This document shows positions 1 through 64,000 of a stretch of 64,000 bases of DNA, piece after piece. Below the pieces are notes generated by a model. The model had not been told where the DNA came from and did not search any database. It saw only the letters and a list, made by a program, of their open reading frames with translations. Position numbers and translations under genes: made by a program. Source of the DNA: an uncultured Spirochaetota bacterium (GTDB taxonomy: Bacteria; Spirochaetota; Spirochaetia; SZUA-6; Fen-1364); NCBI GenBank assembly GCA_963820525.1, contig CAWGAA010000002.1, forward strand, positions 640,001 to 704,000, read 5' to 3'. How positions within the stretch are numbered: the stretch's first letter is position 1; the number at the start of each line of letters is the position of its first letter.

Positions 1-60
1 GACCGGTCCATCCGCATGTGCAGTGATTCTTCTCGTGCGCTTTTCACGTTCCGCGCTCCT

Positions 61-1089
61 CTAGCCTTTCCTCTTGTCCAGGGCAAAACGCTGCGCGAGA
101 ATCGCGATGAATGTCACGACGCCCTTGAGGGTGAATTGCCAGTCCGGCGAGAGCAGGAGCCCGGTGGCGGACGACGTCACCACGGCGAGGATGATCGCGC
201 CGACGAACATCCCGAGCACCGAGCCGAATCCCCCCGCAATGCTGACGCCTCCGAGCAGCGAGATGACCAGCGCGTCGAACTCATATCCTGTTGCCCGGCT
301 CGACACGCCCGCCTTGAACTCGGACGCCAGGAGAATTCCCGTGATGCCTGCCAGCAGGGAGCTGGTCAGGTAGAGCAGAGCGAGGTGCCTCTCCACCTTG
401 ATCCCGGAGAGTCGCGCAGCGACGGCGTTCGCGCCGATCAGGTACGTGCGTCTGCCGGCGACCGTCATCTTTTCCACGATGAAGGCGACAATGACGAGGC
501 CGATCATGATCAGGACCGCCACTTTAATGGACGTTCCGGGGATGGAGGTATTTCCCAGGACGCCGAAAACGTCGGGAAGGCTCGTGTTTCGCTGGGCGCC
601 CCGAGTGACGATCTGGGCAATGCCGCGTGAAATCATCATTGTGCCCAGGGTTATGATGATGGAGGGCACCTTCAGCCGAGCGATGAAAAAGGCGTTGACC
701 GCTCCAATGCCCATGGCGCCCGCCAGGGCAAGTGCGACGGCGATGCCATAGGGTAACCCCAGCCCATTGGCAAGCGCGTTTTGCGAAACGTTGTACCCCT
801 GGCAGAAATAGACGGAAAGAACGCCCGCCAGCGCGACAACCCCTCCTACCGACATGTCGAAGTTGCCGGTGATCAGCAGGAACGTGACGCCAATGCCCAG
901 GATGATGACGTACCAGTAGTTCGTGAAGAGATTGACGATGTTCTGCAGCAGGTAGAAGTTCGGCACAACGGCGCAGGCAACGGCGAAAAGGAAGACGAGG
1001 ACGCCGATCATGAACAGGGTGAGGAATGACTCGTTGCTCATCCTGCCCATGATCGTCGTTTTCCGCGCGTTTCTGGTTTCCACGTTCAT
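61..1089 (-). CDS. Sugar ABC transporter permease (RbsC/BPD_transp_2 family)
   Basis: Multi-TM protein with motifs GNFDMSVG, PSIIITLG, IGANAVAARLSGI and YEFDALVISLLGG; 4-nt overlap with the ATPase gene. Confidence 0.93.
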   Translation of the reverse strand: MNVETRNARKTTIMGRMSNESFLTLFMIGVLVFLFAVACAVVPNFYLLQNIVNLFTNYWYVIILGIGVTFLLITGNFDMSVGGVVALAGVLSVYFCQGYNVSQNALANGLGLPYGIAVALALAGAMGIGAVNAFFIARLKVPSIIITLGTMMISRGIAQIVTRGAQRNTSLPDVFGVLGNTSIPGTSIKVAVLIMIGLVIVAFIVEKMTVAGRRTYLIGANAVAARLSGIKVERHLALLYLTSSLLAGITGILLASEFKAGVSSRATGYEFDALVISLLGGVSIAGGFGSVLGMFVGAIILAVVTSSATGLLLSPDWQFTLKGVVTFIAILAQRFALDKRKG

Positions 1090-2576
1090 TCTCCACCCGT
1101 CACGATGTGGATAATCTTCTCGTTGTCGATGTCGCAGCCGTTGCGAAGAGCTGCCTTCATGTGCCCGTCGTACAGGAGATAGATGGTGTCGCAGATGTTC
1201 ATGATCTCGGGCAGCTCCGAGGAGAAAATCATGATGGATTTTCCCTCCTGGGAAAGCCGTCGGATGATCCCATAAATCTCGCTCTTCGCCCCCACGTCGA
1301 TGCCGCGCGTCGGCTCGTCGAGCATGAGCAGGTCAGCGTCCGCAAACAGGCACTTGGAAAATACCACCTTCTGCTGGTTGCCGCCGGAGAGCTTCGAAGC
1401 CTCCTTTTCCGTGCTGGATGTGGCGATCCGGAGCTTGTCGATGTAATCGAGCGTGACTTTTCTCTCGAGCGAGGAATTGACGAACCCGTTTCGCGATATT
1501 TTCCTCATATTCATGACGGGCACGTTGCCCCGGATGGTCAGTATCGTGAAAAGCCCCTGCGATCGTCTCTCTTCCGGCACGAGGGCGATCCCCGCCTCGA
1601 TTGCCTTATCCGGAGAGGGGGGGAGCTTCCTTCCCTTGAAGAGTATCTCGCCTTCGTAGTCGTCCACGCCGTAGATGGCGCGCGCCAGCTCGGTCTTTCC
1701 CGCACCCACAAGGCCATAGAATCCGACGATCTCCCCTTCATGGACATCGAAGGAGATGTCGGAGAGCTTGTGGTTGGAGAGGTTGTGTACCTGGAGGATG
1801 GCATCCTTGCATTCACCCTGTTTCGGCGTGTACTGCTCGAATACGGTCTTTCCGATCATCATCTTGATGAGCTCTGAACGTTCCGTGATCTCTGAGACGG
1901 GCCTCGTATCGATGTGCCTGCCGTCGCGCATGACCGTGACGTAATCTCCGAGCTCGAATATCTCGTCGAGCCTGTGGGAAATATAGATGACGGTCACGTT
2001 CTTCTCGCGAAGGCCCTTCACGATCTTGAACAACCGCGCGATTTCGCTTTCGGAGATCGCCGCCGTCGGCTCGTCCATGATGATGATATCCGACTCCGTG
2101 GCGACCGCTTTCGCAATCTCAACAATCTGCTTTTTTGCCACGCTCAACGTCGCCACCCGCTGCCGCGGGCTGATGGATGGCTCGAGGCTGTTCATGACGC
2201 TGACCATCTTGTTGATCTTGTCCGTTTTTCTCAGGAAGCCGAAGGTCGTGTCTTCCATCCCCAGCGAGAGATTCTCCTCGACGGTGAGCTGATCGACCAC
2301 GTTGAGTTCCTGAAACAGCGTGCTGATTCCTTTTTGCTTCGCGTCTTTCGGGCTGTGCGGGATGTACTCCTGCCCGTTCAGCAGGATCGTGCCGCTCGTC
2401 CGCGGCGTCGCGCCGGTGAGGATCTTGATCAGCGTGGATTTCCCTGCGCCGTTTTCCCCTACCAAGCAATGAACGGTGTTCCTCTTGATGTCGAAACTGA
2501 CCTTGTTGACGGCCCGCACGCTCGGGAAATCCTTCACGAGATCCCTGATTTCCAAGACGTTCCCAGTCAGTTCCAT
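1086..2576 (-). CDS. Sugar ABC transporter ATP-binding protein (RbsA/MglA type, two NBDs)
   Basis: Walker A GENGAGKST, DEPT, YISHRLDE; second NBD has LSGGNQQK and DEPTRGIDVGAK. Confidence 0.96.
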   Translation of the reverse strand: MELTGNVLEIRDLVKDFPSVRAVNKVSFDIKRNTVHCLVGENGAGKSTLIKILTGATPRTSGTILLNGQEYIPHSPKDAKQKGISTLFQELNVVDQLTVEENLSLGMEDTTFGFLRKTDKINKMVSVMNSLEPSISPRQRVATLSVAKKQIVEIAKAVATESDIIIMDEPTAAISESEIARLFKIVKGLREKNVTVIYISHRLDEIFELGDYVTVMRDGRHIDTRPVSEITERSELIKMMIGKTVFEQYTPKQGECKDAILQVHNLSNHKLSDISFDVHEGEIVGFYGLVGAGKTELARAIYGVDDYEGEILFKGRKLPPSPDKAIEAGIALVPEERRSQGLFTILTIRGNVPVMNMRKISRNGFVNSSLERKVTLDYIDKLRIATSSTEKEASKLSGGNQQKVVFSKCLFADADLLMLDEPTRGIDVGAKSEIYGIIRRLSQEGKSIMIFSSELPEIMNICDTIYLLYDGHMKAALRNGCDIDNEKIIHIVTGGE

Positions 2577-2595
2577 TTCTCCACTCTATAAGGAT

Positions 2596-2627
2596 GACGG
2601 GAGGAGAGTCCAGGACCTCCTCCCGTC
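2596..2627 (-). terminator. Intergenic stem-loop between the substrate-binding protein and ATPase genes (mRNA stabiliser or partial terminator)
   Basis: Inverted repeat gacgggaggag...ctcctcccgtc with no U-tract, directly downstream of the SBP gene. Confidence 0.55.
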
Positions 2628-2662
2628 GGCTTTGGACGCGTGCGGCGTCCATCGTGCGCCCT

Positions 2663-3691
2663 CTATTCGACGTTGGTTCCGAACTGGTCGTTCAGCCACT
2701 TCACCGCTTCGGCGCGCGGCATCGTCCAATAGGAAATGTTGTAAGCCTTGTAGAAGAACTCTTTTGCAGGCTGCGAGGTCGTTTTCACCTTGCCGTTCTT
2801 CACATCCATGATGAGGTCGATCCTGCCGCGGGCGGTCTCCTTCGGCGGCAGACCCATGGAGAGCTTCAGCGAGCTGTTGGGATCGTACACGCTCTTCATT
2901 TCGACTTCGTCGAAGTCGACGCTGCAGACGATTTCCGTCAGCGGCTTGCCGTTGTCGAATTTGCCCCTGCCGGCCTGCGTAAGAGCAGCCATCGTGCCGA
3001 CGGTCAGGTTGGACGCCTCGGAGTAGATGAGGTTCACTTCGGGATGCTGGGTAACGAGGTCCAGGATGATCTGCTTCGCCGCGTCGGGCCCCTTGCTCGC
3101 ATCCTGGCATCCGAGGTTCTTGGCCTTGGGATCAACGGAGAGAACGCCCTTCGCGAAGGGGTCGGTGCGTCCAGACTTCACTTCCACGTGGTTCGGCCAT
3201 CCCAGCTGCACCATGACGATCGGTTTGTCGGCATGCGCTGCTTTCCACTGCTTGGCCATTTCAGCGCCCATCGCGAAAGAAATGCCTGCCTCGTCGCTGC
3301 GTGCGGTCGGAATGCCGGTGTCGGCCAGGGGGCTGAAGAAGGACGTCATGATAATGCCCTTCTTGAGAGCGGCAAGAACGCCGGGCCGCGCCGCTTCAGC
3401 GTCCCAGATGTGAAGTGTAGCCGCGTCCATACCCTGCGCCACGACCTGGTCGATGTTCGCGGTCATCGTCGCGCTGTCAGACTTGCCGTCGAACGCGTAC
3501 ACCTCGGCGCCGTACTTTTCCTTGGCGTACTTCTTCGCCTCGGTGAACTGTGCTTGATGGAACACGTTGCCCAGATCAGATACAAAAAAAGCGATCTTTG
3601 CGGGTTTCGTGGCCTTTTCGCCGCCTCCACTGGCGAAAGCCATGGGGACGATCAAGGCCAGTACAATGATAAGAATTACTGCCCTCTTCAT
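2663..3691 (-). CDS. Sugar ABC transporter periplasmic substrate-binding protein (RbsB/LacI-like fold)
   Basis: Start moved to ATG 3691 behind RBS ggaggagga; signal peptide MKRAVILIIVLALIVPMAFASGGGE; Peripla_BP_4-like sequence. Confidence 0.9.
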   Translation of the reverse strand: MKRAVILIIVLALIVPMAFASGGGEKATKPAKIAFFVSDLGNVFHQAQFTEAKKYAKEKYGAEVYAFDGKSDSATMTANIDQVVAQGMDAATLHIWDAEAARPGVLAALKKGIIMTSFFSPLADTGIPTARSDEAGISFAMGAEMAKQWKAAHADKPIVMVQLGWPNHVEVKSGRTDPFAKGVLSVDPKAKNLGCQDASKGPDAAKQIILDLVTQHPEVNLIYSEASNLTVGTMAALTQAGRGKFDNGKPLTEIVCSVDFDEVEMKSVYDPNSSLKLSMGLPPKETARGRIDLIMDVKNGKVKTTSQPAKEFFYKAYNISYWTMPRAEAVKWLNDQFGTNVE

Positions 3692-3817
3692 CTTTTCTCC
3701 TCCTCCGGTGTAATTTGTGGAACCGCTCAACATACTTTTTCACTCTCTCCTTCGTTTCGTTCCCGCCTTCTTCTCCCGTCTCCTCCTCCTTTGCACGACG
3801 GCGCACTTTCCGCCGCT

Positions 3818-3866
3818 ATTTTCGCCTGCCAAAACCCATTTGTCAAGAAAAATCCTATTTCAAATA
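3818..3866 (-). promoter_or_regulatory. Sigma70-type promoter of the ABC operon with an upstream palindrome (candidate IclR operator)
   Basis: TTGACA(3846-3841)-17 nt-GAAAAT; perfect palindrome TATTTcAAATA at 3856-3866. Confidence 0.6.
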
Positions 3867-4376
3867 TCAACTGATACCTTCGCCGACGATCTTCCTGCGG
3901 CTATCCGAAGAAAATGGGTAGACCGTGCAGTCGTTCATGTACGTCCTCTCGGGCAGCGCGATCAGGCAGTTCACCGCGGAGGTCCCCAAGGCAAAGGGCG
4001 CATGGTGCCAGACGCCCGGTCTCAGGCAGCAGAGGGTGCCCTTCGGCACGAGGAACACCTCAGCCTGCTCGAACGGGAACTCCTTCTCAGGAACGGCCGG
4101 GGCCACGTGCATCAGGATGTCCCCGTCCAGCGGGAGCACGATCTCGCAGCACGTGTCGTGATACTCTGAAACGTCAATGACGAACGGCCTTTTCACGACC
4201 CTGCAGACGCCGAAGGACGCCACGGAGTTCACGCCGAGCTGGGACTGGACCATGTCCCGATAGAACTCGATGGGCTCCGCCCCGAGTTTCGGCCATACGG
4301 GGTTGATCATGTTCGCGTAAGCACCGAACTTCGCGAACCCTTCCATAGTGAGCTTTTTGTACTGGATCGTGCGCAT
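3867..4376 (-). CDS. Ureidoglycolate lyase/hydrolase (AllA)-like cupin protein
   Basis: N-terminal LTxEGFAKFG; metal motifs EYH...E and GVWHHAPF typical of the AllA-like family. Confidence 0.7.
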   Translation of the reverse strand: MRTIQYKKLTMEGFAKFGAYANMINPVWPKLGAEPIEFYRDMVQSQLGVNSVASFGVCRVVKRPFVIDVSEYHDTCCEIVLPLDGDILMHVAPAVPEKEFPFEQAEVFLVPKGTLCCLRPGVWHHAPFALGTSAVNCLIALPERTYMNDCTVYPFSSDSRRKIVGEGIS

Positions 4377-4377
4377 G

Positions 4378-5127
4378 TCAGAACCCGCTCACGTCCTGCG
4401 CGAGCCCGTACACGAGCATTTCAGGCACGCATCCGCCCCGGGTGAGCGCGCAGGTCTGGTAGACCATGTCGGCGAAGTGCTCGGGCCGCACCGCGAGGTT
4501 CTCGTCCCATTCGAACTTGCTCACGCCCTGGGACGCTTTCTGGAAGCCGGTGTTCGACCCGCCGGGCACCAGGAGCGTTACCGCGATCCCGTAGGGCCGC
4601 AACTCGGTATAGAGACACTTGGTGAACGCGTTCACCCCGGCTTTCGCCGCGGAGTAGACCGACCAGCCCGGCCAGGACCGCCGGTCGCACGCGCTTGAAA
4701 CGTTGATGATCTTGCCGAATCCCTGCTTCTTGAATTGGGGCGCGAAGGTCCGGCAGCTCATGATCGCGCTCGTGAGGTTCAGGTCGATGATCCGGCGGTT
4801 CACCTCATCGTCCATTTCCTCGATCGGCGCGACCTTGATCGCGCCGCCCGCGTAGTTGATGAGGAAGTCGACCTTCCCGAAATTGTCCATGCAGTTTTTC
4901 AGAGCGCGGGCGAAGGTCTCGGGTTTCGTCGCGTCGCCTTTGAAGGCGATGACCTTCGATCCCGATTTCTCGCACTTCGCGGCCGTCTCCTTCAGGCCCG
5001 CCTCGTTGATGTCGAACATGACCAGGTTGACCTGGTCGAGCTTCGCAAACAGCTCCGCGGTCGCCTTGGCAAAACCCGAGCCCACGCCCGAAATAACAGC
5101 CACTTTCCCCTTCAAAGAATCGCCCAT
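4378..5127 (-). CDS. Short-chain dehydrogenase/reductase (SDR)
   Basis: SGVGSGFA Rossmann motif and catalytic YSAAK; start ATG 5127 after RBS gggaggtg. Confidence 0.9.
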   Translation of the reverse strand: MGDSLKGKVAVISGVGSGFAKATAELFAKLDQVNLVMFDINEAGLKETAAKCEKSGSKVIAFKGDATKPETFARALKNCMDNFGKVDFLINYAGGAIKVAPIEEMDDEVNRRIIDLNLTSAIMSCRTFAPQFKKQGFGKIINVSSACDRRSWPGWSVYSAAKAGVNAFTKCLYTELRPYGIAVTLLVPGGSNTGFQKASQGVSKFEWDENLAVRPEHFADMVYQTCALTRGGCVPEMLVYGLAQDVSGF

Positions 5128-5180
5128 GCAATGCACCTCCCTCTCTGCAGCAGTGCTAAGCAGGATGCTCGTCGGATCGG

Positions 5181-5224
5181 ATTATGACATATTGAAAACG
5201 ATTTGTCAAATGAAATTTTAAATA
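5181..5224 (-). promoter_or_regulatory. Sigma70-type promoter with candidate IclR operator
   Basis: TTGACA(5209-5204)-17 nt-CATAAT with TG extension; TATTTaAAATT box at 5214-5224. Confidence 0.65.
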
Positions 5225-5459
5225 TGGTAAAAGATTTCTCACTCGAATTGAGCCGTCTGGTGGAAGGCACATCATCTGCCGGCTTCCGATCCGGCGCGGA
5301 CCCACTCCTCGACTGCGGCGGACTCGACGTAATTCCTTGTCCAAGCGTACTTAAAACTCCACCATCCCTTTCTTGAGCTTGCCTCAATTTGTTGAGCGTC
5401 TCCCATTCCCCCTTGAGACGTGTGTCCCGCTTGCCTCCCGAAGCGGCGCCGCCCCTCTC

Positions 5460-5488
5460 TTGACATGCCCACAGGGAAGATGTAATTT
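5460..5488 (+). promoter_or_regulatory. Sigma70-type promoter of the IclR gene
   Basis: TTGACA-17 nt-TAATTT upstream of RBS aggag. Confidence 0.5.
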
Positions 5489-5535
5489 GATTCGCCGAAG
5501 AGGCTCAGGCGAAAACCTGAGCAGGCAGGAGCATC

Positions 5536-6390
5536 ATGAGAGACAGTAATAGATCCAAGAAACTCAAAAGGGAATACTCGGCGCCGGCCGTCGACAGGGC
5601 TCTGGACATTCTTGAGTTCATGGCGAAACACCCCCGCCCGTACGGAGCGACGGAGCTGTCCCGGTGTCTGAAGATCCCCATCAATTCAGTGTTTCGCATT
5701 CTCAAGAGGCTAACTGAGCGGGAATATACTGTCCAGGATCCTCACTCTGACGGATACCAGTTGAGCACGCGGGTGTTCACTCTCGGCATGAGCCTCTACA
5801 CCCGGTTCGAGCTTCGGCAGCGCGCGCGGCCGCACCTGGAATGGCTGTGCAGAGAGACGGAAGAGACCTGCCAGATCCAGGTGCCTCAGGGAGAAAAGGT
5901 GCTCGTTTTGGACACGGTGAGCCCCGAGGTTGAGTTCTACCTCCGGGTGGTGCCTGGGAGCCTCATCTACTATCATCCGAACGCCTATGGCAAGGCGGTC
6001 CTCGCATTCCTGGACGAAGAGTACGTCAAGCAGATCCTTCCCCCGCGGCTGCCACGCCTGACGCCCAACACCATCGTGCTTCGCAGCGAGCTCATCAAGC
6101 AGCTGGAGGAAGTACGGCGGACGGGGCTTGCCTACGACAATGAGGAGTACACGTCCGGCATCCTTTGCATCGGTGCGCCGGTATTCAACGTCGAGGGCAA
6201 GGTCGTGGCAGGCATGGGGGTCACGGGCCTGATCAGCACCATCGACAAGACGCGGAAGGCGCTCTTCGAGGAGCTTGTCTTGGAAACCGCATACCGGGTC
6301 TCAAAGGACATCGGGTATTCAGGCGAGTTCTATGAAGGGAAAGTGCCCTCGCTGAAGCGATCGGGTGAGCAGCGGGCCGCGGGGTCCTGA
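5536..6390 (+). CDS. IclR family transcriptional regulator
   Basis: N-terminal APAVDRALDILE HTH; C-terminal effector domain with GKAVLA, LTPNTI and GLAYDNEEYTSGILCIGAPV. Confidence 0.95.
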   Translation: MRDSNRSKKLKREYSAPAVDRALDILEFMAKHPRPYGATELSRCLKIPINSVFRILKRLTEREYTVQDPHSDGYQLSTRVFTLGMSLYTRFELRQRARPHLEWLCRETEETCQIQVPQGEKVLVLDTVSPEVEFYLRVVPGSLIYYHPNAYGKAVLAFLDEEYVKQILPPRLPRLTPNTIVLRSELIKQLEEVRRTGLAYDNEEYTSGILCIGAPVFNVEGKVVAGMGVTGLISTIDKTRKALFEELVLETAYRVSKDIGYSGEFYEGKVPSLKRSGEQRAAGS

Positions 6391-6746
6391 AGCCTGCAAG
6401 GTCCGTCAAGCGGGCGGCATTTCGCCGCAGTGTGCGCCATCCCCGCGATGCTCCCGCACGCCTGAAGTCTCTCCGTGACGGCATGGTTCATCGGCTCTGC
6501 TGTCCATCCCTCAACGTTTGCGATTCTGACGATGCCCATGTGACGGCCTCGGCGAGGCAGGACGCGCGGGGCCGGTCAGGCAGGCCTGCGGAGCGGAGCG
6601 GGCCGAGACACACGGCATCGGCTCGGCTCCAGGCTGTGGCTTAACTCGGTACGCGCCGGGGCGCTTTTTCTATCTGCAAATCGGACGCCTCTCTGCCCAG
6701 TTGCCCCCTTTGAGATTCTTTGCCGGATGGCGCACGCCGTGTTTGG

Positions 6747-6802
6747 TATTTGATATAAAAAATTTAATTTTTCTTGACAAATGGACTTCCATGCTTCAAA
6801 AT
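6747..6802 (+). promoter_or_regulatory. Sigma70-type promoter of the catabolic operon with candidate IclR operator
   Basis: TATTTgATATA at 6747-6757; TTGACA(6774-6779)-17 nt-CAAAAT; shares atttttcttgacaaatgg with the 3841 promoter. Confidence 0.6.
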
Positions 6803-6864
6803 GCAGCCGGACATCAGTTAATGACCATGCCAAGGCCGCGACTGACGGAAGGGAAAGGGCAGTA

Positions 6865-7620
6865 ATGGACCTGCAGCTGAAGGGGAAGAACGCGATTGTG
6901 ACGGGGAGCGCAAGCGGCGTGGGAAAGGCCATCGCGCAGGTGCTTGCAGAGGAAGGGGCCAGCGTCGTTCTTTCGGACATTGACCTTGAAAAAGCCGAGG
7001 CGGCGGCCGCGGAGTGCAGGGCAAATGGCGCGCGGGCAATCGCGCTCCGGACCGATCTTTCCTCGGCCGCGGACTGCACGGCGATGATTGACCGAGCGGA
7101 GGAGCTTCTGGGTCCCATTGACATCCTCGTCAACAACGCGGGCATATGGCCCACGAACTTCGTTGTAGACATCCCCCTGTCGGAATGGACCAGAACCTTT
7201 GACATCAACCTGACAGCGGTCTTCCTGGCAAGCCAGAGATTCGCCCAGAAGGTGCTCGCCCGACACGGCCGGGGAAAGATCCTCAACATCACCTCGCAGG
7301 CTGCCTTCAACGGGTCCACAACCGGACATGCTCACTATGCGGCGGCCAAGTCCGGGGTTGTCACATTCACGATCTCCATGTCACGGGAGCTTGCGCCACG
7401 GGGAATCAACGTGAATGCCCTCGCGCTGGGCATGGTGGAAACCCCCATGAACCAGGATACCCTGGCAACCAGCAAGGAGTACTACGAGAAGCGCATCCAG
7501 ATCGGGCGCATCGCCAAGCCCGTGGAGGTGGCACGCTTCGCGGCGTTCCTGGTCTCGGGGTGCGCGGACTACTTCACCGGGGCGACCTTTGACGCCACCG
7601 GAGGAATGATAAGCCGTTGA
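6865..7620 (+). CDS. SDR family oxidoreductase (FabG-like)
   Basis: TGSASGVG, NNAG, YAAAK; start ATG 6865 after a purine-rich RBS. Confidence 0.92.
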   Translation: MDLQLKGKNAIVTGSASGVGKAIAQVLAEEGASVVLSDIDLEKAEAAAAECRANGARAIALRTDLSSAADCTAMIDRAEELLGPIDILVNNAGIWPTNFVVDIPLSEWTRTFDINLTAVFLASQRFAQKVLARHGRGKILNITSQAAFNGSTTGHAHYAAAKSGVVTFTISMSRELAPRGINVNALALGMVETPMNQDTLATSKEYYEKRIQIGRIAKPVEVARFAAFLVSGCADYFTGATFDATGGMISR

Positions 7621-7707
7621 GTAGTGAATGGACGGCTGACCGTACCTGATACCGCAGCCTGGGGTTGCACAGCGCGGCCTCGAGCCCGTCTCATGGAGGA
7701 CAATGAC

Positions 7708-8775
7708 GTGAAGCTAGTCGGTATCGGAGAGCTGTTCATCCCGCACCAGCACATTCGAAAGGGATTTGCGTCCTTCACGGAAAAGGGCGTGCGGGTTGAG
7801 ACTCTGGACTGGAAGCTTTCAGGCTTCCAGGAGCTGCAGAACATCAACCACCTGGTGGAGAAGGCGGGGAGCGACGCCTATGATCCCCCGGCCTACATCT
7901 ATGAGGCTGCGCGAGAAGCGGACATCCTTGTCACCGAGTTCTGCCCCGTAGGCAAGAAGCTTATCGACAGCTGCAGGCGCCTCAAGGCAATAGGGGTCCT
8001 GCGCGCGGGAGTGGAGAACGTGAACGTCGCCCACGCCACGGAAAGGAACGTGCTCGTCTACAACACGCCCGGCAGAAACTCGGACTCCGTGGCCGACTTC
8101 ACCATCGGGATGATCATCTCGGAATGCAGGAACATCGCCCGGGGCCACCACGGCCTGAAGAACGGGCGGTGGATCCGAGAGTATCCCAACCAGGGCCGCA
8201 TCCCCGATCTTCCCGGGAAAATCGTTGGGCTTGTCGGCCTTGGGGAGATCGGCCAGAAGGTTGCCAAGCGCCTTGCGGGCTTTGACGTCGAGGTGCTCGG
8301 CTATGATCCGTTCGTGAAGGATCCGCCCTACGGTGTGAAGATGGTCGGCCTGGAACGGCTCATGGCCGAGTCGGATTTCGTGAGCATCCATGCCCGGCTC
8401 ACTAAAGAAACGGAAAAGCTCATAAGCCACGAGCTCATTTCACGCATGAAGCCGACGGCCTATTTCATCAATACGTCCCGGTCCGGACTTGTGGATGAGA
8501 ATGCGCTCTATGAGGCCCTGAGAGAAAAGCGCATCGAGGGGGCGGCTCTCGATGTGTTCGACAAGGAGCCTCCGGGAAACGATTACCCGCTGGTGCTCCT
8601 TGAAAACGTGACGTTGACCCCCCATATGGCGGGCGGCTCCAACGACGCTTTCTTCAATTCCCCGGCGCGCCTCGCGGCGGAGATGATCAAGCTATGGAAT
8701 GGAGAGAGCTCCCGATTCGTGGTGAACAAGCAGGTCTTCGCCAGCGCCGCGCGGAGCTTCACGTCGGGAGCGTAG
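7708..8775 (+). CDS. D-isomer-specific 2-hydroxyacid dehydrogenase (SerA-like)
   Basis: GLGEIG NAD-binding motif, INTSRSGLVDE, LDVFDKEP, LTPHMAG; probable GTG start 7708 after ggagga. Confidence 0.9.
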   Translation: MKLVGIGELFIPHQHIRKGFASFTEKGVRVETLDWKLSGFQELQNINHLVEKAGSDAYDPPAYIYEAAREADILVTEFCPVGKKLIDSCRRLKAIGVLRAGVENVNVAHATERNVLVYNTPGRNSDSVADFTIGMIISECRNIARGHHGLKNGRWIREYPNQGRIPDLPGKIVGLVGLGEIGQKVAKRLAGFDVEVLGYDPFVKDPPYGVKMVGLERLMAESDFVSIHARLTKETEKLISHELISRMKPTAYFINTSRSGLVDENALYEALREKRIEGAALDVFDKEPPGNDYPLVLLENVTLTPHMAGGSNDAFFNSPARLAAEMIKLWNGESSRFVVNKQVFASAARSFTSGA

Positions 8776-8778
8776 GCT

Positions 8779-10293
8779 TTGAGCGGAAGATCGGGGAGGC
8801 CATTCTTTCTCTCTATTGACTGCGGCTTGACCGCGACAAAGGCCGTCGTGATCTCCGCGGACGGAGAAGAGCTCGGCACGGGCCTTGAAAAGACAGAGGT
8901 CATTACAGGCTCCGACTCCAGCGAGATCGAGATGGACGGCCAGTGGCAGAGGGCCGCGCGGGTTGTCCGCAAGGCGCTCGTGGAGTCGGGAGTGAGGGCC
9001 CGGGAGATCACCGGGGTCGGGGTCTGCGGCCATGGCGGCGGTATTTATCCCGTGACCGCCTCAGGCGTCCCCGTCTGCAAAGCGTTGACCTCAATGGACG
9101 CCCGATCCGCCGAGACGGTGGCTCGCTGGCAGCGGGAGGGGATCAGCTCCTACCAGAAGAGCCGCCATCACCCCTGGCCGGGTCAGTCCCTGCCGCAGCT
9201 TGCATGGCTGAAGGCGGCACGGCCGCAGGCCTTCAAGAGCACCCGCTGGGTCCTCAGCGCCAAGAGCTGGGTGGCTTTCAGGCTTACCGGGATGCTTTCC
9301 GCGGACCGTACCGATGCGAGCAATTCCGGGTTCGTCAACCTTTTGTCCGGCGGCTATGACGCGGGGATGCTCGAGGTTTTCGGGCTTCCTGACGCCTTCG
9401 AGAAGCTTCCCCCGCTCCGTGACAGCACAGAGATCATTGGAGAGGTGACCTCTCAGGCGGCGGAGGAGACGGGCCTCTCCGCCGGCACGCCCGTGATTGC
9501 CGGCATGCTGGATGTCATGGCATGCGCCCTGGGAAGCGGTGCGCATGATGCCGGCAAGTACAGTCTCATTGCGGGCACCTGGAACATCAACATGGCCTTC
9601 GAGGGCAGGCTTCTTCCTGCGCCGCCGAGCGTGAAATGTTCCCTCGGGGCCGACGGCAGGCAGATCGCCTACGTTGAGTCCAGCGCCACCTCGGCCGGAA
9701 ACCTCGAGTGGTTCGTGGACAGCGTCATCATGCCATTCGCCGGCGGACTCTCCCGCGCCGAGATCTACGATGCCGTGAACGAGGGTGTCCAGAAACTCAA
9801 TGCCGCGCAAAGCAGCGTCCTGTACTTTCCCTTCCTTTATCGATCGCACCTGGCCCAAAGCATGGACGCGGCCTTCCTCGGCATCCGCGCGGGGCACGGC
9901 GTGCATCACCTTCTCGGGGCGATCATGGAGGGGGCGGTATTCGCGCATCGCAGGCACCTGGACATCCTGGCGGCATCCGGCCTTCGGCGCGCGGCGGCGG
10001 TGCTGTCCGGCGGAGCGGCGGCAAGCCCGGTCTGGTGCCGCATGTTCGCCGATATCACGGGACTTTCCATTGAGACGGCGCGCACATCCCAGGCAGGGGC
10101 CCTGGGTGCGGCGATAGCTGCCGCCGCGGGAACGGGCGCCTATCGGAGCCTTTCCGCCGCCGCGCTTGCCATGGTGAAACCCGCGGCGCGCTATGATCCG
10201 GACCCGCATATGCGCGATGTGTACGAAGAGAAGTATCGCGAGTTCAGCCGGATCATCGACGTGATGGAAGCATCCGCGCCACGAGCGCGCTGA
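8779..10293 (+). CDS. FGGY-family carbohydrate kinase (L-xylulokinase/LyxK-like)
   Basis: IDCGLTATKA, GHGGG, AGTW, SGGAAASPVWCRMFADI, GALGAA. Confidence 0.9.
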   Translation: MSGRSGRPFFLSIDCGLTATKAVVISADGEELGTGLEKTEVITGSDSSEIEMDGQWQRAARVVRKALVESGVRAREITGVGVCGHGGGIYPVTASGVPVCKALTSMDARSAETVARWQREGISSYQKSRHHPWPGQSLPQLAWLKAARPQAFKSTRWVLSAKSWVAFRLTGMLSADRTDASNSGFVNLLSGGYDAGMLEVFGLPDAFEKLPPLRDSTEIIGEVTSQAAEETGLSAGTPVIAGMLDVMACALGSGAHDAGKYSLIAGTWNINMAFEGRLLPAPPSVKCSLGADGRQIAYVESSATSAGNLEWFVDSVIMPFAGGLSRAEIYDAVNEGVQKLNAAQSSVLYFPFLYRSHLAQSMDAAFLGIRAGHGVHHLLGAIMEGAVFAHRRHLDILAASGLRRAAAVLSGGAAASPVWCRMFADITGLSIETARTSQAGALGAAIAAAAGTGAYRSLSAAALAMVKPAARYDPDPHMRDVYEEKYREFSRIIDVMEASAPRAR

Positions 10294-10360
10294 GACGGAC
10301 GCCGGGTCGGCGGAGCAGGCGGGCCCCGCCAGGCACACACCAGCCATGAAGGAGGAATAA

Positions 10361-11407
10361 ATGGCAACCATGAACGCGGTCGTCTATTACGGAAAGGGAG
10401 ACGTCCGCTTCGAGAAGATCCCCGTCCCGGCCTGCGGCGACGGCGAGGTGCGGGTGAAAATAGACGCCTGCGCGGTGTGCGGCTCGGATCAGAAGACCTT
10501 CAACAACGGAAATCCCCGCATGAAGCCTCCCATCGCCATGGGACACGAGTTCACCGGCCTCATCGAAACGGTGGGGAAAGCCGTCAGCGGTTTTTCAATC
10601 GGGGAAAGAATCGTCATGGCCACCTCCATCTCCTGCGGGGAATGCGCGTACTGCAGGCGCGGGTGGAGCAACCTCTGCGTCAGGCTCAACCCCATGGGCT
10701 TTTCCTATCCCGGAGGCATGGCCGAATACGTGGTTGTGCCGGAGATAGCGATCAGAAACGGCCACCTCGTCAAAGTCCCCGCCGGTGTCGCGCCCGAGCA
10801 TGCCGCCCTGGCGGAGCCGGTGAGCTGCGCGGTGAACGCGGTGGAGAACTGCGGCGTCTCGAAGGGGGAGACCGTCGTGGTGCTTGGCGCAGGGCCCCTT
10901 GGCGTCATGAACCTCTTTGTCGCCAGGGAATACGGGGCGGGGAAAGCGATCCTCGGCCAGAGGGAAGGGAAAAGGTTCGAACAGGCGAAGGGTTTTCCGT
11001 GTGACAGGCTGGTGAATATGACGCGTGAGAACCTCCTGGAGGTCGTGCGCGAAGAAACAGGCGGCATCGGGGCGGACGTGGTCATCGTTGCAGCGCCCGA
11101 GGCGGGTGTCCAGGAGCAGGCGCTGGACATCGTCCGCAAGAAGGGCAGGGTCTGCCTCTTTGCATCGCTTCCCGTGGGAAAAAGCATGCTTTCCATTGAC
11201 AGCAGGAAAATCCATTACGGGGAGCTCTCCGTGATAGGAGCGTCGGACTCCACCCCACGGCAGGTCGAGAAGGCGGTTTCCCTCCTCGGCAGGAAGGACT
11301 TCCCCAAGGAGAAGCTGGCCCATCCGATCCTGAGAATGTGTGAGATCCATGAGGCGTTCCGGGTCATGGAGGCGCGGGACGGGATGCGGGTGGTCCTCAA
11401 GCCGTAG
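10361..11407 (+). CDS. Zinc-dependent polyol/sugar dehydrogenase (MDR, L-iditol 2-dehydrogenase-like)
   Basis: CGSD, GHE, structural Zn site CGECAYC...C, GAGPLG. Confidence 0.92.
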   Translation: MATMNAVVYYGKGDVRFEKIPVPACGDGEVRVKIDACAVCGSDQKTFNNGNPRMKPPIAMGHEFTGLIETVGKAVSGFSIGERIVMATSISCGECAYCRRGWSNLCVRLNPMGFSYPGGMAEYVVVPEIAIRNGHLVKVPAGVAPEHAALAEPVSCAVNAVENCGVSKGETVVVLGAGPLGVMNLFVAREYGAGKAILGQREGKRFEQAKGFPCDRLVNMTRENLLEVVREETGGIGADVVIVAAPEAGVQEQALDIVRKKGRVCLFASLPVGKSMLSIDSRKIHYGELSVIGASDSTPRQVEKAVSLLGRKDFPKEKLAHPILRMCEIHEAFRVMEARDGMRVVLKP

Positions 11408-11475
11408 AAGCCGCGGAGAATAAGGGCGGCGCGCTGGTTTTCAGCCGGCCTGCAGCGAGCATAGGGAGGGAGAGA

Positions 11476-12255
11476 ATGAGCGTTGATTTGAAGGGAAAGA
11501 CATGCGTGGTGACCGGCTCCGCGAAGAGCATTGGCCTTGCGATCGCTGAAATGTACGCGGGCCTGGGGGCGAGCGTCGCCATGATCGATCTTGACCCCGA
11601 GGTGATGACGCAGGCGAAGCGGCTTTCCCGGGAAGGGAAGGCCGTGCGGGGTTATGTCGTGGATATCACGGACCGGGCCGCGGTGCAGGCGTGTTTCGAT
11701 GGGATAGAAAAAGAGCTGGGGGATGTTTTTGCGCTGGCGAACGTCGCCGGTATCGTGGACCAGCAGCCGATTGAAGAGATCACCCCGGAGCGGCTCGACA
11801 GGGTGATGCGTGTCAACGTCAACGGGACCATCTGGCCCATCCAGGCGGCCCTCCGCACAATGAAAAAGCTCAAGGACGGCAGGATCATCAATTTTTCATC
11901 CAAGTCGGGAAAGACCGGCTCCGCCCTCATGTCCATATACTCGGGCGCCAAGGGTGCCGTCATGTCCATCACCCAGGCGCTGGCCTTCGAGCTGGCCGAG
12001 CACAACATCAAGATCAACTGTCTGTGCCCGGGGATCGTGGAAGAAACGGGAGTGTGGAGCGAGGTGAGCAAGGGCTACATTGAAAACCTCAAAATGCCAA
12101 AGAACGACGTGGTGAAGAAGTTCACCTCTAAGGTGCCGCTGGGGAGGCTTGCCCGAACCGAAGACATAGTCGCCTTCACGCGATTCCTCACCGTGGACGG
12201 AGACTACTGCACGGGACAGAGCTTCAACGTGAGCGGTGGAAGGGAAATGCACTAG
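11476..12255 (+). CDS. SDR resembling sorbitol-6-phosphate 2-dehydrogenase (SrlD-like)
   Basis: SSKSGKTGS...YSGAK, KVPLGR and YCTGQSFNVSGG match SrlD-type signature segments. Confidence 0.75.
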   Translation: MSVDLKGKTCVVTGSAKSIGLAIAEMYAGLGASVAMIDLDPEVMTQAKRLSREGKAVRGYVVDITDRAAVQACFDGIEKELGDVFALANVAGIVDQQPIEEITPERLDRVMRVNVNGTIWPIQAALRTMKKLKDGRIINFSSKSGKTGSALMSIYSGAKGAVMSITQALAFELAEHNIKINCLCPGIVEETGVWSEVSKGYIENLKMPKNDVVKKFTSKVPLGRLARTEDIVAFTRFLTVDGDYCTGQSFNVSGGREMH

Positions 12256-12283
12256 GCTCGGCGGCGGGCAGCGGAGAAGGATC

Positions 12284-13225
12284 ATGAAGAAGCGCGTCTT
12301 GGCCCTCGCATTTGTTATCGCCACGGTTGTGAGTGTAGCTGTCACAGCGAAGGGGAGGTCGGAAGCGGATATGGCGCAATCAAACGAGGAGCTGCGCAGG
12401 ATCTCTTACATCAGTGAGCTGGATGGCAAGGAACGGGATTTCTTTCTGTATATGCCGAGGGGATATGAGAGTGATGGCTCCAGACACTGGCCGGTCATCC
12501 TTTTCCTGCATGGGGACGGCGAGCGGGGAGACGGGAAAGAGGATCTGGACTATCTCCTGAAAAACGGTCCGCTCTATGAGGCATGGATCCAGAAGAGGGA
12601 TCTCCCGTTTCTCATCGTAGCGCCGCAGCTTCCCCTGTTTGGCAGGAACAATCCTGGCGGCCCACCGTACCTGGTCAATCGCACTCGGTCCGAGATCCCG
12701 CGGCGCCAGGCCATCGGCGTGCCGCCCCAGACCGAAGATTCGCGATCCCCAAAGCCCATGACCGGCGCCATTGCCGCTGGGGTCTTGCCCTCCAGCTTTG
12801 GCCCGCCGAACGGTTGGGAAAGGGTGGAGGCCGACGTGATGAGCATTCTGAACACCGTCTTGACGAGCTATCGCGCGGACTTCAAAAGAGTGTACCTTAC
12901 CGGTTTGAGCTATGGAGGCTTCGGAACGTGGTATCTGGCAAGCAGGCATCCCGACAAGTTTGCCGCCATATGCCCGATCTGCGGTTGGGGGCACCCCGAC
13001 CTCCTGCCGCCGATCGCCAAGGCCAAGCTTCCGGTTTGGGCGTTCTCCGGAGGCAAAGATGAGCTCGTGGAAACAAAGTACTTTTTCATTGGCTTTAACC
13101 GCCTTGTCGAGCTTGGCCACTCCCAAGTCCGCTTCACGACGGAGCAGGACATGGGGCACGACGTGTGGAACAGGATTTACGCCGGATCAGACATCTATCA
13201 GTGGTTTTTGGGTCAGTCGCGATAG
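12284..13225 (+). CDS. Secreted alpha/beta hydrolase (predicted peptidase/esterase, COG4099-like)
   Basis: Signal peptide MKKRVLALAFV; FLHGDGE; nucleophile elbow GLSYGG; D..V and GHDVW complete the triad. Confidence 0.85.
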   Translation: MKKRVLALAFVIATVVSVAVTAKGRSEADMAQSNEELRRISYISELDGKERDFFLYMPRGYESDGSRHWPVILFLHGDGERGDGKEDLDYLLKNGPLYEAWIQKRDLPFLIVAPQLPLFGRNNPGGPPYLVNRTRSEIPRRQAIGVPPQTEDSRSPKPMTGAIAAGVLPSSFGPPNGWERVEADVMSILNTVLTSYRADFKRVYLTGLSYGGFGTWYLASRHPDKFAAICPICGWGHPDLLPPIAKAKLPVWAFSGGKDELVETKYFFIGFNRLVELGHSQVRFTTEQDMGHDVWNRIYAGSDIYQWFLGQSR

Positions 13226-13252
13226 CAGAGAAAGAGTGCGGTCATGAGTCCT

Positions 13253-14551
13253 CTACCGCCAGATCGCGTAGAGCGTCAGGGACGCTGCCAGTGTGGTGAG
13301 CACGGTGAACGGCCCGCCCACCCTGAGCCACCGCGCAAAGCTCACGGAGCGGCCCTCCTTCTTGACCATGCCCACCGCCACTATGTTGGCGGAAGCGCCG
13401 AAGGGCGTAAGGTTCCCGCCCAGGCAGGATCCAATGAGCAGCCCGAACATGAGAAGCTCGCCGTTGACGCCCAGGGAGCGCGCCAGGCCGCTGGCCACGG
13501 GCAGCATGGCGATGATGTAGGGCACGTTGTCCACGAAGCCGGAGATCAACACGGACACGACCACCATGACCACGAAGCCCATGACGAGGTTACCCCCGAT
13601 GACGCCGGAGAGGAGGCCCGCCAGATCGTCCAGCAGACCGATGTCCGCGATGGCGCCGATCACGATGAAGACACCGATCAGGAAAAGGATGGTTTCCCAG
13701 TCCAGGCGCTTCAAGAGCTCTCGCGCTTTGGACAAGGGCTCCTGCCGCAACAGGAGAAACCATGCCAGGCCCAAGACGGCCAGAACCATGCAGAGGATGC
13801 CGGAGCTTGCGTGCAGACCTTCCGACGTAATAAAGGAAATCAGGGCCAGACCCATGATCATGGCAGCGAGAAGCGCCGTAGGTACCCAGGACACCACCTT
13901 CTCCACGGGGAGGTCCAGGTGAACCTTCGGGAGCTTCCGGAAGTAGCCGTAGAAGTAGAGGGCTCCCGCGATCGCGCCCACCTGGACCACGAAGAAAATG
14001 GACAGCCTTCCGCCGTATACGAAGAAATCGTTGAACCCGAAGCCCGCGTAGGATGCGAATATCATGGAGGGTGGGTCGCCCACCAGGGTGGCGGTGCCCT
14101 GCAGATTGGCCATGACCGCGAGGCCGATTATGAAGGGGGTCGGGTCGATCTTGACCCGACGGCAGATCTCCAGGGCGATGGGAGCCATGAGCATGACCGT
14201 GGCCACGTTTTCCACGAACGCGGAGACGAACCCCGTGATCACCAGGATCGCCACGATGGCGATCCCCAGCGTTGGAGAGCGGTCCACTACCTGGTCCGCC
14301 AGTGCCGCCGGCACGCGCGAATAGATGAATAGATCCGCGATCACCAGGCTGCCAATATAGATTGCAAGGATGTTCCAGTTCACGAGCTCGCCCAAGGCCC
14401 GGCCCACGGATACGGCACCCGAACCGGGGAACAGGATGCCCGCCGCGAGCGTCAAGGCGGCGGTGCAGAGCGCGATGATCGCCTTTTTCTGGATGAACAC
14501 GACGACCAGACCGTACATGACCAGGGCAACCACCAGGATGAATAGCTTCAC
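13253..14551 (-). CDS. Ion-transporter superfamily permease (ArsB/NhaD/SLC13/CitMHS-like)
   Basis: SAFVENVATV, ANLQGTATLVGDPPS, SGFVDNVP, GGNLTPFGASAN; GTG start 14551 after SD ggagga. Confidence 0.9.
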   Translation of the reverse strand: MKLFILVVALVMYGLVVVFIQKKAIIALCTAALTLAAGILFPGSGAVSVGRALGELVNWNILAIYIGSLVIADLFIYSRVPAALADQVVDRSPTLGIAIVAILVITGFVSAFVENVATVMLMAPIALEICRRVKIDPTPFIIGLAVMANLQGTATLVGDPPSMIFASYAGFGFNDFFVYGGRLSIFFVVQVGAIAGALYFYGYFRKLPKVHLDLPVEKVVSWVPTALLAAMIMGLALISFITSEGLHASSGILCMVLAVLGLAWFLLLRQEPLSKARELLKRLDWETILFLIGVFIVIGAIADIGLLDDLAGLLSGVIGGNLVMGFVVMVVVSVLISGFVDNVPYIIAMLPVASGLARSLGVNGELLMFGLLIGSCLGGNLTPFGASANIVAVGMVKKEGRSVSFARWLRVGGPFTVLTTLAASLTLYAIWR

Positions 14552-14579
14552 GGTGATCCTCCAAGATCCGAGGCGTTTT

Positions 14580-14685
14580 GCTACGGTCTTGCCTATCCGT
14601 GGTGGATTGGAACAGCCGGAAACCCTTGGGTTCCGTGTTGACGACTTGTTCTTCCGCTTTGGGCGGCAGGCTACTCCCCGCTGGC
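14580..14685 (-). ncRNA. yybP-ykoY manganese riboswitch
   Basis: Minus strand reads cGGGGAGUAGC...aacaaGUCGUCAACACGG aacc caa gggu uuCCGGC uguu...gGCAAGACCg, i.e. the conserved segments of the motif in order, in the 5' UTR of a transporter. Confidence 0.88.
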
Positions 14686-14842
14686 ACCCGACGATACCAC
14701 GCCTCGGCGCACGCCGCAAGGGATTCGGATGATAGTGTCCGGGAGCGGAGATCAAGCTCTATCCGTTGGACGTTATCGACAGGATCGCGGCCCAAGCGGG
14801 ATTGGCGGTCAGGTCGGGCAACTTGATTCCGGGTTATGATCT

Positions 14843-16096
14843 TTAATCCATCGGTATCCGAGCCTCAACGACAACGCCCGTCTCCACCGTGAAACCGGCG
14901 TCGCCGGAAGGCGCATTTTCATCCATGTCGCTTCGGGCGAGGCGGACGTGCTTTTCCTTTTCCAGTGCGGCCAGCAGCTCCGGCTTCGGTATGCCGGCCC
15001 ACTGATCCCTCTGGATCGTGGATGCCATCGCCCATGCGCCGTCAGGAAGGAGGCTCTCGACGAAGCTCCTGGGCGTGGCGTTCTCGCTTCCGTGGTGCCC
15101 GATCTTGTAGAACCGGGTTTGTTTTAAAATATCCGCCCATCTTGGGTCTTTCATCGCGGTTGTCCACGTTCCCCATTGCGCATCGCCTGCGAAGAGCAGG
15201 TGCGTGCCCGCCATTTCCAGAACGAGCATAAGGCTCGTCCCGTTGACGGCCTGATCGAGCGCCACCACGGCTTCGAGGTCCGAGAATTGCGTGGAGCTTC
15301 TGATTTTTTGCCTGTCCTCCTCGGGAAAGGATGCACCCGAAGGCTCTCCGTGCTCGATGAACTGTTCCGCGAATGGGGCCCTGGGCTTGCCCGTCTCGTC
15401 GAGCGCGGCGGCATTGAGCCGCAGGTAGGTTTCCCCCTTCGGAGGCAGCATGTCGCGAATCACGTCCTTGTTCCGGGAAGGGCCCAGCGCGTGAATCGTA
15501 ACGCCGGGAAGGGCCTTTGATTCAAAGCTGCGCTCCGCTGGATCCTCGGCCGGGAGGAATCGCCTCCGCGCGCGGCCCTTGAACCCCGAATGAAGGGTGC
15601 GCATCGCCTTCTCGTTGGTGAGCGCGTTGCTCACCATCTCGGCAAACGCAGCCTCCACGGGATTTCCCGCCGCTGCTTTCGCCTGGAGAGAGGCGCTCAA
15701 GGCGAGGGCAAGCCTGCTCTGAGTCTCGCGGATCTCCCGCGCCTGCGGATCCGTCGGATCCTCGGTCCACGGAAGCCAGACCTCGCCTACCTCAACGCTT
15801 GCCCAGATGCCTTCCTCGAAACCCGAGACGTGGTCGCGATGCCGATGGGTGACCACCACGACGTCGATGCGAGGGACCCCGTCCGTCGAGGTGGCGTCCT
15901 TCACTATCCTGCTCACAACCTCGGACAGATTCCGTCCGGGAGCCGGGGCGATTGTCCCGCAGTCGAAGAGGATCCGTTTCACCCCGTCATCCGCCGGGAC
16001 GGTGACCAGGAATGCATCGCCGAAGCCGACATTGTACATTCGTACCGAGACGTGACGGGAATCTGCGCCATGGGCTGAAATCGAATGTTTTGACAT
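14843..16096 (-). CDS. Standalone MBL-fold metallo-hydrolase (ComEC/Rec2-type nuclease-like domain)
   Basis: NVGFGDAFL, ILFDCG, THRHRDH (HxHxDH), NGTSL, LLFAGDAQ, KIGHHGSENAT; no signal peptide or TM segment. Confidence 0.88.
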   Translation of the reverse strand: MSKHSISAHGADSRHVSVRMYNVGFGDAFLVTVPADDGVKRILFDCGTIAPAPGRNLSEVVSRIVKDATSTDGVPRIDVVVVTHRHRDHVSGFEEGIWASVEVGEVWLPWTEDPTDPQAREIRETQSRLALALSASLQAKAAAGNPVEAAFAEMVSNALTNEKAMRTLHSGFKGRARRRFLPAEDPAERSFESKALPGVTIHALGPSRNKDVIRDMLPPKGETYLRLNAAALDETGKPRAPFAEQFIEHGEPSGASFPEEDRQKIRSSTQFSDLEAVVALDQAVNGTSLMLVLEMAGTHLLFAGDAQWGTWTTAMKDPRWADILKQTRFYKIGHHGSENATPRSFVESLLPDGAWAMASTIQRDQWAGIPKPELLAALEKEKHVRLARSDMDENAPSGDAGFTVETGVVVEARIPMD

Positions 16097-16098
16097 GG

Positions 16099-17967
16099 CT
16101 ATCCTCGGTGCAGCGCGGAGAAGTTGGCGAGCGCCGCGATGCGGTTTGAGTGTTCATCCGGGCTCATGTAAGGGGTGTTCGCGTTCATCGCATCGGCCAT
16201 GGCGACGAAACGCCGCTGCCGGCAGTATCTCGCGTCCGCGGCTTGAGCCATCTGGGCAATGCCGGAGCGATCGAAGGGCTTGGTGATCACGTAGCGGACC
16301 ATGCCCTCGGCCGATGCAATGATGGTTGCTCCGCCCCGGAACGGCACACCGCCGAACCTCTGCCGCTCGCCGGCGTCCTGTTGGGCGAACTGCGCCACAA
16401 GCTCTATCAGCAGCCGGCCGTTGGGCGCCACGCGGAACACGGGATGGAATCCGCGAACCTGGATCTTTCGAGGCGGCGTGGGGTCGAACCCGAGCGCCTG
16501 TGCGTTCGCTTGAGCGTACTGGGCGAGCTGACGCGCGAACTCCTCGTTCAAGTCGAGCTGGAATTCCTCTCCCTGGTCCTCCGAGGTGTACTGTGCGGGT
16601 GAGGCGAGCGCGGAGGGAAGCGTGTAGCTGGACGGAGATTCCCACCCGCCCGTATCGAATGATCTGATGGCCTGGAAAAAAACGTCTTGGAGAAGGGCCA
16701 CCGCCTCCGTTCCGATGGGTGGAAGAGGAGGGGAAGGAGTGGGCCAGAGCAGGGACTCCTCGGCCAGGGACGATACCCCATCGGGATAGATGCCGCGAAG
16801 GCGGAATGCCTCGATCATGGCGTCGCGCAGGTCGGGATCGTCCTGGATCAGCTCGTAATCCGCGGTGACAAGGGCGCGCAGGAAGTCTCCAAAGGTGACG
16901 TCCACGGGCGGCAGATACTCGAAGGCACGGATGCACATATCCACCACGCGCTGGGCCGTCTTCGCCGCCTCGGAGGCGATCCTGTTCACGAGATCGGGAT
17001 GGAGGTCACCTGAGGGAAGCTGGCCGGTGCCGCCGGTGGCGATGCGGATGAGGTCGTAGATCCGCTTCTGGTACGCCTTGTGATAGCCGTCGAACACCGC
17101 AGCCACAAGGACGGAGCCCCTGTCGTGCGGCTCCAGAAGCGAATCTGAAAGCTTCGTGCCGGGGGCATCGAGTGCGGAGCGCAGCGCCTTGCCGCTTCCT
17201 GTCGCGTAGCCGAACTGGCGGGCCAGCTCGATCAGAGGCTTCGCGGTTCTGATGTCGCTTCGCGTCCTCTGGATATGCTCGCGCAGGATGTCGGGGTAGG
17301 AGAAGTGCTGGAACAGGGCCACGATATCGGCGAATCCCTCATGGAAGGCCAGGACATCCTCGTTGGTCGGCTCGAGGAAGAGCGGCCGCAGGCGGTCCAC
17401 CAGGGCATGGGTCATCTCGTGGGTGATAATGTCGTGCGAGAGGCAGGTGAACACGGTCTGGCCCGGGAGGTTGGCCCCGGGATTGGCGGCGTCGGCATGG
17501 AAGTAGCCGAAGAGGATGGCGTTGAGGTCCCGCGAGTAGAAAGCGTTCGCCCCATAGAATGCATGGGGCAGGAGCCGCAGCTTCCTGTAGGATGAGGCTC
17601 TGCGGCCGACTCCGCTCATCCGCGTGGGATGGCCGAGGGCGCGATCGAAGTTCTCCAGCGTCTTCATCGCCACGGCGTATACCATCTGCTGGTGGAACCT
17701 CGGATCCGACTCCGAAGGCTCGAGGCCGCCCTGCATGAGAACGGCGGCGTTGTTCAGGTCCACGGACTGGTAGAAGCAGTCGCGGGCCCCGTCGTAGTCG
17801 ATGACCTCCAGCCGGGGGCCAACCGGCCCGGGCACGAGGTTCTCGTTGGCCACGTCGATATGGGCGCGGTTTCCGTACGTGCGGCCGAGAAGGGGATCCG
17901 ATGCGAAAATTTTAAGCGGGCGTCGGACGGCCTGGGCTACTCCCTGGATCGGGACCGGTCGCTGCAT
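16099..17967 (-). CDS. Cytoplasmic thermolysin-like (M4/M36-like gluzincin) metallopeptidase
   Basis: NAFY, HEMTH (HExxH), third ligand in FHEGFADI, EPH at the thermolysin His-equivalent position; RBS aaaggagg; no signal peptide. Confidence 0.85.
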   Translation of the reverse strand: MQRPVPIQGVAQAVRRPLKIFASDPLLGRTYGNRAHIDVANENLVPGPVGPRLEVIDYDGARDCFYQSVDLNNAAVLMQGGLEPSESDPRFHQQMVYAVAMKTLENFDRALGHPTRMSGVGRRASSYRKLRLLPHAFYGANAFYSRDLNAILFGYFHADAANPGANLPGQTVFTCLSHDIITHEMTHALVDRLRPLFLEPTNEDVLAFHEGFADIVALFQHFSYPDILREHIQRTRSDIRTAKPLIELARQFGYATGSGKALRSALDAPGTKLSDSLLEPHDRGSVLVAAVFDGYHKAYQKRIYDLIRIATGGTGQLPSGDLHPDLVNRIASEAAKTAQRVVDMCIRAFEYLPPVDVTFGDFLRALVTADYELIQDDPDLRDAMIEAFRLRGIYPDGVSSLAEESLLWPTPSPPLPPIGTEAVALLQDVFFQAIRSFDTGGWESPSSYTLPSALASPAQYTSEDQGEEFQLDLNEEFARQLAQYAQANAQALGFDPTPPRKIQVRGFHPVFRVAPNGRLLIELVAQFAQQDAGERQRFGGVPFRGGATIIASAEGMVRYVITKPFDRSGIAQMAQAADARYCRQRRFVAMADAMNANTPYMSPDEHSNRIAALANFSALHRG

Positions 17968-18111
17968 GGCCGTGCCTCCTTTAAACCTTTTCTATCGAAC
18001 TTTCGCTCGGAGCATACCAACAAACGGGAAAAAGCGAAAGAGGCCATGAGTGAATTGAGGGATCTGCCGCCGCCTGGTATACTCCCCCGGTGTGAAAGCG
18101 GGGTGAATGCC

Positions 18112-18753
18112 ATGAAAAACGGTCTCAAACGTTTATTCGCTTCAGGCGTGCTCCAGACGGGATGGATCAACGCAGCAGCCTGCGTCGTGCTTGCCGTCGG
18201 CGTATATTTCTCCAGCACGATCTATACGGGGCTGAACCATGGCCCGGCCGTGCTCCACCTTCAAACGGCCATCGACAGGGCTCTTCCCGTGGTACCCATC
18301 TTCGTCATTCCCTACGTCTCCCTGGAGCCCTATATCTATTTCAGCCTTGTTGTATTTCTCATATTCCGCACGCGAACCTTTCAATCAGCGTGCCTGGCCA
18401 TGATCGTGACATTCTTCGTAAGCTACTTCTTCTACTACTTCCTCCAGACCGAGGTGATTCGACCGGTCTTGACCGCCAACGATATGCTCACCCGCATGAT
18501 CCGGGACGTGTATGCCGGGGACAACCCGTTCAACGATTTTCCCAGCCTCCATACCTCGACATCCACGATCATCGCCATCCACTGGTTCCGCCTGGACCGG
18601 CGTCTGGGCATCGTGGCCGCCGCGTGGACTGCGCTCATCGTGGCCTCCACGGTTCTCGTCAAGCAGCATTACATCGCGGACCTCGGAGCCGGCCTCCTGC
18701 TCGCCTTTGCCGCTTCGCTTCTTTTCATGAGGCTGCTGCCGCAGAAGCGCTGA
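18112..18753 (+). CDS. PAP2-superfamily membrane protein (PAP2_3/AUR1 IPC-synthase-like)
   Basis: RP...D.PFNDFPSLH and STVLVKQHYIADL motifs; several TM helices. Confidence 0.8.
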   Translation: MKNGLKRLFASGVLQTGWINAAACVVLAVGVYFSSTIYTGLNHGPAVLHLQTAIDRALPVVPIFVIPYVSLEPYIYFSLVVFLIFRTRTFQSACLAMIVTFFVSYFFYYFLQTEVIRPVLTANDMLTRMIRDVYAGDNPFNDFPSLHTSTSTIIAIHWFRLDRRLGIVAAAWTALIVASTVLVKQHYIADLGAGLLLAFAASLLFMRLLPQKR

Positions 18754-18908
18754 GCGCCGCGCGCTCGAAACGCGCTCGTTTCGACGGCGGGCGGCTCCGC
18801 GCACCTGGAGCGCGCCCTTTCTAGCCGCGCCCGCGCCCCTGGGCGCGAGGGCTCCAACCTCGTTTGCCTTCCCATCCCGCCATGGGTACCTTGTTCACGG
18901 AGGAACCA

Positions 18909-19454
18909 ATGAGAGCATACTCTTCTGTTGCGGCGGATACGGCTGAAAAACCGTCCACGACATTCTATGATTTTTCCCTATACGACATCGATGGCAAACC
19001 CGTTTCGCTGGCCCACTATCGGGGCAAGGTGCTCCTTGTCGTCAACGTTGCCAGCAAGTGCGGGTTCACGTATCAATACGCGGCCCTCGAGGAGCTGTAC
19101 AAAAAATACCGCGGGAGCGGGTTCGAGGTTCTGGGCTTCCCCTCCAACGACTTCCTCGGCCAGGAACCGGGGAGCAACGAGCAGATCAAGGAGTTCTGCA
19201 GCCTTTCCTTCGGAGTGAGCTTTCCCCTGTTCGCCAAGATCTCGGTCCGGGGAAGAAAGATCCATCCCTTCTATCGATTTCTCACGGATAAGAAGGAGAA
19301 CCCGGGCTTCGGCGGGCCGATAAGCTGGAACTTCAACAAGTTCCTCATCGACCGCGACGGGCGGATAGTTGCCCGCTTCGGCAGCCGTGACGAACCCATG
19401 AGCGAGAAAGTCACGGCGATGGTTGAGCAGTCCCTGGAACCGGAGATCGGCTGA
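18909..19454 (+). CDS. Glutathione peroxidase family protein (Cys-type)
   Basis: VNVASKCGFT, GFPSNDF..QEPG, WNFNKFL; ATG 18909 after ggagga. Confidence 0.95.
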   Translation: MRAYSSVAADTAEKPSTTFYDFSLYDIDGKPVSLAHYRGKVLLVVNVASKCGFTYQYAALEELYKKYRGSGFEVLGFPSNDFLGQEPGSNEQIKEFCSLSFGVSFPLFAKISVRGRKIHPFYRFLTDKKENPGFGGPISWNFNKFLIDRDGRIVARFGSRDEPMSEKVTAMVEQSLEPEIG

Positions 19455-19456
19455 TC

Positions 19457-20392
19457 ATGGCCAAAGACACAATGAAGGCAATCCGTTTCCACGAGTATGG
19501 GGGGCCCGAGAAGCTCGTTCTTGATGATATCGAGCGCCCTCACCCGAAGACGAATGAAGTTCTGGTCAGGATGAAGTCCGCCGGAGTCAATCCGGCGGAC
19601 TGGAAGATTCGCGCGGGCTACATGAAGGCCTTCCGCCCTGTGGCGCTTCCCTGGATTCCGGGGCTCGACGGCGCGGGAGTCGTGGAGGAAGCGGGCCCCG
19701 ACGTGACGGCTTTCAAGCGCGGCCAGGGGGTTTTCGGCGTGATAACGGGGAGCTATGCCGAGTATGCCATCGCCCAGGCAAGCGACCTGGTTGAAAAGCC
19801 TCTCGATATCTCCTTCGACCAGGGGGCGGCAGTCCCCATTGGCGCGCTCACGGCCTGGAATGCAGTCGTGGAAGTGGCGAAGCCGCAGCCCGGCCAACGC
19901 GTGCTGGTCCTCGGAGCGGCGGGCGGCGTCGGGCTTTTCGCCGTCCAGCTTGCGCGCTGGCTTGGTGCGCATGTCATCGGCACTTCTTCCAAGGTGAACC
20001 TGGAGTTCATCCGTTCCCTGGGCGCCGAAACGGCGATCGACTACCAGGAGGCTCCCCTGGAAAAGCAGGCTCGGGAGATCGACGTGGTGATCGACACCGT
20101 CGGGGGAGAGAGCTTCGAGAGATCCTGGCTGACGCTGAAAAAGGGCGGGCTTGCGGTCACCGTCGTTGCCCAGATCCCGGAGGAGAAGGCGGGAGAGCTT
20201 GGCATTCGCGCCCAGAGGGCCGGAAGGGCATCGCCGGAGAACCTGGCGAAGATCGCCGAGCTCATTGGGACGAAGACCATCCGGCCCGTCGTAGGCCGCG
20301 TGCTCCGGGGCTTGGAGCAGGCCAGGAGCGCCCACGAGCTCAGCCAGTCCGGGCACGGCCGCGGGAGGATCGTTCTCCACATCGCCGATTAG
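19457..20392 (+). CDS. NADP-dependent quinone oxidoreductase-like MDR
   Basis: AGVNPADWK, PGLDGAG, GAAGGVG, GHGRGRIVL; lacks Zn ligands. Confidence 0.9.
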   Translation: MAKDTMKAIRFHEYGGPEKLVLDDIERPHPKTNEVLVRMKSAGVNPADWKIRAGYMKAFRPVALPWIPGLDGAGVVEEAGPDVTAFKRGQGVFGVITGSYAEYAIAQASDLVEKPLDISFDQGAAVPIGALTAWNAVVEVAKPQPGQRVLVLGAAGGVGLFAVQLARWLGAHVIGTSSKVNLEFIRSLGAETAIDYQEAPLEKQAREIDVVIDTVGGESFERSWLTLKKGGLAVTVVAQIPEEKAGELGIRAQRAGRASPENLAKIAELIGTKTIRPVVGRVLRGLEQARSAHELSQSGHGRGRIVLHIAD

Positions 20393-20447
20393 GGACGAGC
20401 CCCTTCTTCGGGAGGCGACGCGAGCGGACGCGTGAAACGCGCCCGGC

Positions 20448-21623
20448 CTACCCCTTGCCGTTGAGGAAGGTTTCAGTGAACTTCTCCAGGGAGAAGTGCC
20501 GCTCGAAAAGCTCCTCGATCTCCGCGATTTTCCCCGTGTCGTAGATCTGGAGCTTTGTGTTCTCGAAGATATCGAGGATCTTTTGCTCGGCCGATGCCGT
20601 GTCGTCCTTGACCAGGACGGTGGGAAGCCCCGCCTCCAGGATTTCTTTTCTCACCCCGGCGTCCACGACGTCGGTCTTGCCGCAGGTGAGCACGAGCCCC
20701 CCGATGGCGATCCGTTTCTCGGCCCTCACGTAGGCTTCAATGATCATCCTTGCCCGCCTGCGCGAGCTTGCAGCCAGGATCACCACGTCACCGGCGCGCA
20801 GGTAGTCCTCGATCTTGAAGGCGTGGGCGTCCATCGAGATTATCCGGGTCTGGCCGCAGGGTATCTCCCAGGCCGGGGAATCGGTTTTCTCCAGCGGCTC
20901 CGCCCCGCGGTACTTTTCCGCGATCGCACGCATGGAAGGCTTTCCCAGGTCTTCGATTTCCGGCAGGAACCCCAGGATCCGAAGCGGGCCGCCAAAAGCC
21001 CCATACTTGCTGTTGAGAAGGTCCTCCGTGACGAGATCTTCCATGCTCTTGATCTTGTCCGGGATGACCTTGTTGAAGATGATTCCCCGTACCCTGCTCT
21101 TCTTGAAGAGGAAGTAGGAGAGATCTACCTCCAGCATGTCCAGCGCCTTGCCGAGCCCTCCGCCCGAAAGGAAGATCACGCTCGCGTTCATCAGGTTGGC
21201 CACATCCGCGTTGGAAAGCCCCACGATGCCCCCGACTCCCGGGTGGCCGGTCCCCTCGGCGATGATCACCTCCTTGTTCGAGAGGCTTTCCAGGCAGGAG
21301 AGGATGTCGTCCTGCAGCTTGCGCGTTTCGCGCCTGTGGTCGTCGGATCTGAGGTATTCCTGGGTGAACCCGGAGCCGAGCTTCACGGGAGAGACGGCCC
21401 GGGGGTCGAGGTCGGGAATGCCGGAGAACTTCCTGAGGATGTTGGCGTCCTTGTCCACGAGGGTTCCGTCGGGCATCGTCACAAGCTCGTGGCCCACAGG
21501 TTTGATGTAACCGATGCGGGAGGGGTCGATGAGCTTTCGGAGGCGGGAGATGATGCCGAGGCTGGTCACCGTCTTCCCTGCGTGCTGGCGGAAGCCCGTG
21601 ATGTAGATGACGGTCGGTGCCAT
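20448..21623 (-). CDS. Standalone BioD-like P-loop (AAA_26) + DRTGG-like protein (Pta N-terminal-like)
   Basis: QHAGKT P-loop, GYIKPVG, EGTGHPGVG, SNADVA, GIIFNKV; no Pta catalytic domain. Confidence 0.8.
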   Translation of the reverse strand: MAPTVIYITGFRQHAGKTVTSLGIISRLRKLIDPSRIGYIKPVGHELVTMPDGTLVDKDANILRKFSGIPDLDPRAVSPVKLGSGFTQEYLRSDDHRRETRKLQDDILSCLESLSNKEVIIAEGTGHPGVGGIVGLSNADVANLMNASVIFLSGGGLGKALDMLEVDLSYFLFKKSRVRGIIFNKVIPDKIKSMEDLVTEDLLNSKYGAFGGPLRILGFLPEIEDLGKPSMRAIAEKYRGAEPLEKTDSPAWEIPCGQTRIISMDAHAFKIEDYLRAGDVVILAASSRRRARMIIEAYVRAEKRIAIGGLVLTCGKTDVVDAGVRKEILEAGLPTVLVKDDTASAEQKILDIFENTKLQIYDTGKIAEIEELFERHFSLEKFTETFLNGKG

Positions 21624-21624
21624 G

Positions 21625-23214
21625 CTATCTCCGCTTGGTCTCCTTGGGGTCGACCTTGTTGTTGAAGTAATACTCGCTCCCGTCGACCAGTGCCTGCCAG
21701 GAGGCCTCGATGATGTTCTCCGAAACCCCGACCGTGTCCCATGTCTCCTCGCCGTCCGAGGTCGTGATGAATACCCGTACCTTGGCCGCCGTGGCCTTTT
21801 CCGGGTTGAGAACGCGCACGCGGTAATCTGTGAGCTTGATCTTCTTGAGGAACGGGTGCAGCGGGAGCAGGGCGTCGCGCAGGGCCCCGTTGAGGGTGTC
21901 CACGGGACCGTCCCCGACGGCCGCGCCCATCAGAACGTCCCCGTTGACGCGGATGAAGATCCTCCCCACCGTCTTTGCCGGCGTGTCTCCGGACTTGTAG
22001 TTCTCCAGATGGTAGTTGCTGAGGTTCAAAAGCGGTTTGTACAGCCCCAGGGCTTTTCTGATGATTAAGTCGAAGGATGCCTCCGCCGCCTCGTACTCGT
22101 AGCCCTCGGCCTCCAGGCGCTTCAGCTCCGCCAGGAGCCGGGAGACGACCTCCGAGGACTTGTCGAAATCACCGTACTTGGAAAGCTTCTTCACGATCGT
22201 CGACTTTCCGGCGAGCTCCGAGAGCAGGATCTTGCGCTCGTTGCCCACGAGGGCGCCGTCGATGTGCTCCATGAGATGCGGCGCCTTGCTTATCACGTCG
22301 GCGTGCTGGCCAGCCTTGTGGGAGAAGGCGGCGTCGCCCACGTAGGGCTGACGCTTGTCCGGGATGATGTTCGCCTTCTCCGCAACGAAGCGGGAGAGGG
22401 AGGTGAGGTGCTTGAGGTTGGGCGCGGCGAAGATGGGGCGCTTCTGCTTGAGGCTGATGTTGGGGATGAGAACGCAGAGGTTGGCATTTCCGCAGCGCTC
22501 TCCCCAGCCATTGACGGTGCCCTGGACGTGAATGGCGCCGCAGTCGATTGCGGTGAGCGAATTGGCCACGGCGGTGCCGCAGTCGTTGTGGAAGTGGACT
22601 CCCAGGGGCCCCAGCTTCTGGCGCGGAAGCTCTCCGATGATCCGCGACACCTCAGAGGGGAGGGTTCCGCCGTTGGTGTCGCACAGAACGAGGCAGTCGG
22701 CGCCCGCTTCGGTGCCTACCTGGAGCACCTTCCTCGCGTACGCGGGATCTTCCCTGTAGCCGTCGAAGAAGTGCTCCAGGTCGAAGATCACCTCGCGTCC
22801 CGCTTTTTTCAGGGCGGTGATGCTGTCGAAGATCATGGTGAGGTTCTCGTCCGGCGTCGTCGCAAGGACATCCCGCACGTGGGCGGTCCACGACTTGCCC
22901 ACAACGGCCACGGCGGGCGTTTCGGCTTCAAGAAGCGCCAGCACCTGGGGATCGTTGGCAGCCGTGCCGCCGGGCCTGCGGGTGGATCCGAAGGCGGCGA
23001 TCCGCGCATGGCGCAGGCTCTCCTTGCGCAGCCTCTGGAAGAACTCGGCCTCCTTCCTGTTGGACAGGGGGAACCCCCCCTCGATGTAGTCGATGCCGAA
23101 CTCATCCATCGTCAAGGCGATCTGGATCTTGTCGTCCAGAGTGTAGTTGATGTCCTGGCCCTGCATCCCGTCCCGGAGTGTCGTGTCGTAGATGATGATC
23201 CGCTCGCCGCTCAT
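21625..23214 (-). CDS. cimA: Citramalate synthase
   Basis: DTTLRDGMQG, YIEGGFP, DLEHFFDGY, LCDTNGG, HFHND, AFSHKAGQH, WDTVGVSENIIEASW; ATGA overlap with leuD. Confidence 0.92.
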   Translation of the reverse strand: MSGERIIIYDTTLRDGMQGQDINYTLDDKIQIALTMDEFGIDYIEGGFPLSNRKEAEFFQRLRKESLRHARIAAFGSTRRPGGTAANDPQVLALLEAETPAVAVVGKSWTAHVRDVLATTPDENLTMIFDSITALKKAGREVIFDLEHFFDGYREDPAYARKVLQVGTEAGADCLVLCDTNGGTLPSEVSRIIGELPRQKLGPLGVHFHNDCGTAVANSLTAIDCGAIHVQGTVNGWGERCGNANLCVLIPNISLKQKRPIFAAPNLKHLTSLSRFVAEKANIIPDKRQPYVGDAAFSHKAGQHADVISKAPHLMEHIDGALVGNERKILLSELAGKSTIVKKLSKYGDFDKSSEVVSRLLAELKRLEAEGYEYEAAEASFDLIIRKALGLYKPLLNLSNYHLENYKSGDTPAKTVGRIFIRVNGDVLMGAAVGDGPVDTLNGALRDALLPLHPFLKKIKLTDYRVRVLNPEKATAAKVRVFITTSDGEETWDTVGVSENIIEASWQALVDGSEYYFNNKVDPKETKRR

Positions 23215-23810
23215 GGCATGCCCACCCTTCGGCCCGCGGCGGATGTTGAGCTGGCCGTGCCCCCGGTGGATGCATCGGCGCCCGCGGGGGATGCGGGCGT
23301 GCTCGCGGATGGAGTGCCGGCAAAGCCGTATTTGGCCTTCAGGTAAGGTATCCATCCGCCATTGCGCACGATCTCCTCCATGAAGGCGGGAAACGGCGTC
23401 ACCTCGAGCTTCTCGCCTGAAGCGAGTGTGATGAAGCCTTCTTTTAGATTCACGTCGATGCGCTCTCCTTCCTTCACTTTCGAAGATATTCCCCGGCATT
23501 CCACGATGGGAAGCCCGATGTTGATGGCATTGCGGAAGAAGATGCGGGCAAAACTTTCCGCGATCACGCAGGAAATGCCCGCAGCCTTTATGGCGATGGG
23601 AGCGTGCTCCCGCGAGGAGCCGCAGCCGAAGTTCCTGCCCGCCGCCATGATGCCGCCCTTCTGGACGTTCTTGCCGAAGCCCGCCCGCACGTCCTCCATG
23701 AGGTTGGCGGCAAGCACCGCCGGGTCCGTGGTGTTGAGGTAGCGCGCGGCGATGATCTCGTCCGTGTTCACGTCGTTTCCAAAGAGATATACCGTTCCTT
23801 CGTATCGCAT
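23211..23810 (-). CDS. leuD: 3-isopropylmalate dehydratase small subunit
   Basis: DVNTDEII, NFGCGSSREHA, SFARIFFRNAINIG; low-complexity C-terminal tail. Confidence 0.95.
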   Translation of the reverse strand: MRYEGTVYLFGNDVNTDEIIAARYLNTTDPAVLAANLMEDVRAGFGKNVQKGGIMAAGRNFGCGSSREHAPIAIKAAGISCVIAESFARIFFRNAINIGLPIVECRGISSKVKEGERIDVNLKEGFITLASGEKLEVTPFPAFMEEIVRNGGWIPYLKAKYGFAGTPSASTPASPAGADASTGGTASSTSAAGRRVGMP

Positions 23811-23814
23811 CCCT

Positions 23815-25101
23815 CTAGCTTCCTTTCCTGCCGGTGGATCCCGCGATTTCCTGCGGGCCGGCGATTCTTCCCATCACGGCGCTCGCCGCGGCCGTGGCGG
23901 GGGAGGCGAGGAAGACCTCGCTCGACTTGTGGCCCATGCGGCCCACGAAATTCCTGTTGGTCGTGGAGACGCAGCGCTCCCCGGAGGCGAGGATCCCCAT
24001 GTGCCCCCCCAGGCAGGGCCCGCACGTGGGCGGGGAGATGACGGCGCCCGCGTCGAGGAAGACTTCGAAGAGGCCCTCGTCCAGTGCCTGGCGGTAGACG
24101 CCGACCGTCGCCGGAATCACCAGGCAGCGCACTCCCTTGGCAACCTTTCTGCCCTTGAGGATCTTTGCCGCAAGCCTCAGGTCCTCGATCCTTCCGTTGG
24201 TGCAGCTTCCGATGACAACCTGGTCTATGCACACCTCGGGAGTCGAGGATGCGGGGCGGACCTTCTCCGGAAGGTGGGGGTGCGCCACCACGGGGGTGAG
24301 GCCCGTCACGTCGATCTCCACGGTCCGCTCGTAGACCGCGTCGGCATCCGGGGCCACGTGCTCCCAGCGCCGATCCGTTCTGCCCTTGAGGAACTTCGCC
24401 ACCTTCGCGTCCGAGGCGAAGATGCCGTTCTTCGCCCCCGCCTCGATTGCCATGTTCGCCATGGTGAGGCGTCCTTCAACGGAAAGCGCTTCGATGGCCG
24501 GCCCGGCGAACTCCAGGGCGCGATAGGTGGCCCCGGAGACCGAGATCCTTCCGATGAGCTCGAGAATAAGGTCCTTGCCCGTGACCCAGGGGCCGAGCTT
24601 GCCCGTGAAAACGACTCGGATTGTAGGCGGGACGCGCAGCCACGCCTTTCCCGTGAGGAGGAATCCGGCGAGGTCTGTGGAGCCGACACCCGTCGAGAAG
24701 GCGCCCAAGGCGCCGTAGGTGCAGGTGTGAGAGTCCGCCCCGATGACGAGCATCCCCGGAACGACTGCTCCGATCTCGGGAAGGAGGGCGTGCTCAACCC
24801 CGACCTCTCCCTGCTCGAAGAAATGGACCCCCGCGTGAGCGCGGCTGAAGTCCCGCAGGACCTTGGCCTGCTGGGCGGACAGGATGTCCTTGTTCGGCGT
24901 GAAATGGTCCGCCACGAGGAAGACCCGCTCGGGGAAGCGGACCTTGGAGGCGCCTGCCCTGGTGAACTCCTCGATCGCGAAGGGCGCCGTGATGTCGTTC
25001 GCCAGCCCCAGGTCCGGCTCGATTTCAAGAAACTCTCCGGCCCTCACCCGGTCCCTGCCGGCTTTTACCGCGAGGATCTTCTCAGTGAGCGTCATCCCCA
25101 T
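23815..25101 (-). CDS. leuC: 3-isopropylmalate dehydratase large subunit
   Basis: GADSHTCTYGA, IGSCTNGR, CGPCLG, STTNRNF. Confidence 0.95.
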   Translation of the reverse strand: MGMTLTEKILAVKAGRDRVRAGEFLEIEPDLGLANDITAPFAIEEFTRAGASKVRFPERVFLVADHFTPNKDILSAQQAKVLRDFSRAHAGVHFFEQGEVGVEHALLPEIGAVVPGMLVIGADSHTCTYGALGAFSTGVGSTDLAGFLLTGKAWLRVPPTIRVVFTGKLGPWVTGKDLILELIGRISVSGATYRALEFAGPAIEALSVEGRLTMANMAIEAGAKNGIFASDAKVAKFLKGRTDRRWEHVAPDADAVYERTVEIDVTGLTPVVAHPHLPEKVRPASSTPEVCIDQVVIGSCTNGRIEDLRLAAKILKGRKVAKGVRCLVIPATVGVYRQALDEGLFEVFLDAGAVISPPTCGPCLGGHMGILASGERCVSTTNRNFVGRMGHKSSEVFLASPATAAASAVMGRIAGPQEIAGSTGRKGS

Positions 25102-26686
25102 TACCGCTTCCTCCCTTTCGTGCCGACTGGTATGCCTTCCAGCGGTTGATTGCGTTTACGTATGCCTGCGCGCTCGCCTCCAGGATGTCGGTCGAGGCGC
25201 CGCGGCCGACGAACTTTCTGCCCTCGATTTCCACTGATATGCTGACCTCGCCCAGGGCCTGCTTGCCCGGGGTGACGGCCTGCACCACGTATTCCAGGAG
25301 ATTCGTCGACAGGCCGATGGCGCGGTCGATGGCGTTGAAGATCGCGTCCACCGGACCGTCTCCCGTGGCGGCCTCTTCGAAAGTCTGCGCCTCCTCGCCG
25401 CCGGCGCCTGAGCCGGCAGCAGCCTTGCCGCTCTTTGTCGATGCCTCTCCGCTTCGAATCCTTACCGTGGCGGTCGGGACCGCCATATTGCCGGACTGGA
25501 TGTTGAAGTAGTCCAGCGTGTACGTTTCCGTGTCGTGGCCGAGCTGGTCCGAGATTATGACGTACAGATCGTCGTCGAACACCTCCTTTTTCCTGTCCGC
25601 GATCTCCAGGAAACGATCGTATGCCTTCTTGAGGTCGGCATCGGACAGCGAGAACCCCAGCTCCCCCAGCCGGGTCTTGAAGCCGTGCAGCCCCGAGTGG
25701 CGGCCGAGGACGAGCTTGCTGGAATCCCGTCCCACGGACTCGGGGGTCATGATCTCGTAGGTCTCTCTCTTCTTGATCATGCCGTCCTGGTGGATGCCCG
25801 ATTCGTGGGCAAAGGCGTTCTCTCCAACGACAGGCTTGTTGCGCGGTAGGGCGAACCCGATGGTGTTGGAGAGCAGGCGGGAGGTGCGGTAGATCTGGCG
25901 GGTCTGGATTCCCGTGGTGAAAGGCAGGAAGTCGCGGCGAACCGAGAGGGCCATGACGAACTCCTCGAGGGAGGCGTTGCCCGCCCGCTCGCCGATGCCG
26001 TTCACGGTGACCTCCACCTGCCGGGCGCCCGCCTGGAGCGCAGCGATCGAGTTGGCCACGGCCATTCCCAGGTCGTTGTGGCAGTGAACCGAGAGCACCG
26101 CCTTGTCCATGTTGGGCGTTCCCTCGCGGATGGCCTTGAGGAACTCCGTGAACTCCGCGGGAACGGCGTAGCCCACCGTGTCGGGGATGTTGATGACGCT
26201 GGCACCCGCGTCGATCACCCGCTCGATGATCCGGCAGAGGAAAGGGATCTCGCTTCGCGTGCCGTCCTCAGGGGAGAACTCCACCTCCGCCACTTTGCCT
26301 CGCGCGTACTTCACGGCGTGAACGGCCATTTCCACAACCTCGTCGGGTGTTTTCTTCAGCTTGTGCTCCATGTGAATTGGGGAGGTGGCGAGGAAAGTAT
26401 GGATGCGGGGCCGCTCGGAGCCTTTGAGCGACTCAGCGGCGCTGTCGATGTCCTTTTCAACCGCCCTCGCCAGGGCCGCGATCGTGGGGCCTTTCACCTC
26501 CTTGGCGATGAGCTTGCACCCCTCGAACTGCTGGGGCGATGAAATGGGAAAGCCCGCCTCGATCACGTCGACCCCGAGCCGGGCGAGCTGAACGGCGATC
26601 TCGTATTTCTGCTCCACGCTCATTGAGGCGCCGGGAGACTGCTCGCCATCCCTCAGTGTCGTATCGAAGATCCATACCCGCTGCAT
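25082..26686 (-). CDS. leuA: 2-isopropylmalate synthase
   Basis: [35 protein letters not shown], regulatory-domain GDGPVDA; ATG 26686 after aaaggag. Confidence 0.96.
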
Positions 26687-26715
26687 GTCGTTCTCCTTTC
26701 TCCTGTCCATTTTTC

Positions 26716-27264
26716 TCATTTTCCGCCCGCTGAGTTGCCGTTCGAGCGGGCCGGCTGCGCGCCCTGCCCGCCGGAGGCCTTGGGGCTCTTTTTCCCCCGC
26801 TCGACGCAGACCAGGCCGCTCCTGGCCGTCTCCACCACGCCGTAGGGTGAAACCAGGTCGATGAAGTCGTCGATCTTTTCGGGAGACCCGGTGATCTCCA
26901 GCGTCATCGTGTCGTGGCCCACGTCCATCACCTCGGCTTTGAAGACCTCGGCCACCTCGAAGATCTCGCCCCTGCTTCGCGTCTTGGTGCTCACCTTCAC
27001 GAGGGCAAGCTCCCGATTGAGGGCGGGAACCCCGGTGAGGTCGTAGACCTTGATGACGTCGATGAGGCGGTTGAGCTGCTTCTTGATCTGCTCCACCACC
27101 GAATCGTCCCCTCCGCACACCAGGGTGAGGCGCGACACGCCGGGGTCCGGCGTCACGCCGACCGTGATGCTCTCGAGGTTGTACCCCCTCCCCGAGAAAA
27201 GGCCTGCGATCCGCGCGAGCACCCCCTGATGATTTTCAACAAGCATCGAAAGTATATGCTTCAT
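26716..27264 (-). CDS. ilvN: Acetolactate synthase small (regulatory) subunit
   Basis: ACT domain VENHQGVLARIAGLFSGRGYNLESI, KQLNRLIDV, RELALVKV. Confidence 0.95.
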   Translation of the reverse strand: MKHILSMLVENHQGVLARIAGLFSGRGYNLESITVGVTPDPGVSRLTLVCGGDDSVVEQIKKQLNRLIDVIKVYDLTGVPALNRELALVKVSTKTRSRGEIFEVAEVFKAEVMDVGHDTMTLEITGSPEKIDDFIDLVSPYGVVETARSGLVCVERGKKSPKASGGQGAQPARSNGNSAGGK

Positions 27265-27285
27265 GCCGCTTGCCTCCTTCCCGTT

Positions 27286-29010
27286 TCAGGCGTTCATCAT
27301 CTCGTCGTTTCCGGCGCCGGCCGGAACCATGGGCCACACGTTGGCCTCCCGCTCCACGATGAAGTCGATGAAGATGGGCCGATCCGTGACGCGCTTCGCC
27401 TCCGCGAGGGCCGCGTCGATTTCAGACTCTTTGCGAACCCGGATGCCCACGGCGTCGTAGGCCTGGGCCAGCTTGACGAAGTCCGGCACGTAGGGCGGGC
27501 ACTTCTCTCCCGGCCTCGAGCACAGGCGCGGGCAGCTGCCGTTCCGCATGAGGCAGGTGGAGGAATAATGGCGGTCGTAGAAGACCTCCTGCCACTGGCG
27601 GACCATGCCGAGGAAGCCGTTGTTGAGGATGGCGACGATCACGGGAAGTCCTTCCGAGACCGCCGTGGCCAGCTCCTGGATGTTCATCTGGATTGAGCCG
27701 TCGCCGGCGATGTCGATCACGCGCCTGCCTGGGTTTCCTATCTGAGCGCCGATGGCGGCGGGAAACCCGTAGCCCATGGTGCCCAGGCCGCCCGAGGTGA
27801 GGAAGGTGCGCGGCTCGCGGAACTGGTAGTAGAGGGCCGTCCACATCTGATTCTGGCCCACCTCTGTCGTGATGATGGCATCGGGGAACGCCTGGTTGAG
27901 CTTTTTGATCACGACCGAGGGGGAGAGACAGCTGTTGGCGGCGATCTCGGTCAGGGGCCGCGACTTTTTCCACTCCTCGGTCTGACGGATCCACTCGTCG
28001 ATGGGGGAGCGCTGGAGGTGAGGGTAGAGCTCTTCCAGGATGAGCCGCGCGTCCCCGACGATCGGCACCTCGACGGCGACGTTTCGGGAGATGGAGGCGG
28101 GATCGATGTCGATGTGCACGACCGTAGCGTTGGGGGCGAACTTCTGGAGGTTCCCCGTGGCGCGGTCGTCGAATCGCGTTCCGATCGCGAACAGCAGGTC
28201 TGAGTTCTGCACGGCCGTGTTCGCCGCGAATGTGCCGTGCATCCCCAGCATTCCCAGGTTTCGGGGATGGTCGCTGGGGATGACGCTGATGCCCAGGAGG
28301 GAGGAGATGACGGGCACGTCCACCTTGTCTACGATCTTTCTGAAGATCTCCGCTCCGTTGGAGATGACCAGGCCGCCTCCGATGTAGAACAGGGGCTTCT
28401 TGGCCTTGGCCAGCACGTGGGCCGCTTTCTTGATCTGCATGGGATGGCCCTTGGTGACGGGGTTGTAGCCACGGATCGAGACGCTCTCGGGCAGGGGCTC
28501 GGAGGATTGCTCCTGGAGGATGTCCTTGGGAAGGTCCACCAGCACGGGACCGGGCCGGCCGCTTCCGGCGATGTAGAACGCCTCGCGGAGTATCCTGCCG
28601 AGATCCTTCCTGTCCGTGACGAGGTAGTTGTGCTTCGTCACCGAGCGGGAAATGCCCACGATATCGGCTTCCTGGAAGGCGTCGTTTCCGATCATATTTC
28701 TGGTGACCTGGCCGGTGAGCACCACGAGGGGTACGGAGTCGAAGTTCGCCGTGGCGAGGCCTGTCACGGTGTTCGTCGCTCCCGGGCCGCTCGTCACGAG
28801 GCACACCCCCGTCCTGCCCGTCGAACGGGCAAACCCGTCGGCGGCGTGTACGGCGCCCTGCTCGTGGCGGGTGAGCACCACGCGGATCGATTTCTCCGCG
28901 TACAGGGCGTCGAACAGGGGAAGGACGACCCCGCCGGGAAAGCCGAAGAGTATGTCCACTTTTTCGGCCTTCAAAGCTTCAACCACCATCTCGGCTCCGG
29001 TGCACTTCAT
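27286..29010 (-). CDS. ilvB: Acetolactate synthase large subunit
   Basis: FGFPGG, RHEQGA, TSGPGATN, RFDDR, GGLGTMGYG, TPP motif GDGS...NN. Confidence 0.97.
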   Translation of the reverse strand: MKCTGAEMVVEALKAEKVDILFGFPGGVVLPLFDALYAEKSIRVVLTRHEQGAVHAADGFARSTGRTGVCLVTSGPGATNTVTGLATANFDSVPLVVLTGQVTRNMIGNDAFQEADIVGISRSVTKHNYLVTDRKDLGRILREAFYIAGSGRPGPVLVDLPKDILQEQSSEPLPESVSIRGYNPVTKGHPMQIKKAAHVLAKAKKPLFYIGGGLVISNGAEIFRKIVDKVDVPVISSLLGISVIPSDHPRNLGMLGMHGTFAANTAVQNSDLLFAIGTRFDDRATGNLQKFAPNATVVHIDIDPASISRNVAVEVPIVGDARLILEELYPHLQRSPIDEWIRQTEEWKKSRPLTEIAANSCLSPSVVIKKLNQAFPDAIITTEVGQNQMWTALYYQFREPRTFLTSGGLGTMGYGFPAAIGAQIGNPGRRVIDIAGDGSIQMNIQELATAVSEGLPVIVAILNNGFLGMVRQWQEVFYDRHYSSTCLMRNGSCPRLCSRPGEKCPPYVPDFVKLAQAYDAVGIRVRKESEIDAALAEAKRVTDRPIFIDFIVEREANVWPMVPAGAGNDEMMNA

Positions 29011-29034
29011 GTAGCCTCCTCTCGATCGAAGCGG

Positions 29035-29071
29035 AAAATAAAAAGGCCGTTCCCCGGAAGGAGAACGGCCT
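29035..29071 (-). terminator. Intrinsic terminator (attenuator) upstream of ilvB
   Basis: Minus strand aggccguucucc-uucc-ggggaacggccu followed by uuuuauuuu. Confidence 0.88.
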
Positions 29072-29098
29072 GCTCAACCACCTTGTGGTTACAGCCCT

Positions 29099-29185
29099 CT
29101 ACCCCTCCGGGTGCCCGGGACGCTTGGTAAGGAGTACAATAATAAGGAGGCCAAGGACAGGAAGACGGCTGCTTGCGAATTCCAT
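29099..29185 (-). CDS. ilv/leu operon leader peptide (28 aa, MEFASSRLPVLGLLIIVLLTKRPGHPEG)
   Basis: 10 of codons 8-19 are Leu/Ile/Val; stop codon lies just upstream of the terminator hairpin before ilvB; absent from the ORF track. Confidence 0.85.
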   Translation of the reverse strand: MEFASSRLPVLGLLIIVLLTKRPGHPEG

Positions 29186-29195
29186 GGTGTGCGAA

Positions 29196-29224
29196 TACAT
29201 ACGCTATCCGAGCGTTTTTGTCAA
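29196..29224 (-). promoter_or_regulatory. Probable promoter of the ilv-leu operon
   Basis: TTGACA-17 nt-TATGTA with an AT-rich upstream tract. Confidence 0.55.
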
Positions 29225-29314
29225 GTATGTTTTTATTTTTTTCTTGGGATGGCGCAGGGCGGCGGGGCGAGCCGCGGCTCGCGAGAGGCGGGCTCGGCCC
29301 AACGGGCGCCGGCT

Positions 29315-30811
29315 TCAGTCCCCCCTGAGCTTCGCCTGCCGCGCCTCGAATGACGCCTTGACGCTCTTGGCCACCTTCATCAGCTGATCCTCGCTCTTGA
29401 TGCCGAAATCGCTCAAGACGGGCTTCTCGATCTGGACATAGGAGATGAGTCCCCGCTCCAAGTCGCAGATCACGTTGGCGAGGTAGACGCAGTAGACGAT
29501 GTCCTTGGAGGCAAGGCTCGCGAACAGCGGCTCGTGGTGGTACTGGATTCCCTCCACCAGCACGTCGGGGAAGTTCCATTTCCTGGCCATCATCGCGCCG
29601 ATGTCCGCGTGGTTCATGCCGAAGGAGAAGCGCTCGAGGATCCTCGGGGGGATGTTCTTCTCCCTGCAGAACTTGCGCATCTTCTCGTGCAGCTCGGGAT
29701 GGAGGGAGATGGTGATGATGAGCCCCAGGTCGTGCAGGATTCCCGCCACGTACACGTCGTCCAGGATGTCGCGCTGGCGCTTCAGGCGCCTGGCGATGTG
29801 AAAGGCATAGAAGGCGGTGCGGTACGAGTGATCCCAGAGGGACCTCATCTCTGCGTACCGGTCTCCCAGGATTTTTTGGGAGCCGTAGGAATAGAGAATG
29901 GAGCGCAGTCCCTTCAATCCCACCAGCTTCACGGCCTGGGGGATGCTGTTCACGCGGGTGGGAAGCATGTAGTAGGCGGAGTTGACGTGCTTGATGAGGT
30001 CCGCCGTCAGTGTGGGGTCCGTGGAGATTCTCGCCGCGATGTCGGAGATCGTCGAATCCGGGTCGGAACAGAGCGTTATCAGCTCCATGACGTTCTCCGG
30101 GAAGTGGGGAAGGGAATCGATGTCGCGCACCAGGGCGTCCATGAGGATCTTCACCTTTTCCAGGTGCACTTCCGAGGTGGGGATCTTGATGGATGCAACG
30201 GTCTGGCGGTCCTGCACCTCGATGGAGAACGACTCCTCACCGAGGCCGATGCGCTTGAGAAACTGCAGCAGGATCATGAGGCCGAGCCCGGCGCCTTCGG
30301 TGTCATCGAGGGGCGCGGTGAGGGCCTCGAAGAACGAGTTGAAGGCGCGCGCCCTGGCAACCCTGTCGTAGATGCGGGCCTGCTCCTTCACCGTGAGCTC
30401 CGCCGTGTTCTTTACGGCTACCGTGAGGGCTCCGCCCGAGGTATGGAAGGCCACTTCTATGGAGAGGTTCTTCTCCCGCAGCTTGGTCAGGAAATGGCTG
30501 ATGTTCTCCACATACTCCCTCAGGAAGCTCTTCATCCCCTTGTCGTAATCCTCTTCGCGGGAGATATCCAGCTCATGCTCCTCGAAATACACCCGCTTGC
30601 CGTTCGCCTTCTGGGCGTTGACGATGAGCTCCTTCAGGCAATAGGAGAGGGGCTCCAGGATCTTCTCCTGGCCGAGCTCGGTGAGGTAGATCTCCAGAAT
30701 CCTGTCCAGCAGGGCGTGAGACTCGAAGGGGAGGCTCGTGAGCTTGAAGGTGAGGGGAATGGAATCCTGGGCAGCCCTCTGAATCTCTGAGATATCTATC
30801 TTCGTTGACAT
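29315..30811 (-). CDS. HDOD domain protein with N-terminal HATPase-like domain
   Basis: ELIVNA...GAGLGL in the N-terminal part; LPHFP, DPTLTADLIKHVNSA, AGILHDLG, HADIG..WNFP, HHEP. Confidence 0.88.
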   Translation of the reverse strand: MSTKIDISEIQRAAQDSIPLTFKLTSLPFESHALLDRILEIYLTELGQEKILEPLSYCLKELIVNAQKANGKRVYFEEHELDISREEDYDKGMKSFLREYVENISHFLTKLREKNLSIEVAFHTSGGALTVAVKNTAELTVKEQARIYDRVARARAFNSFFEALTAPLDDTEGAGLGLMILLQFLKRIGLGEESFSIEVQDRQTVASIKIPTSEVHLEKVKILMDALVRDIDSLPHFPENVMELITLCSDPDSTISDIAARISTDPTLTADLIKHVNSAYYMLPTRVNSIPQAVKLVGLKGLRSILYSYGSQKILGDRYAEMRSLWDHSYRTAFYAFHIARRLKRQRDILDDVYVAGILHDLGLIITISLHPELHEKMRKFCREKNIPPRILERFSFGMNHADIGAMMARKWNFPDVLVEGIQYHHEPLFASLASKDIVYCVYLANVICDLERGLISYVQIEKPVLSDFGIKSEDQLMKVAKSVKASFEARQAKLRGD

Positions 30812-30892
30812 CCCGGCTCCGAGTATAGCAGGAAAAGGGGTGAAACCCAATAGGGAAAAAAGAAGAAAGCCGCCTCCATGGTTCGGCGGCGC

Positions 30893-32812
30893 TCAGGAGC
30901 GTTTCGCAGGCTCGCCGGCCTCCGCCGCCCTGTGCGGAGCCTGCCCCGCTTCGCGCGTCATGCCGCCGGGCTTTGGCCTGAGCAGATCGTCGATGCTCAA
31001 AGGGTGCTCCCGGAAGCTTTCAAGCATTCTGATGCGATTGAAGACTTCATGGTTCTCCACAAAGACGTCCACGATATCGGGGTCGAAGTGGGAGGCACGC
31101 TCGGAGCAGATGATCTTCATCGCCTCCTCATGGGTGAGGGAATCCTTGTACGACCTCTTGCTCGTCAGGGCATCGTAGACGTCCGCGAGGGCCACGATCC
31201 TGGCCGAGAGGGGGATCGCCTCGCCCCTTTTTCCCGCCGGATATCCGGTTCCGTCCCAACGCTCGTGATGGGAGAAGGCGATCTCCTTGCCGATCGTGAG
31301 GAAGGACTGGTCATTGATCTCCCTGTCCACGGACCTGAGGGCTTCGCCGCCCAGCTCGGCGTGCTGTTTTATCCTCTCGAACTCCTGCAGGCTGAGCTTG
31401 CCTGGCTTCAGCAGTATGGCGTCCTCGATCCCGACCTTTCCCACGTCGTGAAGCACCGAGGAGAGGCAGAGGTCATCGATGTATCCCGTGGTGATGTACT
31501 GGGAATATTTCGGCATCCGGGAAAGCCCCAGGGCGAGCACCCGCGTATATTCGCGGATTCTCTCCAGGTGCTTGCCCGTGTCCTTGTCCCTGTATTCGGT
31601 GAGCCGGGCGAATCCAAGGATCGCCGCCGATTGCGTGCTCTTGATCTTCTGGAAGGATTCCTGGAGCTTCTTCTCCAGCCTGACCCTTTCGGTCAGGTCC
31701 TTTTCCATTATGGAGTAGGCGAGGGTCTCTCCGAGGGTGCTGGTAAGCGCCGCGTAGGAGGCATGGGTGAACTTGATTGTGCCGTCCTTGCACCGGCGGG
31801 GGATATCGGTCTGAACGAACCCGCCCTTGCTCTTTTTCACCCGCGCGATGATCTCAGAGATCGAGGGAACCCCGCCCTGGACCTGGAAGACCTCGCTGAA
31901 GTTTTTCCCGACAATCTCGGCCCACGTGTAGCCGTAGAGCTGCTCCGCGTAGTAGTTGCAGTTGAGGATGGCTCCGGCAGGGTCCACGATGATGATCGAT
32001 GAAAGCATGGTGTCGAAGAGCAGCATGTAGTTGCGCTCCGAGATCTTGAGGCGCGCCTCCAGGCTCTTGATATAGGTGATGTCCTTCAAGTGGGACGTGT
32101 ACCCTTTCACCGCGCCGGATTCGTCCCGGATAACCCATGCCGTATCGAGAACACGTATCAGCTCCTTCGAGGGAGTGCGCAGGTGCGTCTCGTGGTTGGA
32201 GATCGTATCGGATTCGGTGAGCCTGAGGATTTTGTCTTCCAGCTCGGCCGAATACACGTAGAGCTCGGAAATATTGGGAAGCGATTCGCCCGGTTCAAGC
32301 CCGACCAGTCGGAAGAAGGAGGGATTGGCCGCCTTTATCCTGCCGGAGAGGTCCACCGTGAGCACCGGATCGCCGAGGTTGTTGAAGAGCTGCTCCCATT
32401 GGCGGGTTCGCTCGCCGTCCTCAGCATCCAATTCCTGGATCGCCTTGATCCGGACAAGGAGGTACTCTCCGTTCTCGCTTTCCACGGGGAGACTGAAGAC
32501 GGTCAACCGTCGAACAACGCCGTTTCGATCCTCGATCTCCTCCTCGTGCTCTCCCTGCTTGCCGTCGAACACCGCGAGATCCCTGAGGAACTCCGCCTCC
32601 CGAGAGAAAACGTCGGAAGCCCGAAGCCCGACTGTTTTCAAGAGGACCTCATTGAAAAAGACGATTTTCCGTTCCCCGTTTATAATGAGAAAGCCATCAG
32701 AGAACTCCTCGATGATCTTCAAGAGGATGTCGGTCAAGGGCTGTTCCTTTCCCTCAGAGTGTTTATGGACTGTTGGAACGGGACTGGAGGAAATGGTAGC
32801 ATTGGAGTTCAT
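30893..32812 (-). CDS. Multi-PAS HD-GYP cyclic-di-GMP phosphodiesterase
   Basis: Three PAS-like repeats; TGKHLER, LHDVGK, HHERWDGTGYP, ADVYDAL; start codon uncertain. Confidence 0.9.
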   Translation of the reverse strand: MNSNATISSSPVPTVHKHSEGKEQPLTDILLKIIEEFSDGFLIINGERKIVFFNEVLLKTVGLRASDVFSREAEFLRDLAVFDGKQGEHEEEIEDRNGVVRRLTVFSLPVESENGEYLLVRIKAIQELDAEDGERTRQWEQLFNNLGDPVLTVDLSGRIKAANPSFFRLVGLEPGESLPNISELYVYSAELEDKILRLTESDTISNHETHLRTPSKELIRVLDTAWVIRDESGAVKGYTSHLKDITYIKSLEARLKISERNYMLLFDTMLSSIIIVDPAGAILNCNYYAEQLYGYTWAEIVGKNFSEVFQVQGGVPSISEIIARVKKSKGGFVQTDIPRRCKDGTIKFTHASYAALTSTLGETLAYSIMEKDLTERVRLEKKLQESFQKIKSTQSAAILGFARLTEYRDKDTGKHLERIREYTRVLALGLSRMPKYSQYITTGYIDDLCLSSVLHDVGKVGIEDAILLKPGKLSLQEFERIKQHAELGGEALRSVDREINDQSFLTIGKEIAFSHHERWDGTGYPAGKRGEAIPLSARIVALADVYDALTSKRSYKDSLTHEEAMKIICSERASHFDPDIVDVFVENHEVFNRIRMLESFREHPLSIDDLLRPKPGGMTREAGQAPHRAAEAGEPAKRS

Positions 32813-32911
32813 GGATGTCAATGTGGAACCGCCTCTGCCGTTGGGTTTCAAGGCCGACTTGGCTTTCACTCGATACGATTTCTCTATATAGTCGACCTCA
32901 AGGAGCGCGTG

Positions 32912-34555
32912 ATGAAGCAAAAGGTGACTATTTTTCTCGTTTTTTTAGCGCTTGCTGGTTGCATGGCATCCAGCGCGCCCGGTCAAAAGACGGAAGCTGC
33001 GCCAACCGGCACCACCATCGCGTCCGGCGCTCCTCTCGGCCGGCTTGCCGCCTTTACCGCCGCGGCCGGGGATCCTCCGCTTTCTGGCGGAGCGCCTATG
33101 GGGCTTATTGTCGGGGTGCAGCTTGAGTTTTTCGCGGGCATGCTGGCCATGCTGTTCGCGATCGGGCTCGCCGTCCTTTTCGCGCGGAGGAAATCGACGG
33201 CCATGCTGAATCTCTCACTCGCCCTTTTCGCCGCGGCGCTCGGGGAGCTGTCCCCCGTGTTTCTTTCTCCTCTCCTCCCGTTCCCCATCCTGGCAAAGAT
33301 ATCAGCAGTCCTCGGCTCCCTTTCGGCGATTTTCCTGGCGTCTTTCGGCCTGCAGCACTACAAGAGATCCTCCCTGCGGCTGTATCTCTCCCTTGCTTCC
33401 CCCCTGGCCGCTATTGCCGTTCTGATCCTTTTCGTTGGAAACCCGATCGCGATCCTCTTGGCGGAGGCGGTTCAGCGTGCAATCCTGGCCCTGGCGTTCG
33501 GCCTGCTTGCCATCATCGGCCTTCGCCTGGCGCGGCAGGGCGAGCTCTCGGAGAAGGCTCTTCCCGTGCTTTTTCTCCTGCTCTTCCTCTCCGACGCCTA
33601 TCTGGCGGCCTCGGGAGCCTTTTTCCCGGCGCATGCCCCTCTCACGGTCCTCCCCAATCTCACCCTCGCCTTCTGGGCGGGGATCTTCCTCTTCCTCGAG
33701 CTTCTCCGCTCGCGGGAGACATTCACCAGGGTGAGCGAAGAGCTCAGGCAGCGCATAGAGCTGGATAACGATATGGCGGAGCGCATCCGCGGCGGCAAGG
33801 GCCTGATGGAGAAGCGCAACGGCGAGATCATAAACCTGTCCGGCAAGCTCCTTGAAAGCGCCCAGAAGCAGGCATTCACGATCGGCCAGCTCATCGTCTC
33901 CATCGAGAAGGGGGGAAACGCGGAGTCTCAGGTTGTCGCCAAGGAGAAGGATATCCTCGCTCGGACGGGAAAGGTGGATGGGCTTATCACGAGCTTCAAC
34001 GTCCAGATCCAGGAAACTTTGCGCGAAATGGAAGAGCTGTACCAGAGATCGATCGTCATCAAGAAGGCCGTGAACCAGATCATCGGGATCGCGGAAAAGA
34101 CTCACCTGCTCTCCCTGAATGCCTCAATCGAAGCCTCCAAGGCCGGCGAGGCGGGCAAGGGCTTTTCAGTGGTCGCGCATGAGATCAGGAAGCTTGCCGA
34201 CCTCACCCGTACGGTTTCCGACAACGTCGCCGCCGTCATCAAGGAGACCAACAAGGGAGTGGAGAAGGGCGTGGCGAGGATCAAGGGGCTCGGGGCCGGC
34301 TTCTCGGAGATCGTGAACGCCAGCGAGGAGATCCGCACGATGATCTCGGACAATTCCAAGGCCCTGGAGGAGATGACCCGCGCCCACCGGGAGATCCAGG
34401 CCGGCCTGGCGGGGGTGGATCAGCTCATACGATCGATTCTCGAAGTGTCCCACGACCTTCGACTGATGACGGACCGCCTGGCCACCGCCTTCTCATGGTT
34501 CGACGAGACGCTGAAGCTCAAGGATGGCGCCGCGACGCCCTTCGAGTCGCTCTAG
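32912..34555 (+). CDS. Methyl-accepting chemotaxis protein with multi-TM sensor region
   Basis: Hairpin tip THLLSLNASIEASKAGEAGKGFSVVAHEIRKLA; about 7 TM helices; N-terminal LAGC lipobox-like signal. Confidence 0.88.
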   Translation: MKQKVTIFLVFLALAGCMASSAPGQKTEAAPTGTTIASGAPLGRLAAFTAAAGDPPLSGGAPMGLIVGVQLEFFAGMLAMLFAIGLAVLFARRKSTAMLNLSLALFAAALGELSPVFLSPLLPFPILAKISAVLGSLSAIFLASFGLQHYKRSSLRLYLSLASPLAAIAVLILFVGNPIAILLAEAVQRAILALAFGLLAIIGLRLARQGELSEKALPVLFLLLFLSDAYLAASGAFFPAHAPLTVLPNLTLAFWAGIFLFLELLRSRETFTRVSEELRQRIELDNDMAERIRGGKGLMEKRNGEIINLSGKLLESAQKQAFTIGQLIVSIEKGGNAESQVVAKEKDILARTGKVDGLITSFNVQIQETLREMEELYQRSIVIKKAVNQIIGIAEKTHLLSLNASIEASKAGEAGKGFSVVAHEIRKLADLTRTVSDNVAAVIKETNKGVEKGVARIKGLGAGFSEIVNASEEIRTMISDNSKALEEMTRAHREIQAGLAGVDQLIRSILEVSHDLRLMTDRLATAFSWFDETLKLKDGAATPFESL

Positions 34556-34623
34556 AGCGGCAAGCCGCGGCCGGACTGGGGCCTGCTCAGGTCCCGCGGG
34601 CCGCCTCCCGGAGCGGAGGACCC

Positions 34624-35043
34624 TCAGCCGCCTACGAGGCACAGCCATTCGGCTTCCGCCGCCAGCTCCTCGCCCACGTACGCCTTGCCCGCCTGCCGGA
34701 GCATTTTAGGGCTCACCCGGAGGTTCGTGATCACCATCCTCACTTCATCCCCCGGCTTCACCTGCCTGCGGAACTTGACCTTGTCCACCGTCGCGAGAAA
34801 GAACAGGGCGTTCCCGCCCGAAGAGGCATCCATCTCGCGGATTCCCGCCCCTCCGCACTGGGCCATTGTTTCCACGAGGATGACCCCCGGCACGACGGGA
34901 TAGCCGGGGAAGTGGCCGGAGAAAAAGAAATCCTTGTCCGTGAACTTCCTGTAACCGACGATCTCTTCCTTATCAGCCTTTTCGATCCTATCCACGAAGA
35001 GGAAGGGCTCCCGATGGGGGAGAAGGGATTTGATATCTTTCAT
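34624..35043 (-). CDS. fabZ: 3-hydroxyacyl-ACP dehydratase
   Basis: LPHREPFLFVD, GHFPGYPVVPGV..ETMAQ, KFRRQVKPGD. Confidence 0.96.
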   Translation of the reverse strand: MKDIKSLLPHREPFLFVDRIEKADKEEIVGYRKFTDKDFFFSGHFPGYPVVPGVILVETMAQCGGAGIREMDASSGGNALFFLATVDKVKFRRQVKPGDEVRMVITNLRVSPKMLRQAGKAYVGEELAAEAEWLCLVGG

Positions 35044-35104
35044 GGGGCGGAGAGTAACATGGGAGCGCGCACCAGGGAAAGGCCGCGGCCTGAGGAGGCC
35101 TCAA

Positions 35105-35133
35105 TTGACACTGAAATGGTTCTATGGTAATTT
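35105..35133 (+). promoter_or_regulatory. Sigma70-type promoter of accBCDA
   Basis: TTGACA-17 nt-TAATTT with TG extension. Confidence 0.55.
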
Positions 35134-35220
35134 CCGACAAAATTAGTAGGATTCCGGCAGGTCTTGGGATAGACAACGAAACCGCCGCTCAGGGCTATAA
35201 GAAAGCAGAAGGATGAAACG

Positions 35221-35700
35221 ATGGATCTCAAGGAACTACAGACAATCATGGAAATGTTCGAGAAAAGCGGACTCTCCGAGATGACGCTAAAAAGAGACAA
35301 AGAGGAGATCTGCCTCAAGAAGCCTTTGCCCGGCTCTCAGCCCGTGACCTACATCGGCACGGTTCCCAGCCTCATCGCACCGGTTCCTCAGCCGGCTCAT
35401 GCGGCGGGGAACGCCCCCGCACCCTCCGCTCAGCAGCCTGTTGTCGCCGCCGCCTCCGACGCGGAGGTGATCCGCGCTCCGCTTGTGGGAACCTTCTACA
35501 GGGCTCCGGCTCCCGACGCCGCCCCCTTCGTTGAAAAAGGGGACACGGTGAAAAAGGGCCAGACGCTCTGCATCCTGGAGGCCATGAAGCTCATGAACGA
35601 GTTCCAGGCCGAGTTCGACCTTGTGGTGGTCAACATCATGGTTGAGAACGGCAAGATGGTGGAGTTCGGCGCTCCGCTGTTCGAGGTGCGCAGGGTATGA
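35221..35700 (+). CDS. accB: Acetyl-CoA carboxylase biotin carboxyl carrier protein
   Basis: APLVGTFYRAP, biotinylation motif EAMKLMN, Pro/Ala linker. Confidence 0.96.
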   Translation: MDLKELQTIMEMFEKSGLSEMTLKRDKEEICLKKPLPGSQPVTYIGTVPSLIAPVPQPAHAAGNAPAPSAQQPVVAAASDAEVIRAPLVGTFYRAPAPDAAPFVEKGDTVKKGQTLCILEAMKLMNEFQAEFDLVVVNIMVENGKMVEFGAPLFEVRRV

Positions 35701-37018
35701 TCCAGAGCCTGCTCATCGCCAACCGCGGTGAGATCGCCGTCCGGGTCATCCGCACCTGTCGAGAGATGGGGATCCGCACGGTCATCGCCTATTCCCAGGC
35801 CGATAGGGACTCGATGCCCGTCAGGATGGCGGACGAGCGGGTGTGCGTCGGGCCGCCCCCCGCGCGGGACAGCTATCTCAATGTGAGAAACCTGGTTACT
35901 GCCGGCGTTCTTTCCGGATGCGATGCCCTGCACCCCGGGGTTGGCTTCCTCGCTGAGAACTCCGGCTTCGCGCGCGAGGTGAGGGAAGCCGGCCTGATCT
36001 GGGTGGGGCCGGACCCGGAAGTGATCGATCTCCTCGGCGACAAGATCCGCGCCAAGCAATCCGCCCAGGAGCTTTCCATACCGGTCATCCCGGGAAGCGA
36101 GGGCTCCGTCGGCAACTTCGACGAGGCGCTGGAAGCGGCCAAGGGCATCGGCTTCCCCGTCATCGTGAAGGCCGCGGCGGGCGGGGGCGGCAAGGGCATG
36201 CGGATCGTGCGCGACCAGGCTGAGCTTTCAGACATCCTGAAGATCGCGGCGCACGAGGCGGAGAGGGCTTTCTCGGACGGCACCCTCTACATGGAAAAGT
36301 ACATGGAGAACCCCCGCCACGTGGAGATCCAGATCGTCGCGGACGCCAAGGGAAATGTCGTTCACCTGGGTGAGCGCGATTGCACGGTCCAGCAGAACCA
36401 TCAGAAGCTCATCGAGGAAAGCCCGTCTCCCGCCGTGAGTCCGGACCTCCGCGCCCGCATGGGAGAGGATGCCGTACGCCTCCTGCGCGGGCTGGGCTAC
36501 ACGGGGGCGGGAACGGTGGAGTTCCTCGTCAAGGATGGAAGCCACTATTTCATGGAGGTCAACGCCCGCGTCCAGGTAGAGCATCCAGTGTCCGAGATGG
36601 TGACGGGAGTTGATATCATCCGGCAGCAGCTTCTCGCCGCGGGGGGGAAGGCCTCGATATCGCCCAGGAGGATATCCGCCTCGGAGCGTACGCCGTCGAG
36701 GCACGGATCAATGCCAAGTCGGCGGGCAAGGTCACGGCCTTCATCCCCCCCGGGGGGTTCGGCGTCCGGGTCGATACCTTCCTCTACGCCGGCTACACGG
36801 TCCCTCCCTATTACGATCACCTCGTGGCAAAGCTCATCGTGGCGGGAAAGAGCCGGGCGGAGGGGCTCACGCGCATGTCGCGCGCCCTCTCCGAGTTCGT
36901 GATCGAGGGGATTGCCACGAACATCGCGATGCAGCAGAAGATCGTGGACCACCCGACGTTTCGCAAGGGAGTGTATGGGACCGGGTTTTTCGCCGAGATG
37001 CTCAAGGAGGGAAGCTAA
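35697..37018 (+). pseudogene. accC: Biotin carboxylase, frameshifted at the G7 run 36641-36647 (likely assembly error in an intact gene)
   Basis: ANRGEIA, GGGGKGM and EVNARVQVEH in the first frame; EARINA...PGGFGVRVD...VPPYYDHLVAKL continues in the -1 frame to TAA 37018. Confidence 0.9.
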
Positions 37019-37019
37019 A

Positions 37020-37892
37020 GTGATCGAGTTCAGAAGGATAGAGGGATGGATTCGAGGGCTCATCGAGCATCCCGTCACCCTCCGCAGGACAAAGGACGAG
37101 AGGAGCTTCGTGAGCCAGAAGCACTCCTGCCCCTCCTGCCAGCGCCATCTCTCCGGCGAGGAGCTGGAGGAGACGCTCTTCGTGTGCCCGCACTGCAGCC
37201 ACCATTTCCGTCTCACGGCATGGGAGCGGATCCGCTACACGGCGGACGAGGGAGTCTTCCAGGAGTTTTCTTCCGAGATCGAGAGCATGAATCCGCTGGC
37301 GTTCCCCGAGTACGAGGAGAAGCTCGCCTCGGCAAAGTCGAAGACGGGAATCACGGAAGCCGTGGTTTGCGGGCTGTGCAAGATCAACGGGAGGGAAGTC
37401 GTCCTGGCGGTGATGGATTTCCGCTTCATCGGCGGGAGCATGGGCTCCGTGGTGGGAGAGAAGATCATGCGGGCGATGCTCGTCGGCGCCGAAAAGCGGG
37501 CCCCCGTGATCGTTTTTACCGCCTCGGGCGGAGCGCGCATGCAGGAGGGGATCCTCTCCCTCATGCAGATGGCCAAGACATCCGTGGCCACCCAGGCCCT
37601 CGAGAACAAGCACTGCCCGTACTTCGTGGTCCTCACGGATCCCACCACGGCGGGAGTGCTCGCCTCCTTTGCGATGCTGGGAGACGTGATCCTGGCCGAG
37701 CCGGGGGCGCTGATGAGATTCACCGGGCCGAGGGTGGTGGCGGGAACGATCAAGGAAAAAGTGCCGGAGAATTTTCCCCTTTCGGAGTTTCATCAGGAAA
37801 GGGGCTTTGTGGACCTCGTCGTGGGACGGCAGGAGCTGAAGAAGGCCCTCTCGTTCCTTATTGAAACGCACAGAGGCCGCGAGAGGGGGTGA
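37020..37892 (+). CDS. accD: Acetyl-CoA carboxylase carboxyltransferase beta subunit
   Basis: Zn finger CPSC...CPHC, GGSMGSVVGEKI, SGGARMQEG, DPTTAGV; GTG start 37020. Confidence 0.95.
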   Translation: MIEFRRIEGWIRGLIEHPVTLRRTKDERSFVSQKHSCPSCQRHLSGEELEETLFVCPHCSHHFRLTAWERIRYTADEGVFQEFSSEIESMNPLAFPEYEEKLASAKSKTGITEAVVCGLCKINGREVVLAVMDFRFIGGSMGSVVGEKIMRAMLVGAEKRAPVIVFTASGGARMQEGILSLMQMAKTSVATQALENKHCPYFVVLTDPTTAGVLASFAMLGDVILAEPGALMRFTGPRVVAGTIKEKVPENFPLSEFHQERGFVDLVVGRQELKKALSFLIETHRGRERG

Positions 37893-38860
37893 CAGTGAGC
37901 CAGGATTCGATTCGCGCCAAGCTGGCGGAGCTGCGGGAGCTGGCCGACAGCTCCAGCATCGACATTTCCCGGGAGATCGAGGAGCTGGAGCGCAAGCTCG
38001 ACATCAGCGGGCCCTCCAATGAGGCCTGGAAGAGGGTACAGCTGGCCAGGCATCCGTCCCGGCCGAACACCCTCGAGTACGCCAAGCTGCTCTTCGATGA
38101 TTTTCTCGAGCTCCACGGCGACCGCGGCTTCGCCGACGACCCCGCCATGGTGGGCGGCATCGCAATGTATGGCGGCCTTCCCGTGACCTTCATCGGCCAC
38201 CAGAAGGGCAAGAACATGAAGGACAACCTCAAGCGAAACTTCGGCATGGCGCACCCCGAAGGATACAGGAAGGCCCTTCGACTGGCCCGGCAGGCTGAAA
38301 AATTCGGCAGGCCAATCTTTACGTTCATCGACACCCCGGGCGCCTATCCCGGCGTTGCGGCGGAGGAGCGGGGAGTCAGCCAGGCCATCGCGGAGAACAT
38401 GAAGGTTTTCTCCATCCTGCGGGTTCCGATAATCGTCACCATCCTCGGCGAAGGAGGATCGGGAGGGGCAATCGGGATCGGGGTGGGAAATACCGTATTA
38501 ATGATGGAAAACGCGTATTACTCCGTCATAACGCCGGAGGGCTGCGCCTCGATCCTCCTTCGAGATTCCAGCAGGGCGAGCTATTCGGCGGCGCTTCTCA
38601 AGCTCACGCCGAAGGACCTGCTCGCGCTGAAGGTTATCGACAGGATAGTGCCGGAGCCGGGCGGTGGAGCCCAGGAGGATCCCGTCTCCGCGGCATCCGC
38701 TCTGAAGGCGGCGATATCCGAGAGCCTGGCGGAGCTTTCCAAGAAGACCGTGGAAACGCTGATCGCTGAAAGGCAGGCCAAGTTCCTCAGCATGGGCGTC
38801 TTCCAGGAGAAGGAGCCCGAGCGCAGGGGCTTGCTGCAGAGACTGAGGGATTTCTTCTAG
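37889..38860 (+). CDS. accA: Acetyl-CoA carboxylase carboxyltransferase alpha subunit
   Basis: ARHPSRP, ELHGDR, NFGMAHPEGYRKA, DTPGAYPG, GEGGSGGA. Confidence 0.96.
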   Translation: MTVSQDSIRAKLAELRELADSSSIDISREIEELERKLDISGPSNEAWKRVQLARHPSRPNTLEYAKLLFDDFLELHGDRGFADDPAMVGGIAMYGGLPVTFIGHQKGKNMKDNLKRNFGMAHPEGYRKALRLARQAEKFGRPIFTFIDTPGAYPGVAAEERGVSQAIAENMKVFSILRVPIIVTILGEGGSGGAIGIGVGNTVLMMENAYYSVITPEGCASILLRDSSRASYSAALLKLTPKDLLALKVIDRIVPEPGGGAQEDPVSAASALKAAISESLAELSKKTVETLIAERQAKFLSMGVFQEKEPERRGLLQRLRDFF

Positions 38861-38897
38861 GCCTAGCGTGTCGCGCAAAGCGGCAGCCGCTTGCGCT

Positions 38898-40095
38898 CTA
38901 TATTATTCCCGCCTTCTTTCCCGTTTTTCCCGCAACCTCGAGGATCTTGTCGAGATCGTCATCGGTATGGATGGCCATGTACGAGGTTCGGATGAGGCAG
39001 CTGTCGGGCGGAACGGCCGGGCTCAAGACGGGGTTCGTGAATACCCCGCCCTCGAAGAGGGCCCACCAGAACATGATCGTTTTTTCCATGTCTCCAATGA
39101 TGAGCGGCACGATGGGGGTTTCTGACGGTCCCGACGTTGAAGCCGAGGGACTTGAAACCCTTCACCATCTTGCGGCCTATCGCCTGGAGCCGGTGAACCC
39201 GCTCGGGCTCCTTCTCGATGATGTCCAGCGCGGCGGCGACGGAGGCGATTGTGGCGGGAGGCATGCTGGCCGCGAAGATCAACGGCCGGGAGAAGTGCTT
39301 GATGTACTCGATCACCTCGTTATCCCCGGCGAGAAACCCTCCCAGGGCGCCGAAGGACTTGGAAAAGGTGCACATCACGATGTCGGCCAGGGCCGTGCCG
39401 CTGTAGTACTCCTCCGTGCCCCGGCCCGTATCGCCGATCACCCCGATGGCGTGCGCGTCATCGAGATAGAGCCGCGCCTTGTACTTGTCGCACAGCTCGC
39501 GGAGGGTGGGAAGCTTGGCGATATCGCCCTCCATGCTGAACACCCCGTCGGTGACAACCAGCTTCGGCTCGTCATCCGGCACGCCGGAGAGGAACTTCTC
39601 AAGGCTGGCGGGGTTGTTGTGCGTGTAGCGGTGTACGCGGATGTTCCCCCGCAGCCCCGTGGAGAGGAAAATGCCGTCCATGATCGAAGCGTGATTGAGC
39701 TTGTCCGTGAAGACGTGCTCGCCCTTGCCCAGCAATGCCGAAATACCCCCGAGGTTTGTCTGATAGCCCGTCGTGAAGCAGAGGGCCCGCTTCTTGCCCA
39801 CGAAATGCGCAAGCCTGCCTTCGAGCTCCTCGTGGAGGGCGAGGGTCCCGTTCAGGAACCGGGAGCCCGAGCAGCTCGTTCCCCATTTCCGGGTCGCGGC
39901 AATGGCGGCTTCGATGACGCGGGGGTCCCAGGAAAGGCCGAGGTAGTTGTTCGACCCCGCCATGATGAGCTCCCTGCCCTTCATGACGACGCGAGTCCCG
40001 CGGCTTTCTTCTATTGGTATGAAGTAGGGGTACAGCCCCTTCTCCTGGACTTCCTTCGCCTCGCGCCATTCGTAGCATTTCTGGAAAATATCCAA
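38898..40095 (-). pseudogene. Alpha-oxoamine synthase, serine palmitoyltransferase-like; +1 frameshift near 39131 (likely assembly error)
   Basis: GLYPYF, GSNNYLGL, GSRFLNGT, NHASI, DGVFSMEG, DDAH, TFSKS; removing one G restores GPSETPIVPL and the C-terminal frame; TTG start after aaggagg. Confidence 0.85.
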
Positions 40096-40184
40096 AGCGC
40101 CCTCCTTGTTATGGGGTGTGGGTTCGGAAACAGGCGCTACAGTAATACTACGGGAAAGCGCGCTTTGTAAAGAAGAGCAGCCTT

Positions 40185-40724
40185 TTAATTCGCCTTGAGG
40201 AGCGTCTCGAAGAGGGCGAGGGTTTCCGGCGTGTCCCAATCCCTCCCGCCGACGGCGCGCCCGAGGATGCTTCCATCCTTGGCCACGATGTAGGTGACGG
40301 GGATTGCCTGGGCCCCGTAGGTTTGTCCAATCTCTCCCGTGGCGTCAAGAAGCACGGTAACGTCCATCTTGTTCGATTTCACGAAATCCGCGACCTTTGC
40401 CGTGTCTTCGGCAACGTCGACGGCGAGAACACGCAGGCCCTTCGCCTTGAGTTTTCCATAGAAGCTCTCCAGGGAAGGGATTTCTGCCCTGCACGGAGGG
40501 CACCAGGTGGCCCAGAAGTTGAGGAGAACCACGGACCCGCGAAGTGAGCTGAGCTTCACCGCGCCGCCGTCGAGGCCCGGAAGCTGGAAGTCGGTCGAAT
40601 CGATCCTGGACTTCGGAAGCTGGAAGCCGGCCTTCGCAAGCGTCGCGGAGATATCCGTTGCCGATTGCGCCGACGCAAAGGCCAGAGGCACGGTCATCAC
40701 AAGGGCCAACATTAGCTTTCGCAT
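40185..40724 (-). CDS. TlpA/ResA-like thiol-disulfide oxidoreductase
   Basis: Signal peptide, LNFWATWCPPCRAEIP, IPVT. Confidence 0.93.
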   Translation of the reverse strand: MRKLMLALVMTVPLAFASAQSATDISATLAKAGFQLPKSRIDSTDFQLPGLDGGAVKLSSLRGSVVLLNFWATWCPPCRAEIPSLESFYGKLKAKGLRVLAVDVAEDTAKVADFVKSNKMDVTVLLDATGEIGQTYGAQAIPVTYIVAKDGSILGRAVGGRDWDTPETLALFETLLKAN

Positions 40725-40765
40725 ATATAGTCTCCCCGTTACTTCTCCATTAACGTACAAATTTC

Positions 40766-41455
40766 TCATGTCCTTGGCAACAGGTCCGTGCCGAAGAGGC
40801 TCACGCAGAAGACCGTGAAGTTGTACAAGGCATGGGCGATGGCGACAACGTGGAGATTTTTCACCCTCAGGAAGACAATGGCGAGATAGATGCCCTGGAT
40901 CGCGGTTACCGCGATGCCCGCGATTCCTTCATAGATGTGGCCGCTTGCGAAGAGAAGCGCCGTGGCCGCAACCGAGAGGGCGGCCGGAACCCCGAGCTGA
41001 TCCATGCGCGTGAGCAGGTATGCGCGGAAAAAAAGCTCCTCCCTGTAGCCGGCCACCAGGCCAATCGCAAGGGCGAGGGGGAGCTGGGATGCCCGCTGTA
41101 TGCCCCACCTGTACCCGCCGGTAAGAGCCTCACGGAAGGCGGGGGGAAGGGAGAGCGCGAGAAAGAATATCGGAACCAGGATGGCAAAAATCCCGAGGTA
41201 CGCGGCGAGAATGCGCATCGGATCCTGTTTCGTGAAGCCGACGACGCCGAAATCCGCCAGTTTCGGCTCTCCCTGGATGCCGATGATGTAGAGCGTGAGC
41301 AGGATCTGGGGAATCCCCACGACTATGTAGGAAATCGATACGGCATTGAAGTTGGCCAGCCTCGCGCCGAGATTCTCGGCCTGGCTCACGTAGCCGGAGA
41401 GGAAAAAAGTGCAAAAAAGGAGGGCCATTTCCAGGATGAGCCGGTTTCTCTTCAT
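40766..41455 (-). CDS. CPBP (CAAX/Abi) intramembrane glutamic metalloprotease
   Basis: EELFFR, FASGH and HALYN motifs; multi-TM. Confidence 0.92.
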   Translation of the reverse strand: MKRNRLILEMALLFCTFFLSGYVSQAENLGARLANFNAVSISYIVVGIPQILLTLYIIGIQGEPKLADFGVVGFTKQDPMRILAAYLGIFAILVPIFFLALSLPPAFREALTGGYRWGIQRASQLPLALAIGLVAGYREELFFRAYLLTRMDQLGVPAALSVAATALLFASGHIYEGIAGIAVTAIQGIYLAIVFLRVKNLHVVAIAHALYNFTVFCVSLFGTDLLPRT

Positions 41456-41520
41456 CGATTAAATTTCCTCCGGTTGCTATGGAATTATAGGGTTTTCTGT
41501 TCGATAATTATAGCAGCGAC

Positions 41521-42600
41521 ATGATAATAGGGATCATCCTTCTCGTCATAGTCTTTCTGGCGCTCCTCAGCGTCCTCCTCCTGCGCAGGGCGGGAGGGGG
41601 TCGTTTCCCCTGGATGCAGTTCTACCTCAAGGGAAGGGAATCGGGTTTCACCTTCCGCGAGATCAACCTCCTGCGCCGGGTTGCCGTGGAGGCCAAGCTG
41701 GAGAACCCGACCGCGCTCTTCTGGTCCATCAAGCAGCTGGACCGGTCCATGAAGGGAATCATCATCAAGTACCGGTCCCGCGATCAGGAGCAGAATCCCG
41801 AGTACAATACGCTTCTCGCCAAGCTCTTCGACCTTCGAAAACGCGTCGAATTCGATTTACCCAAATATCGCATGGGGATCAAGTCTTCGCGCAAGCTCAC
41901 CAAAGGACAACGGATCCGCGTCACGCTGCCGGGACTGGGCCCCTTCAATTCGATGGTCGTGGAGAATCTGCCCCGCTACATGGCCTGCTCCCATCCCCAG
42001 GGACCGAAGCTTCCGCTGGGCTTCTCCTGGAAGAACCAGAAGATCGGCATCTACTTCTGGCGTCCCGAGGACGCTGGCTACTACTTCCAGGCCAAGGTGC
42101 TGGATGATTTCATCGACAAGCAATACCCCATCCTCCACATTCTCCACTCGGACAACCTCATCAGGAGCCAGAAGCGGCAGTCGATCAGGGTCGAGACCGA
42201 TTTGCCGGCGGAGCTCTACCCCCTGCGCAGCATCGACGAGGCCAACGAGGAGACGGAGCACGCCCGGGGCCTGCGGTGCCGCATCGCGGACCTCTCCGAG
42301 GGCGGGGCCGCGATCCTCATCGGCGGAAAGGCGAAGGTCGGGCTCCCAATAAAGTTCCAGTTCACGATCACGGAGAGCCTCATCGTCATGGCGGGGGTGG
42401 TGAAGGGGGTGAACTTCGAACAGAAGAGAAACCGCTCCCTGGTCCACGTGCAGGCGCTCCCTCCGTCCATCGGGGTGAGAAACCGGCTGCTCATCTACGT
42501 CTACAACCTCTTCGCCGAACGCGAAACCCTCGTGCTGAAGAAGCCGCCCGCGCCTCCCAAGCCTCTGGGAACCAGGGACTCGACCATCGATTTGAAGTGA
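41521..42600 (+). CDS. Membrane-anchored PilZ domain protein (c-di-GMP receptor, YcgR-like)
   Basis: N-terminal TM; RxxxR (RQSIR) and DxSxxG (DLSEGG). Confidence 0.85.
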   Translation: MIIGIILLVIVFLALLSVLLLRRAGGGRFPWMQFYLKGRESGFTFREINLLRRVAVEAKLENPTALFWSIKQLDRSMKGIIIKYRSRDQEQNPEYNTLLAKLFDLRKRVEFDLPKYRMGIKSSRKLTKGQRIRVTLPGLGPFNSMVVENLPRYMACSHPQGPKLPLGFSWKNQKIGIYFWRPEDAGYYFQAKVLDDFIDKQYPILHILHSDNLIRSQKRQSIRVETDLPAELYPLRSIDEANEETEHARGLRCRIADLSEGGAAILIGGKAKVGLPIKFQFTITESLIVMAGVVKGVNFEQKRNRSLVHVQALPPSIGVRNRLLIYVYNLFAERETLVLKKPPAPPKPLGTRDSTIDLK

Positions 42601-42608
42601 CGCGCGGC

Positions 42609-42637
42609 TTGAAATCGAGCCCGACTCCCTGTACGAT
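42609..42637 (+). promoter_or_regulatory. Sigma70-type promoter
   Basis: TTGAAA-17 nt-TACGAT upstream of RBS aggagg. Confidence 0.5.
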
Positions 42638-42675
42638 GGGGAGTACACGCATCCCGCGCCAGGAGGATTAGGGGA

Positions 42676-43863
42676 ATGAGACGCACCGTCGCCATTTTCG
42701 GCCTACTCTGCATCGTCGCCCTCGTGTCCGAGGCACAGGACTCTCAGAAGGTGCTGGACGCGTTCAAGCGCAACTTCGCCATCGCCAGCCTCGACGTGAA
42801 GATCCAGATCATCCAGGATGCCGCGGCCAGCAAGAGCGCCTCCGACATGGGGTCCCTGTACCATGCGGCGGTGGATTTCGTCATCGACAACGGCTCCCTC
42901 ATCCCCACGGATTCCCGTTTCAACCAGCTTGCATCCGTCGCGGCGGACCAGATCGCCGCCGCATCCTACCAGCCCGCCAAGTACTCCCTGTGGAAGCTGT
43001 TCCAGACCGACCCCGATACCATCCTTCGCGCCCATATCGCCGCCGCCCTCGGAGTGGTGGGAGCGGGCGACGCCGAGATCGTCCAGGACCTCACCAAGTT
43101 CCTCGACGCGGCGAACTCCAGCTTCGCGGCCGGCGCCAAGCCGGACCTCCAGGTGATCGGCGCCGTCGTCGGGTCCCTGGGCAAGCTGGCGGATCCCTCG
43201 TCCTTCCCGATCCTCTTCACCGCGATGAATCTGGGCTACTCGGACCAGATATCGGCGGGGGCCAAGGACGCGCTTCTCGCCGTGAAAGGGGACATGAAGG
43301 ACCTGTTCATCGGCATCATCAAGTCCGGGCCCATACCGGAGAAACAGAAGGCGCTCACCATGGCCCTGGGAATGGATCGGCTGTCCGCGGACCAGAAGGG
43401 GCAGGTTGCCGAGTACGCGCTGGACGTGGCGCTGCACACGGGCGCCGCGGACGCCCCGGGAAAGGGCGCCCTGCGCGGCATGCGCTTCACGGCGGCCCGG
43501 GCCCTGAAGGACATGAAGCGCTCCTCGGCCACGCCCCTTCTGATCGAGCACATCGACATGACCATCATGGAGTTCGATCGGGGCCTCACCGACAAGAGCA
43601 ACCTGCTGGAAGCTATTGCTTCCCTGGGCGCGATGGGAAGCCATGAGGCCGCCGTGCGGCTCACGCAGTACCTGGTCCTCATCAATTCGTACACGGAAAA
43701 GGGCAGGGGATACGACGAGCAGGTGGTGCTCACCGTGCTGGACAACCTGGGGAATCTCGGCGACAAGGTGGGATTCGACGACCTGATGTATACCCAATAC
43801 CTCAACTATTCGGCCGCCGTAAAGAAGTCGGCCCGCTCCGCGCTGGAAAAGCTCAAATGGTAG
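42676..43863 (+). CDS. Exported HEAT-repeat protein
   Basis: Signal peptide; repeated helical units such as AAALGVVG, SLGKLADP, ASLGAMG, NLGNLGD. Confidence 0.7.
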   Translation: MRRTVAIFGLLCIVALVSEAQDSQKVLDAFKRNFAIASLDVKIQIIQDAAASKSASDMGSLYHAAVDFVIDNGSLIPTDSRFNQLASVAADQIAAASYQPAKYSLWKLFQTDPDTILRAHIAAALGVVGAGDAEIVQDLTKFLDAANSSFAAGAKPDLQVIGAVVGSLGKLADPSSFPILFTAMNLGYSDQISAGAKDALLAVKGDMKDLFIGIIKSGPIPEKQKALTMALGMDRLSADQKGQVAEYALDVALHTGAADAPGKGALRGMRFTAARALKDMKRSSATPLLIEHIDMTIMEFDRGLTDKSNLLEAIASLGAMGSHEAAVRLTQYLVLINSYTEKGRGYDEQVVLTVLDNLGNLGDKVGFDDLMYTQYLNYSAAVKKSARSALEKLKW

Positions 43864-43906
43864 GAGGGGCGGCGCGCCGGCAATCGCGCGCCGGCTCTCC
43901 AAGGCG

Positions 43907-45397
43907 ATGATCCGCCGTCACGTTTCCGCAGCTCTGGTCGCTTTCACCGCCGTGCTGGCAACGTGCCTCGCCCGTCCCCTGTTTGCGGGCGCTCCCGAGC
44001 TCGTTCTCCTGCCGGCCGCCGCGGCCGCTTCCCTGGCCATCGTTCTCCTCGGATCCGAGCCCGAGAGGGTCAGGCGTGCGGGAGTCCTTGCTTTCGGCGC
44101 ATGCGCGGGGCTTGTCCTTGGATTCGTGCTGCTTCAGCGCATGGAGATCGGGCAGCTTCGCTCTGCGCCCCCGATGAGCCTTTCGCAGATATCCCGCTTC
44201 GCCGGCTCCCTCAGGCAGGACAGCGTGCTTTCCCGCGATTCAAGGACGCTCCTTCGCGTTTCTCTCTCCAGCGCCTCCTCCCGGATGGGGGTGACAGCTT
44301 CCGCCCGCGGGAATGCCCTGGTTGTGATGGAAGGAGACTACCGCTTCTCCCTGGGGCAGGAACTGGAGTTCCACTCGACCCTGAAGCCGTTTTCCGGGGA
44401 GGGGAGCGAATCGTACGTTTCGTTCGTCAGGCGCGACGAGGTACGGTCCATGGGATATTCCCGTGCCCTCTGGGCCGGGCGCGCGCGTCTCCGGGAAGAG
44501 GCCCACAATGCCTTGAGCCGTCTCGGGTTTCCGGCTTCCGCCCTCCTGGAGGCGCTCCTGTTGGGAAGCAGGGAGGACATTCCGGCGGATCTCGCCGACG
44601 GATTCAGGAAAACGGGAAGTCTTCATATCCTGGCCCTCTCTGGTCTTCATGCGGGCATCGTCTACGCTTTTATCGCGTTCCTGCTCCGAGCTTTGAAAAA
44701 CAGGACGGTGAAATTCCTCCTTGCAACCGCGGTCCTCGCCTTCTACCAGTTCCTTGCCGGGCCCATCCCATCGCTTGTACGCGCGACGCTGATGCTCGTG
44801 ACGGCGGGCATCGCGCTTCTCCTGGACCGGGACGCGGAGCCGCTCAACCTCCTTTCCATTGCAGGATTGCTCATCCTCGTCATGGGCCCGTACCAGGCAT
44901 GGAGCCTTTCCTTCCAGCTTTCGCTGCTCGCCATGCTGGGGATCCTTGCGGTTTCACCGCTTCTCTCCAGGCCCTTTCAGGGGCGGCTGCCCCCGGTGCT
45001 TCTCTCGCCGCTCGCCATGGCGGCCTCGGCTCAGCTTGCCACGCTGCCCATTGCTGTCCTGGCCTTCGGCGTCTACTACCCATCGGGGCTTCTCGCGGGG
45101 CTCGCCCTCGTGCCCCTGACAACGATCCTGTTGTGGATAGGGCTTCTCTGGCTCGTTCTCTCGCCGATCTTCGGGCCGGCGCTTCAAGGCGCGGCGGGCT
45201 GGGCCGCCAACGGCGTGTACGCTCTCGTCTCTGAGACGGCGCGGTTCTTCTCCGCGGTTCCTGGAATCTCCGTGGCAGAGGATGCGGCGCCCTGGGTGGC
45301 GGGCATCTCCGCCCTGGCCCTGCTGGCTTTCTGCATTTTTCCCCTGGCGCATGCGAGGAAACGCGCGGCAATCCGGCTGGAGCGCGCCGCATCGTGA
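43907..45397 (+). CDS. comEC: ComEC/Rec2 competence membrane protein (no C-terminal MBL domain)
   Basis: ALLLG, FRKTGSLHILALSGLH, SLVRA, SFQLS; multi-TM. Confidence 0.88.
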   Translation: MIRRHVSAALVAFTAVLATCLARPLFAGAPELVLLPAAAAASLAIVLLGSEPERVRRAGVLAFGACAGLVLGFVLLQRMEIGQLRSAPPMSLSQISRFAGSLRQDSVLSRDSRTLLRVSLSSASSRMGVTASARGNALVVMEGDYRFSLGQELEFHSTLKPFSGEGSESYVSFVRRDEVRSMGYSRALWAGRARLREEAHNALSRLGFPASALLEALLLGSREDIPADLADGFRKTGSLHILALSGLHAGIVYAFIAFLLRALKNRTVKFLLATAVLAFYQFLAGPIPSLVRATLMLVTAGIALLLDRDAEPLNLLSIAGLLILVMGPYQAWSLSFQLSLLAMLGILAVSPLLSRPFQGRLPPVLLSPLAMAASAQLATLPIAVLAFGVYYPSGLLAGLALVPLTTILLWIGLLWLVLSPIFGPALQGAAGWAANGVYALVSETARFFSAVPGISVAEDAAPWVAGISALALLAFCIFPLAHARKRAAIRLERAAS

Positions 45398-46251
45398 TCC
45401 GGATCAATCCCGATTCGCCCAATGCCATCCGCGAAGCCCTGGACTCGATGGGCATTGCGCTGAAAAAGCGGTGGGGACAGAACTTCCTGGTCAACCGCGG
45501 GGCGCGGGAAAGGATCCTGTCGGCCCTTGCGGCGGGCCCAAAAGACCTTGTCTGGGAGATCGGGCCCGGGCTCGGGGCAATGACGGAAGCCCTCCTGTCG
45601 CGGGGAAACCGGGTCGTGGCCTTCGAGATTGACAGGGGCCTGTGCCGCTACCTTCTGGAAGCCTTCCAGGGGGAAAAGGGTTTCACCCTCGTGCAGGGGG
45701 ATTTCCTGAAGACCTGGAAGCCCGCCGCTGAATCAGGACGTCCCGACCGCATTCTGGGCAATCTTCCCTATAGGAGCGCTTCGCTGATGATCGCCTCTCT
45801 GGTCTCGGGGGGGCTTGGGGCGCGGAGCATGGTCTTCACCGTGCAGAAAGAGCTGGCACAGAGAATGGCCGCGCGGCCGGCAACCAAGGACTTCTCCTCG
45901 TTCACGGTCCTCTGCCGCGCCGGCTTCGAGGTGATCGATCGGGGGGATTTGAAGGCGGGCAGCTTCTTCCCGGCGCCGCAGGTTGTCTCTTCCGTGATCG
46001 AGCTTGCGCCTCGCGCCGGCGGCCCCGCGGTCCGCGACTGGGCATTGCTCTCGGATCTGGCGCGGGCCCTGTTTGCCTCGCGCAGGAAGACACTGCGGAA
46101 CAATCTCCTGGCGAGCCCCCTGTGCAGGCGCTATCCCGCAGAGGCAGTGCTTTCCGCGCTGGCAAGGGAGGGCATCGATCCGGGGATGCGGGCCGAAGAG
46201 CTCGAGCCGGAAATATTCGTGAGAATCGCCCAAGGGCTGGCGGATCTCTAG
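45394..46251 (+). CDS. rsmA: 16S rRNA m6,2A dimethyltransferase
   Basis: KRWGQNFL, EIGPGLG, GNLPY, FFPAPQV, RRKTLRN. Confidence 0.96.
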   Translation: MIRINPDSPNAIREALDSMGIALKKRWGQNFLVNRGARERILSALAAGPKDLVWEIGPGLGAMTEALLSRGNRVVAFEIDRGLCRYLLEAFQGEKGFTLVQGDFLKTWKPAAESGRPDRILGNLPYRSASLMIASLVSGGLGARSMVFTVQKELAQRMAARPATKDFSSFTVLCRAGFEVIDRGDLKAGSFFPAPQVVSSVIELAPRAGGPAVRDWALLSDLARALFASRRKTLRNNLLASPLCRRYPAEAVLSALAREGIDPGMRAEELEPEIFVRIAQGLADL

Positions 46252-47126
46252 AGAATCGAAAGCTCCCTGAGCGTGGAAGCCAGAGACTCCCTGTTCTTCG
46301 GCGTCATGGGGCACATGGGAAGACGGTAGGATTCCGCCATCATCCCCTTCATGGCCATGGCGGCCTTGATGGGAATGGGGTTGGTTTCGATGAACAACGC
46401 CTTGAACAGGGGGAGAAGCTCGTAGTGCATCTTACGGGCCGCTTCCCAGTCTCCCTTTCGCGCCGCGCCGACAAACCTCGCCATCCTGTCCGGCACGAGG
46501 TTGCTCGCCACCGAGATGACGCCTTCCCCGCCCAAGGCCATGAGGGAGAAAACCAGGTTGTCGTCGCCCGAGAGCACGACGAAGTTCTTCGGCCTGGCCC
46601 TGATGAGTTCCATGACCTGGCCGATGTCGCCGCTTGCTTCCTTGACGCCGGCGATGTTCTTGTGCTGCGCAAGCTGGAGCATCGTCGCGTTGTCGATGTT
46701 CTTGCCGGTACGGCTGGCGATGTTATAGACGATGAGCGGAATGTCCACCGCGTCAGCGATGGCGCGGAAGTGGCCCAGGAAGCCTTCGCTCGTCGGCTTG
46801 TTGTAGTAGGGCGCCACCTGGAGCGTCGCGTCGGCTCCAACCTCCTTGGCGTCCCTGCTGTATTCGATGGCTTCGCTCGTGCAGTTGGATCCCGCCCCCG
46901 CGACTACCGGGACCCGGCCGCGCGCCTGCTCGACGACGATCTGGATGACCCTCTTGCACTCCTCTCCACTGAGGGTGGGGCTCTCTCCCGTAGTGCCGAT
47001 GGGAACCAGGCCGTCCACGCCGCCGTCGATCTGGAAATCGACCAGCCGCCGCAGGGCCTTCTCGTCGACGGCGCCGGCTTCCGTCATTGGCGTGACGAGC
47101 GCCGTGAACACACCGTGAAGCTCCAT
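46248..47126 (-). CDS. dapA: 4-hydroxy-tetrahydrodipicolinate synthase
   Basis: GTTGES, PYYNKP, YNIASRT, GVKEASG, LSGDD, ETNPIP. Confidence 0.96.
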   Translation of the reverse strand: MELHGVFTALVTPMTEAGAVDEKALRRLVDFQIDGGVDGLVPIGTTGESPTLSGEECKRVIQIVVEQARGRVPVVAGAGSNCTSEAIEYSRDAKEVGADATLQVAPYYNKPTSEGFLGHFRAIADAVDIPLIVYNIASRTGKNIDNATMLQLAQHKNIAGVKEASGDIGQVMELIRARPKNFVVLSGDDNLVFSLMALGGEGVISVASNLVPDRMARFVGAARKGDWEAARKMHYELLPLFKALFIETNPIPIKAAMAMKGMMAESYRLPMCPMTPKNRESLASTLRELSIL

Positions 47127-47881
47127 TACTCACTCCTTCCGAGGATGTCCTTGATGAAGTCGCTCACTTCGAAGATCCCCTTCTTCGGGGCAAGCCATTC
47201 GGCTGCCCGCACGGCCCCGAGGGCGAACCCCCCCCGGCTCCGCGCCGTATGGGTGAGCTCGATGGTGTCATAGGTCGAATCGAAGAGGACCGTGTGGGTC
47301 CCGGGAAACTCCCCGCCGCGCACGGAGGCGAAGTGAAGCTCGTTTTCCTTGATCGCCCGGTCGAGCTTTTCCGTGACGAGATCCTTCTTCCGCGGGTGCT
47401 TGGCCCCGATGATCTTGGCGATCGACAGCGCGGTGCCCGACGGGGAATCCTTCTTGCGCTTGTGATGGATCTCGTAGCCCAGGACGTCGTATTCGGGCGA
47501 GGGGGCGGCCAGTTCGCAGGCGGCGGCCACCAGGGCGAAGTAGATGTGCGCTCCGATGGAGAAGTTGCTTCCATAGAGGTACCCGATTGGGGAGCCTTCG
47601 AGGAGGCGTTCGAGCTCGTCGAGCTTCCCGTACCAGCCTGTCGTGCCGTTGACGGCCGGCAGGCGGAAGCGGGCGTAGATTCCGGCGTTGGCCAGCACCG
47701 AGTCCGCCGTCGAAAACTCGATGGCGATGTCGGTTTTCCCCGCGATCTCTTTCGTGAGGGAAGGGGCGTCCGCTCCTCCTTGAACCGGGTCTATCCTGGC
47801 CGAAACGCCGTGCCCCCGCTGAAGGAGGATCTTCTCCACTTCCTTGCCCATGCCTCCATATCCGACGATAGCCACTCTCAT
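47126..47881 (-). CDS. dapB: 4-hydroxy-tetrahydrodipicolinate reductase
   Basis: GYGGMG, GTTG, NFSIG, EIHHKRKKDSPSGTA. Confidence 0.96.
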   Translation of the reverse strand: MRVAIVGYGGMGKEVEKILLQRGHGVSARIDPVQGGADAPSLTKEIAGKTDIAIEFSTADSVLANAGIYARFRLPAVNGTTGWYGKLDELERLLEGSPIGYLYGSNFSIGAHIYFALVAAACELAAPSPEYDVLGYEIHHKRKKDSPSGTALSIAKIIGAKHPRKKDLVTEKLDRAIKENELHFASVRGGEFPGTHTVLFDSTYDTIELTHTARSRGGFALGAVRAAEWLAPKKGIFEVSDFIKDILGRSE

Positions 47882-47889
47882 ACCTGGGG

Positions 47890-47918
47890 ATAATACGGGG
47901 AGTTGAAGGAAGGTTCAA
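47890..47918 (-). promoter_or_regulatory. dapB promoter (near-leaderless transcript)
   Basis: TTGAAC-17 nt-TATTAT, 8 nt before the ATG. Confidence 0.6.
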
Positions 47919-48007
47919 GTATCTTTCTGCATGGCCTGCATATTTTTTCATTTTCAAAGCCTTTTCCCCCCGCCGGATTCAGGTTATGATGCCGGTAAGG
48001 AGGCTCC

Positions 48008-48724
48008 ATGGGCAGGGTCGTCTGCTTCTCACGATCGACGGCTTTTCGCGAGCTTCTCGGAGGGCTGGGAGGCGACGAGGTCATCTTTCTGGAGAGCATG
48101 AGGGAGTTTGCCGCCGCCCTGGTGGAGGGCGGGGGCATCGTCTGCGCCCTTGTCCATCTGCGCACGCCGGATGACGCCTGGATCCGGCTCCTTTCCTCTG
48201 CCAAGGCCAGTTTCCCCTTTCTCGACATGGCGCTCGTTCTGGAAGAAGGGGGGATAACCGGGACGAGCTTCGCGTCTCTGTTTCGAGGAGACCCCGCCGA
48301 GGATAGGCTCTTCGGTGAGATCGTCCGGCATATCCAATCTCTGGAGTGCCGGGACAAGCGGGGCAAGCAGCGTTTCGACTGGCCTCTTGAAGGAACTCTC
48401 CATATCGTGGACGGATCGCAGGCGAGCTATAAGGTGCGCTCGATAAGCGCCAGCGGCGCCTTCCTGGAAGTATCCCAGGACCACCCGCGGCCGGGAATGA
48501 GGGGCATGCTCAGCATCAGGTTCCAGGACTTCTCGGTCTGGACGAGCGTGGAGATTCTCCCCGCCAGGTCGCAGACGGGAAGCCTGCCGGAGGGATTCGG
48601 CGTGAGGTTCATCGACCTCACGGAAGGCTCTCAGAGGGTGATCGACCGTCTCGTTCAAGACGAGCTCCTCCGCCAGCTCATCGAGCCGGATGGCCCGCTT
48701 CGGCCGCCGGCAATCGCCCCCTGA
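48008..48724 (+). CDS. PilZ domain protein with degenerate receiver-like N-terminus
   Basis: RGKQRFD (RxxxR), SISASG, GFGVRF in the C-terminal half. Confidence 0.72.
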   Translation: MGRVVCFSRSTAFRELLGGLGGDEVIFLESMREFAAALVEGGGIVCALVHLRTPDDAWIRLLSSAKASFPFLDMALVLEEGGITGTSFASLFRGDPAEDRLFGEIVRHIQSLECRDKRGKQRFDWPLEGTLHIVDGSQASYKVRSISASGAFLEVSQDHPRPGMRGMLSIRFQDFSVWTSVEILPARSQTGSLPEGFGVRFIDLTEGSQRVIDRLVQDELLRQLIEPDGPLRPPAIAP

Positions 48725-48736
48725 GGCGTCTCGCGC

Positions 48737-49735
48737 TCACTGGGACTGCACGAGGGTGACGACGCAGGTGTTGACGATATCGTCGACGGAGGCGCCGCGG
48801 GAGAGGTCGCTCACCGGCTTGGCGAAGCCCTGGAGGAACGGGCCGTAGGCCTCGGCGCCCGCCAGTCTCTGGACGAGCTTGTAGCTGATGTTGCCGGACT
48901 GCAGGTCGGGGAAGACGAGGGTGTTCGCCTTTCCGCCGACGGGAGACCCCGGGGCCTTCTTCGCCGCGACGGAGGCGATGAGAGCGGCGTCGGCCTGCAT
49001 CTCTCCGTCGACGATCAGCTTCGGGTCCTTCTCCCGCGCAATCTTCACGGCGCCCGCCACCTTATCCACCAGGGGATGAGAGGCGCTCCCCTTCGTTGAA
49101 AAGGACAGCATGGCCACGATCGGGTCCGTCTTGAGGAAGGTTCGGCAGGATTCCGCGGCCGACAGGGCGATCTCGGCGAGCTGCTCCGAGGTGGGGTCCG
49201 GCACGGTGGCGCAGTCGGAAAAAATCATGTGTCCATCCACCCCCCATGATGTGCCTTTCAAGTACATCACGAAGCACGACGAGGCGGTCTTGATCCCCGG
49301 CCGCGTGCGGATGATCGTGAGCGCAGCGCGCAGGACCTTTGCCGTCTCGCTGTCGGCCCCGGAAACCATGGCATCGGATCTGCCCTTCAGGAGCATCATT
49401 GCCCCCCAGTGCTGGGTGTCGGCCATGAAAACCTTCTCCGCTTCCTCCAGGGAGATTCCCTTGTATTTTCGAAGCTCGAAATAAGCTTTGATGTACTCGC
49501 TCTTCAAGGGGGAGGCGCCCGGCTCTTCGATCTCCAGGCCGTCGAGCTTCACTCCCTGCTTCTTCGCCTCTCCCTGGATTCTCTGGATCGACCCGAGGAG
49601 AGTCACGGAGCGCGCGAAGCCTTCATCCTTGAGGATTCTGCCCGCCTTCATTGTCCTTGGCTCGTAGCCTTCCGGAAGAACGAGCTTCCGGGGATTCGAT
49701 CGTGCCTTTTTTTTCATCTCTTCGATGAAGTTCAT
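48737..49735 (-). CDS. pta: Phosphate acetyltransferase (short form)
   Basis: LVLPEG, FSDCA, MLSFSTKGS, DGEMQADAA, FPDLQSGNISYK, DLSRG. Confidence 0.96.
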   Translation of the reverse strand: MNFIEEMKKKARSNPRKLVLPEGYEPRTMKAGRILKDEGFARSVTLLGSIQRIQGEAKKQGVKLDGLEIEEPGASPLKSEYIKAYFELRKYKGISLEEAEKVFMADTQHWGAMMLLKGRSDAMVSGADSETAKVLRAALTIIRTRPGIKTASSCFVMYLKGTSWGVDGHMIFSDCATVPDPTSEQLAEIALSAAESCRTFLKTDPIVAMLSFSTKGSASHPLVDKVAGAVKIAREKDPKLIVDGEMQADAALIASVAAKKAPGSPVGGKANTLVFPDLQSGNISYKLVQRLAGAEAYGPFLQGFAKPVSDLSRGASVDDIVNTCVVTLVQSQ

Positions 49736-49931
49736 CCCTTCAGTCCTTTCCGTGGAGCGCGGTTTCTGTGGTTTTCATGGTAGAGTATATCCCCTTTCCT
49801 GCGGCGCTGCAAAGCAATGGAGCTCCAGAGCCCCTCCCGGCGAGCCGTTCCCGCTCTCGTTGGTGCCTGAGGGGCGCCCGATCGGTGCGGCGAGCCTTGC
49901 CGCCGACGGCCAATACGGATAGGATGCCGTC

Positions 49932-50654
49932 ATGATCGTCGGCGTCTACGGACTGGGCAGGTTCGGAACGTTCTGGTCCAGCCTGCTCTCCCGATCGTGC
50001 GAGGTGAAGGCGGCCTCCAGGGACCCCGGCCGCGCGACCCCGGGCGGCGTGGAGCGCGTGAGCGAAGAGGAGCTCTTCAGCCTGCCCGTTGTGTTCCTCT
50101 GCGTCGCCATATCCGCGATGGAGGAAGTGCTCTCGCGCGCCGCGAAAATGACGGCTGCGGGCACGCTCGTCATGGACACGTGCTCGGTCAAGGTATACCC
50201 CGTGCAGCTCATGAAAAGCATCCTGCCGCGGGAGGTATCGATCCTGGGCACCCATCCGATGTTCGGCCCGGATTCGGCCCGGCAGGGGGTGGACGGCCTG
50301 CCCATGATCCTCTGCCCCGTGCGCATCGACGAGCCGGCGCTGCGTCTCTGGGAAAGCTTCTTCTCCTCTCTGGGGCTTTCCGTATCCGTGATGGCCGCCG
50401 CGGACCACGACAGGGAGGCCGCCTTCACTCAAGGGATCGCCCACTATATCGGCCGCGTCCTCAAGGACCTGGGGGTTCGTGAATCGGCCATTGCCACAAT
50501 GGGATATCGAAAGCTTCTCGATATCGTCGAGCAGACCTGCAACGACCCCTGGCAGCTGTTTCTCGACCTGCAGCGCTTCAACCCGTACACCCGTGAGATG
50601 CGCCTCAAGCTGAAGAAATCCCTCGATACGATCATGGACGCGATAGAGTCGTGA
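49932..50654 (+). CDS. tyrA: Prephenate/arogenate dehydrogenase
   Basis: GLGRFG, DTCSVK, GTHPMFGP, HDREAA.TQ. Confidence 0.9.
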   Translation: MIVGVYGLGRFGTFWSSLLSRSCEVKAASRDPGRATPGGVERVSEEELFSLPVVFLCVAISAMEEVLSRAAKMTAAGTLVMDTCSVKVYPVQLMKSILPREVSILGTHPMFGPDSARQGVDGLPMILCPVRIDEPALRLWESFFSSLGLSVSVMAAADHDREAAFTQGIAHYIGRVLKDLGVRESAIATMGYRKLLDIVEQTCNDPWQLFLDLQRFNPYTREMRLKLKKSLDTIMDAIES

Positions 50655-50665
50655 TGCCGCCGCGC

Positions 50666-50694
50666 TTGACAGGCCGGCGGGCTCCAGATACGAT
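50666..50694 (+). promoter_or_regulatory. Sigma70-type promoter of bactofilin-TPR-mtaB
   Basis: TTGACA-17 nt-TACGAT. Confidence 0.6.
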
Positions 50695-50718
50695 GAGCCG
50701 GACCTACGGGAGAGGGTT

Positions 50719-51204
50719 GTGGCCGAAGTACGAATCAAGGACATCGACGAGCACGAGATAGATACCATCCTCGCGGAAGACATCGACTTCGAGGGGCAGC
50801 TCACGTTCAAAAAGCCCCTCATGATCAAGGGGAAGTTCAAGGGCGAGATTTCCTCCTCCAGCTCCCTCTATATCGGAGAGAAGGCCTACGTCGAGGCGAA
50901 GATCGAATCGGGGCTCGTCTCCTCCAAGGGCAAGATCAAGGGCGACGTCGTCGGCCACTCGCGCGTCGAGCTTTTCTCGACGGCGCGTCTCGAGGGGGAC
51001 GTCACGACTCCCGATATCGTGATGGAAAGCGGCTGCACCTTCAACGGATACTGCAACATGGGCGGAACTTCTCCACGGAAAGAGGCGCCTTCCCCCGCAG
51101 GCGGTCACCAGCCTGAGCGAGGCGCGGCCCAGCAGCCGGTTCCGCCAAGGACTCAGCCGCCGCAAGGAGGTGGCGCGGCGCCCCAGGGAGGGGCCCGCGC
51201 ATGA
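50719..51204 (+). CDS. Bactofilin (polymer-forming cytoskeletal protein)
   Basis: Beta-helix repeats TIL..DIDFEG, IKGKFKGEI, GKIKGDV, LEGDV, GCTFNGYC; P/Q/G-rich tail. Confidence 0.9.
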   Translation: MAEVRIKDIDEHEIDTILAEDIDFEGQLTFKKPLMIKGKFKGEISSSSSLYIGEKAYVEAKIESGLVSSKGKIKGDVVGHSRVELFSTARLEGDVTTPDIVMESGCTFNGYCNMGGTSPRKEAPSPAGGHQPERGAAQQPVPPRTQPPQGGGAAPQGGARA

Positions 51205-51833
51205 GACTGAGACCGGCGGTCGTCCTCATCCTCGCTCTCCTGCCGCTGTCGGCATTTGCCCAGGACAAGCCCGACGCGCTGGAGCTGTATCGAACGGGCC
51301 GGTACACGGAAGCGGTCACCGTCTGCCAGCAGGAGCTTCAGGAAACCCCGAAGAACGTCGACTCGCACGTCGTCCTCGCCTGGTGCTACCTGAAGCTGAA
51401 GAGATACCAGGAAGCCCTCGACGTGGGGCAGAAGGCTCTCGAGATCGCCCCCAATGATCCCCGCCTCATCCAGGTGCTGGGAGAAGCGGACGTCTTCCTC
51501 GGCAAGATCGACGAGGGCCTCAAGAACCTCGAGGAATACGTCGCCCTCAGGCCAGCGGGAGACAGGATCTCGCGCGTGTACTGGCTCATGGGGGAGTGCT
51601 ACATAAGCCTCAGGGAATATCAGAACGCCGACATCGCCATCTCCACCGCTCTGTACTTCGATCCCAACAACTCTGCAAGCGCCGCGTGGTGGGCGCGCCT
51701 GGGATACGCGCGGGAAATGGCAGGCGACCTCAAACGCTCAGAGGAAGCCTACGCGCGGGCCCTCACCATAGATTCCAACCTGGCGGACGCTCTTCGGGGC
51801 AAGGAAAGGGTGGACAAGAAGCTCGGGCTCTGA
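51201..51833 (+). CDS. Exported tetratricopeptide-repeat protein
   Basis: Signal peptide ending AFA-Q; TPR-like repeats (A...LG..Y, A.....AL.I.P). Confidence 0.85.
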   Translation: MRLRPAVVLILALLPLSAFAQDKPDALELYRTGRYTEAVTVCQQELQETPKNVDSHVVLAWCYLKLKRYQEALDVGQKALEIAPNDPRLIQVLGEADVFLGKIDEGLKNLEEYVALRPAGDRISRVYWLMGECYISLREYQNADIAISTALYFDPNNSASAAWWARLGYAREMAGDLKRSEEAYARALTIDSNLADALRGKERVDKKLGL

Positions 51834-53194
51834 TGCGGGTCGGATTCCACACCTTCGGGTGCAAGCTCAACCAGTACGAGACGGAAGCTTTGGCCGAACC
51901 GTTCCAGGAACGCGGCTTCACGGTTGTTCCCGCTTCCTCGGAAGCGGAGCTGTACCTCATCAATACATGCACCGTTACGACGAGGGCGGATCACAAGGCG
52001 CGCGCACTGATCCGCGGCCTCTCGCGCCGCCGGCCCGGCGCGCTGATTGTCGTCACCGGCTGCGGGGCCGAGCTGGAGGCCGACGAGCTCGCGGCCCTCG
52101 GGGCGAACGTCCTGGTGGTCGCTCAAAACAGGAAGGCTCTGCTCCTCGAGCTGCCCCGCTTGTTGGCGGAGGCCCGGGCCGGCGGCGCCGGGGCGGGAGG
52201 GGCCGGCTCCGTGCAGGCGCTCCTCGCCGGCAGCTTGAGCCGTGCGGCGCGTACGCCGGATCCTTTCGCCTTTCAGGCGCGACGCCTCAGCTTCCATACC
52301 CGGGCTTTCCTGAAGATCCAGGACGGCTGCGATTCACGCTGCTCGTACTGCAGGGTGCCGCTGGCAAGAGGCGCTTCACAGGCCCTCGATGCCGATCTGG
52401 TGATCGCCCGCGCGCGAGAGCTTGAAGCGCTGGGCCATCGCGAAATCGTCATCACGGGAGTGAACATCAGCTCCTACCTCTGCCGCGACGTCGACCTGTC
52501 ACGACTGGTAAAGAATCTGCTTTCCCAAACGGCACGGGTCCGTCTGCGGCTTTCTTCCCTCGAGCCGGAGCGAATAGGGGATGGGCTCTTGGAAGCCGCG
52601 GTGCATCCACGGGTCTGCTCGCATTTCCACATCGCCGTCCAATCCGGCTCCGACACGGTCCTCGCCCGGATGCGCCGACGATACACGAGCATGCGCGTGA
52701 TGGATGCCGTTTCCCGGCTCCGCGAGGTGAAAGCCGATCCGTTCATCGCGGCCGACATTCTTGTCGGATTTCCCGGTGAAACGGGGGAGGATTTTGCCGG
52801 GACACGGGCGCTGGTGCGACAAGCCGGGTTCTCCGCGCTTCACGTTTTTCCGTTTTCTCCCCGGCCGGGAACTCCCGCGGCAGATTTTGCGGGTCAGGTC
52901 CCCGAGCGGATACGCGCGCAAAGGGCCGCCGAGCTGGGCGCGCTCTCCCGTGTTCTGGATGGAGAGTACGCCGCCCGTTGGATCGGGCGGGACGTCGAAG
53001 TTCTTCTACAAAAGAGGCGGCGGCTTGATTCCGGTGGACATACGGGAGTAACCTCCAATTACCTGAAAGTCAGGGTGGAAGGGCTTCCTCCCGGCCTCCA
53101 TGGGGGCAGGATTGCCCGGGCGCGGATCATCTCCGCCGCCGACACGGGCTCGAAAGTACCAGGGAAAGCGGTTTTCCTCGCTTTTCAGGACTGA
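51833..53194 (+). CDS. mtaB: tRNA t6A37 methylthiotransferase (radical SAM)
   Basis: TFGCKLNQYE, INTCTVT, TGC, KIQDGCDSRCSYC, VGFPGET, HVFPFSPRPGT. Confidence 0.92.
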   Translation: MRVGFHTFGCKLNQYETEALAEPFQERGFTVVPASSEAELYLINTCTVTTRADHKARALIRGLSRRRPGALIVVTGCGAELEADELAALGANVLVVAQNRKALLLELPRLLAEARAGGAGAGGAGSVQALLAGSLSRAARTPDPFAFQARRLSFHTRAFLKIQDGCDSRCSYCRVPLARGASQALDADLVIARARELEALGHREIVITGVNISSYLCRDVDLSRLVKNLLSQTARVRLRLSSLEPERIGDGLLEAAVHPRVCSHFHIAVQSGSDTVLARMRRRYTSMRVMDAVSRLREVKADPFIAADILVGFPGETGEDFAGTRALVRQAGFSALHVFPFSPRPGTPAADFAGQVPERIRAQRAAELGALSRVLDGEYAARWIGRDVEVLLQKRRRLDSGGHTGVTSNYLKVRVEGLPPGLHGGRIARARIISAADTGSKVPGKAVFLAFQD

Positions 53195-53280
53195 GTTTTT
53201 TGTTTTTCTCGGTGTCACGAGCTATACTTTTGGGCGTTGCATTGGTGTGCATGCGCTTTGAAGGGTAGTGGAGGAATCGT

Positions 53281-54099
53281 ATGGGGAAACTGAAGACTTT
53301 CGCGCTGCCTCTCCTGGCGGTTCTCCTGCTCGCCGGGTGTTCGGGATTCTTCGAGTTCAACATGTTCAAAGGCATGGACACGGTTACTCCGCCGAGCGCC
53401 GCGGACTACAAGGGAGACCAGGGGCTGGACAAGCTCATCGAAGACCTCACCTCTCCAGCCGTCGTGGAAGCCCTGAAAAACGATCCCGAAACCACCGCGG
53501 AGATCGAGAAGATGTTGATGGACGACTATCTGAAGGACGGCGTTTCGGGAGAAGAGGACCAGAAGGCCGCGCTCGCGTATGCCGAGCTCAATCTCGCCAC
53601 CACGTCGGGCGAAGAACTTGTGAACAACATCGTTGACACCCTGGCTGACGGCATTCCCACCTCGGGGACGGTCACCGACTTCCTCAAGAAGATCATTCCC
53701 CCCGATGTCCAGGGAAACCCCACCGCTTTCGCTGCGATGCTCAAGGGACTCGTCGATGCGAACAACGCCTATGTGATGTTCGGCGAGAGCATCGTGGACG
53801 TGAACGGCAATGGCCAGATCGACAAGGGCGAAGGGGTGCCTCCCGGAACGAATATGGGGGACGTCGCGCAGAAGGCCATCGTCGCGTACGTCGTGTCCGC
53901 TGCGGTCGAGCTGATCTGTTCCACCTACGCGCTGTCGGAAGATGCCGCCATCGCGCAGCTGTATTATCTTCTCTACGATCCGACGAATCCTGCTCTGGTG
54001 ATCGAGGATCCTCCAGCTTCGGATCCGTACGTGACGCAGCCCCCGTATTTGTTGAACATTTTCGCCGCGGCGGGCCTGCCGTTCACGTCACAGTTTTGA
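53281..54099 (+). CDS. Acidic lipoprotein of unknown function
   Basis: Lipobox LLLAGC; Ca-binding-like DVNGNGQID loop. Confidence 0.75.
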   Translation: MGKLKTFALPLLAVLLLAGCSGFFEFNMFKGMDTVTPPSAADYKGDQGLDKLIEDLTSPAVVEALKNDPETTAEIEKMLMDDYLKDGVSGEEDQKAALAYAELNLATTSGEELVNNIVDTLADGIPTSGTVTDFLKKIIPPDVQGNPTAFAAMLKGLVDANNAYVMFGESIVDVNGNGQIDKGEGVPPGTNMGDVAQKAIVAYVVSAAVELICSTYALSEDAAIAQLYYLLYDPTNPALVIEDPPASDPYVTQPPYLLNIFAAAGLPFTSQF

Positions 54100-54118
54100 G
54101 CTGGGGAGGGACATCGAC

Positions 54119-55282
54119 ATGAAGAAGACGGTACTTGTTCTGCTTGCAGCTCTCAGCTTCACTGCTCTTGCCTTTGCCGTCGACGAGCCTCCCTTCATGC
54201 CGATGGCGCCCGAGATCATGGGAGAGGGCGGAGCTTTGACCGCCTCCGCGCACGGGTTCGCCTCCTTCTTTACAAACCCCGCGGGCTTCTCCCGATCTCC
54301 CGGGGATTTCACCTTCACGGCGACGACGTGGATGTATGCGCGGCCCGACAAAGTTTATGATCTCATTACCTGCCCGGGAGGAGCCTCCGGCTCTTCGAAT
54401 CTGCTCAGCTTCATCAACGGAGAGGTCACCAAGGGAGGATTCGGCCTCGGCGGCTTGACCGGGATCGGGTGGGCCGGGAATGGGATCGGGCTCGGGGCTT
54501 TCTTTCTCGTCGACTCCTACCTCTATGGCCCCACGCTTCTCGGCATATCGGGGGACCTCACGGGAACCGTGGCCTTGATCGGCGGGTATTCGCTTCCCAT
54601 CCAGCTCGGCGGCCTGAAGCTGAACATCGGAGGCGACATCAGGCCCATGATCAGGATTCATACCCTGGTTGACAGCAGTGTTGCCATCAATACGATCTAT
54701 TCGCTCGCCAACCAGGGCGACATCATGTTCGCTCTCAATTCGGCGGACGCGCTGCATGGGGCGGGGATAGCCCTGGACCTTGGGGCGATCGCCGAGCTCG
54801 GCTGGTTCTCCTTCGGCCTTTCCATCCGTGACGTGGGGGGGACCCTTTTCAACTACAACGAATCGTCCTTTGGAACGGTGATCAATTCGCTCTCTTCGAG
54901 CTTCAGTCTCCCTTCCAACGGCGCCTCGCCATCGGCCACGTACACCATTCCCATGGACGTGAGCGCGGGCGTGGCTTTCCACCCCGATTTCGGCATCAAA
55001 TGGCTTGTCGATCCGACCATCCACCTCGATTGTCAGGATATCGTCGGGGTCATTGTGGATGAGAGGTCTCCATGGACTCTCCTGCACATCGGAGCTGAAG
55101 CGCGGCTGTTCACGGTTTTCCAGGTGCAGGTAGGCCTCAACCAGGGATACCTGACTGCGGGCGGTGGAGTCCACCTCCTGTTCCTCGACGCCTACTTCGC
55201 GCTCTTTACCCGGGAGCTGGGGAAGCACCTGGGAGACAGGCCCAGCTCAGGGGCGAGCTTCGAGTTCGCCGTTCGGTTCTGA
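54119..55282 (+). CDS. Outer-membrane beta-barrel (TraF/PorV/FadL-like)
   Basis: Signal peptide; MGEGGA...FFTNPAG N-terminal motif; alternating beta-strands; GLNQGY; terminal Phe (FAVRF). Confidence 0.72.
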   Translation: MKKTVLVLLAALSFTALAFAVDEPPFMPMAPEIMGEGGALTASAHGFASFFTNPAGFSRSPGDFTFTATTWMYARPDKVYDLITCPGGASGSSNLLSFINGEVTKGGFGLGGLTGIGWAGNGIGLGAFFLVDSYLYGPTLLGISGDLTGTVALIGGYSLPIQLGGLKLNIGGDIRPMIRIHTLVDSSVAINTIYSLANQGDIMFALNSADALHGAGIALDLGAIAELGWFSFGLSIRDVGGTLFNYNESSFGTVINSLSSSFSLPSNGASPSATYTIPMDVSAGVAFHPDFGIKWLVDPTIHLDCQDIVGVIVDERSPWTLLHIGAEARLFTVFQVQVGLNQGYLTAGGGVHLLFLDAYFALFTRELGKHLGDRPSSGASFEFAVRF

Positions 55283-55364
55283 AAGAGCACGCTGGATCTC
55301 GTTCACGCTTCGAAACTCATTGCACATCAGCGGGCCGCGCGCGGAGTCGGGCCGCCGGCCGAGA

Positions 55365-55394
55365 TTGACAAAGGGACGCTCCAGCGGCTACAGT
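55365..55394 (+). promoter_or_regulatory. tRNA-Lys promoter
   Basis: TTGACA-18 nt-TACAGT followed by a GC-rich discriminator. Confidence 0.55.
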
Positions 55395-55407
55395 AGCCGC
55401 GCTCGGA

Positions 55408-55480
55408 GGGCCGCTAGCTCAGGTGGCAGAGCAACAGCCTTTTAAGCTGTGGGTCGCCGGTTCGAGTCCGGCGCGGCTCA
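55408..55480 (+). tRNA. tRNA-Lys(TTT)
   Basis: Acceptor GGGCCGC/GCGGCTC, D arm GCTC/GAGC, anticodon stem ACAGC-CTTTTAA-GCTGT, T loop GGTTCGAGTCC; CCA not encoded. Confidence 0.97.
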
Positions 55481-55603
55481 AGATAAATAGAAAAAGTTGG
55501 ACAATCCTCCTTCCGTGGACCGGCCTCGAGGAATTCTCCCCTCGACAAACATCCCGTACACGCTTATCCTTCACTCTTGAAGAAAGTCTTCCGGGGAGGC
55601 CTC

Positions 55604-57982
55604 ATGAAAAAACATTCGAGATTCCTGTCGCGCATTTTTCTCCGCAGGGCATGGCCGCAGACGACCGGCGAGATCAAGGGGCTCCCGCTTCTGGGAAAGG
55701 TCGAGGTCATGCGGGACCGGTGGGGGATCCCCCACATCTATGCCGAGAGCATGCACGATCTTCTGCTCGCGCAGGGTTTCGTGCACGCGCAGGACCGGCT
55801 GTGGCAGATGGAATCCCTGCGGCGGCTATCAGAGGGCCGGCTGTCCGAGATCGCCGGCGAGCAGGCGGTCCTTCTCGACTACTTCTCGCGAATGATCGGC
55901 ATGTCTTCCATGAAGCGACAGATGTTCCAGGCCGCGACGGAGGAGGAGCACGGGCTGCTCCAGGCCTATGCCGAAGGGGTGAACGCATACCTGGCAGGCA
56001 GGGGAAAGGACCTTCCCCTGGAGTTCGGCTCCATGGGTATCGTGCCCGAACCGTGGTCCCCCATTGACGACCTGAGCCCCGTGCCCTACCTCGCGTGGTT
56101 CCTGCTGTCCTGCGCCTATTCGGAGAGGCTCCTTGCCCTTGCGCGGGGGAGCTCGCTCAGCCTTAGGGAATGGAACGACATGTTCCCGTGCCACCCCGGC
56201 GCCACGCTTCCGGCTGATTCCTACTTCGATACCCTCGCGCACCTGAGGATGGGCGCGCTGCATCCCGCCACGACCGCTATGCATCTGGGGCTCACCGGCA
56301 AGTACACGGCCTCCTCCCGGATGCAAGCGCTCCTCGCAAGCGCGGGCCCCGGCGCGGGGAGCAACAACTGGACCGTCGCAAAGGGAAGCGACGGCCTACC
56401 GCTGCTAGCCAACGATCCCCACCTCGGGGTTTCCCTGCCCGCGGTCTGGTACTTCTGCCACCTCTGCGTCCCCGGGGTGATAAACGTTGCCGGAACCTCC
56501 CTTGCGGGCGTTCCCGGCATCGTTATCGGAAGGAACGAGCATGTGGCCTGGGGCCTGACGAACGTCATGCTGGACGCGGTGGACATCCTCGTGCTCAGGG
56601 TCGATCCGAAAAGCCCCACGCGATACAGGCGGGCCGGCCGGGAGCAGGAGATGCGCAGGGAAGAGGTTGTCATCGGGCTGCCGAAAGGGAAGTCGGTGAC
56701 CCTGCCGCTCTACCGCACGGATCTCGGTCCCGTGATCACCTCCGTCACGGAAGGTGTGGAAGCCGTCGCCGCCCTCAAGTGGGTCGGAACGCTCCCTGAG
56801 GGGATGCTCAAAGACCGTTCCTTTGGCGGGATCTATGGGATGATGAAAGCCCGGAGCGCGGCGGAGGTTCTCGATGCCGGAAAGACATGGCTGTATGTAA
56901 GCCAGAATCTTGTCGCGGCGGATGACGGGGGACATATCGGCTGGCACACCACCGGGGCTGTGCCGGTGCGAAACGGATACACGGGCAGGCTGCCCGCCGA
57001 TGGAACCGCCGGGGATGACTGGACCGGGTTCCTTCCCTACGAATCGCTTCCGAGCCTGATGGATCCGCCGGAAGGCTGGATCGCGACGGCCAACTACCGG
57101 CCCCCCGGCCAGGAAAACGGCAGGCCCCTGAGCTACTCGTGGTGCCCCCCCTACAGGTACCAGCGCATCGTCAATGCACTGGCCAGGATGCGCTCACCGG
57201 GAATAGAAGATTTCCGCCGGCTGCAGATGGACGTTCATTCCCTGCAGGCGGAGAGGATCCTGCTGAAGCTCCTCGCGTACTCGTTCAGCGATCGCAGGGC
57301 GGTCGAGGCGGCGCGAATCCTCGCCGGGTGGGACCTCGAGGTCACCGCAGCGAGCCCGGGGGCAGCCGTATACGAGGTCTTTCTCATCCAGCTGGAGAGA
57401 GAGCTCCTCGAACGCGCGCTGGGCGATGACCTCGTGCTCTACTTCAACGCAAAAATGTACGGCATCGAGGATGAGATTCTGGAACGCCCGGATTCCCCGT
57501 TCTGGGGCGGCGGAAACCCGGCGGAGAGGCCGTCACCGGCACCGAGGATCGAGAAGGCCCTTGTGCGCACCATGGAGTTCTGCGCGGGCCGTATGGGCCC
57601 GGATCCGCGGAAGTGGAGCTGGGGCAGGCTTCATCGCCATGTATTCCGACACCCGGGCGCCACCAGCCCAATCACCGAGATGCTTCTCAATCCGCGGCCG
57701 TGTCCCGCATCCGGAGACGTGAACACGCTCAACGTCTCGTGGTCCGTGCCGGCCCTGGACTCCTATGACGTCACGACGGTCCCCTCGATGCGGATGATCA
57801 CCTCCCTGGGAGACCAGGACAGCCTGCGGATTGTGGGCCCCCTGGGGCAGTCCGGGCAGCCGGGACACGCTCACTATGAGGACCTGAACCCCCTCTGGCT
57901 CAAGGGCGAGCAGGTGGCGATCCCCCTGGCCCGGCCGGCGGTGGAGAAAATGGCGAGGGACACGCTGACGCTCCTTCCGTGA
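55604..57982 (+). CDS. Penicillin acylase family (S45) Ntn-hydrolase
   Basis: RDRWGIPHIYA, AQGFVHAQDRLWQM, nucleophile GSNNW, LANDPHL, GQSGQPGHAHY. Confidence 0.93.
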   Translation: MKKHSRFLSRIFLRRAWPQTTGEIKGLPLLGKVEVMRDRWGIPHIYAESMHDLLLAQGFVHAQDRLWQMESLRRLSEGRLSEIAGEQAVLLDYFSRMIGMSSMKRQMFQAATEEEHGLLQAYAEGVNAYLAGRGKDLPLEFGSMGIVPEPWSPIDDLSPVPYLAWFLLSCAYSERLLALARGSSLSLREWNDMFPCHPGATLPADSYFDTLAHLRMGALHPATTAMHLGLTGKYTASSRMQALLASAGPGAGSNNWTVAKGSDGLPLLANDPHLGVSLPAVWYFCHLCVPGVINVAGTSLAGVPGIVIGRNEHVAWGLTNVMLDAVDILVLRVDPKSPTRYRRAGREQEMRREEVVIGLPKGKSVTLPLYRTDLGPVITSVTEGVEAVAALKWVGTLPEGMLKDRSFGGIYGMMKARSAAEVLDAGKTWLYVSQNLVAADDGGHIGWHTTGAVPVRNGYTGRLPADGTAGDDWTGFLPYESLPSLMDPPEGWIATANYRPPGQENGRPLSYSWCPPYRYQRIVNALARMRSPGIEDFRRLQMDVHSLQAERILLKLLAYSFSDRRAVEAARILAGWDLEVTAASPGAAVYEVFLIQLERELLERALGDDLVLYFNAKMYGIEDEILERPDSPFWGGGNPAERPSPAPRIEKALVRTMEFCAGRMGPDPRKWSWGRLHRHVFRHPGATSPITEMLLNPRPCPASGDVNTLNVSWSVPALDSYDVTTVPSMRMITSLGDQDSLRIVGPLGQSGQPGHAHYEDLNPLWLKGEQVAIPLARPAVEKMARDTLTLLP

Positions 57983-58096
57983 CCGCGCGCGAGAGGCTTG
58001 CGGACGACGGAATTCAGCTTTGCGTGTGCGGTAGCGGTTCGCGCCAGTCAGAAACAGGAGGGACTTATTTGGAGACGGGTCTGCGCGAATGCCTGG

Positions 58097-59245
58097 TTAG
58101 AAAATGAACTCCTTTGTCTCGGTTATGTCGCCTAAAAACCATGTCCCCTTGCTGTCGTTATACCCAGTCCGCGCGTTCACTTTGTAGTACCCCCCTGTGG
58201 CAAGGCCACCGAGATTCTTTCTCATTGGTTCCAAAGGGAAGGCCGCTTCAAGTGACGGGCCTTTCATGGCGTAGTTCCCGTATATCTGGTAGATCATCTC
58301 CCAATGTCCGCTGACCATCCTACCTATCTGGATACGAAAGCGCGTGACCTGGGGGTTGGTATCAAATCTGACCTCAGGAATAACATGGTTCATTCCATAC
58401 ACCAAATCAAGGCCGTACGAGGAACTAAGACTTGTGTCAAAATTGTTCGGATGGAAAAAAGAGCTCGGGGTGACATCCATAATGTCTATTCTCATGTACA
58501 AGTTCTTTTCATCGACCGCGAGGGAAACCTTGTCAATCGCCAAGTTCCTTTTTCCGACCCGCCCTGCGTGAGAAAACGCGGGCAAAATACCGTTCCAATC
58601 ATCGAAGTTGCCATCGATCTTTATTGAGGCTTCCGGCAGTCGATCTCCGTAGCTGAGCGTATCTTTGATAACGACTGTCGCAGGCGCACCAGCAGAGGGC
58701 GCTGCCTGTCCTTCCGCGGCGGCAGCCGGCTGAGAGGCGCTTTCCTTCGGCTGCTCGACGATCTTCGTGCCGGTTTCCTCTCCCACGAGCATCTTCCCGA
58801 CGCGCTGCGCGATTTTCAAAGTGACCGAGGCCTTTCCCTCTTCCTCGTCCGATGCTTGGGAGGTGATTTCTCCCGTCTTTACATCGATCATTTTCGCTGA
58901 GATGAAGTAGGTGCCGGTGAGAAGGGAGACGCGTGCAACCACGACATAGGAGGCGCCAAGCCTTGTTCCAAGCTGCTCGCCGGCTCTGCGTATCTCCGCG
59001 TCGCTCACGAGCCCGGACAACTGGAACTCGATTTCCTTGAGGCTCTGACCGACCGTGGTCCTATCGAGCACGGTAAACTTGCCCGACCTCACCAGCTGCT
59101 CGCTGATCTTTTCGGTGATCCCGATGGCGACGTCCTTGTCCATCTTTTCGGGGAGAATGGTGTCGAGCACGGCTACCTTTGGCAGGGCAGAGAGCATCAT
59201 GGAGAGGAAACAGCCGAAGGTAATCGCGAGCAATTTCGGTTTCAC
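58097..59245 (-). CDS. Exported modular protein: CsgG-like N-terminal domain + DOMON/CBM9-like C-terminal domain
   Basis: Signal peptide; KVAVLD, FTVLDR...EIEFQLSGL, ISAKMIDVKTG; A/P linker; IKIDGNFDDW...DEKNLYMRID. Confidence 0.62.
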   Translation of the reverse strand: MKPKLLAITFGCFLSMMLSALPKVAVLDTILPEKMDKDVAIGITEKISEQLVRSGKFTVLDRTTVGQSLKEIEFQLSGLVSDAEIRRAGEQLGTRLGASYVVVARVSLLTGTYFISAKMIDVKTGEITSQASDEEEGKASVTLKIAQRVGKMLVGEETGTKIVEQPKESASQPAAAAEGQAAPSAGAPATVVIKDTLSYGDRLPEASIKIDGNFDDWNGILPAFSHAGRVGKRNLAIDKVSLAVDEKNLYMRIDIMDVTPSSFFHPNNFDTSLSSSYGLDLVYGMNHVIPEVRFDTNPQVTRFRIQIGRMVSGHWEMIYQIYGNYAMKGPSLEAAFPLEPMRKNLGGLATGGYYKVNARTGYNDSKGTWFLGDITETKEFIF

Positions 59246-59488
59246 TTTATTCTCCTTTATGAGGCTACCGATTATAATCTCCTGTCAGGGCATCTTCAAT
59301 ACAGTCGGCGATACTGCTTGCTTATAGAACAATTCGTTTCCAGAGAGTGCCCTCTCTTGACAAGGCGGTACACCGCAGGATTATATGGTTTCGACCTCCG
59401 TAGCCTCGGGCGCAGCAGTCCGTCGCTGCATAGTGGATGGCGCAGGAACCTGTCCCGACCGCTCACCAGGAGAGTTGGTTTCGTGCGT

Positions 59489-59560
<72 letters not shown>

Positions 59561-59669
59561 ATGGGCTGGAAGCTGAAGATCGTTTCCAGCCCAGTTTTTT
59601 AGAGGAGCGCGGTGAAGGCTCACGACGCGGTTTCCATCCGATCGGCCGGTTCCTCTTTCGAGGGCTCCA

Positions 59670-61115
59670 ATGCCTGAAGGGCTCTCCCTTCCATCCTCCC
59701 TCATCGGCTACGCTGTGCACCTTGTCGGGATCAAGGGCACCGGCATGGCGGCCCTCGCCGAAGTGCTTGCGGCGCGGGGCGCGCGGGTCACCGGCTCTGA
59801 CACCACTGAAACCTTCTACACCGACGCCATTCTCCGCCGTCTCGGCATCCCCTTCGCGGAGGGGTTTCGAGAGTCCAACCTCCCCGCAGGCGCCCGGTTG
59901 GTAGTGCACTCCGCCGCTTACAGGCAGGACGAGAATCCCGAGCTGATCGCCGCTCTCCGCCGGGGCATCCCCACGATCCTCTACCCCGAAGCCCTCGGAC
60001 TTCTCTCGAAGGCTTCGGATTCCAGCGGCGTGAGCGGCGTCCACGGCAAATCGACGACAACCGCCCTCTGCGGCGTTCTGCTCAAGGAGTGGAAGCTCCC
60101 CGCCACGGTTCTTGTCGGAACCGAGGTCCCCGTTTTCGGCGGCAGGTCCACCCTCGTTCAGGGCGAAAGGTACCTCGTGGCCGAAACCTGCGAGTACAGG
60201 CGGCACTTCCTCCACTTTCATCCCCGGCGGATCGTCATCACGAGCATCGAGCCGGATCATCTCGACTACTTCCGCGATCTCGATGACATCCTCGACGCAT
60301 TCCAGAGTTATGCCGAGACCCTTCCGCACGGCGGGACCGTCGTCTACTGCGCCGACGACCAGGGGGCCAGCGCTGTAGCCGAGCGGATCGCGCGGCGGCG
60401 CCCGGACCTTTCCCTGATTCCTTACGGCAGGACGGCTTCGGGGGACTTCCGCCTGACGAGCATCGAGGTGGGGCAGGGGGCAACGCGGTTCACGCTGGCG
60501 GGGTGCAAAAGGGCTTTCAGCCTCAAGGTGCCGGGTGAGCATACGGCGCTCAATTCAGCGGCAGCCTTCGCCCTCTGCCGGGAGCTGTGGCGGATGGAGA
60601 GGGGCGGAGCGGAGCCCGACCTCGACGCGGTGGATGCGGCCTTCGCATCGTATACGGGCAGCCGCCGCAGGAGCGAGATCGTTGGGGAAGCGGGAGGGAT
60701 CCTCTTCCTGGACGACTATGCCCACCATCCCACCGCCGTGGAAAAGACCCTTTCGGGCTTTCGCTCTTTCTACCCCGGGCGAAGGATCGTCGTGGATTTC
60801 ATGTCTCACACATATTCGCGCACAAAGGCCCTGCTGGGCGGCTTTGGCCGGTGTTTCTCCGCGGCGGACGAGGTGATACTGCACAAGATCTATGCCTCGG
60901 CGCGTGAAAGCGGCGCCGGAAGCGTGAAGGGCAGGGACCTCTTCGCCGAGGTTGCGAAGAACCATCCCCGTGTCTCGTACTTCGAAGAGCCGGCCGAGGC
61001 TGAGCCGTACCTGAGAAAGGCTCTCGGCGCCGGAGACATTTTCGTCACCATGGGCGCGGGAGACAACTGGAAGCTGGGCCGCGAGCTGTTGAGGCACTTC
61101 GAGGGCACACAATGA
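59670..61115 (+). CDS. murC: UDP-N-acetylmuramate--L-alanine ligase
   Basis: GIKGTGM, GVHGKSTTT, ETCEY, DHLD, DDYAHHP, HTYSRT, MGAGD. Confidence 0.95.
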   Translation: MPEGLSLPSSLIGYAVHLVGIKGTGMAALAEVLAARGARVTGSDTTETFYTDAILRRLGIPFAEGFRESNLPAGARLVVHSAAYRQDENPELIAALRRGIPTILYPEALGLLSKASDSSGVSGVHGKSTTTALCGVLLKEWKLPATVLVGTEVPVFGGRSTLVQGERYLVAETCEYRRHFLHFHPRRIVITSIEPDHLDYFRDLDDILDAFQSYAETLPHGGTVVYCADDQGASAVAERIARRRPDLSLIPYGRTASGDFRLTSIEVGQGATRFTLAGCKRAFSLKVPGEHTALNSAAAFALCRELWRMERGGAEPDLDAVDAAFASYTGSRRRSEIVGEAGGILFLDDYAHHPTAVEKTLSGFRSFYPGRRIVVDFMSHTYSRTKALLGGFGRCFSAADEVILHKIYASARESGAGSVKGRDLFAEVAKNHPRVSYFEEPAEAEPYLRKALGAGDIFVTMGAGDNWKLGRELLRHFEGTQ

Positions 61116-61978
61116 CGAGCATGACGGGCTTCGGGCATGGGGAGCTTCAGGACGGCCGCGTCCGCGCGACGCTGGAGCTCCGTTCCTACAACAACCGCTA
61201 CCTCGATCTTTTTCTCAACCTTCCCGTGAGCCTCAAGGTCTTCGAGCCGCGGCTTCGGGAGTATCTCTCGGCGCGAATACAGCGGGGGAAGGTCGAGATG
61301 TACCTCGGCGTGTCGGAGCTGGAAGAGGATCTGGAGGTTACGGTAGACGCCGGCCGCGCCCGAGCCTACCTGGAAGCCCTGACGCGGCTGAAAAAGCTCG
61401 CGGGAATACGGGACAGGGTCCGCCTCTCGCACCTCGTGGAGTTGGAAGGGATACTCAAGACGGAGAGCCGCAGGGACCCCGAGACTCTCTGGACGCTCGT
61501 CCTGCCGCTCCTCGACAGGGTCTTCGAGGAGTTCCAGGAATCGCGCCGTGCCGAGGGAAAGAAGACGGAAGAGGATATCCATCGGCTCGCCCTGGAGATC
61601 CGCGATCGCGTTCGCTCCATTGAGGCAGTCGTGCCGAAGATCGAGGAGAAAATCGTCACGGCGCTTCGCGAGAGGTTCCGCCAGCTCCTGGGGGAAGGGG
61701 TGGAGGAATCCCGGATCCTGGCGGAAACGGCCGTAACGCTCATGAAGTTCGACATCAACGAGGAGATCCAGAGGATGAAGGCCCACCTGGAGAGCCTCTT
61801 CGAGGCCGTCGGCCGGGAAGGCGGCCACGGCAAGAGGCTCGATTTCGTCTGTCAGGAGCTTGGACGGGAGATCAACACGATCGGCTCGAAGAGCATGATG
61901 CTGGAGATTGACCAGGCTGTGATCGCCGTCAAGGACGGCCTGGAGAAGATCCGGGAGCAGCTTCGCAATGTCGAGTAG
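61112..61978 (+). CDS. yicC: YicC/YloC family endoribonuclease
   Basis: SMTGFG, SYNNRYLD, RGKVE, DINEEIQR, GKRLDF..QE..REINTIGSK, REQLRNVE. Confidence 0.93.
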   Translation: MTSMTGFGHGELQDGRVRATLELRSYNNRYLDLFLNLPVSLKVFEPRLREYLSARIQRGKVEMYLGVSELEEDLEVTVDAGRARAYLEALTRLKKLAGIRDRVRLSHLVELEGILKTESRRDPETLWTLVLPLLDRVFEEFQESRRAEGKKTEEDIHRLALEIRDRVRSIEAVVPKIEEKIVTALRERFRQLLGEGVEESRILAETAVTLMKFDINEEIQRMKAHLESLFEAVGREGGHGKRLDFVCQELGREINTIGSKSMMLEIDQAVIAVKDGLEKIREQLRNVE

Positions 61979-62498
61979 CCTGCGGATCGCGATATCGGGA
62001 AAGAGCGGGTGCGGCAACACCACCGTCTCCCGGATGGTGGCCTCCCGGCTCGGTCTTCGCGTGATCAACTATACCTTCAAAGACCTGGCGCGGGAAAAAG
62101 GGATGAGCTTCGAAGAGCTTGCCCGCAGGGCGGAGACGGACCCGCAATACGATATTTCCCTGGACAAGATGCAGGTGGAGATGGCCAGGGACGGCGGGTG
62201 CGTGCTGGGCTCGAGGCTGGCAATCTGGCTTCTGCGCGATTCCGCTTTCACCGTGTACCTGGAGGCCGCGCTGGCGGTGCGGGCCGGACGCATCGCGAAG
62301 CGGGAGGGCCAGGATCCGGCCACGGCCCTCTCCCTCACCGAGGCGCGCGACAGGAGGGACAGGGAGCGCTACCTCAGGCTCTACGGCTACGACGTGGACG
62401 ACTACAGCTTCGCTTCCCTCGTGATAGACACGGAGAGCCTGGACGCCGAGGGGGTTTCGCGCCTCATCATAGAGAATGTCAATACGATCGGCGCCTGA
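61968..62498 (+). CDS. cmk: Cytidylate kinase (archaeal-type (d)CMP kinase)
   Basis: ISGKSGCGNTT P-loop variant, SRLA.W, RIAKRE, RD..D..RY..LYG. Confidence 0.85.
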   Translation: MSSSLRIAISGKSGCGNTTVSRMVASRLGLRVINYTFKDLAREKGMSFEELARRAETDPQYDISLDKMQVEMARDGGCVLGSRLAIWLLRDSAFTVYLEAALAVRAGRIAKREGQDPATALSLTEARDRRDRERYLRLYGYDVDDYSFASLVIDTESLDAEGVSRLIIENVNTIGA

Positions 62499-62519
62499 GA
62501 AGCGGCGGAAAGACTCATC

Positions 62520-62548
62520 TTGATTCTCTATTGAAAAAACCCTATACT
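62520..62548 (+). promoter_or_regulatory. Internal promoter of rpoZ-miaA
   Basis: TTGATT-17 nt-TATACT, 9 nt upstream of the rpoZ ATG. Confidence 0.6.
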
Positions 62549-62557
62549 CATCATTCT

Positions 62558-62749
62558 ATGGTATTGCCACTGGACCTCTTGACAAGCTTTCAGGGAAACG
62601 TATACGCGCTCACCTGCGCGGCCATGAAGCGCAGCATCCAGATCAACCTCGCGGGAGACGAGGAGCTCGACCAGAACAGGGGAAAGGTCGTCTCCACGGC
62701 CCTCAAGCAGATCCTCACGGGGAAGGTCAAGTATCGGCCGGAAGCCTGA
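62558..62749 (+). CDS. rpoZ: RNA polymerase omega subunit (spirochaete type)
   Basis: 63 aa MVLPLDLL...NVYALTCAAMKRS.QI...KVVSTALKQIL.GKVKY; position between cmk and miaA. Confidence 0.82.
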   Translation: MVLPLDLLTSFQGNVYALTCAAMKRSIQINLAGDEELDQNRGKVVSTALKQILTGKVKYRPEA

Positions 62750-62759
62750 GCCAGCGCGC

Positions 62760-63713
62760 GTCATTGTCCTCTTCGGCCCGACGGGGGTCGGAAAATCAGA
62801 AACGCTCCTTTCGCTGCTCGATGGTCGATTCGAGGTGATCAATGCAGATTCCATGCAGGCCTACCGGCACATGGATATCGGAACCGCGAAGCCGCCCGCC
62901 GAGGCGCTGGCGCGGCTGCCCCACCACCTCGTATCGTTCCTCGATCCCTCTGACCAGTACAATGCCGGGCAGTTCGTCACGCGGGCCGAATCTCTTGCCG
63001 CCGACATCCTTTCGCGGGGGAAGATCCCCGTGATCTGCGGCGGAACGGCCTTCTATATCCGGAGCTTCCTCTTCGGCCTGCCGGAGTCTCCGCAGGGCTC
63101 ACCAGAAATCCGCGCGCGGTTCCGCGAGCGGGAAAGGCACGCGGGGCATCGCGTGCTCTACGAGGAGCTCACACGCCGCGACCCGGAGGCGGCGCGGCGC
63201 ATCCCGCAGGATGATCGCTACCGCATCGTGCGCGCCCTTGAGATCCTCGAGGCGACGGGGCGTTCGATGTTCTCGTTCCGCTGGCCGCGAACGCTTCGCC
63301 CGGGATACGAGTTTCTGACAATCGGCCTGGACCGGCGACGGGATGAGCTGTACAGCCGGATCGATTCCCGCGTCGAGCGGATGTTCGAGGAAGGCCTCGT
63401 GGATGAGGTGCGCAGGCTGATCGCCATGGGGTACGGGCCGATGGACCCGGGGATGCGGGGGATCGGGTATCGCGAGTTCTTCGAGATGCAGAGGGGCTGC
63501 CTCTCGCTCGCCGACGTGAAGCTTTCCATCCAGCGGAACTCCCGCAGGTATGCCAAGCGTCAGATCACTTTTTTCAAGCCCGTGCCGGGCGTTCGATGGG
63601 TGAGCCCTGAGGATCTCGCGGTCCTCCGCTCGCTCATCGAGTCGTTCATCGAGGGCGGTCCCGGCCTGCCTCATGCCGAGCTACTTGACCATGGGCAGGG
63701 AAACTCTGCATAG
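62760..63713 (+). CDS. miaA: tRNA dimethylallyltransferase (start codon unresolved; homology begins about 62760)
   Basis: VIVLFGPTGVGKS, INADSMQAYRHMDIGTAKP, PHHL, GGTAFY, IGYRE, YAKRQITFF. Confidence 0.93.
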   Translation, partial: VIVLFGPTGVGKSETLLSLLDGRFEVINADSMQAYRHMDIGTAKPPAEALARLPHHLVSFLDPSDQYNAGQFVTRAESLAADILSRGKIPVICGGTAFYIRSFLFGLPESPQGSPEIRARFRERERHAGHRVLYEELTRRDPEAARRIPQDDRYRIVRALEILEATGRSMFSFRWPRTLRPGYEFLTIGLDRRRDELYSRIDSRVERMFEEGLVDEVRRLIAMGYGPMDPGMRGIGYREFFEMQRGCLSLADVKLSIQRNSRRYAKRQITFFKPVPGVRWVSPEDLAVLRSLIESFIEGGPGLPHAELLDHGQGNSA

Positions 63714-63792
63714 TGGTGGTCAGGAAATATGTGCGCGGCCGGCAATCGTCAAGCGATCGCGCATCTCCATAACCCGAAAGGAGTAGGCACCA

Positions 63793-63888
63793 GTGCCCTG
63801 TGGTAGGAAGAGAAAGCGACATAAGATAGCCACGCATAAAAGGAAGAAGAAGCTTCGCGCCAATCGCCACAAGAAGAAGCTGCGGTAG
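63793..63888 (+). CDS. Small basic protein, AURKAIP1/COX24 (DUF1713)/bS22-like (MPCGRKRKRHKIATHKRKKKLRANRHKKKLR)
   Basis: GTG start after RBS aaaggag; KRKRHKIATHKRKK.LR..RHK signature; absent from the ORF track. Confidence 0.85.
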   Translation: MPCGRKRKRHKIATHKRKKKLRANRHKKKLR

Positions 63889-63913
63889 AGGCGGGTTCGG
63901 CGGAGGGCGTTCT

Positions 63914-64000
63914 GTGAAACCGCTCGTGATTCTTTCCTTTCTCTTGCTGTGGAGCGCGCCGCAGGCGCGCTCTGATAGCCTCTGGAGCCCGGACTTCAAG
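63914..64000 (+). CDS. Exported protein, 5' partial (possibly FlgH-like)
   Basis: GTG after ggagg; signal peptide MKPLVILSFLLLWSAPQARS followed by DSLW; truncated by the window edge. Confidence 0.45.
   Translation, partial: MKPLVILSFLLLWSAPQARSDSLWSPDFK

Follow-up and report, generated by a model that had tools for sequence, protein, structure and literature searches.

A yybP-ykoY-type manganese riboswitch precedes a predicted elevator-type permease in spirochaetes, a candidate manganese exporter of a new kind

The yybP-ykoY class of riboswitches includes the validated element of E. coli mntP, a four-way junction that works translationally, and the elements of L. lactis yoaB and S. pneumoniae mgtA, which are transcriptional ON switches of P-type ATPase exporters. 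A terminator that shares the 3′ strand of helix P1.1 is the standard Mn-ON logic of the class. MntP, TerC and UPF0016 proteins were tied to manganese partly because they are targets of this riboswitch. Riboswitch targets have repeatedly led to new transporters, and here the same logic leads to a predicted elevator-type carrier family that has no assigned substrate. The locus lies in a 64,000-nucleotide stretch of DNA from an uncultured Spirochaetota bacterium (the window in what follows), and its permease gene and aptamer are made up as given below.

13253..14551, minus strand: permease gene (432 aa, GTG start) of the ion-transporter superfamily; the N-terminus agrees with that of its orthologues
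14581..14683, minus strand: yybP-ykoY (Mn2+) aptamer of the four-way-junction (4WJ) type, placed by the RF00080 match, by RNAalifold with pair counts on 9 related leaders, and by model R1
14683-14678 with 14586-14581, minus strand: aptamer helix P1.1
14671-14669 with 14593-14591, minus strand: aptamer helix P1.2
14666-14663 with 14657-14654, minus strand: aptamer helix P2
14651-14642 with 14618-14610, minus strand: aptamer helix P3.1
14634-14628 with 14625-14618, minus strand: aptamer helix P3.2
14607-14604 with 14598-14595, minus strand: helix P4, assigned by eye in the window and supported by covariation in three-way-junction leaders only
14671..14679, minus strand: 5′ strand of loop L1, GGGGAGUAG, conserved across 4WJ and three-way-junction (3WJ) leaders
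14635..14641, minus strand: loop L3, UCAACAC, unpaired in the RNAalifold consensus
14584..14591, minus strand: switch strand CAAGACCG, the 3′ side of L1 plus the 3′ strand of P1.1

The Rfam model RF00080 matches the leader at 14555-14691 (minus strand) with 28 bits and an E-value of 6.5e-6 on 501 nt. The cmsearch check proposed with the initial annotation of this DNA therefore gives a significant match (E 1.5e-5 across the whole 5.05 Mb genome) that is nevertheless under the Rfam gathering threshold of 45 bits and goes unreported there. It may be noted that the E. coli mntP aptamer, a validated member, likewise stays below this threshold at 41.6 bits, and that 2 of 14 control genomes pass the RF00080 cut-off. 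P1 is absent from the RF00080 model, since the 5′ 25 positions of its printed consensus structure, GGGGAGUAGC included, are unpaired. A second covariance model, R1, was trained solely on 9 spirochaete permease leaders. It gives the window leader 92.1 bits, although this is one of the training sequences; among 100 sources its best match outside the training set is the E. coli mntP aptamer (L104:2463-2575, 37 bits, E 6e-6, full length), which is the same place where RF00080 matches that locus. Covariation tests, somewhat favoured because the structure came from the same alignments, gave 93.1% of cells paired and compensatory changes in 15 of 26 pairs for the 4WJ set (a level that 0 of 500 shuffles reached, with slid controls at 31-45%), and 95.7% paired with 11 of 16 compensatory pairs for the 3WJ set (again 0 of 500 shuffles as high), where MAFFT gap placement is inconsistent in P3.1. 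P4 was supported in the 3WJ set only.

The loops agree with these results. Both L1 (GGGGAGUAG, with AAGACC opposite) and L3 (UCAAC), on which membership of the class was judged, are present and are common to the mntP alignment. The 5′ strand of L1, which occurs as a single copy in the whole window, is invariant in 9 of 9 4WJ-type sequences bar one G to A, and from GGGAGUAG onward it is invariant in all 22 aligned 3WJ-type sequences. The L3 strand holds the Mn2+-contacting adenosine in solved aptamers, as described in a section of PMC11672702. All the conserved segments named in the initial annotation are found on the minus strand (GGGGAGUAG at 14679-14671, GUCGUCAACACGG at 14645-14633, CCGGC at 14619-14615 and GCAAGACC at 14592-14585), and GCAAGACC stops 33 nt before the GTG at 14551, close to the spacing of about 30 nt claimed for them. 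The RF00080 E-value, the reciprocal match of R1 to E. coli mntP and the helix covariation also uphold the class that had been assigned, and on this comparative sequence evidence the leader at 14683-14581 (minus strand) is a genuine yybP-ykoY Mn2+ riboswitch of the four-way-junction type. No other riboswitch of the manganese class was found in the window's genome. A second RF00080 match there (L002, 16 bits) was rejected as chance; it lies inside a long ORF that opens with a signal-peptide-like sequence.

The element had been reported in the leader of an ArsB/DASS-like permease of the ion-transporter superfamily, with the suggestion to survey how often this permease clade carries it. The pairing holds well beyond the window, as the riboswitch is found upstream of permease orthologues in 36 of 88 evaluable spirochaete loci, and the linkage is conserved in spirochaetes. 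It is dispersed across the core clade in the permease tree, aptamer types group with protein clades, and the majority of permease leaders are three-way junctions without P2. A metagenome scan added 15 further loci, 2 of them with the riboswitch. Since the other 52 of the 88 loci and all 76 non-spirochaete relatives (0 of 76 positive) are without it, the permease family as a whole is not tied to manganese. An Rfam E-value scan of 17 orthologue loci returned no RF00080 match, which we attribute to a failure of sensitivity because the motif and R1 find aptamers in the same loci. RF00080 matches were almost absent when 25 genomes from the family and 151 from the phylum were surveyed (E≤0.001 in 2 of the 151 sampled spirochaete genomes, and the cut-off reached in 0), and R1 run over the order (92 genomes, 40 candidates scored per genome) had matches in three genomes only, the window's own, G002 and G015. 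Rfam-based surveys would therefore have missed the riboswitch-permease pairing, as hardly any of these spirochaete riboswitches are recognised by the current model. Our literature search found no paper connecting yybP-ykoY with an ion-transporter-superfamily permease; the pairing may yet appear in Table S2 of a survey of >8500 riboswitches (bioRxiv 10.1101/2024.09.30.615890).

In the permease, Pfam finds only the domains CitMHS (PF03600, 2.6e-58, 198 bits against a cut-off of 31.9), ArsB and DctM, and no domain of MntP, TerC, UPF0016, CDF or P-type ATPase. The protein falls in a spirochaete clade within a broad ion-transporter-superfamily family that has hundreds of sequence clusters across phyla, and a literature search found no experimentally studied member of this family. 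By sequence its PDB matches are VcINDY (5.6e-15) and ArsB (8.8e-11). The AlphaFold2 model (pLDDT 85) has ArsB 10tp_A as its best structural match (TM 0.78) and VcINDY at TM 0.74, and as judged from this model the permease has the ArsB/DASS elevator fold. Helix breaks in the model occur at residues 113-114, 156-159, 338-341 and 382-386, where the hairpin-loop motif residues E114-N115-V116, D159 and D341-N342-V343 sit, and ENV and DNV align with the two SNT motifs of VcINDY. Among 108 family representatives position 114 is acidic (D or E) in 95, D159 is kept in 99 and D341 in 98. The substrate-site motifs of the family, [D/E]-N-V, G-D-P-P and D-N-[V/I], thus hold three conserved carboxylates, with the third Asp (D159) in the first loop motif. 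The branch with these motifs is now annotated as arsenite, citrate or anion permease.

Two established identities were tried and rejected. A DASS/SLC13 anion symporter does not agree with the replacement of both Ser-Asn-Thr motifs by E-N-V and D-N-V, nor with the score of 74 bits on TIGR00785 (DASS) against a cut-off of 199. The ArsB pocket is formed by Asn111/Asn337 with Asp112 and Asp148, according to a part of PMC13381914; the two Asn align with N115 and N342 of the permease, but opposite Asp112 and Asp148 the permease has V116 and N149, and the NCBIfam ArsB models give 64-72 bits against cut-offs of 415-760, so that an arsenite pump was also discarded. All NCBIfam models for ArsB, DASS and MamN are far under their cut-offs. 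A cation substrate fits, because acidic residues stand at both hairpin tips together with the third conserved Asp.

On balance we consider it probable that the manganese riboswitch controls an elevator-type permease that most likely exports Mn2+, the gene being switched ON via P1.1 in the relatives and probably by translation in the window. By analogy with the other targets of the riboswitch, from which we infer both substrate and direction of transport, the permease would most likely clear excess cytoplasmic Mn2+, probably as a cation/H+ antiporter. The alternative that survives best, though we regard it as unlikely, is that the riboswitch is Mn-responsive and the permease carries another cation (Ca2+, Na+/H+ for pH control, Mg2+, Fe2+) or a metal-carboxylate, so that manganese stress is relieved only indirectly. 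The site carboxylates suit any cation, the Pfam family CitMHS is named after metal-citrate carriers, existing annotations call the protein an NhaD-like Na+/H+ antiporter, and the relatives outside spirochaetes have no riboswitch link. In passages of PMC6649816 and PMC11672702 a streptococcal member of the class responds to Ca2+ too, and a passage of PMC13594968 links Mn sensing with alkaline pH for the E. coli alx member. These points are opposed by the targets in other spirochaetes, which include two of the four known riboswitch-controlled exporter families: in G015, a sister genus in the window's own family, a manganese riboswitch lies before a P-type ATPase with the P1.1 3′ strand in a terminator, and in another spirochaete (G238) it controls MntP. 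Also, a free anionic carboxylate is hard to reconcile with acidic residues in place of Ser in both SNT motifs. MntP is absent from the window's genome, whose other candidate manganese exporters are TerC, GDT1 and a CDF, and no riboswitch motif is found upstream of its TerC and GDT1 genes.

The expression platform and the region before the aptamer have the following features.

14714..14719, minus strand: -35-like hexamer TTGCGG of a putative promoter, from leader comparison
14691..14696, minus strand: -10-like hexamer TATCGT of the same putative promoter; predicted transcription start near 14684
14562..14570, minus strand: CGGAUCUUG, tentatively assigned as alternative partner of the switch strand on weak evidence; its final G doubles as the first base of the Shine-Dalgarno (SD) sequence
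14557..14562, minus strand: Shine-Dalgarno GGAGGA, 5 nt before the start codon

A pattern TTGnnn-N16-18-TAnnnT upstream of GGGAGTA is present in 31 of 35 orthologous leaders and, as TTGCGG-N17-TATCGT, in the window. The distance from the end of the -10 to GGGAGTA is 9-17 nt in 29 of those 31 leaders and 12 nt in the window, and the N17 spacing recurs in L003 (TTGCGC..TATGGT), L004 (TTGCGG..TAGACT) and L026 (TTGTCC..TAGATT). A scan for E. coli-consensus promoters called none, the window hexamers having 7 of 12 matches; the leader comparison points to a promoter at 14719-14691 (minus strand). In 32 of the 36 riboswitch-bearing permease leaders (31 scored by script, L028 added by eye) a classical terminator overlaps the P1.1 3′ strand, the homologue of the switch strand being the 5′ half of the terminator. 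The terminator logic is evident from the leaders of these relatives, and in most spirochaete orthologues Mn2+ binding would stabilise P1.1, block the terminator and turn the gene ON. The four leaders without a U-tract (the window's own, L003, L004 and L026) fall in the same part of the permease tree. The terminator is lost in the window's own lineage, which is GC-rich and where the U-tract is gone, and control there is probably translational. When Mn2+ is present, P1.1 would hold the switch strand; when it is absent, the freed strand would pair with CGGAUCUUG abutting the SD. This is the mode of working that we infer for the window's own platform. In the unconstrained MFE fold CAAGACCG pairs with 14570-14562 as an 8-bp alternative helix, the duplex with CGGAUCUUG having -10.3 kcal/mol, a marginal value that 8.5% of shuffled strands equal. 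Ensemble folding of the window leader gave no clean ON switch: SD accessibility is 0.22 with P1.1 forced against 0.72 free, because a CCUC/GAGG hairpin (4 bp) forms, and in either state the start codon is largely paired.

Thermodynamic folding of the four terminator-less leaders, with and without P1.1, also gave no consistent switch. This would agree with an aptamer that survives in the window lineage without regulating, the terminator having decayed and the gene being constitutive or otherwise controlled, as would the position of the four leaders in the tree next to the orthologues L005-L008, which have lost the riboswitch and look leaderless. We consider this improbable, as all conserved positions are intact, compensatory pairs are kept within the subclade, and L004 and L026 retain a strong anti-P1.1 hairpin (10 of 11 and 8 of 11 positions complementary). 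In addition, the duplex tests on the terminator-less leaders, significant for L003 alone, show its pairing between the switch strand and the SD region to beat 96.8% of shuffles.

The initial annotation had instead ascribed an ON switch to a perfect 9-bp inverted repeat enclosing the aptamer.

14699..14707, unstranded: 5′ arm of the 9-bp inverted repeat, CCGAGGCGU, inside the spacer of the putative promoter
14568..14576, unstranded: 3′ arm of the 9-bp inverted repeat, ACGCCUCGG, containing CCUC

The perfect repeat of CCGAGGCGU with ACGCCUCGG exists, and the CCUC of its 3′ arm (14573-14570) does adjoin the SD GGAGGA (14562-14557), but the repeat is at chance level, since 117 of 1000 (11.7%) dinucleotide-preserving shuffles of the 291-nt intergenic region hold a perfect one of at least 9 bp. 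An enclosing helix 14707-14699/14576-14568 that ties up the CCUC anti-SD in the Mn2+-bound state and frees the SD is highly improbable: CCUC pairs with the SD in the P1.1-forced fold, so a competitor for CCUC would give ON logic, and a longer transcript carrying the 5′ arm could come from a weaker upstream promoter-like site (TTGATC(14755-14750)-N15-TATCAT(14734-14729), by eye) or from read-through of the same-strand gene ending at 14843 (possible by eye, with no terminator found in between), but the 5′ arm falls between the two hexamers of a putative promoter that keeps its position in related leaders, no equivalent complementarity is seen by eye in the closest leader L003 or in L004 and L026, and nine GC-rich pairs would form irrespective of Mn2+.

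The permease makes a good candidate manganese exporter of a new kind, because a manganese riboswitch precedes a transporter of a family not known for manganese and does so recurrently, in dozens of spirochaete genomes. Counterpoints to the exporter reading are the RF00080 score under the cut-off, the 52 of 88 loci without riboswitch, the other exporters in the genome, the lack of a clean ON fold and the marginal duplex. If the permease exports Mn2+, this would explain how many spirochaetes, free-living ones and those of the gut, dispose of excess manganese. The common annotation as 'arsenite/citrate permease' would then be corrected, and transition-metal efflux would be known to have one more structural solution. 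A wider proposal, which we put forward tentatively as possible rather than probable, is that the [D/E]-N-V / G-D-P-P / D-N-[V/I] branch consists of divalent-cation/H+ antiporters (Spirochaetota, Bacillota, Planctomycetota, archaea), in which the spirochaete clade would be a sixth class of Mn2+ exporter, unrelated in structure to the others, and the first of elevator type, recruited under the manganese riboswitch early in spirochaete evolution.

Compared with the known systems, the window leader is alike to that of E. coli mntP in L1 (GGGGAGUAGC), in L3 (GUCAACA, present in both aptamers) and in helix order. Neither has an intrinsic terminator directly after the aptamer, both precede the SD and both are under the Rfam 15 cut-off. 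They differ in the gene, MntP there and an ion-transporter-superfamily permease here, and in the expression platform, which is about 30 nt in the window, whereas 114 nt separate the aptamer from the CDS in E. coli mntP. The yoaB/mgtA logic, with the P1.1 3′ strand as the 5′ half of the terminator, is common to 32 of 36 permease leaders, whereas the window copy has no U-tract. Most permease leaders differ from yoaB/mgtA in being three-way junctions without P2; the mgtA variant is described without P4 in a part of PMC6649816. ArsB (PDB 10tp) and VcINDY have in common with the permease the elevator fold, two hairpin-loop motifs and an internal repeat. The hairpin tips are E-N-V and D-N-V in the permease against S-N-T twice in DASS and A-N-D and N-N-M in ArsB (the latter from a part of PMC13381914). 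E. coli YbiR (372 aa) is a distant superfamily member with 23% identity to the permease (E 2e-6). Its gene (853647-854765) lies directly after and overlaps mntR (853183-853650), a genetic tie to the manganese regulator, and our literature search found no functional study of it. YbiR has no riboswitch and belongs to another subfamily, with the hairpin tips T-N-D and S-N-V. MntP, TerC, UPF0016/GDT1 and the P-type ATPases have no sequence relationship to the permease by Pfam, but they are all membrane proteins that share with its relatives the same regulator and the same ON logic.

The leader of the permease gene carries a real manganese riboswitch of a known class, here joined to a transporter family new to that class. 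The sequence motifs named in the initial annotation are all present on the minus strand upstream of the permease, and GGGGAGTAG occurs as a single copy in the 64 kb. At gathering thresholds, an Rfam search of the 64-kb window returned two tRNAs only and did not report RF00080. Under permissive filters there is an RF00080 match to 14555-14691(-) of 28 bits (E 6.5e-6), so the yybP-ykoY model does find the proposed element, but under its 45-bit gathering cut-off. In the whole 5.05 Mb genome this is the better of two matches (E 1.5e-5); the other, of 16 bits, falls within a long ORF and was rejected as chance. The sub-threshold match is believable on three independent lines, namely the insensitivity of the Rfam model, the same element in orthologues and the covariation of its helices. 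With Rfam 15 even the E. coli mntP aptamer, a member studied by experiment, reaches 41.6 bits and so falls below the cut-off too; of 14 well-known control genomes only 2 pass it. The GGGGAGUAGC strand is unpaired in the printed consensus, which means that P1 is not modelled; the release 15 consensus structure, with no P1 pairing, also holds a long, mostly empty insertion. A covariance model (R1) trained only on nine spirochaete permease leaders with a four-way junction (4WJ) was run over 100 sources, and its best match outside the training set was the E. coli mntP aptamer (L104:2463-2575, full length, 37 bits, E 6e-6), where the RF00080 match coincides with it. The window leader is a yybP-ykoY riboswitch, and we take its identity as settled. 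Its features and those of the gene are as follows:

14719-14714, minus strand: -35-like TTGCGG, a pattern match (N17 to the -10)
14696-14691, minus strand: -10-like TATCGT, a pattern match
14683-14678 with 14586-14581, minus strand: P1.1, CAGCGG with CCGUAG
minus strand: L1, GGAGUAG facing CAAGA
minus strand: P1.2, GCC with GGC
14666-14654, minus strand: P2
14651-14642 with 14618-14610, minus strand: P3.1
14641-14635, minus strand: L3, UCAACAC
14634-14618, minus strand: P3.2
14607-14595, minus strand: P4, AUCC/GGAU
14562-14557, minus strand: SD GGAGGA, upstream of the GTG
14551 (GTG) to 13253, minus strand: permease ORF, 432 aa

RNAalifold on the nine 4WJ leaders predicts P1.1, P1.2, P2, P3.1 and P3.2 unaided. 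It may be noted that the structures were derived from the same alignments as were counted, which somewhat favours them: 93.1% of cells pair in the 4WJ set (n=9), with compensatory changes in 15 of 26 pairs, a covariation reached by none of 500 column shuffles (slid controls pair at 31-45%), and 95.7% pair in the three-way junction (3WJ) set (n=22), where 11 of 16 pairs are compensatory and again none of 500 shuffles is as high. Most permease leaders have no P2 and are of the 3WJ type; the text available of PMC12153347 and PMC6649816 gives variants of this kind for alx and mgtA. The window aptamer has the architecture which the available portions of PMC12153347 and PMC11672702 describe for the class, the former giving two legs that stack, with L1 docked on L3 and P1.1 serving as switch helix, and the latter a metal-contacting adenosine in solved members.

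From two scans of GTDB species genomes came 98 rows, 8 of them duplicates, hence 90 distinct spirochaete loci; 87 have enough upstream DNA, which together with the window makes 88 evaluable. GGGAGUA...AAGACC is found in the leader of 36 of these 88, including that of the cultured Breznakiella homolactica RmG30 (L031); this is the frequency in the permease clade that the initial annotation had proposed to survey. A motif match in L067 was rejected by eye and is not counted. In L097 (430-520) the riboswitch lies immediately 3′ of an apparent tRNA gene 3′ end (GGTTCAAGCCCC), with no recognisable promoter between them. The wider family includes Planctomycetota, Omnitrophota, Bacillota, Moduliflexus and Desulfurococcales, among others, and none of 76 non-spirochaete loci has the riboswitch. 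On a FastTree tree of 87 spirochaete permeases and 3 outgroups (two short rows dropped; two loci without N-terminus never entered), the basal Brachyspira/Exilispira and L018/L019 branches are without it, and in the core clade it is scattered (36 with, 50 without, 1 unknown), a distribution that needs at least 16 gains or losses. Also, the 4WJ and 3WJ types track protein clades. This looks like long co-inheritance of riboswitch and permease with repeated loss. Full-text literature searches turned up no paper linking yybP-ykoY or a manganese riboswitch to ArsB, CitMHS, NhaD, SLC13, YbiR or spirochaetes, and a survey of more than 8500 riboswitches may list the pairing uncommented. Surveys that rely on Rfam would largely overlook the pairing, as RF00080 gives a match at E<=0.001 in just 2 of the 151 spirochaete genomes sampled.

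A promoter pattern, TTGnnn-N16-18-TAnnnT, precedes GGGAGTA in the window and in 31 of 35 related leaders; by our estimate about 3% of sequence windows would match it by chance. In 29 of these 31 leaders, 9-17 nt lie between the end of the -10 and GGGAGTA. The predicted transcription start in the window is near 14684, right at P1.1. L005-L008, sister orthologues that have no riboswitch, carry TTGCCC-N17-TAGATT with its end 7 nt ahead of the GTG start (L005 region 1440-1503), which suggests leaderless mRNAs; this layout supports the view that the degenerate -35 seen in the window is used in the lineage. The initial annotation had noted a perfect 9-bp inverted repeat enclosing the aptamer (14707-14699 with 14576-14568), with CCUC complementary to the SD in its 3′ arm, and a translational ON switch; read as a mechanism, this helix would tie up CCUC when Mn2+ is bound and so free the SD. 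The repeat is present, but at chance level, as 11.7% of 1000 shuffles of the 291-nt intergenic region hold a perfect one of at least 9 bp; its 5′ arm falls within the spacer of the predicted promoter, and no counterpart is visible by eye in L003, L004 or L026. Some transcripts could still carry the arm, from a less strong promoter-like site further upstream or by read-through of the gene that ends at 14843, but on the three grounds above the mechanism is unsupported. Two same-strand genes (14843-16096(-) and 16099-17967(-)) lie directly upstream of the riboswitch region, one coding for an MBL-fold protein with weak anti-phage Avs1a and 6A-MBL matches far under cut-offs, the other for a 622-aa protein that neither Pfam nor NCBIfam matches. 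Half or more of the sampled words of 13253-14800 occur in seven DNA runs (X1-X7) of six studies, from freshwater sediment, wetland and soil metagenomes, with no RNA run among those listed.

A different switch is read from the orthologous leaders. The 11-nt strand from GACC (3′ side of L1 and 3′ strand of P1.1) has a downstream complement of 9-11 positions and then a U-run in 31 of 36 leaders, and L028 by eye has the same arrangement with a longer stem. Mn2+ would stabilise P1.1, block the terminator and turn the gene ON; P1.1 stabilised against a terminator is the textbook Mn-ON design. Four leaders have no U-run, those of the window, L003, L004 and L026, which share one GC-rich part of the tree; of these, L004 and L026 keep the anti-P1.1 hairpin. 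The window's CAAGACCG (14591-14584) is able to pair with CGGAUCUUG (14570-14562), the last G of which is the first of the SD, and this putative helix resembles, in decayed form, the terminator stems of L078, L080, L094 and L098. On folding, SD accessibility is 0.22 with P1.1 forced, lowered by a 4-bp CCUC/GAGG hairpin, vs 0.72 in the free ensemble, and the start codon is mostly paired in both. The duplex of switch strand and RBS region reaches -10.3 kcal/mol in the window (8.5% of shuffles as good) and -13.3 kcal/mol in L003 (3.2%); in L004 and L026 it does not outperform shuffles. For the window itself, translational ON control is thus weakly indicated, and the direction rests on the orthologous leaders, as the window folding gives no clean answer.

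By Pfam the permease is CitMHS (2.6e-58) with weaker ArsB and DctM matches; NCBIfam MamN, DASS and ArsB models all score far under cut-offs, and source annotations are generic. The closest solved structures by sequence are VcINDY (5.6e-15) and L. ferriphilum ArsB (8.8e-11), and the AlphaFold2 model (pLDDT 85, pTM 0.81) fits ArsB best (TM 0.78), then VcINDY (TM 0.74). HMMER alignments place FVE114-N-V at the first and FVD341-N-V at the second S-N-T of VcINDY, and GD159PPS at its GSPPN; the model has E114, D159, D341 and T382 where helices break, as would be expected of the HP1, L1, HP2 and L2 motifs. Position 114 is D or E in 95 of 108 full-length representatives of 50%-identity clusters, which also keep N115 (102), D159 (99), D341 (98) and N342 (98). 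As far as the available text of PMC13381914 goes, hairpin-tip SNT motifs support substrate binding in DASS carriers, and in ArsB Asn111 and Asn337 replace them, with Asp112 and Asp148 for proton coupling. In the alignments ArsB has A-N-D and N-N-M where the permease has E-N-V and D-N-V. Judged from sequence, three conserved carboxylates and several amides at an elevator-carrier substrate site would fit a cation, plausibly divalent, and would not fit a bare carboxylate anion. The riboswitch linkage is conserved, and the binding-site signature is suggestive.

E. coli K-12 ybiR codes for a distant permease (23% identity to the window protein) of the same superfamily but a different subfamily; it shares 4 nt with the 3′ end of mntR and adjoins mntS (L203:4184-5766; NC_000913.3 853183-854765). 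This genetic tie of the superfamily to Mn regulation is a side observation that points the same way as Mn export. Portions of PMC8632737 and PMC11672702 describe the yybP-ykoY switch as an ON signal against Mn excess. In a sister genus of the window's own family (G015) the gene of a P-type cation ATPase lies behind a 4WJ Mn riboswitch that has a clear terminator (L125:1443-1656), and in another spirochaete (G238) a Mn riboswitch (RF00080, 30 bits) precedes an MntP gene (L202:843-1627), with a LysR-type regulator gene next on the same strand. No MntP was found in the window's genome (completeness 96.7%), and its single TerC, GDT1 and CDF genes have no riboswitch by covariance models, nor do TerC and GDT1 by motif. 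Therefore the permease stands in the regulatory slot that known Mn exporters occupy elsewhere, and by this analogy Mn export would be our best guess for its function.

Follow-up and report, generated by a model that had tools for sequence, protein, structure and literature searches.

A co-evolving pair of a cytoplasmic thermolysin-fold peptidase and a ComEC-type MBL hydrolase, probably a protease-switched killing module

Two adjacent genes in an uncultured Spirochaetota bacterium encode an M4-like cytoplasmic zinc metallopeptidase and a ComEC-type MBL hydrolase. Because the pair travels between unrelated bacteria and its two proteins are predicted to bind each other, it is, on sequence and modelling evidence, probably a protease-switched killing module of the kind used against phages. 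The interpretation that we prefer, to which we give about an even chance, is that of a sensor-less protease-gated effector module, in which a metalloprotease takes the place that trypsin, caspase or subtilisin has in the known MBL modules. With the present family the known activators of MBL proteins would number four, the new one being a zinc metalloprotease, and the family would provide a function hypothesis for a peptidase family of thousands that is unrecognised by Pfam, NCBIfam and PADLOC. Literature searches found no description of the peptidase-MBL pair, and text searches of the pro-nuclease papers, a preprint version and supplements found no mention of a metalloprotease.

The gene pair and its locus

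All coordinates refer to the window, the whole 64,000-nucleotide stretch that was analysed (CAWGAA010000002.1, 640,001-704,000), in which the pair lies at 14843..17967 on the minus strand. The original prediction described two ORFs of 622 and 417 amino acids with a gap of 2 nt, which is what the sequence contains: the peptidase gene (16099..17967, minus strand, 622 aa) is followed across a TAG-cc-ATG junction by the MBL gene (14843..16096, minus strand, 417 aa), whose product is a candidate gated pro-effector. The motifs that it quoted are all present, these being NAFY (residues 141-144), HEMTH (183-187), HEGFAD (209-214) and EPH (279-281) in the peptidase and HRHRDH (84-89), GD (304-305) and HHGS (334-337) in the MBL. 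AGGAGG stands ahead of the peptidase ATG, and GAGG ahead of the MBL ATG, within the final codons of the peptidase gene; no promoter-like site was found upstream of the pair on the minus strand.

A 6,947-base contig from another sequencing run spans both genes with 116 differences, so their adjacency is not an assembly artefact. The pair is retained at the same locus in closely related DNA from two other runs, where the neighbouring transporter is skipped at one contig joint. Its neighbours in the window are metabolic and transport genes, unrelated to the pair as had been noted. A Pfam scan of window proteins revealed none that is recognisably a defence protein, which counts against the module reading. 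Little gene order is common to relatives here, so an empty insertion site is not definable. Composition is unremarkable. An origin of the MBL as a nuclease split off from the host's short ComEC (43907-45397) was considered and rejected, since the MBL carries no export signal; it is also disfavoured by the absence of the partner peptidase from 39 of 40 relatives in a peptidase-based search.

The peptidase

Classical secreted M4 peptidases carry a signal peptide and an FTP/PepSY propeptide. The window peptidase has the thermolysin fold with HExxH and a distal glutamate and shows neither of these two. In a VIA-align comparison its modelled catalytic domain (residues 44-396; 16780..17838, minus strand) aligns with mature LasB from LasB residue 27 (Z 16.1, rmsd 3.9, 254 residues aligned), and structure comparison also matches thermolysin and M36. 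As the match begins at mature LasB residue 27, there is no room for an N-terminal propeptide. A Kyte-Doolittle heuristic found no hydrophobic leader or TM stretch in either the peptidase or the MBL, and its N-terminal cut-off was passed by 1 of 120 peptidase and 0 of 120 MBL homologues. The proposal of a leaderless, cytoplasmic pair whose peptidase has no propeptide is supported. The protein shares with M4 (thermolysin, LasB, protealysin) and M36 peptidases the fold and the HExxH + E + H catalytic set, but differs from them in its missing leader and propeptide, in about 220 extra C-terminal residues and in an identity of 11-15%. There are at least 7,983 homologues, and the sequence has no match in Pfam (including M4), NCBIfam, PADLOC or PDB sequences.

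The zinc motif HEMTH (H183, E184, H187; 17407..17421, minus strand) is found in 118 of 119 full-length copies, with one alignment gap, the catalytic E184 likewise in 118 of 119, and HEGFAD, which holds the third zinc ligand E210 and D214 (17326..17343, minus strand), in 118 of 119. Secondary structure and conservation divide the extra C-terminal region (residues 400-622; 16102..16770, minus strand) into a variable linker, a four-stranded alpha/beta domain and a conserved F-A-x-L-H tail. The domain gave no usable Atlas match, no PDB sequence match and nothing outside the family, and it sits at the C-terminal end in its best 150 representative matches; judged by these searches it is family-specific. 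The original prediction made the C-terminal region a putative sensor of the trigger.

Some members of the family are extended at the N-terminus. An S8 domain is fused ahead of the M4-like domain in 6 of 20 evenly sampled peptidase-MBL pairs, the other 14 and the window pair being without it, and such genes carry the annotation 'S8 family serine peptidase'. Of 13 S8-fused peptidases, seven are not followed by an MBL, which counts against the module reading; in 5 of 5 such genomes searched no family MBL was found elsewhere, so the peptidase can persist alone. In 120 tandem peptidase fusions the C-terminal copy keeps Y66, P89 and E184 in 120/120 cases and the extra copy keeps them in 31/120, 91/120 and 83/120 respectively.

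The MBL protein and its insertions

The best fold match of the MBL is the ComEC MBL domain (Z 22.8, rmsd 3.1, 256/266 residues aligned), followed by the phosphorylcholine esterase Pce (Z 20.6). Its HRHRDH metal motif (residues 84-89; 15830..15847, minus strand) is found in 174 of 175 family members and HHGS (H334, H335, S337; 15086..15097, minus strand), which supplies the equivalents of ComEC H725 and S728 (PDB 9ic4; PMC12455585), in all 175. The whole metal site is intact, with H84, H86, D88, H89, N285, D305, H334 and H335 each present in 174-175 of 175, and W311 and W366 are conserved near the active site. Equivalents occur here for all the ComEC residues tested for nuclease activity in that paper. 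The fold alignment and the metal site bear out the earlier assignment as a ComEC-type MBL. Unlike ComEC itself, the protein stands alone, soluble at 417 aa with neither TM segment nor membrane domain, and has about 150 inserted residues; it is not a ComEC competence protein.

The protein carries two insertions. Insertion 1 (about residues 112-175; 15572..15763, minus strand) is helical and lies in the H89-P206 spacing, which is 117 here, 108-176 in 174 members and 62 in ComEC, and which by eye counts 109 in HamM and 116 in Avs1a. Judged by spacing, HamM I118 and Avs1a I134 correspond to a position at about 157-159. The second insertion (insertion 2, about residues 207-284; 15245..15478, minus strand) contains conserved P241-F242 and I265 and is the part of the MBL fold with the lowest pLDDT; the P206-N285 spacing is 79 in this protein and ranges over 70-148 in the family, compared with about 13 in ComEC; counting gives 74 for HamM. 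By sequence comparison both insertions resemble, in size and position, the loops that gate the pro-nucleases HamM, Avs1a and CanC, so that a ComEC-type fold with an intact metal site is combined with insertions at gating positions, as in protease-gated nucleases. Three features count against the module reading: the model gives insertion 1 the form of ordered helices, only 55 of the 126 rows with N161 retain L159, and in place of the terminal H-P histidine of HamM, Avs1a and CanC, 170 of 175 members carry I, M or V.

Linkage, co-evolution and distribution

The two genes very probably encode a dedicated interacting pair. The MBL follows the peptidase in 68 of 68 judgeable GTDB genome loci (78 in total, 10 too short to judge), and of the metagenome loci anchored on the MBL (80 in total, 15 too short), 63 of the 65 that could be judged have the peptidase upstream. 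Peptidase-less MBL genes number two (L101 and L144). In evenly drawn samples from the phyla, 14 of 15 peptidases that have no S8 domain are accompanied by the MBL, and there is one apparent peptidase-MBL fusion (L120). FastTree phylogenies of the two proteins have a patristic r of 0.90 over 69 pairs (permutation maximum 0.13), a correlation inflated by kin and by two deep clades, and 27 of 34 strong peptidase splits recur in the MBL tree. The congruence extends across 11 phyla, and the tree shows 23 changes of phylum where 10 would be the minimum. A search for the peptidase recovered it from 1 of 40 relatives and from none of 400 further genomes in the host phylum. The family is commonest in Acidobacteriota (21/301 genomes, weak matches included), and 65 plasmid records match the peptidase. 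No family match was found in IMG/VR; one 9.5-kb unannotated record of a phage collection matches the family. The adjacent protease is thus catalytically intact, co-evolving and mobile with its MBL, which agrees with the co-occurrence anticipated for the pair.

A defence context had been expected as well, and here plasmids and chromosomes differ. At 9 of 10 annotated plasmid loci defence-type genes lie within 9-12 kb, which upholds the expectation. On chromosomes it is weak, with 6 of 85 neighbours from 22 loci matching PADLOC, 4 of them credibly (at 4 of 22 loci, and with no random-locus control alongside), and at the window such a context is absent. Most chromosomal copies stand among housekeeping genes, mostly outside defence islands; one chromosomal locus (L229) has a HyoA-like NACHT gene on one side of the pair and an Avs1a-like MBL on the other. 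In the neighbourhoods examined no recurrent sensor gene accompanies the pair, which counts against the module reading.

Predicted complex and proposed mechanism

Modelled together, peptidase and MBL are predicted to be in direct contact, with a score of 0.68 against 0.00 for the best of three controls; the runs agree in at least 92% of contacts and partner pLDDT is at least 80. The score mark of the prediction is reached by 116 of 157 solved pairs and 2 of 215 mismatched pairs. Insertion 2 is predicted to dock on conserved peptidase residues, the lowest-error contacts falling at residues 56-89 (17701..17802, minus strand), in which Y66 is kept in 116 and P89 in 119 of 119 full-length peptidases, and the interface takes in MBL residues 334, 337-339 and 366-371 at the active site. 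No peptidase zinc-site residue is among the confident contacts, so the model shows docking and not cutting. The idea that the tail histidine of the peptidase stands in trans for the missing H-P histidine of the MBL is weakened by retention of the tail in 7 of 7 MBL-less S8 fusions and by the absence of H620 from the confident contacts.

We envisage a self-contained two-gene protease-effector module in which the MBL would be made latent, its anatomy suggesting an active site gated by the two insertions, while the zinc peptidase would bind it via insertion 2 and cover the active-site face. Upon a trigger, most likely phage infection or the resulting stress, the peptidase may cut a gating loop before a hydrophobic residue, the candidates being, by spacing, L159 and I265, or else the flexible 223-240 loop. 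By homology, the freed MBL would then break down a phosphodiester that the cell cannot do without, DNA being the likeliest, and the outcome would be death or arrest of the infected cell. Optional additions to the module would be S8 domains, a further, degenerate copy of the peptidase, and lipase genes. Activation of the MBL by cleavage seems likely to us, DNA as its substrate a little less so, and an anti-phage or anti-element role is favoured by a small margin over its absence. The earlier idea of a protease-activated pair thus stands as to a dedicated, mobile, co-evolving pair in predicted contact, and the module reading as a whole is partly supported. The minimal two-gene form with no recognisable sensor raises the question of triggering, and the predicted interface and candidate cut sites make the module testable with two genes.

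A bolder version, whose details are jointly improbable, is a 'hold-and-cut' death switch with no sensor protein, in which the protease would cage the effector in a standing complex. Here the conserved L-H tail, as a possible fourth ligand of the zinc, would restrain the protease until the tail is displaced, either by a cue from phage or stress or by a fused S8 protease acting in a cascade. The freed MBL, which lacks the H-P histidine, would then attack membrane phospholipids together with the recurrent patatin, Tle1 and PLD lipases. If true, this would give a metalloprotease-activated immune enzyme and a gated non-DNase MBL, neither of which was found in the literature searched.

Alternative explanations

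The identity of the substrate separates the preferred module from an unlikely variant, in which the same protease-gated switch would act, with neighbouring lipases, on the phospholipids of membranes or on some phosphodiester other than DNA. Of the 78 GTDB loci, 24 have genes for patatin, long patatin or a Tle1-like (DUF2235) protein, and at 7 of 10 plasmid loci a gene for patatin, DUF2235 or PLD is no more than two genes away from the pair; Pce as second fold match, the lost H-P histidine and the conserved W311 and W366 point the same way. Against this, the ComEC residues tested for nuclease activity in PMC12455585 all have equivalents, the patatin tree does not follow that of the peptidase (r 0.12; 200 of 999 permutations as high), and the three subfamilies patatin, long patatin and Tle1-like have no member in the window's genome. 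The departure of the patatin tree makes the lipases exchangeable neighbours, and with the absence from the window's genome led us to reject patatin as a co-inherited third subunit. A similarly low probability attaches to a protease-gated module that would serve bacteria of soil and sediment in stress other than phage attack, in development or in programmed lysis: the housekeeping surroundings, the abundance in Acidobacteriota and the persistence of the pair at its locus in other runs, one joint skipping the transporter, would suit it, whereas the sporadic, phylum-crossing distribution and the plasmid copies in defence islands speak against it.

Slightly less probable again is a toxin-antitoxin or addiction arrangement, in which the peptidase neutralises a toxic MBL by binding or degrading it and the MBL becomes active when the peptidase is lost, with no part for a gating cut. 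The upstream, translationally coupled peptidase gene, an interface that covers the MBL active site, the patchy distribution and the plasmid copies would all fit, but the peptidase-less genes L101 and L144 are hardly compatible with a constitutive toxin, the gating-type insertions argue for built-in latency, and the catalytic glutamate is almost invariant. That the two are merely co-transcribed, mechanistically independent scavenging hydrolases of protein, nucleic acid or lipid, possibly released by lysis, is very unlikely; protease, phosphodiesterase and lipases are all degradative and some peptidases lack an MBL, yet the fixed order, near-perfect linkage, congruent trees, apparent fusion L120, predicted interface on conserved residues and missing export signals oppose it.

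Relation to known systems

Lit and CapP are cytoplasmic zinc peptidases that infection or damage activates directly, with no separate sensor protein, and their targets are EF-Tu or a repressor and not a co-encoded enzyme. The window peptidase resembles both as a cytoplasmic zinc peptidase with no separate sensor, and differs in having a co-encoded enzyme as candidate target. CapP figures in PMC13228613.

The closest analogues of the preferred protease-gated module are the trypsin-MBL pro-nuclease modules HamMAB, Avs1a/Avs1b, Avs2/Avs4-MBL, Lamassu and DRT (PMC12799240, Tuck et al.; PMC12642450, Evans et al.; bioRxiv 10.1101/2025.09.03.673762). Like them, the pair has a ComEC-fold MBL with two similar insertions, an adjacent protease gene, congruent trees and mobility. 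Unlike them, it has an M4-fold zinc gluzincin upstream of the MBL and no sensor fusion, and its MBL lacks the terminal H-P histidine and has weak profile matches to Avs1a, 6A-MBL and PADLOC LmuA, that to Avs1a scoring 43 bits against a cut-off of 420. The comparison with AVAST drawn earlier was thus the right analogy, while the pair itself is not AVAST, having no STAND partner, nor any trypsin-like protease fused to a STAND, HamA, LmuA or RT sensor as in AVAST type 1 and HamMAB. The caspase-nuclease system canu (KaeCanABC; PMC12799240) similarly places a stand-alone protease gene with an extra C-terminal domain upstream of a gated MBL. The upstream protein here is an M4-fold metalloprotease with no caspase match, its extra domain matches no Ig-like or TPR family, and there is no conserved CanB-like third gene.

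Evans et al. (PMC12642450; Fig. 1B legend and text) describe an MBL 'Clade 3' that adjoins S8 subtilisin-like proteases; the clade set set out in their methods is the serine-protease one. The S8 fusions and annotations suggest that the window MBL probably belongs to the same clade, though no S8 protease adjoins it at this locus and the constant partner in the present family is the M4-like domain, not S8. In the supplements searched, neither Clade 3 sequences nor the motifs of the family nor two accessions turned up. Because members of the present family may or may not carry S8 as a fusion at the N-terminus, the 'subtilisin clade' of the literature may be this family, named after an optional domain of its partner.

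Conservation of the peptidase-MBL pair

Reading the window sequence bore out the two open reading frames, a 622-aa M4-like peptidase (17967-16099, minus strand) and a 417-aa ComEC-type MBL (16096-14843, minus strand), together with their 2-nt junction and every motif quoted in the original prediction. The pair is spanned by a 6,947-base contig from a different sequencing run, with 116 differences, and each gene is present in a single copy in the window's genome. The module is real and widespread. The co-occurrence check proposed at the outset was positive: among the 78 closest GTDB loci, 10 of which end too early to judge, the MBL directly follows the peptidase in 68 of 68, and among 80 MBL-anchored metagenome loci, 15 of which are too short, the peptidase lies upstream in 63 of 65, the other two being orphan MBLs. 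MBL genes without an upstream peptidase lie at L101:3367-4659 and L144:5300-6562.

Even phylum samples, drawn to lessen closeness bias, gave peptidase tallies of 9/401, 21/301, 5/351 and 7/351, which count centre genomes and weak matches, the 5/351 tally taking in two unpublished genomes that no other result uses. From non-centre genomes 38 regions were fetched. An unfused family peptidase is found in 15, with the MBL in 14 of these; an S8-fused peptidase in 13, with the MBL in six, three being close kin; and a shorter, weakly matching M4/M36-like protein in 10, with the MBL in none. No family MBL was found elsewhere in the five MBL-less S8-fusion genomes searched. The seven S8-M4 fusions at loci L237-L243, about 1,170-1,360 aa long, have no MBL and carry an altered 57-64 loop where docking is predicted; possibly they form a single clade with a different substrate. 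At L120:2-1660 a single reading frame runs from the C-terminal half of a peptidase into an MBL, either because the genes are naturally fused or through a sequencing error.

For 69 pairs, the peptidase tree and the MBL tree share 27 of 34 strong splits and correlate with r 0.90, a value inflated by kin and deep clades. The host tree does not explain this agreement, because phylum labels change 23 times on the tree against a minimum of 10 (shuffled mean 36.4). The closest tree relatives of the window peptidase belong to Acidobacteriota and Pseudomonadota. A single one of 40 relatives has this peptidase, and none of 400 further genomes from the host phylum, a distribution that points to horizontal acquisition.

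Structures of the two proteins

The peptidase sequence had no match in Pfam, NCBIfam, PADLOC or PDB sequences, and it has at least 7,983 homologues (7,983 of 8,000 scored candidates). In its model (pLDDT 71.5) residues 44-396 match M4 enzymes, the best folds being LasB (Z 16.1), thermolysin (15.9) and M36 (15.5), with the next family at 9.7. H183, E184, H187, E210, D214 and H281 are conserved in 118 of 119 full-length peptidases. No propeptide is present, since the structural match starts at LasB residue 27, and a hydropathy heuristic detects no leader. The long extra C-terminal region is likewise present, residues 400-622 lying outside the M4 match and running from a variable linker through a four-stranded domain to a tail with an F-A-x-L-H end (H620 in 88 of 119 rows, a gap in 23). 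The domain had no match outside its own family, and domain and tail are the sole trigger-related candidates within the module.

The MBL model (pLDDT 88.7) aligns with the ComEC nuclease domain over 256 of 266 residues at Z 22.8, and with Pce at Z 20.6. About 150 extra residues are split between two insertions. The H89-P206 spacing is 117 (108-176 in 174 members, 62 in ComEC proteins from two loci) and the P206-N285 spacing 79 (70-148 in the family, about 13 in ComEC from two loci); in HamM, which with Avs1a and CanC represents the protease-gated MBL pro-nucleases, the equivalents counted by eye are 109 and 74. Carried over by spacing, the cut sites mapped in HamM (I118 and I218) and Avs1a (I134) correspond to about residues 157-159 and 262-265 of the MBL. 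Thermolysin-type enzymes cleave before hydrophobic residues, and the two together point to L159 and I265 as candidate cut sites. I265 sits at a position occupied by I, L or V in 159 of 174 rows; L159 is the more variable of the two. Metal ligands are invariant or nearly so, as are the residues corresponding to ComEC H725 and S728 (PMC12455585). HamM, Avs1a and CanC carry a His before the terminal proline, whereas the window MBL family has I, M or V (170 of 175 rows), an important difference.

Modelling the pair as a complex, a check attached to the original prediction, gave a predicted contact scoring 0.68 against 0.00 for the best control. The score mark, roughly applicable here, was attained by 116 of 157 solved pairs and by 2 of 215 mismatched ones. 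Contact agreement between runs is at least 92% and partner pLDDT at least 80, and the prediction supports direct binding. On the MBL side the predicted interface consists of insertion 2 (223-282) and the active-site rim (307-312, 334-343 and 366-371), with F242 (167/175) packing against peptidase Y66 (116/119) and P89 (119/119). The confident contacts include no zinc-site residue, and the model therefore depicts docking, not cutting.

The best 120 longer homologues (P0241-P0360) are all tandem peptidase fusions. Their C-terminal copy retains Y66, P89 and E184 in 120 of 120; the extra copy has them in 31, 91 and 83 respectively and lacks the tail. The catalytic Glu is gone from the first copy in 37 of 120, with Gln instead in 28, so that this copy resembles a pseudo-enzyme partner. 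Tandem fusions or gene pairs are common, occurring also at L063:1646-5170 and in L014, L021, L029 and L104.

Possible mechanism

We consider the module a new candidate variant of the protease-gated MBL kind. The peptidase is predicted to bind the MBL directly through insertion 2; the MBL would be latent until cleaved, and would then act as a DNase, leading to abortive infection. Alternatively, the MBL could be a lipid-directed effector, the pair could follow toxin-antitoxin logic or serve a non-phage stress role, or the two proteins could be independent hydrolases.

A literature search for the pair found no description of it. In the text available, Evans et al. place trypsin, caspase and S8 proteases beside MBLs (PMC12642450), and Tuck et al., who define the gated nuclease, refer in Fig. 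4A and fig. S2 to "other diverse families" (PMC12799240). No metalloprotease partner of an MBL is named in the available text of these two papers or of 10.1101/2025.09.03.673762, PMC12455585, PMC12419801 and PMC13069673; the clade may already be in published figures or PDF supplements, most likely under an S8 label.

Genomic context

The expected defence-island neighbourhood was found at most of the plasmid loci sampled but at few chromosomal ones. The peptidase matches 65 plasmid records, 10 of which were picked for taxonomic spread; nine of these have defence-type genes within 9-12 kb of the pair, including restriction enzymes, NACHT, SIR2, CBASS, DUF1837 with a helicase, CHAT and ThiF; we take the DUF1837 locus to be Hachiman and an ATPase with S8 to be IetAS. 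On chromosomes, 22 loci supplied 85 neighbours, six of which matched PADLOC, two of them spuriously, leaving four loci in a count made without a control. Lipase genes recur at the pair's loci, in 24 of the 78 GTDB ones, some of which are close kin, and in 7 of the 10 plasmid ones; patatin and peptidase trees are independent of each other, and none of those lipase subfamilies was found in the window's genome.

The window genes around the pair serve the breakdown of sugars, the synthesis of leucine and fatty acids, and transport, and no defence genes were recognised in the 40 window proteins scanned against Pfam. A CitMHS/ArsB-type transporter (13253-14755, minus strand) lies directly behind the MBL and may be a strain-variable insert, with the pair retained, because one contig joint in X3, another sequencing run with closely related DNA, omits 13228-14840. 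A PAP2 phosphatase gene (18040-18753, plus strand) is divergent from the peptidase, and a Hymenobacter plasmid likewise has a PAP2 gene near the pair. At 43907-45397 (plus strand) a 496-aa ComEC-like protein is encoded in which the Competence domain alone was recognised, with no space for an MBL nuclease domain.

In other genomes, the L229 island brings together, side by side, the pair, a patatin, a NACHT gene of HyoA-like type and an Avs1a-like MBL, and L029:13773-21029 (minus strand) holds a second, divergent peptidase-MBL pair, after which come SIR2-like and nSTAND1 genes in the same orientation. A full-length family peptidase with 47% identity is encoded at MT836994.1:4204-5898, an unannotated 9.5-kb record from a phage collection.
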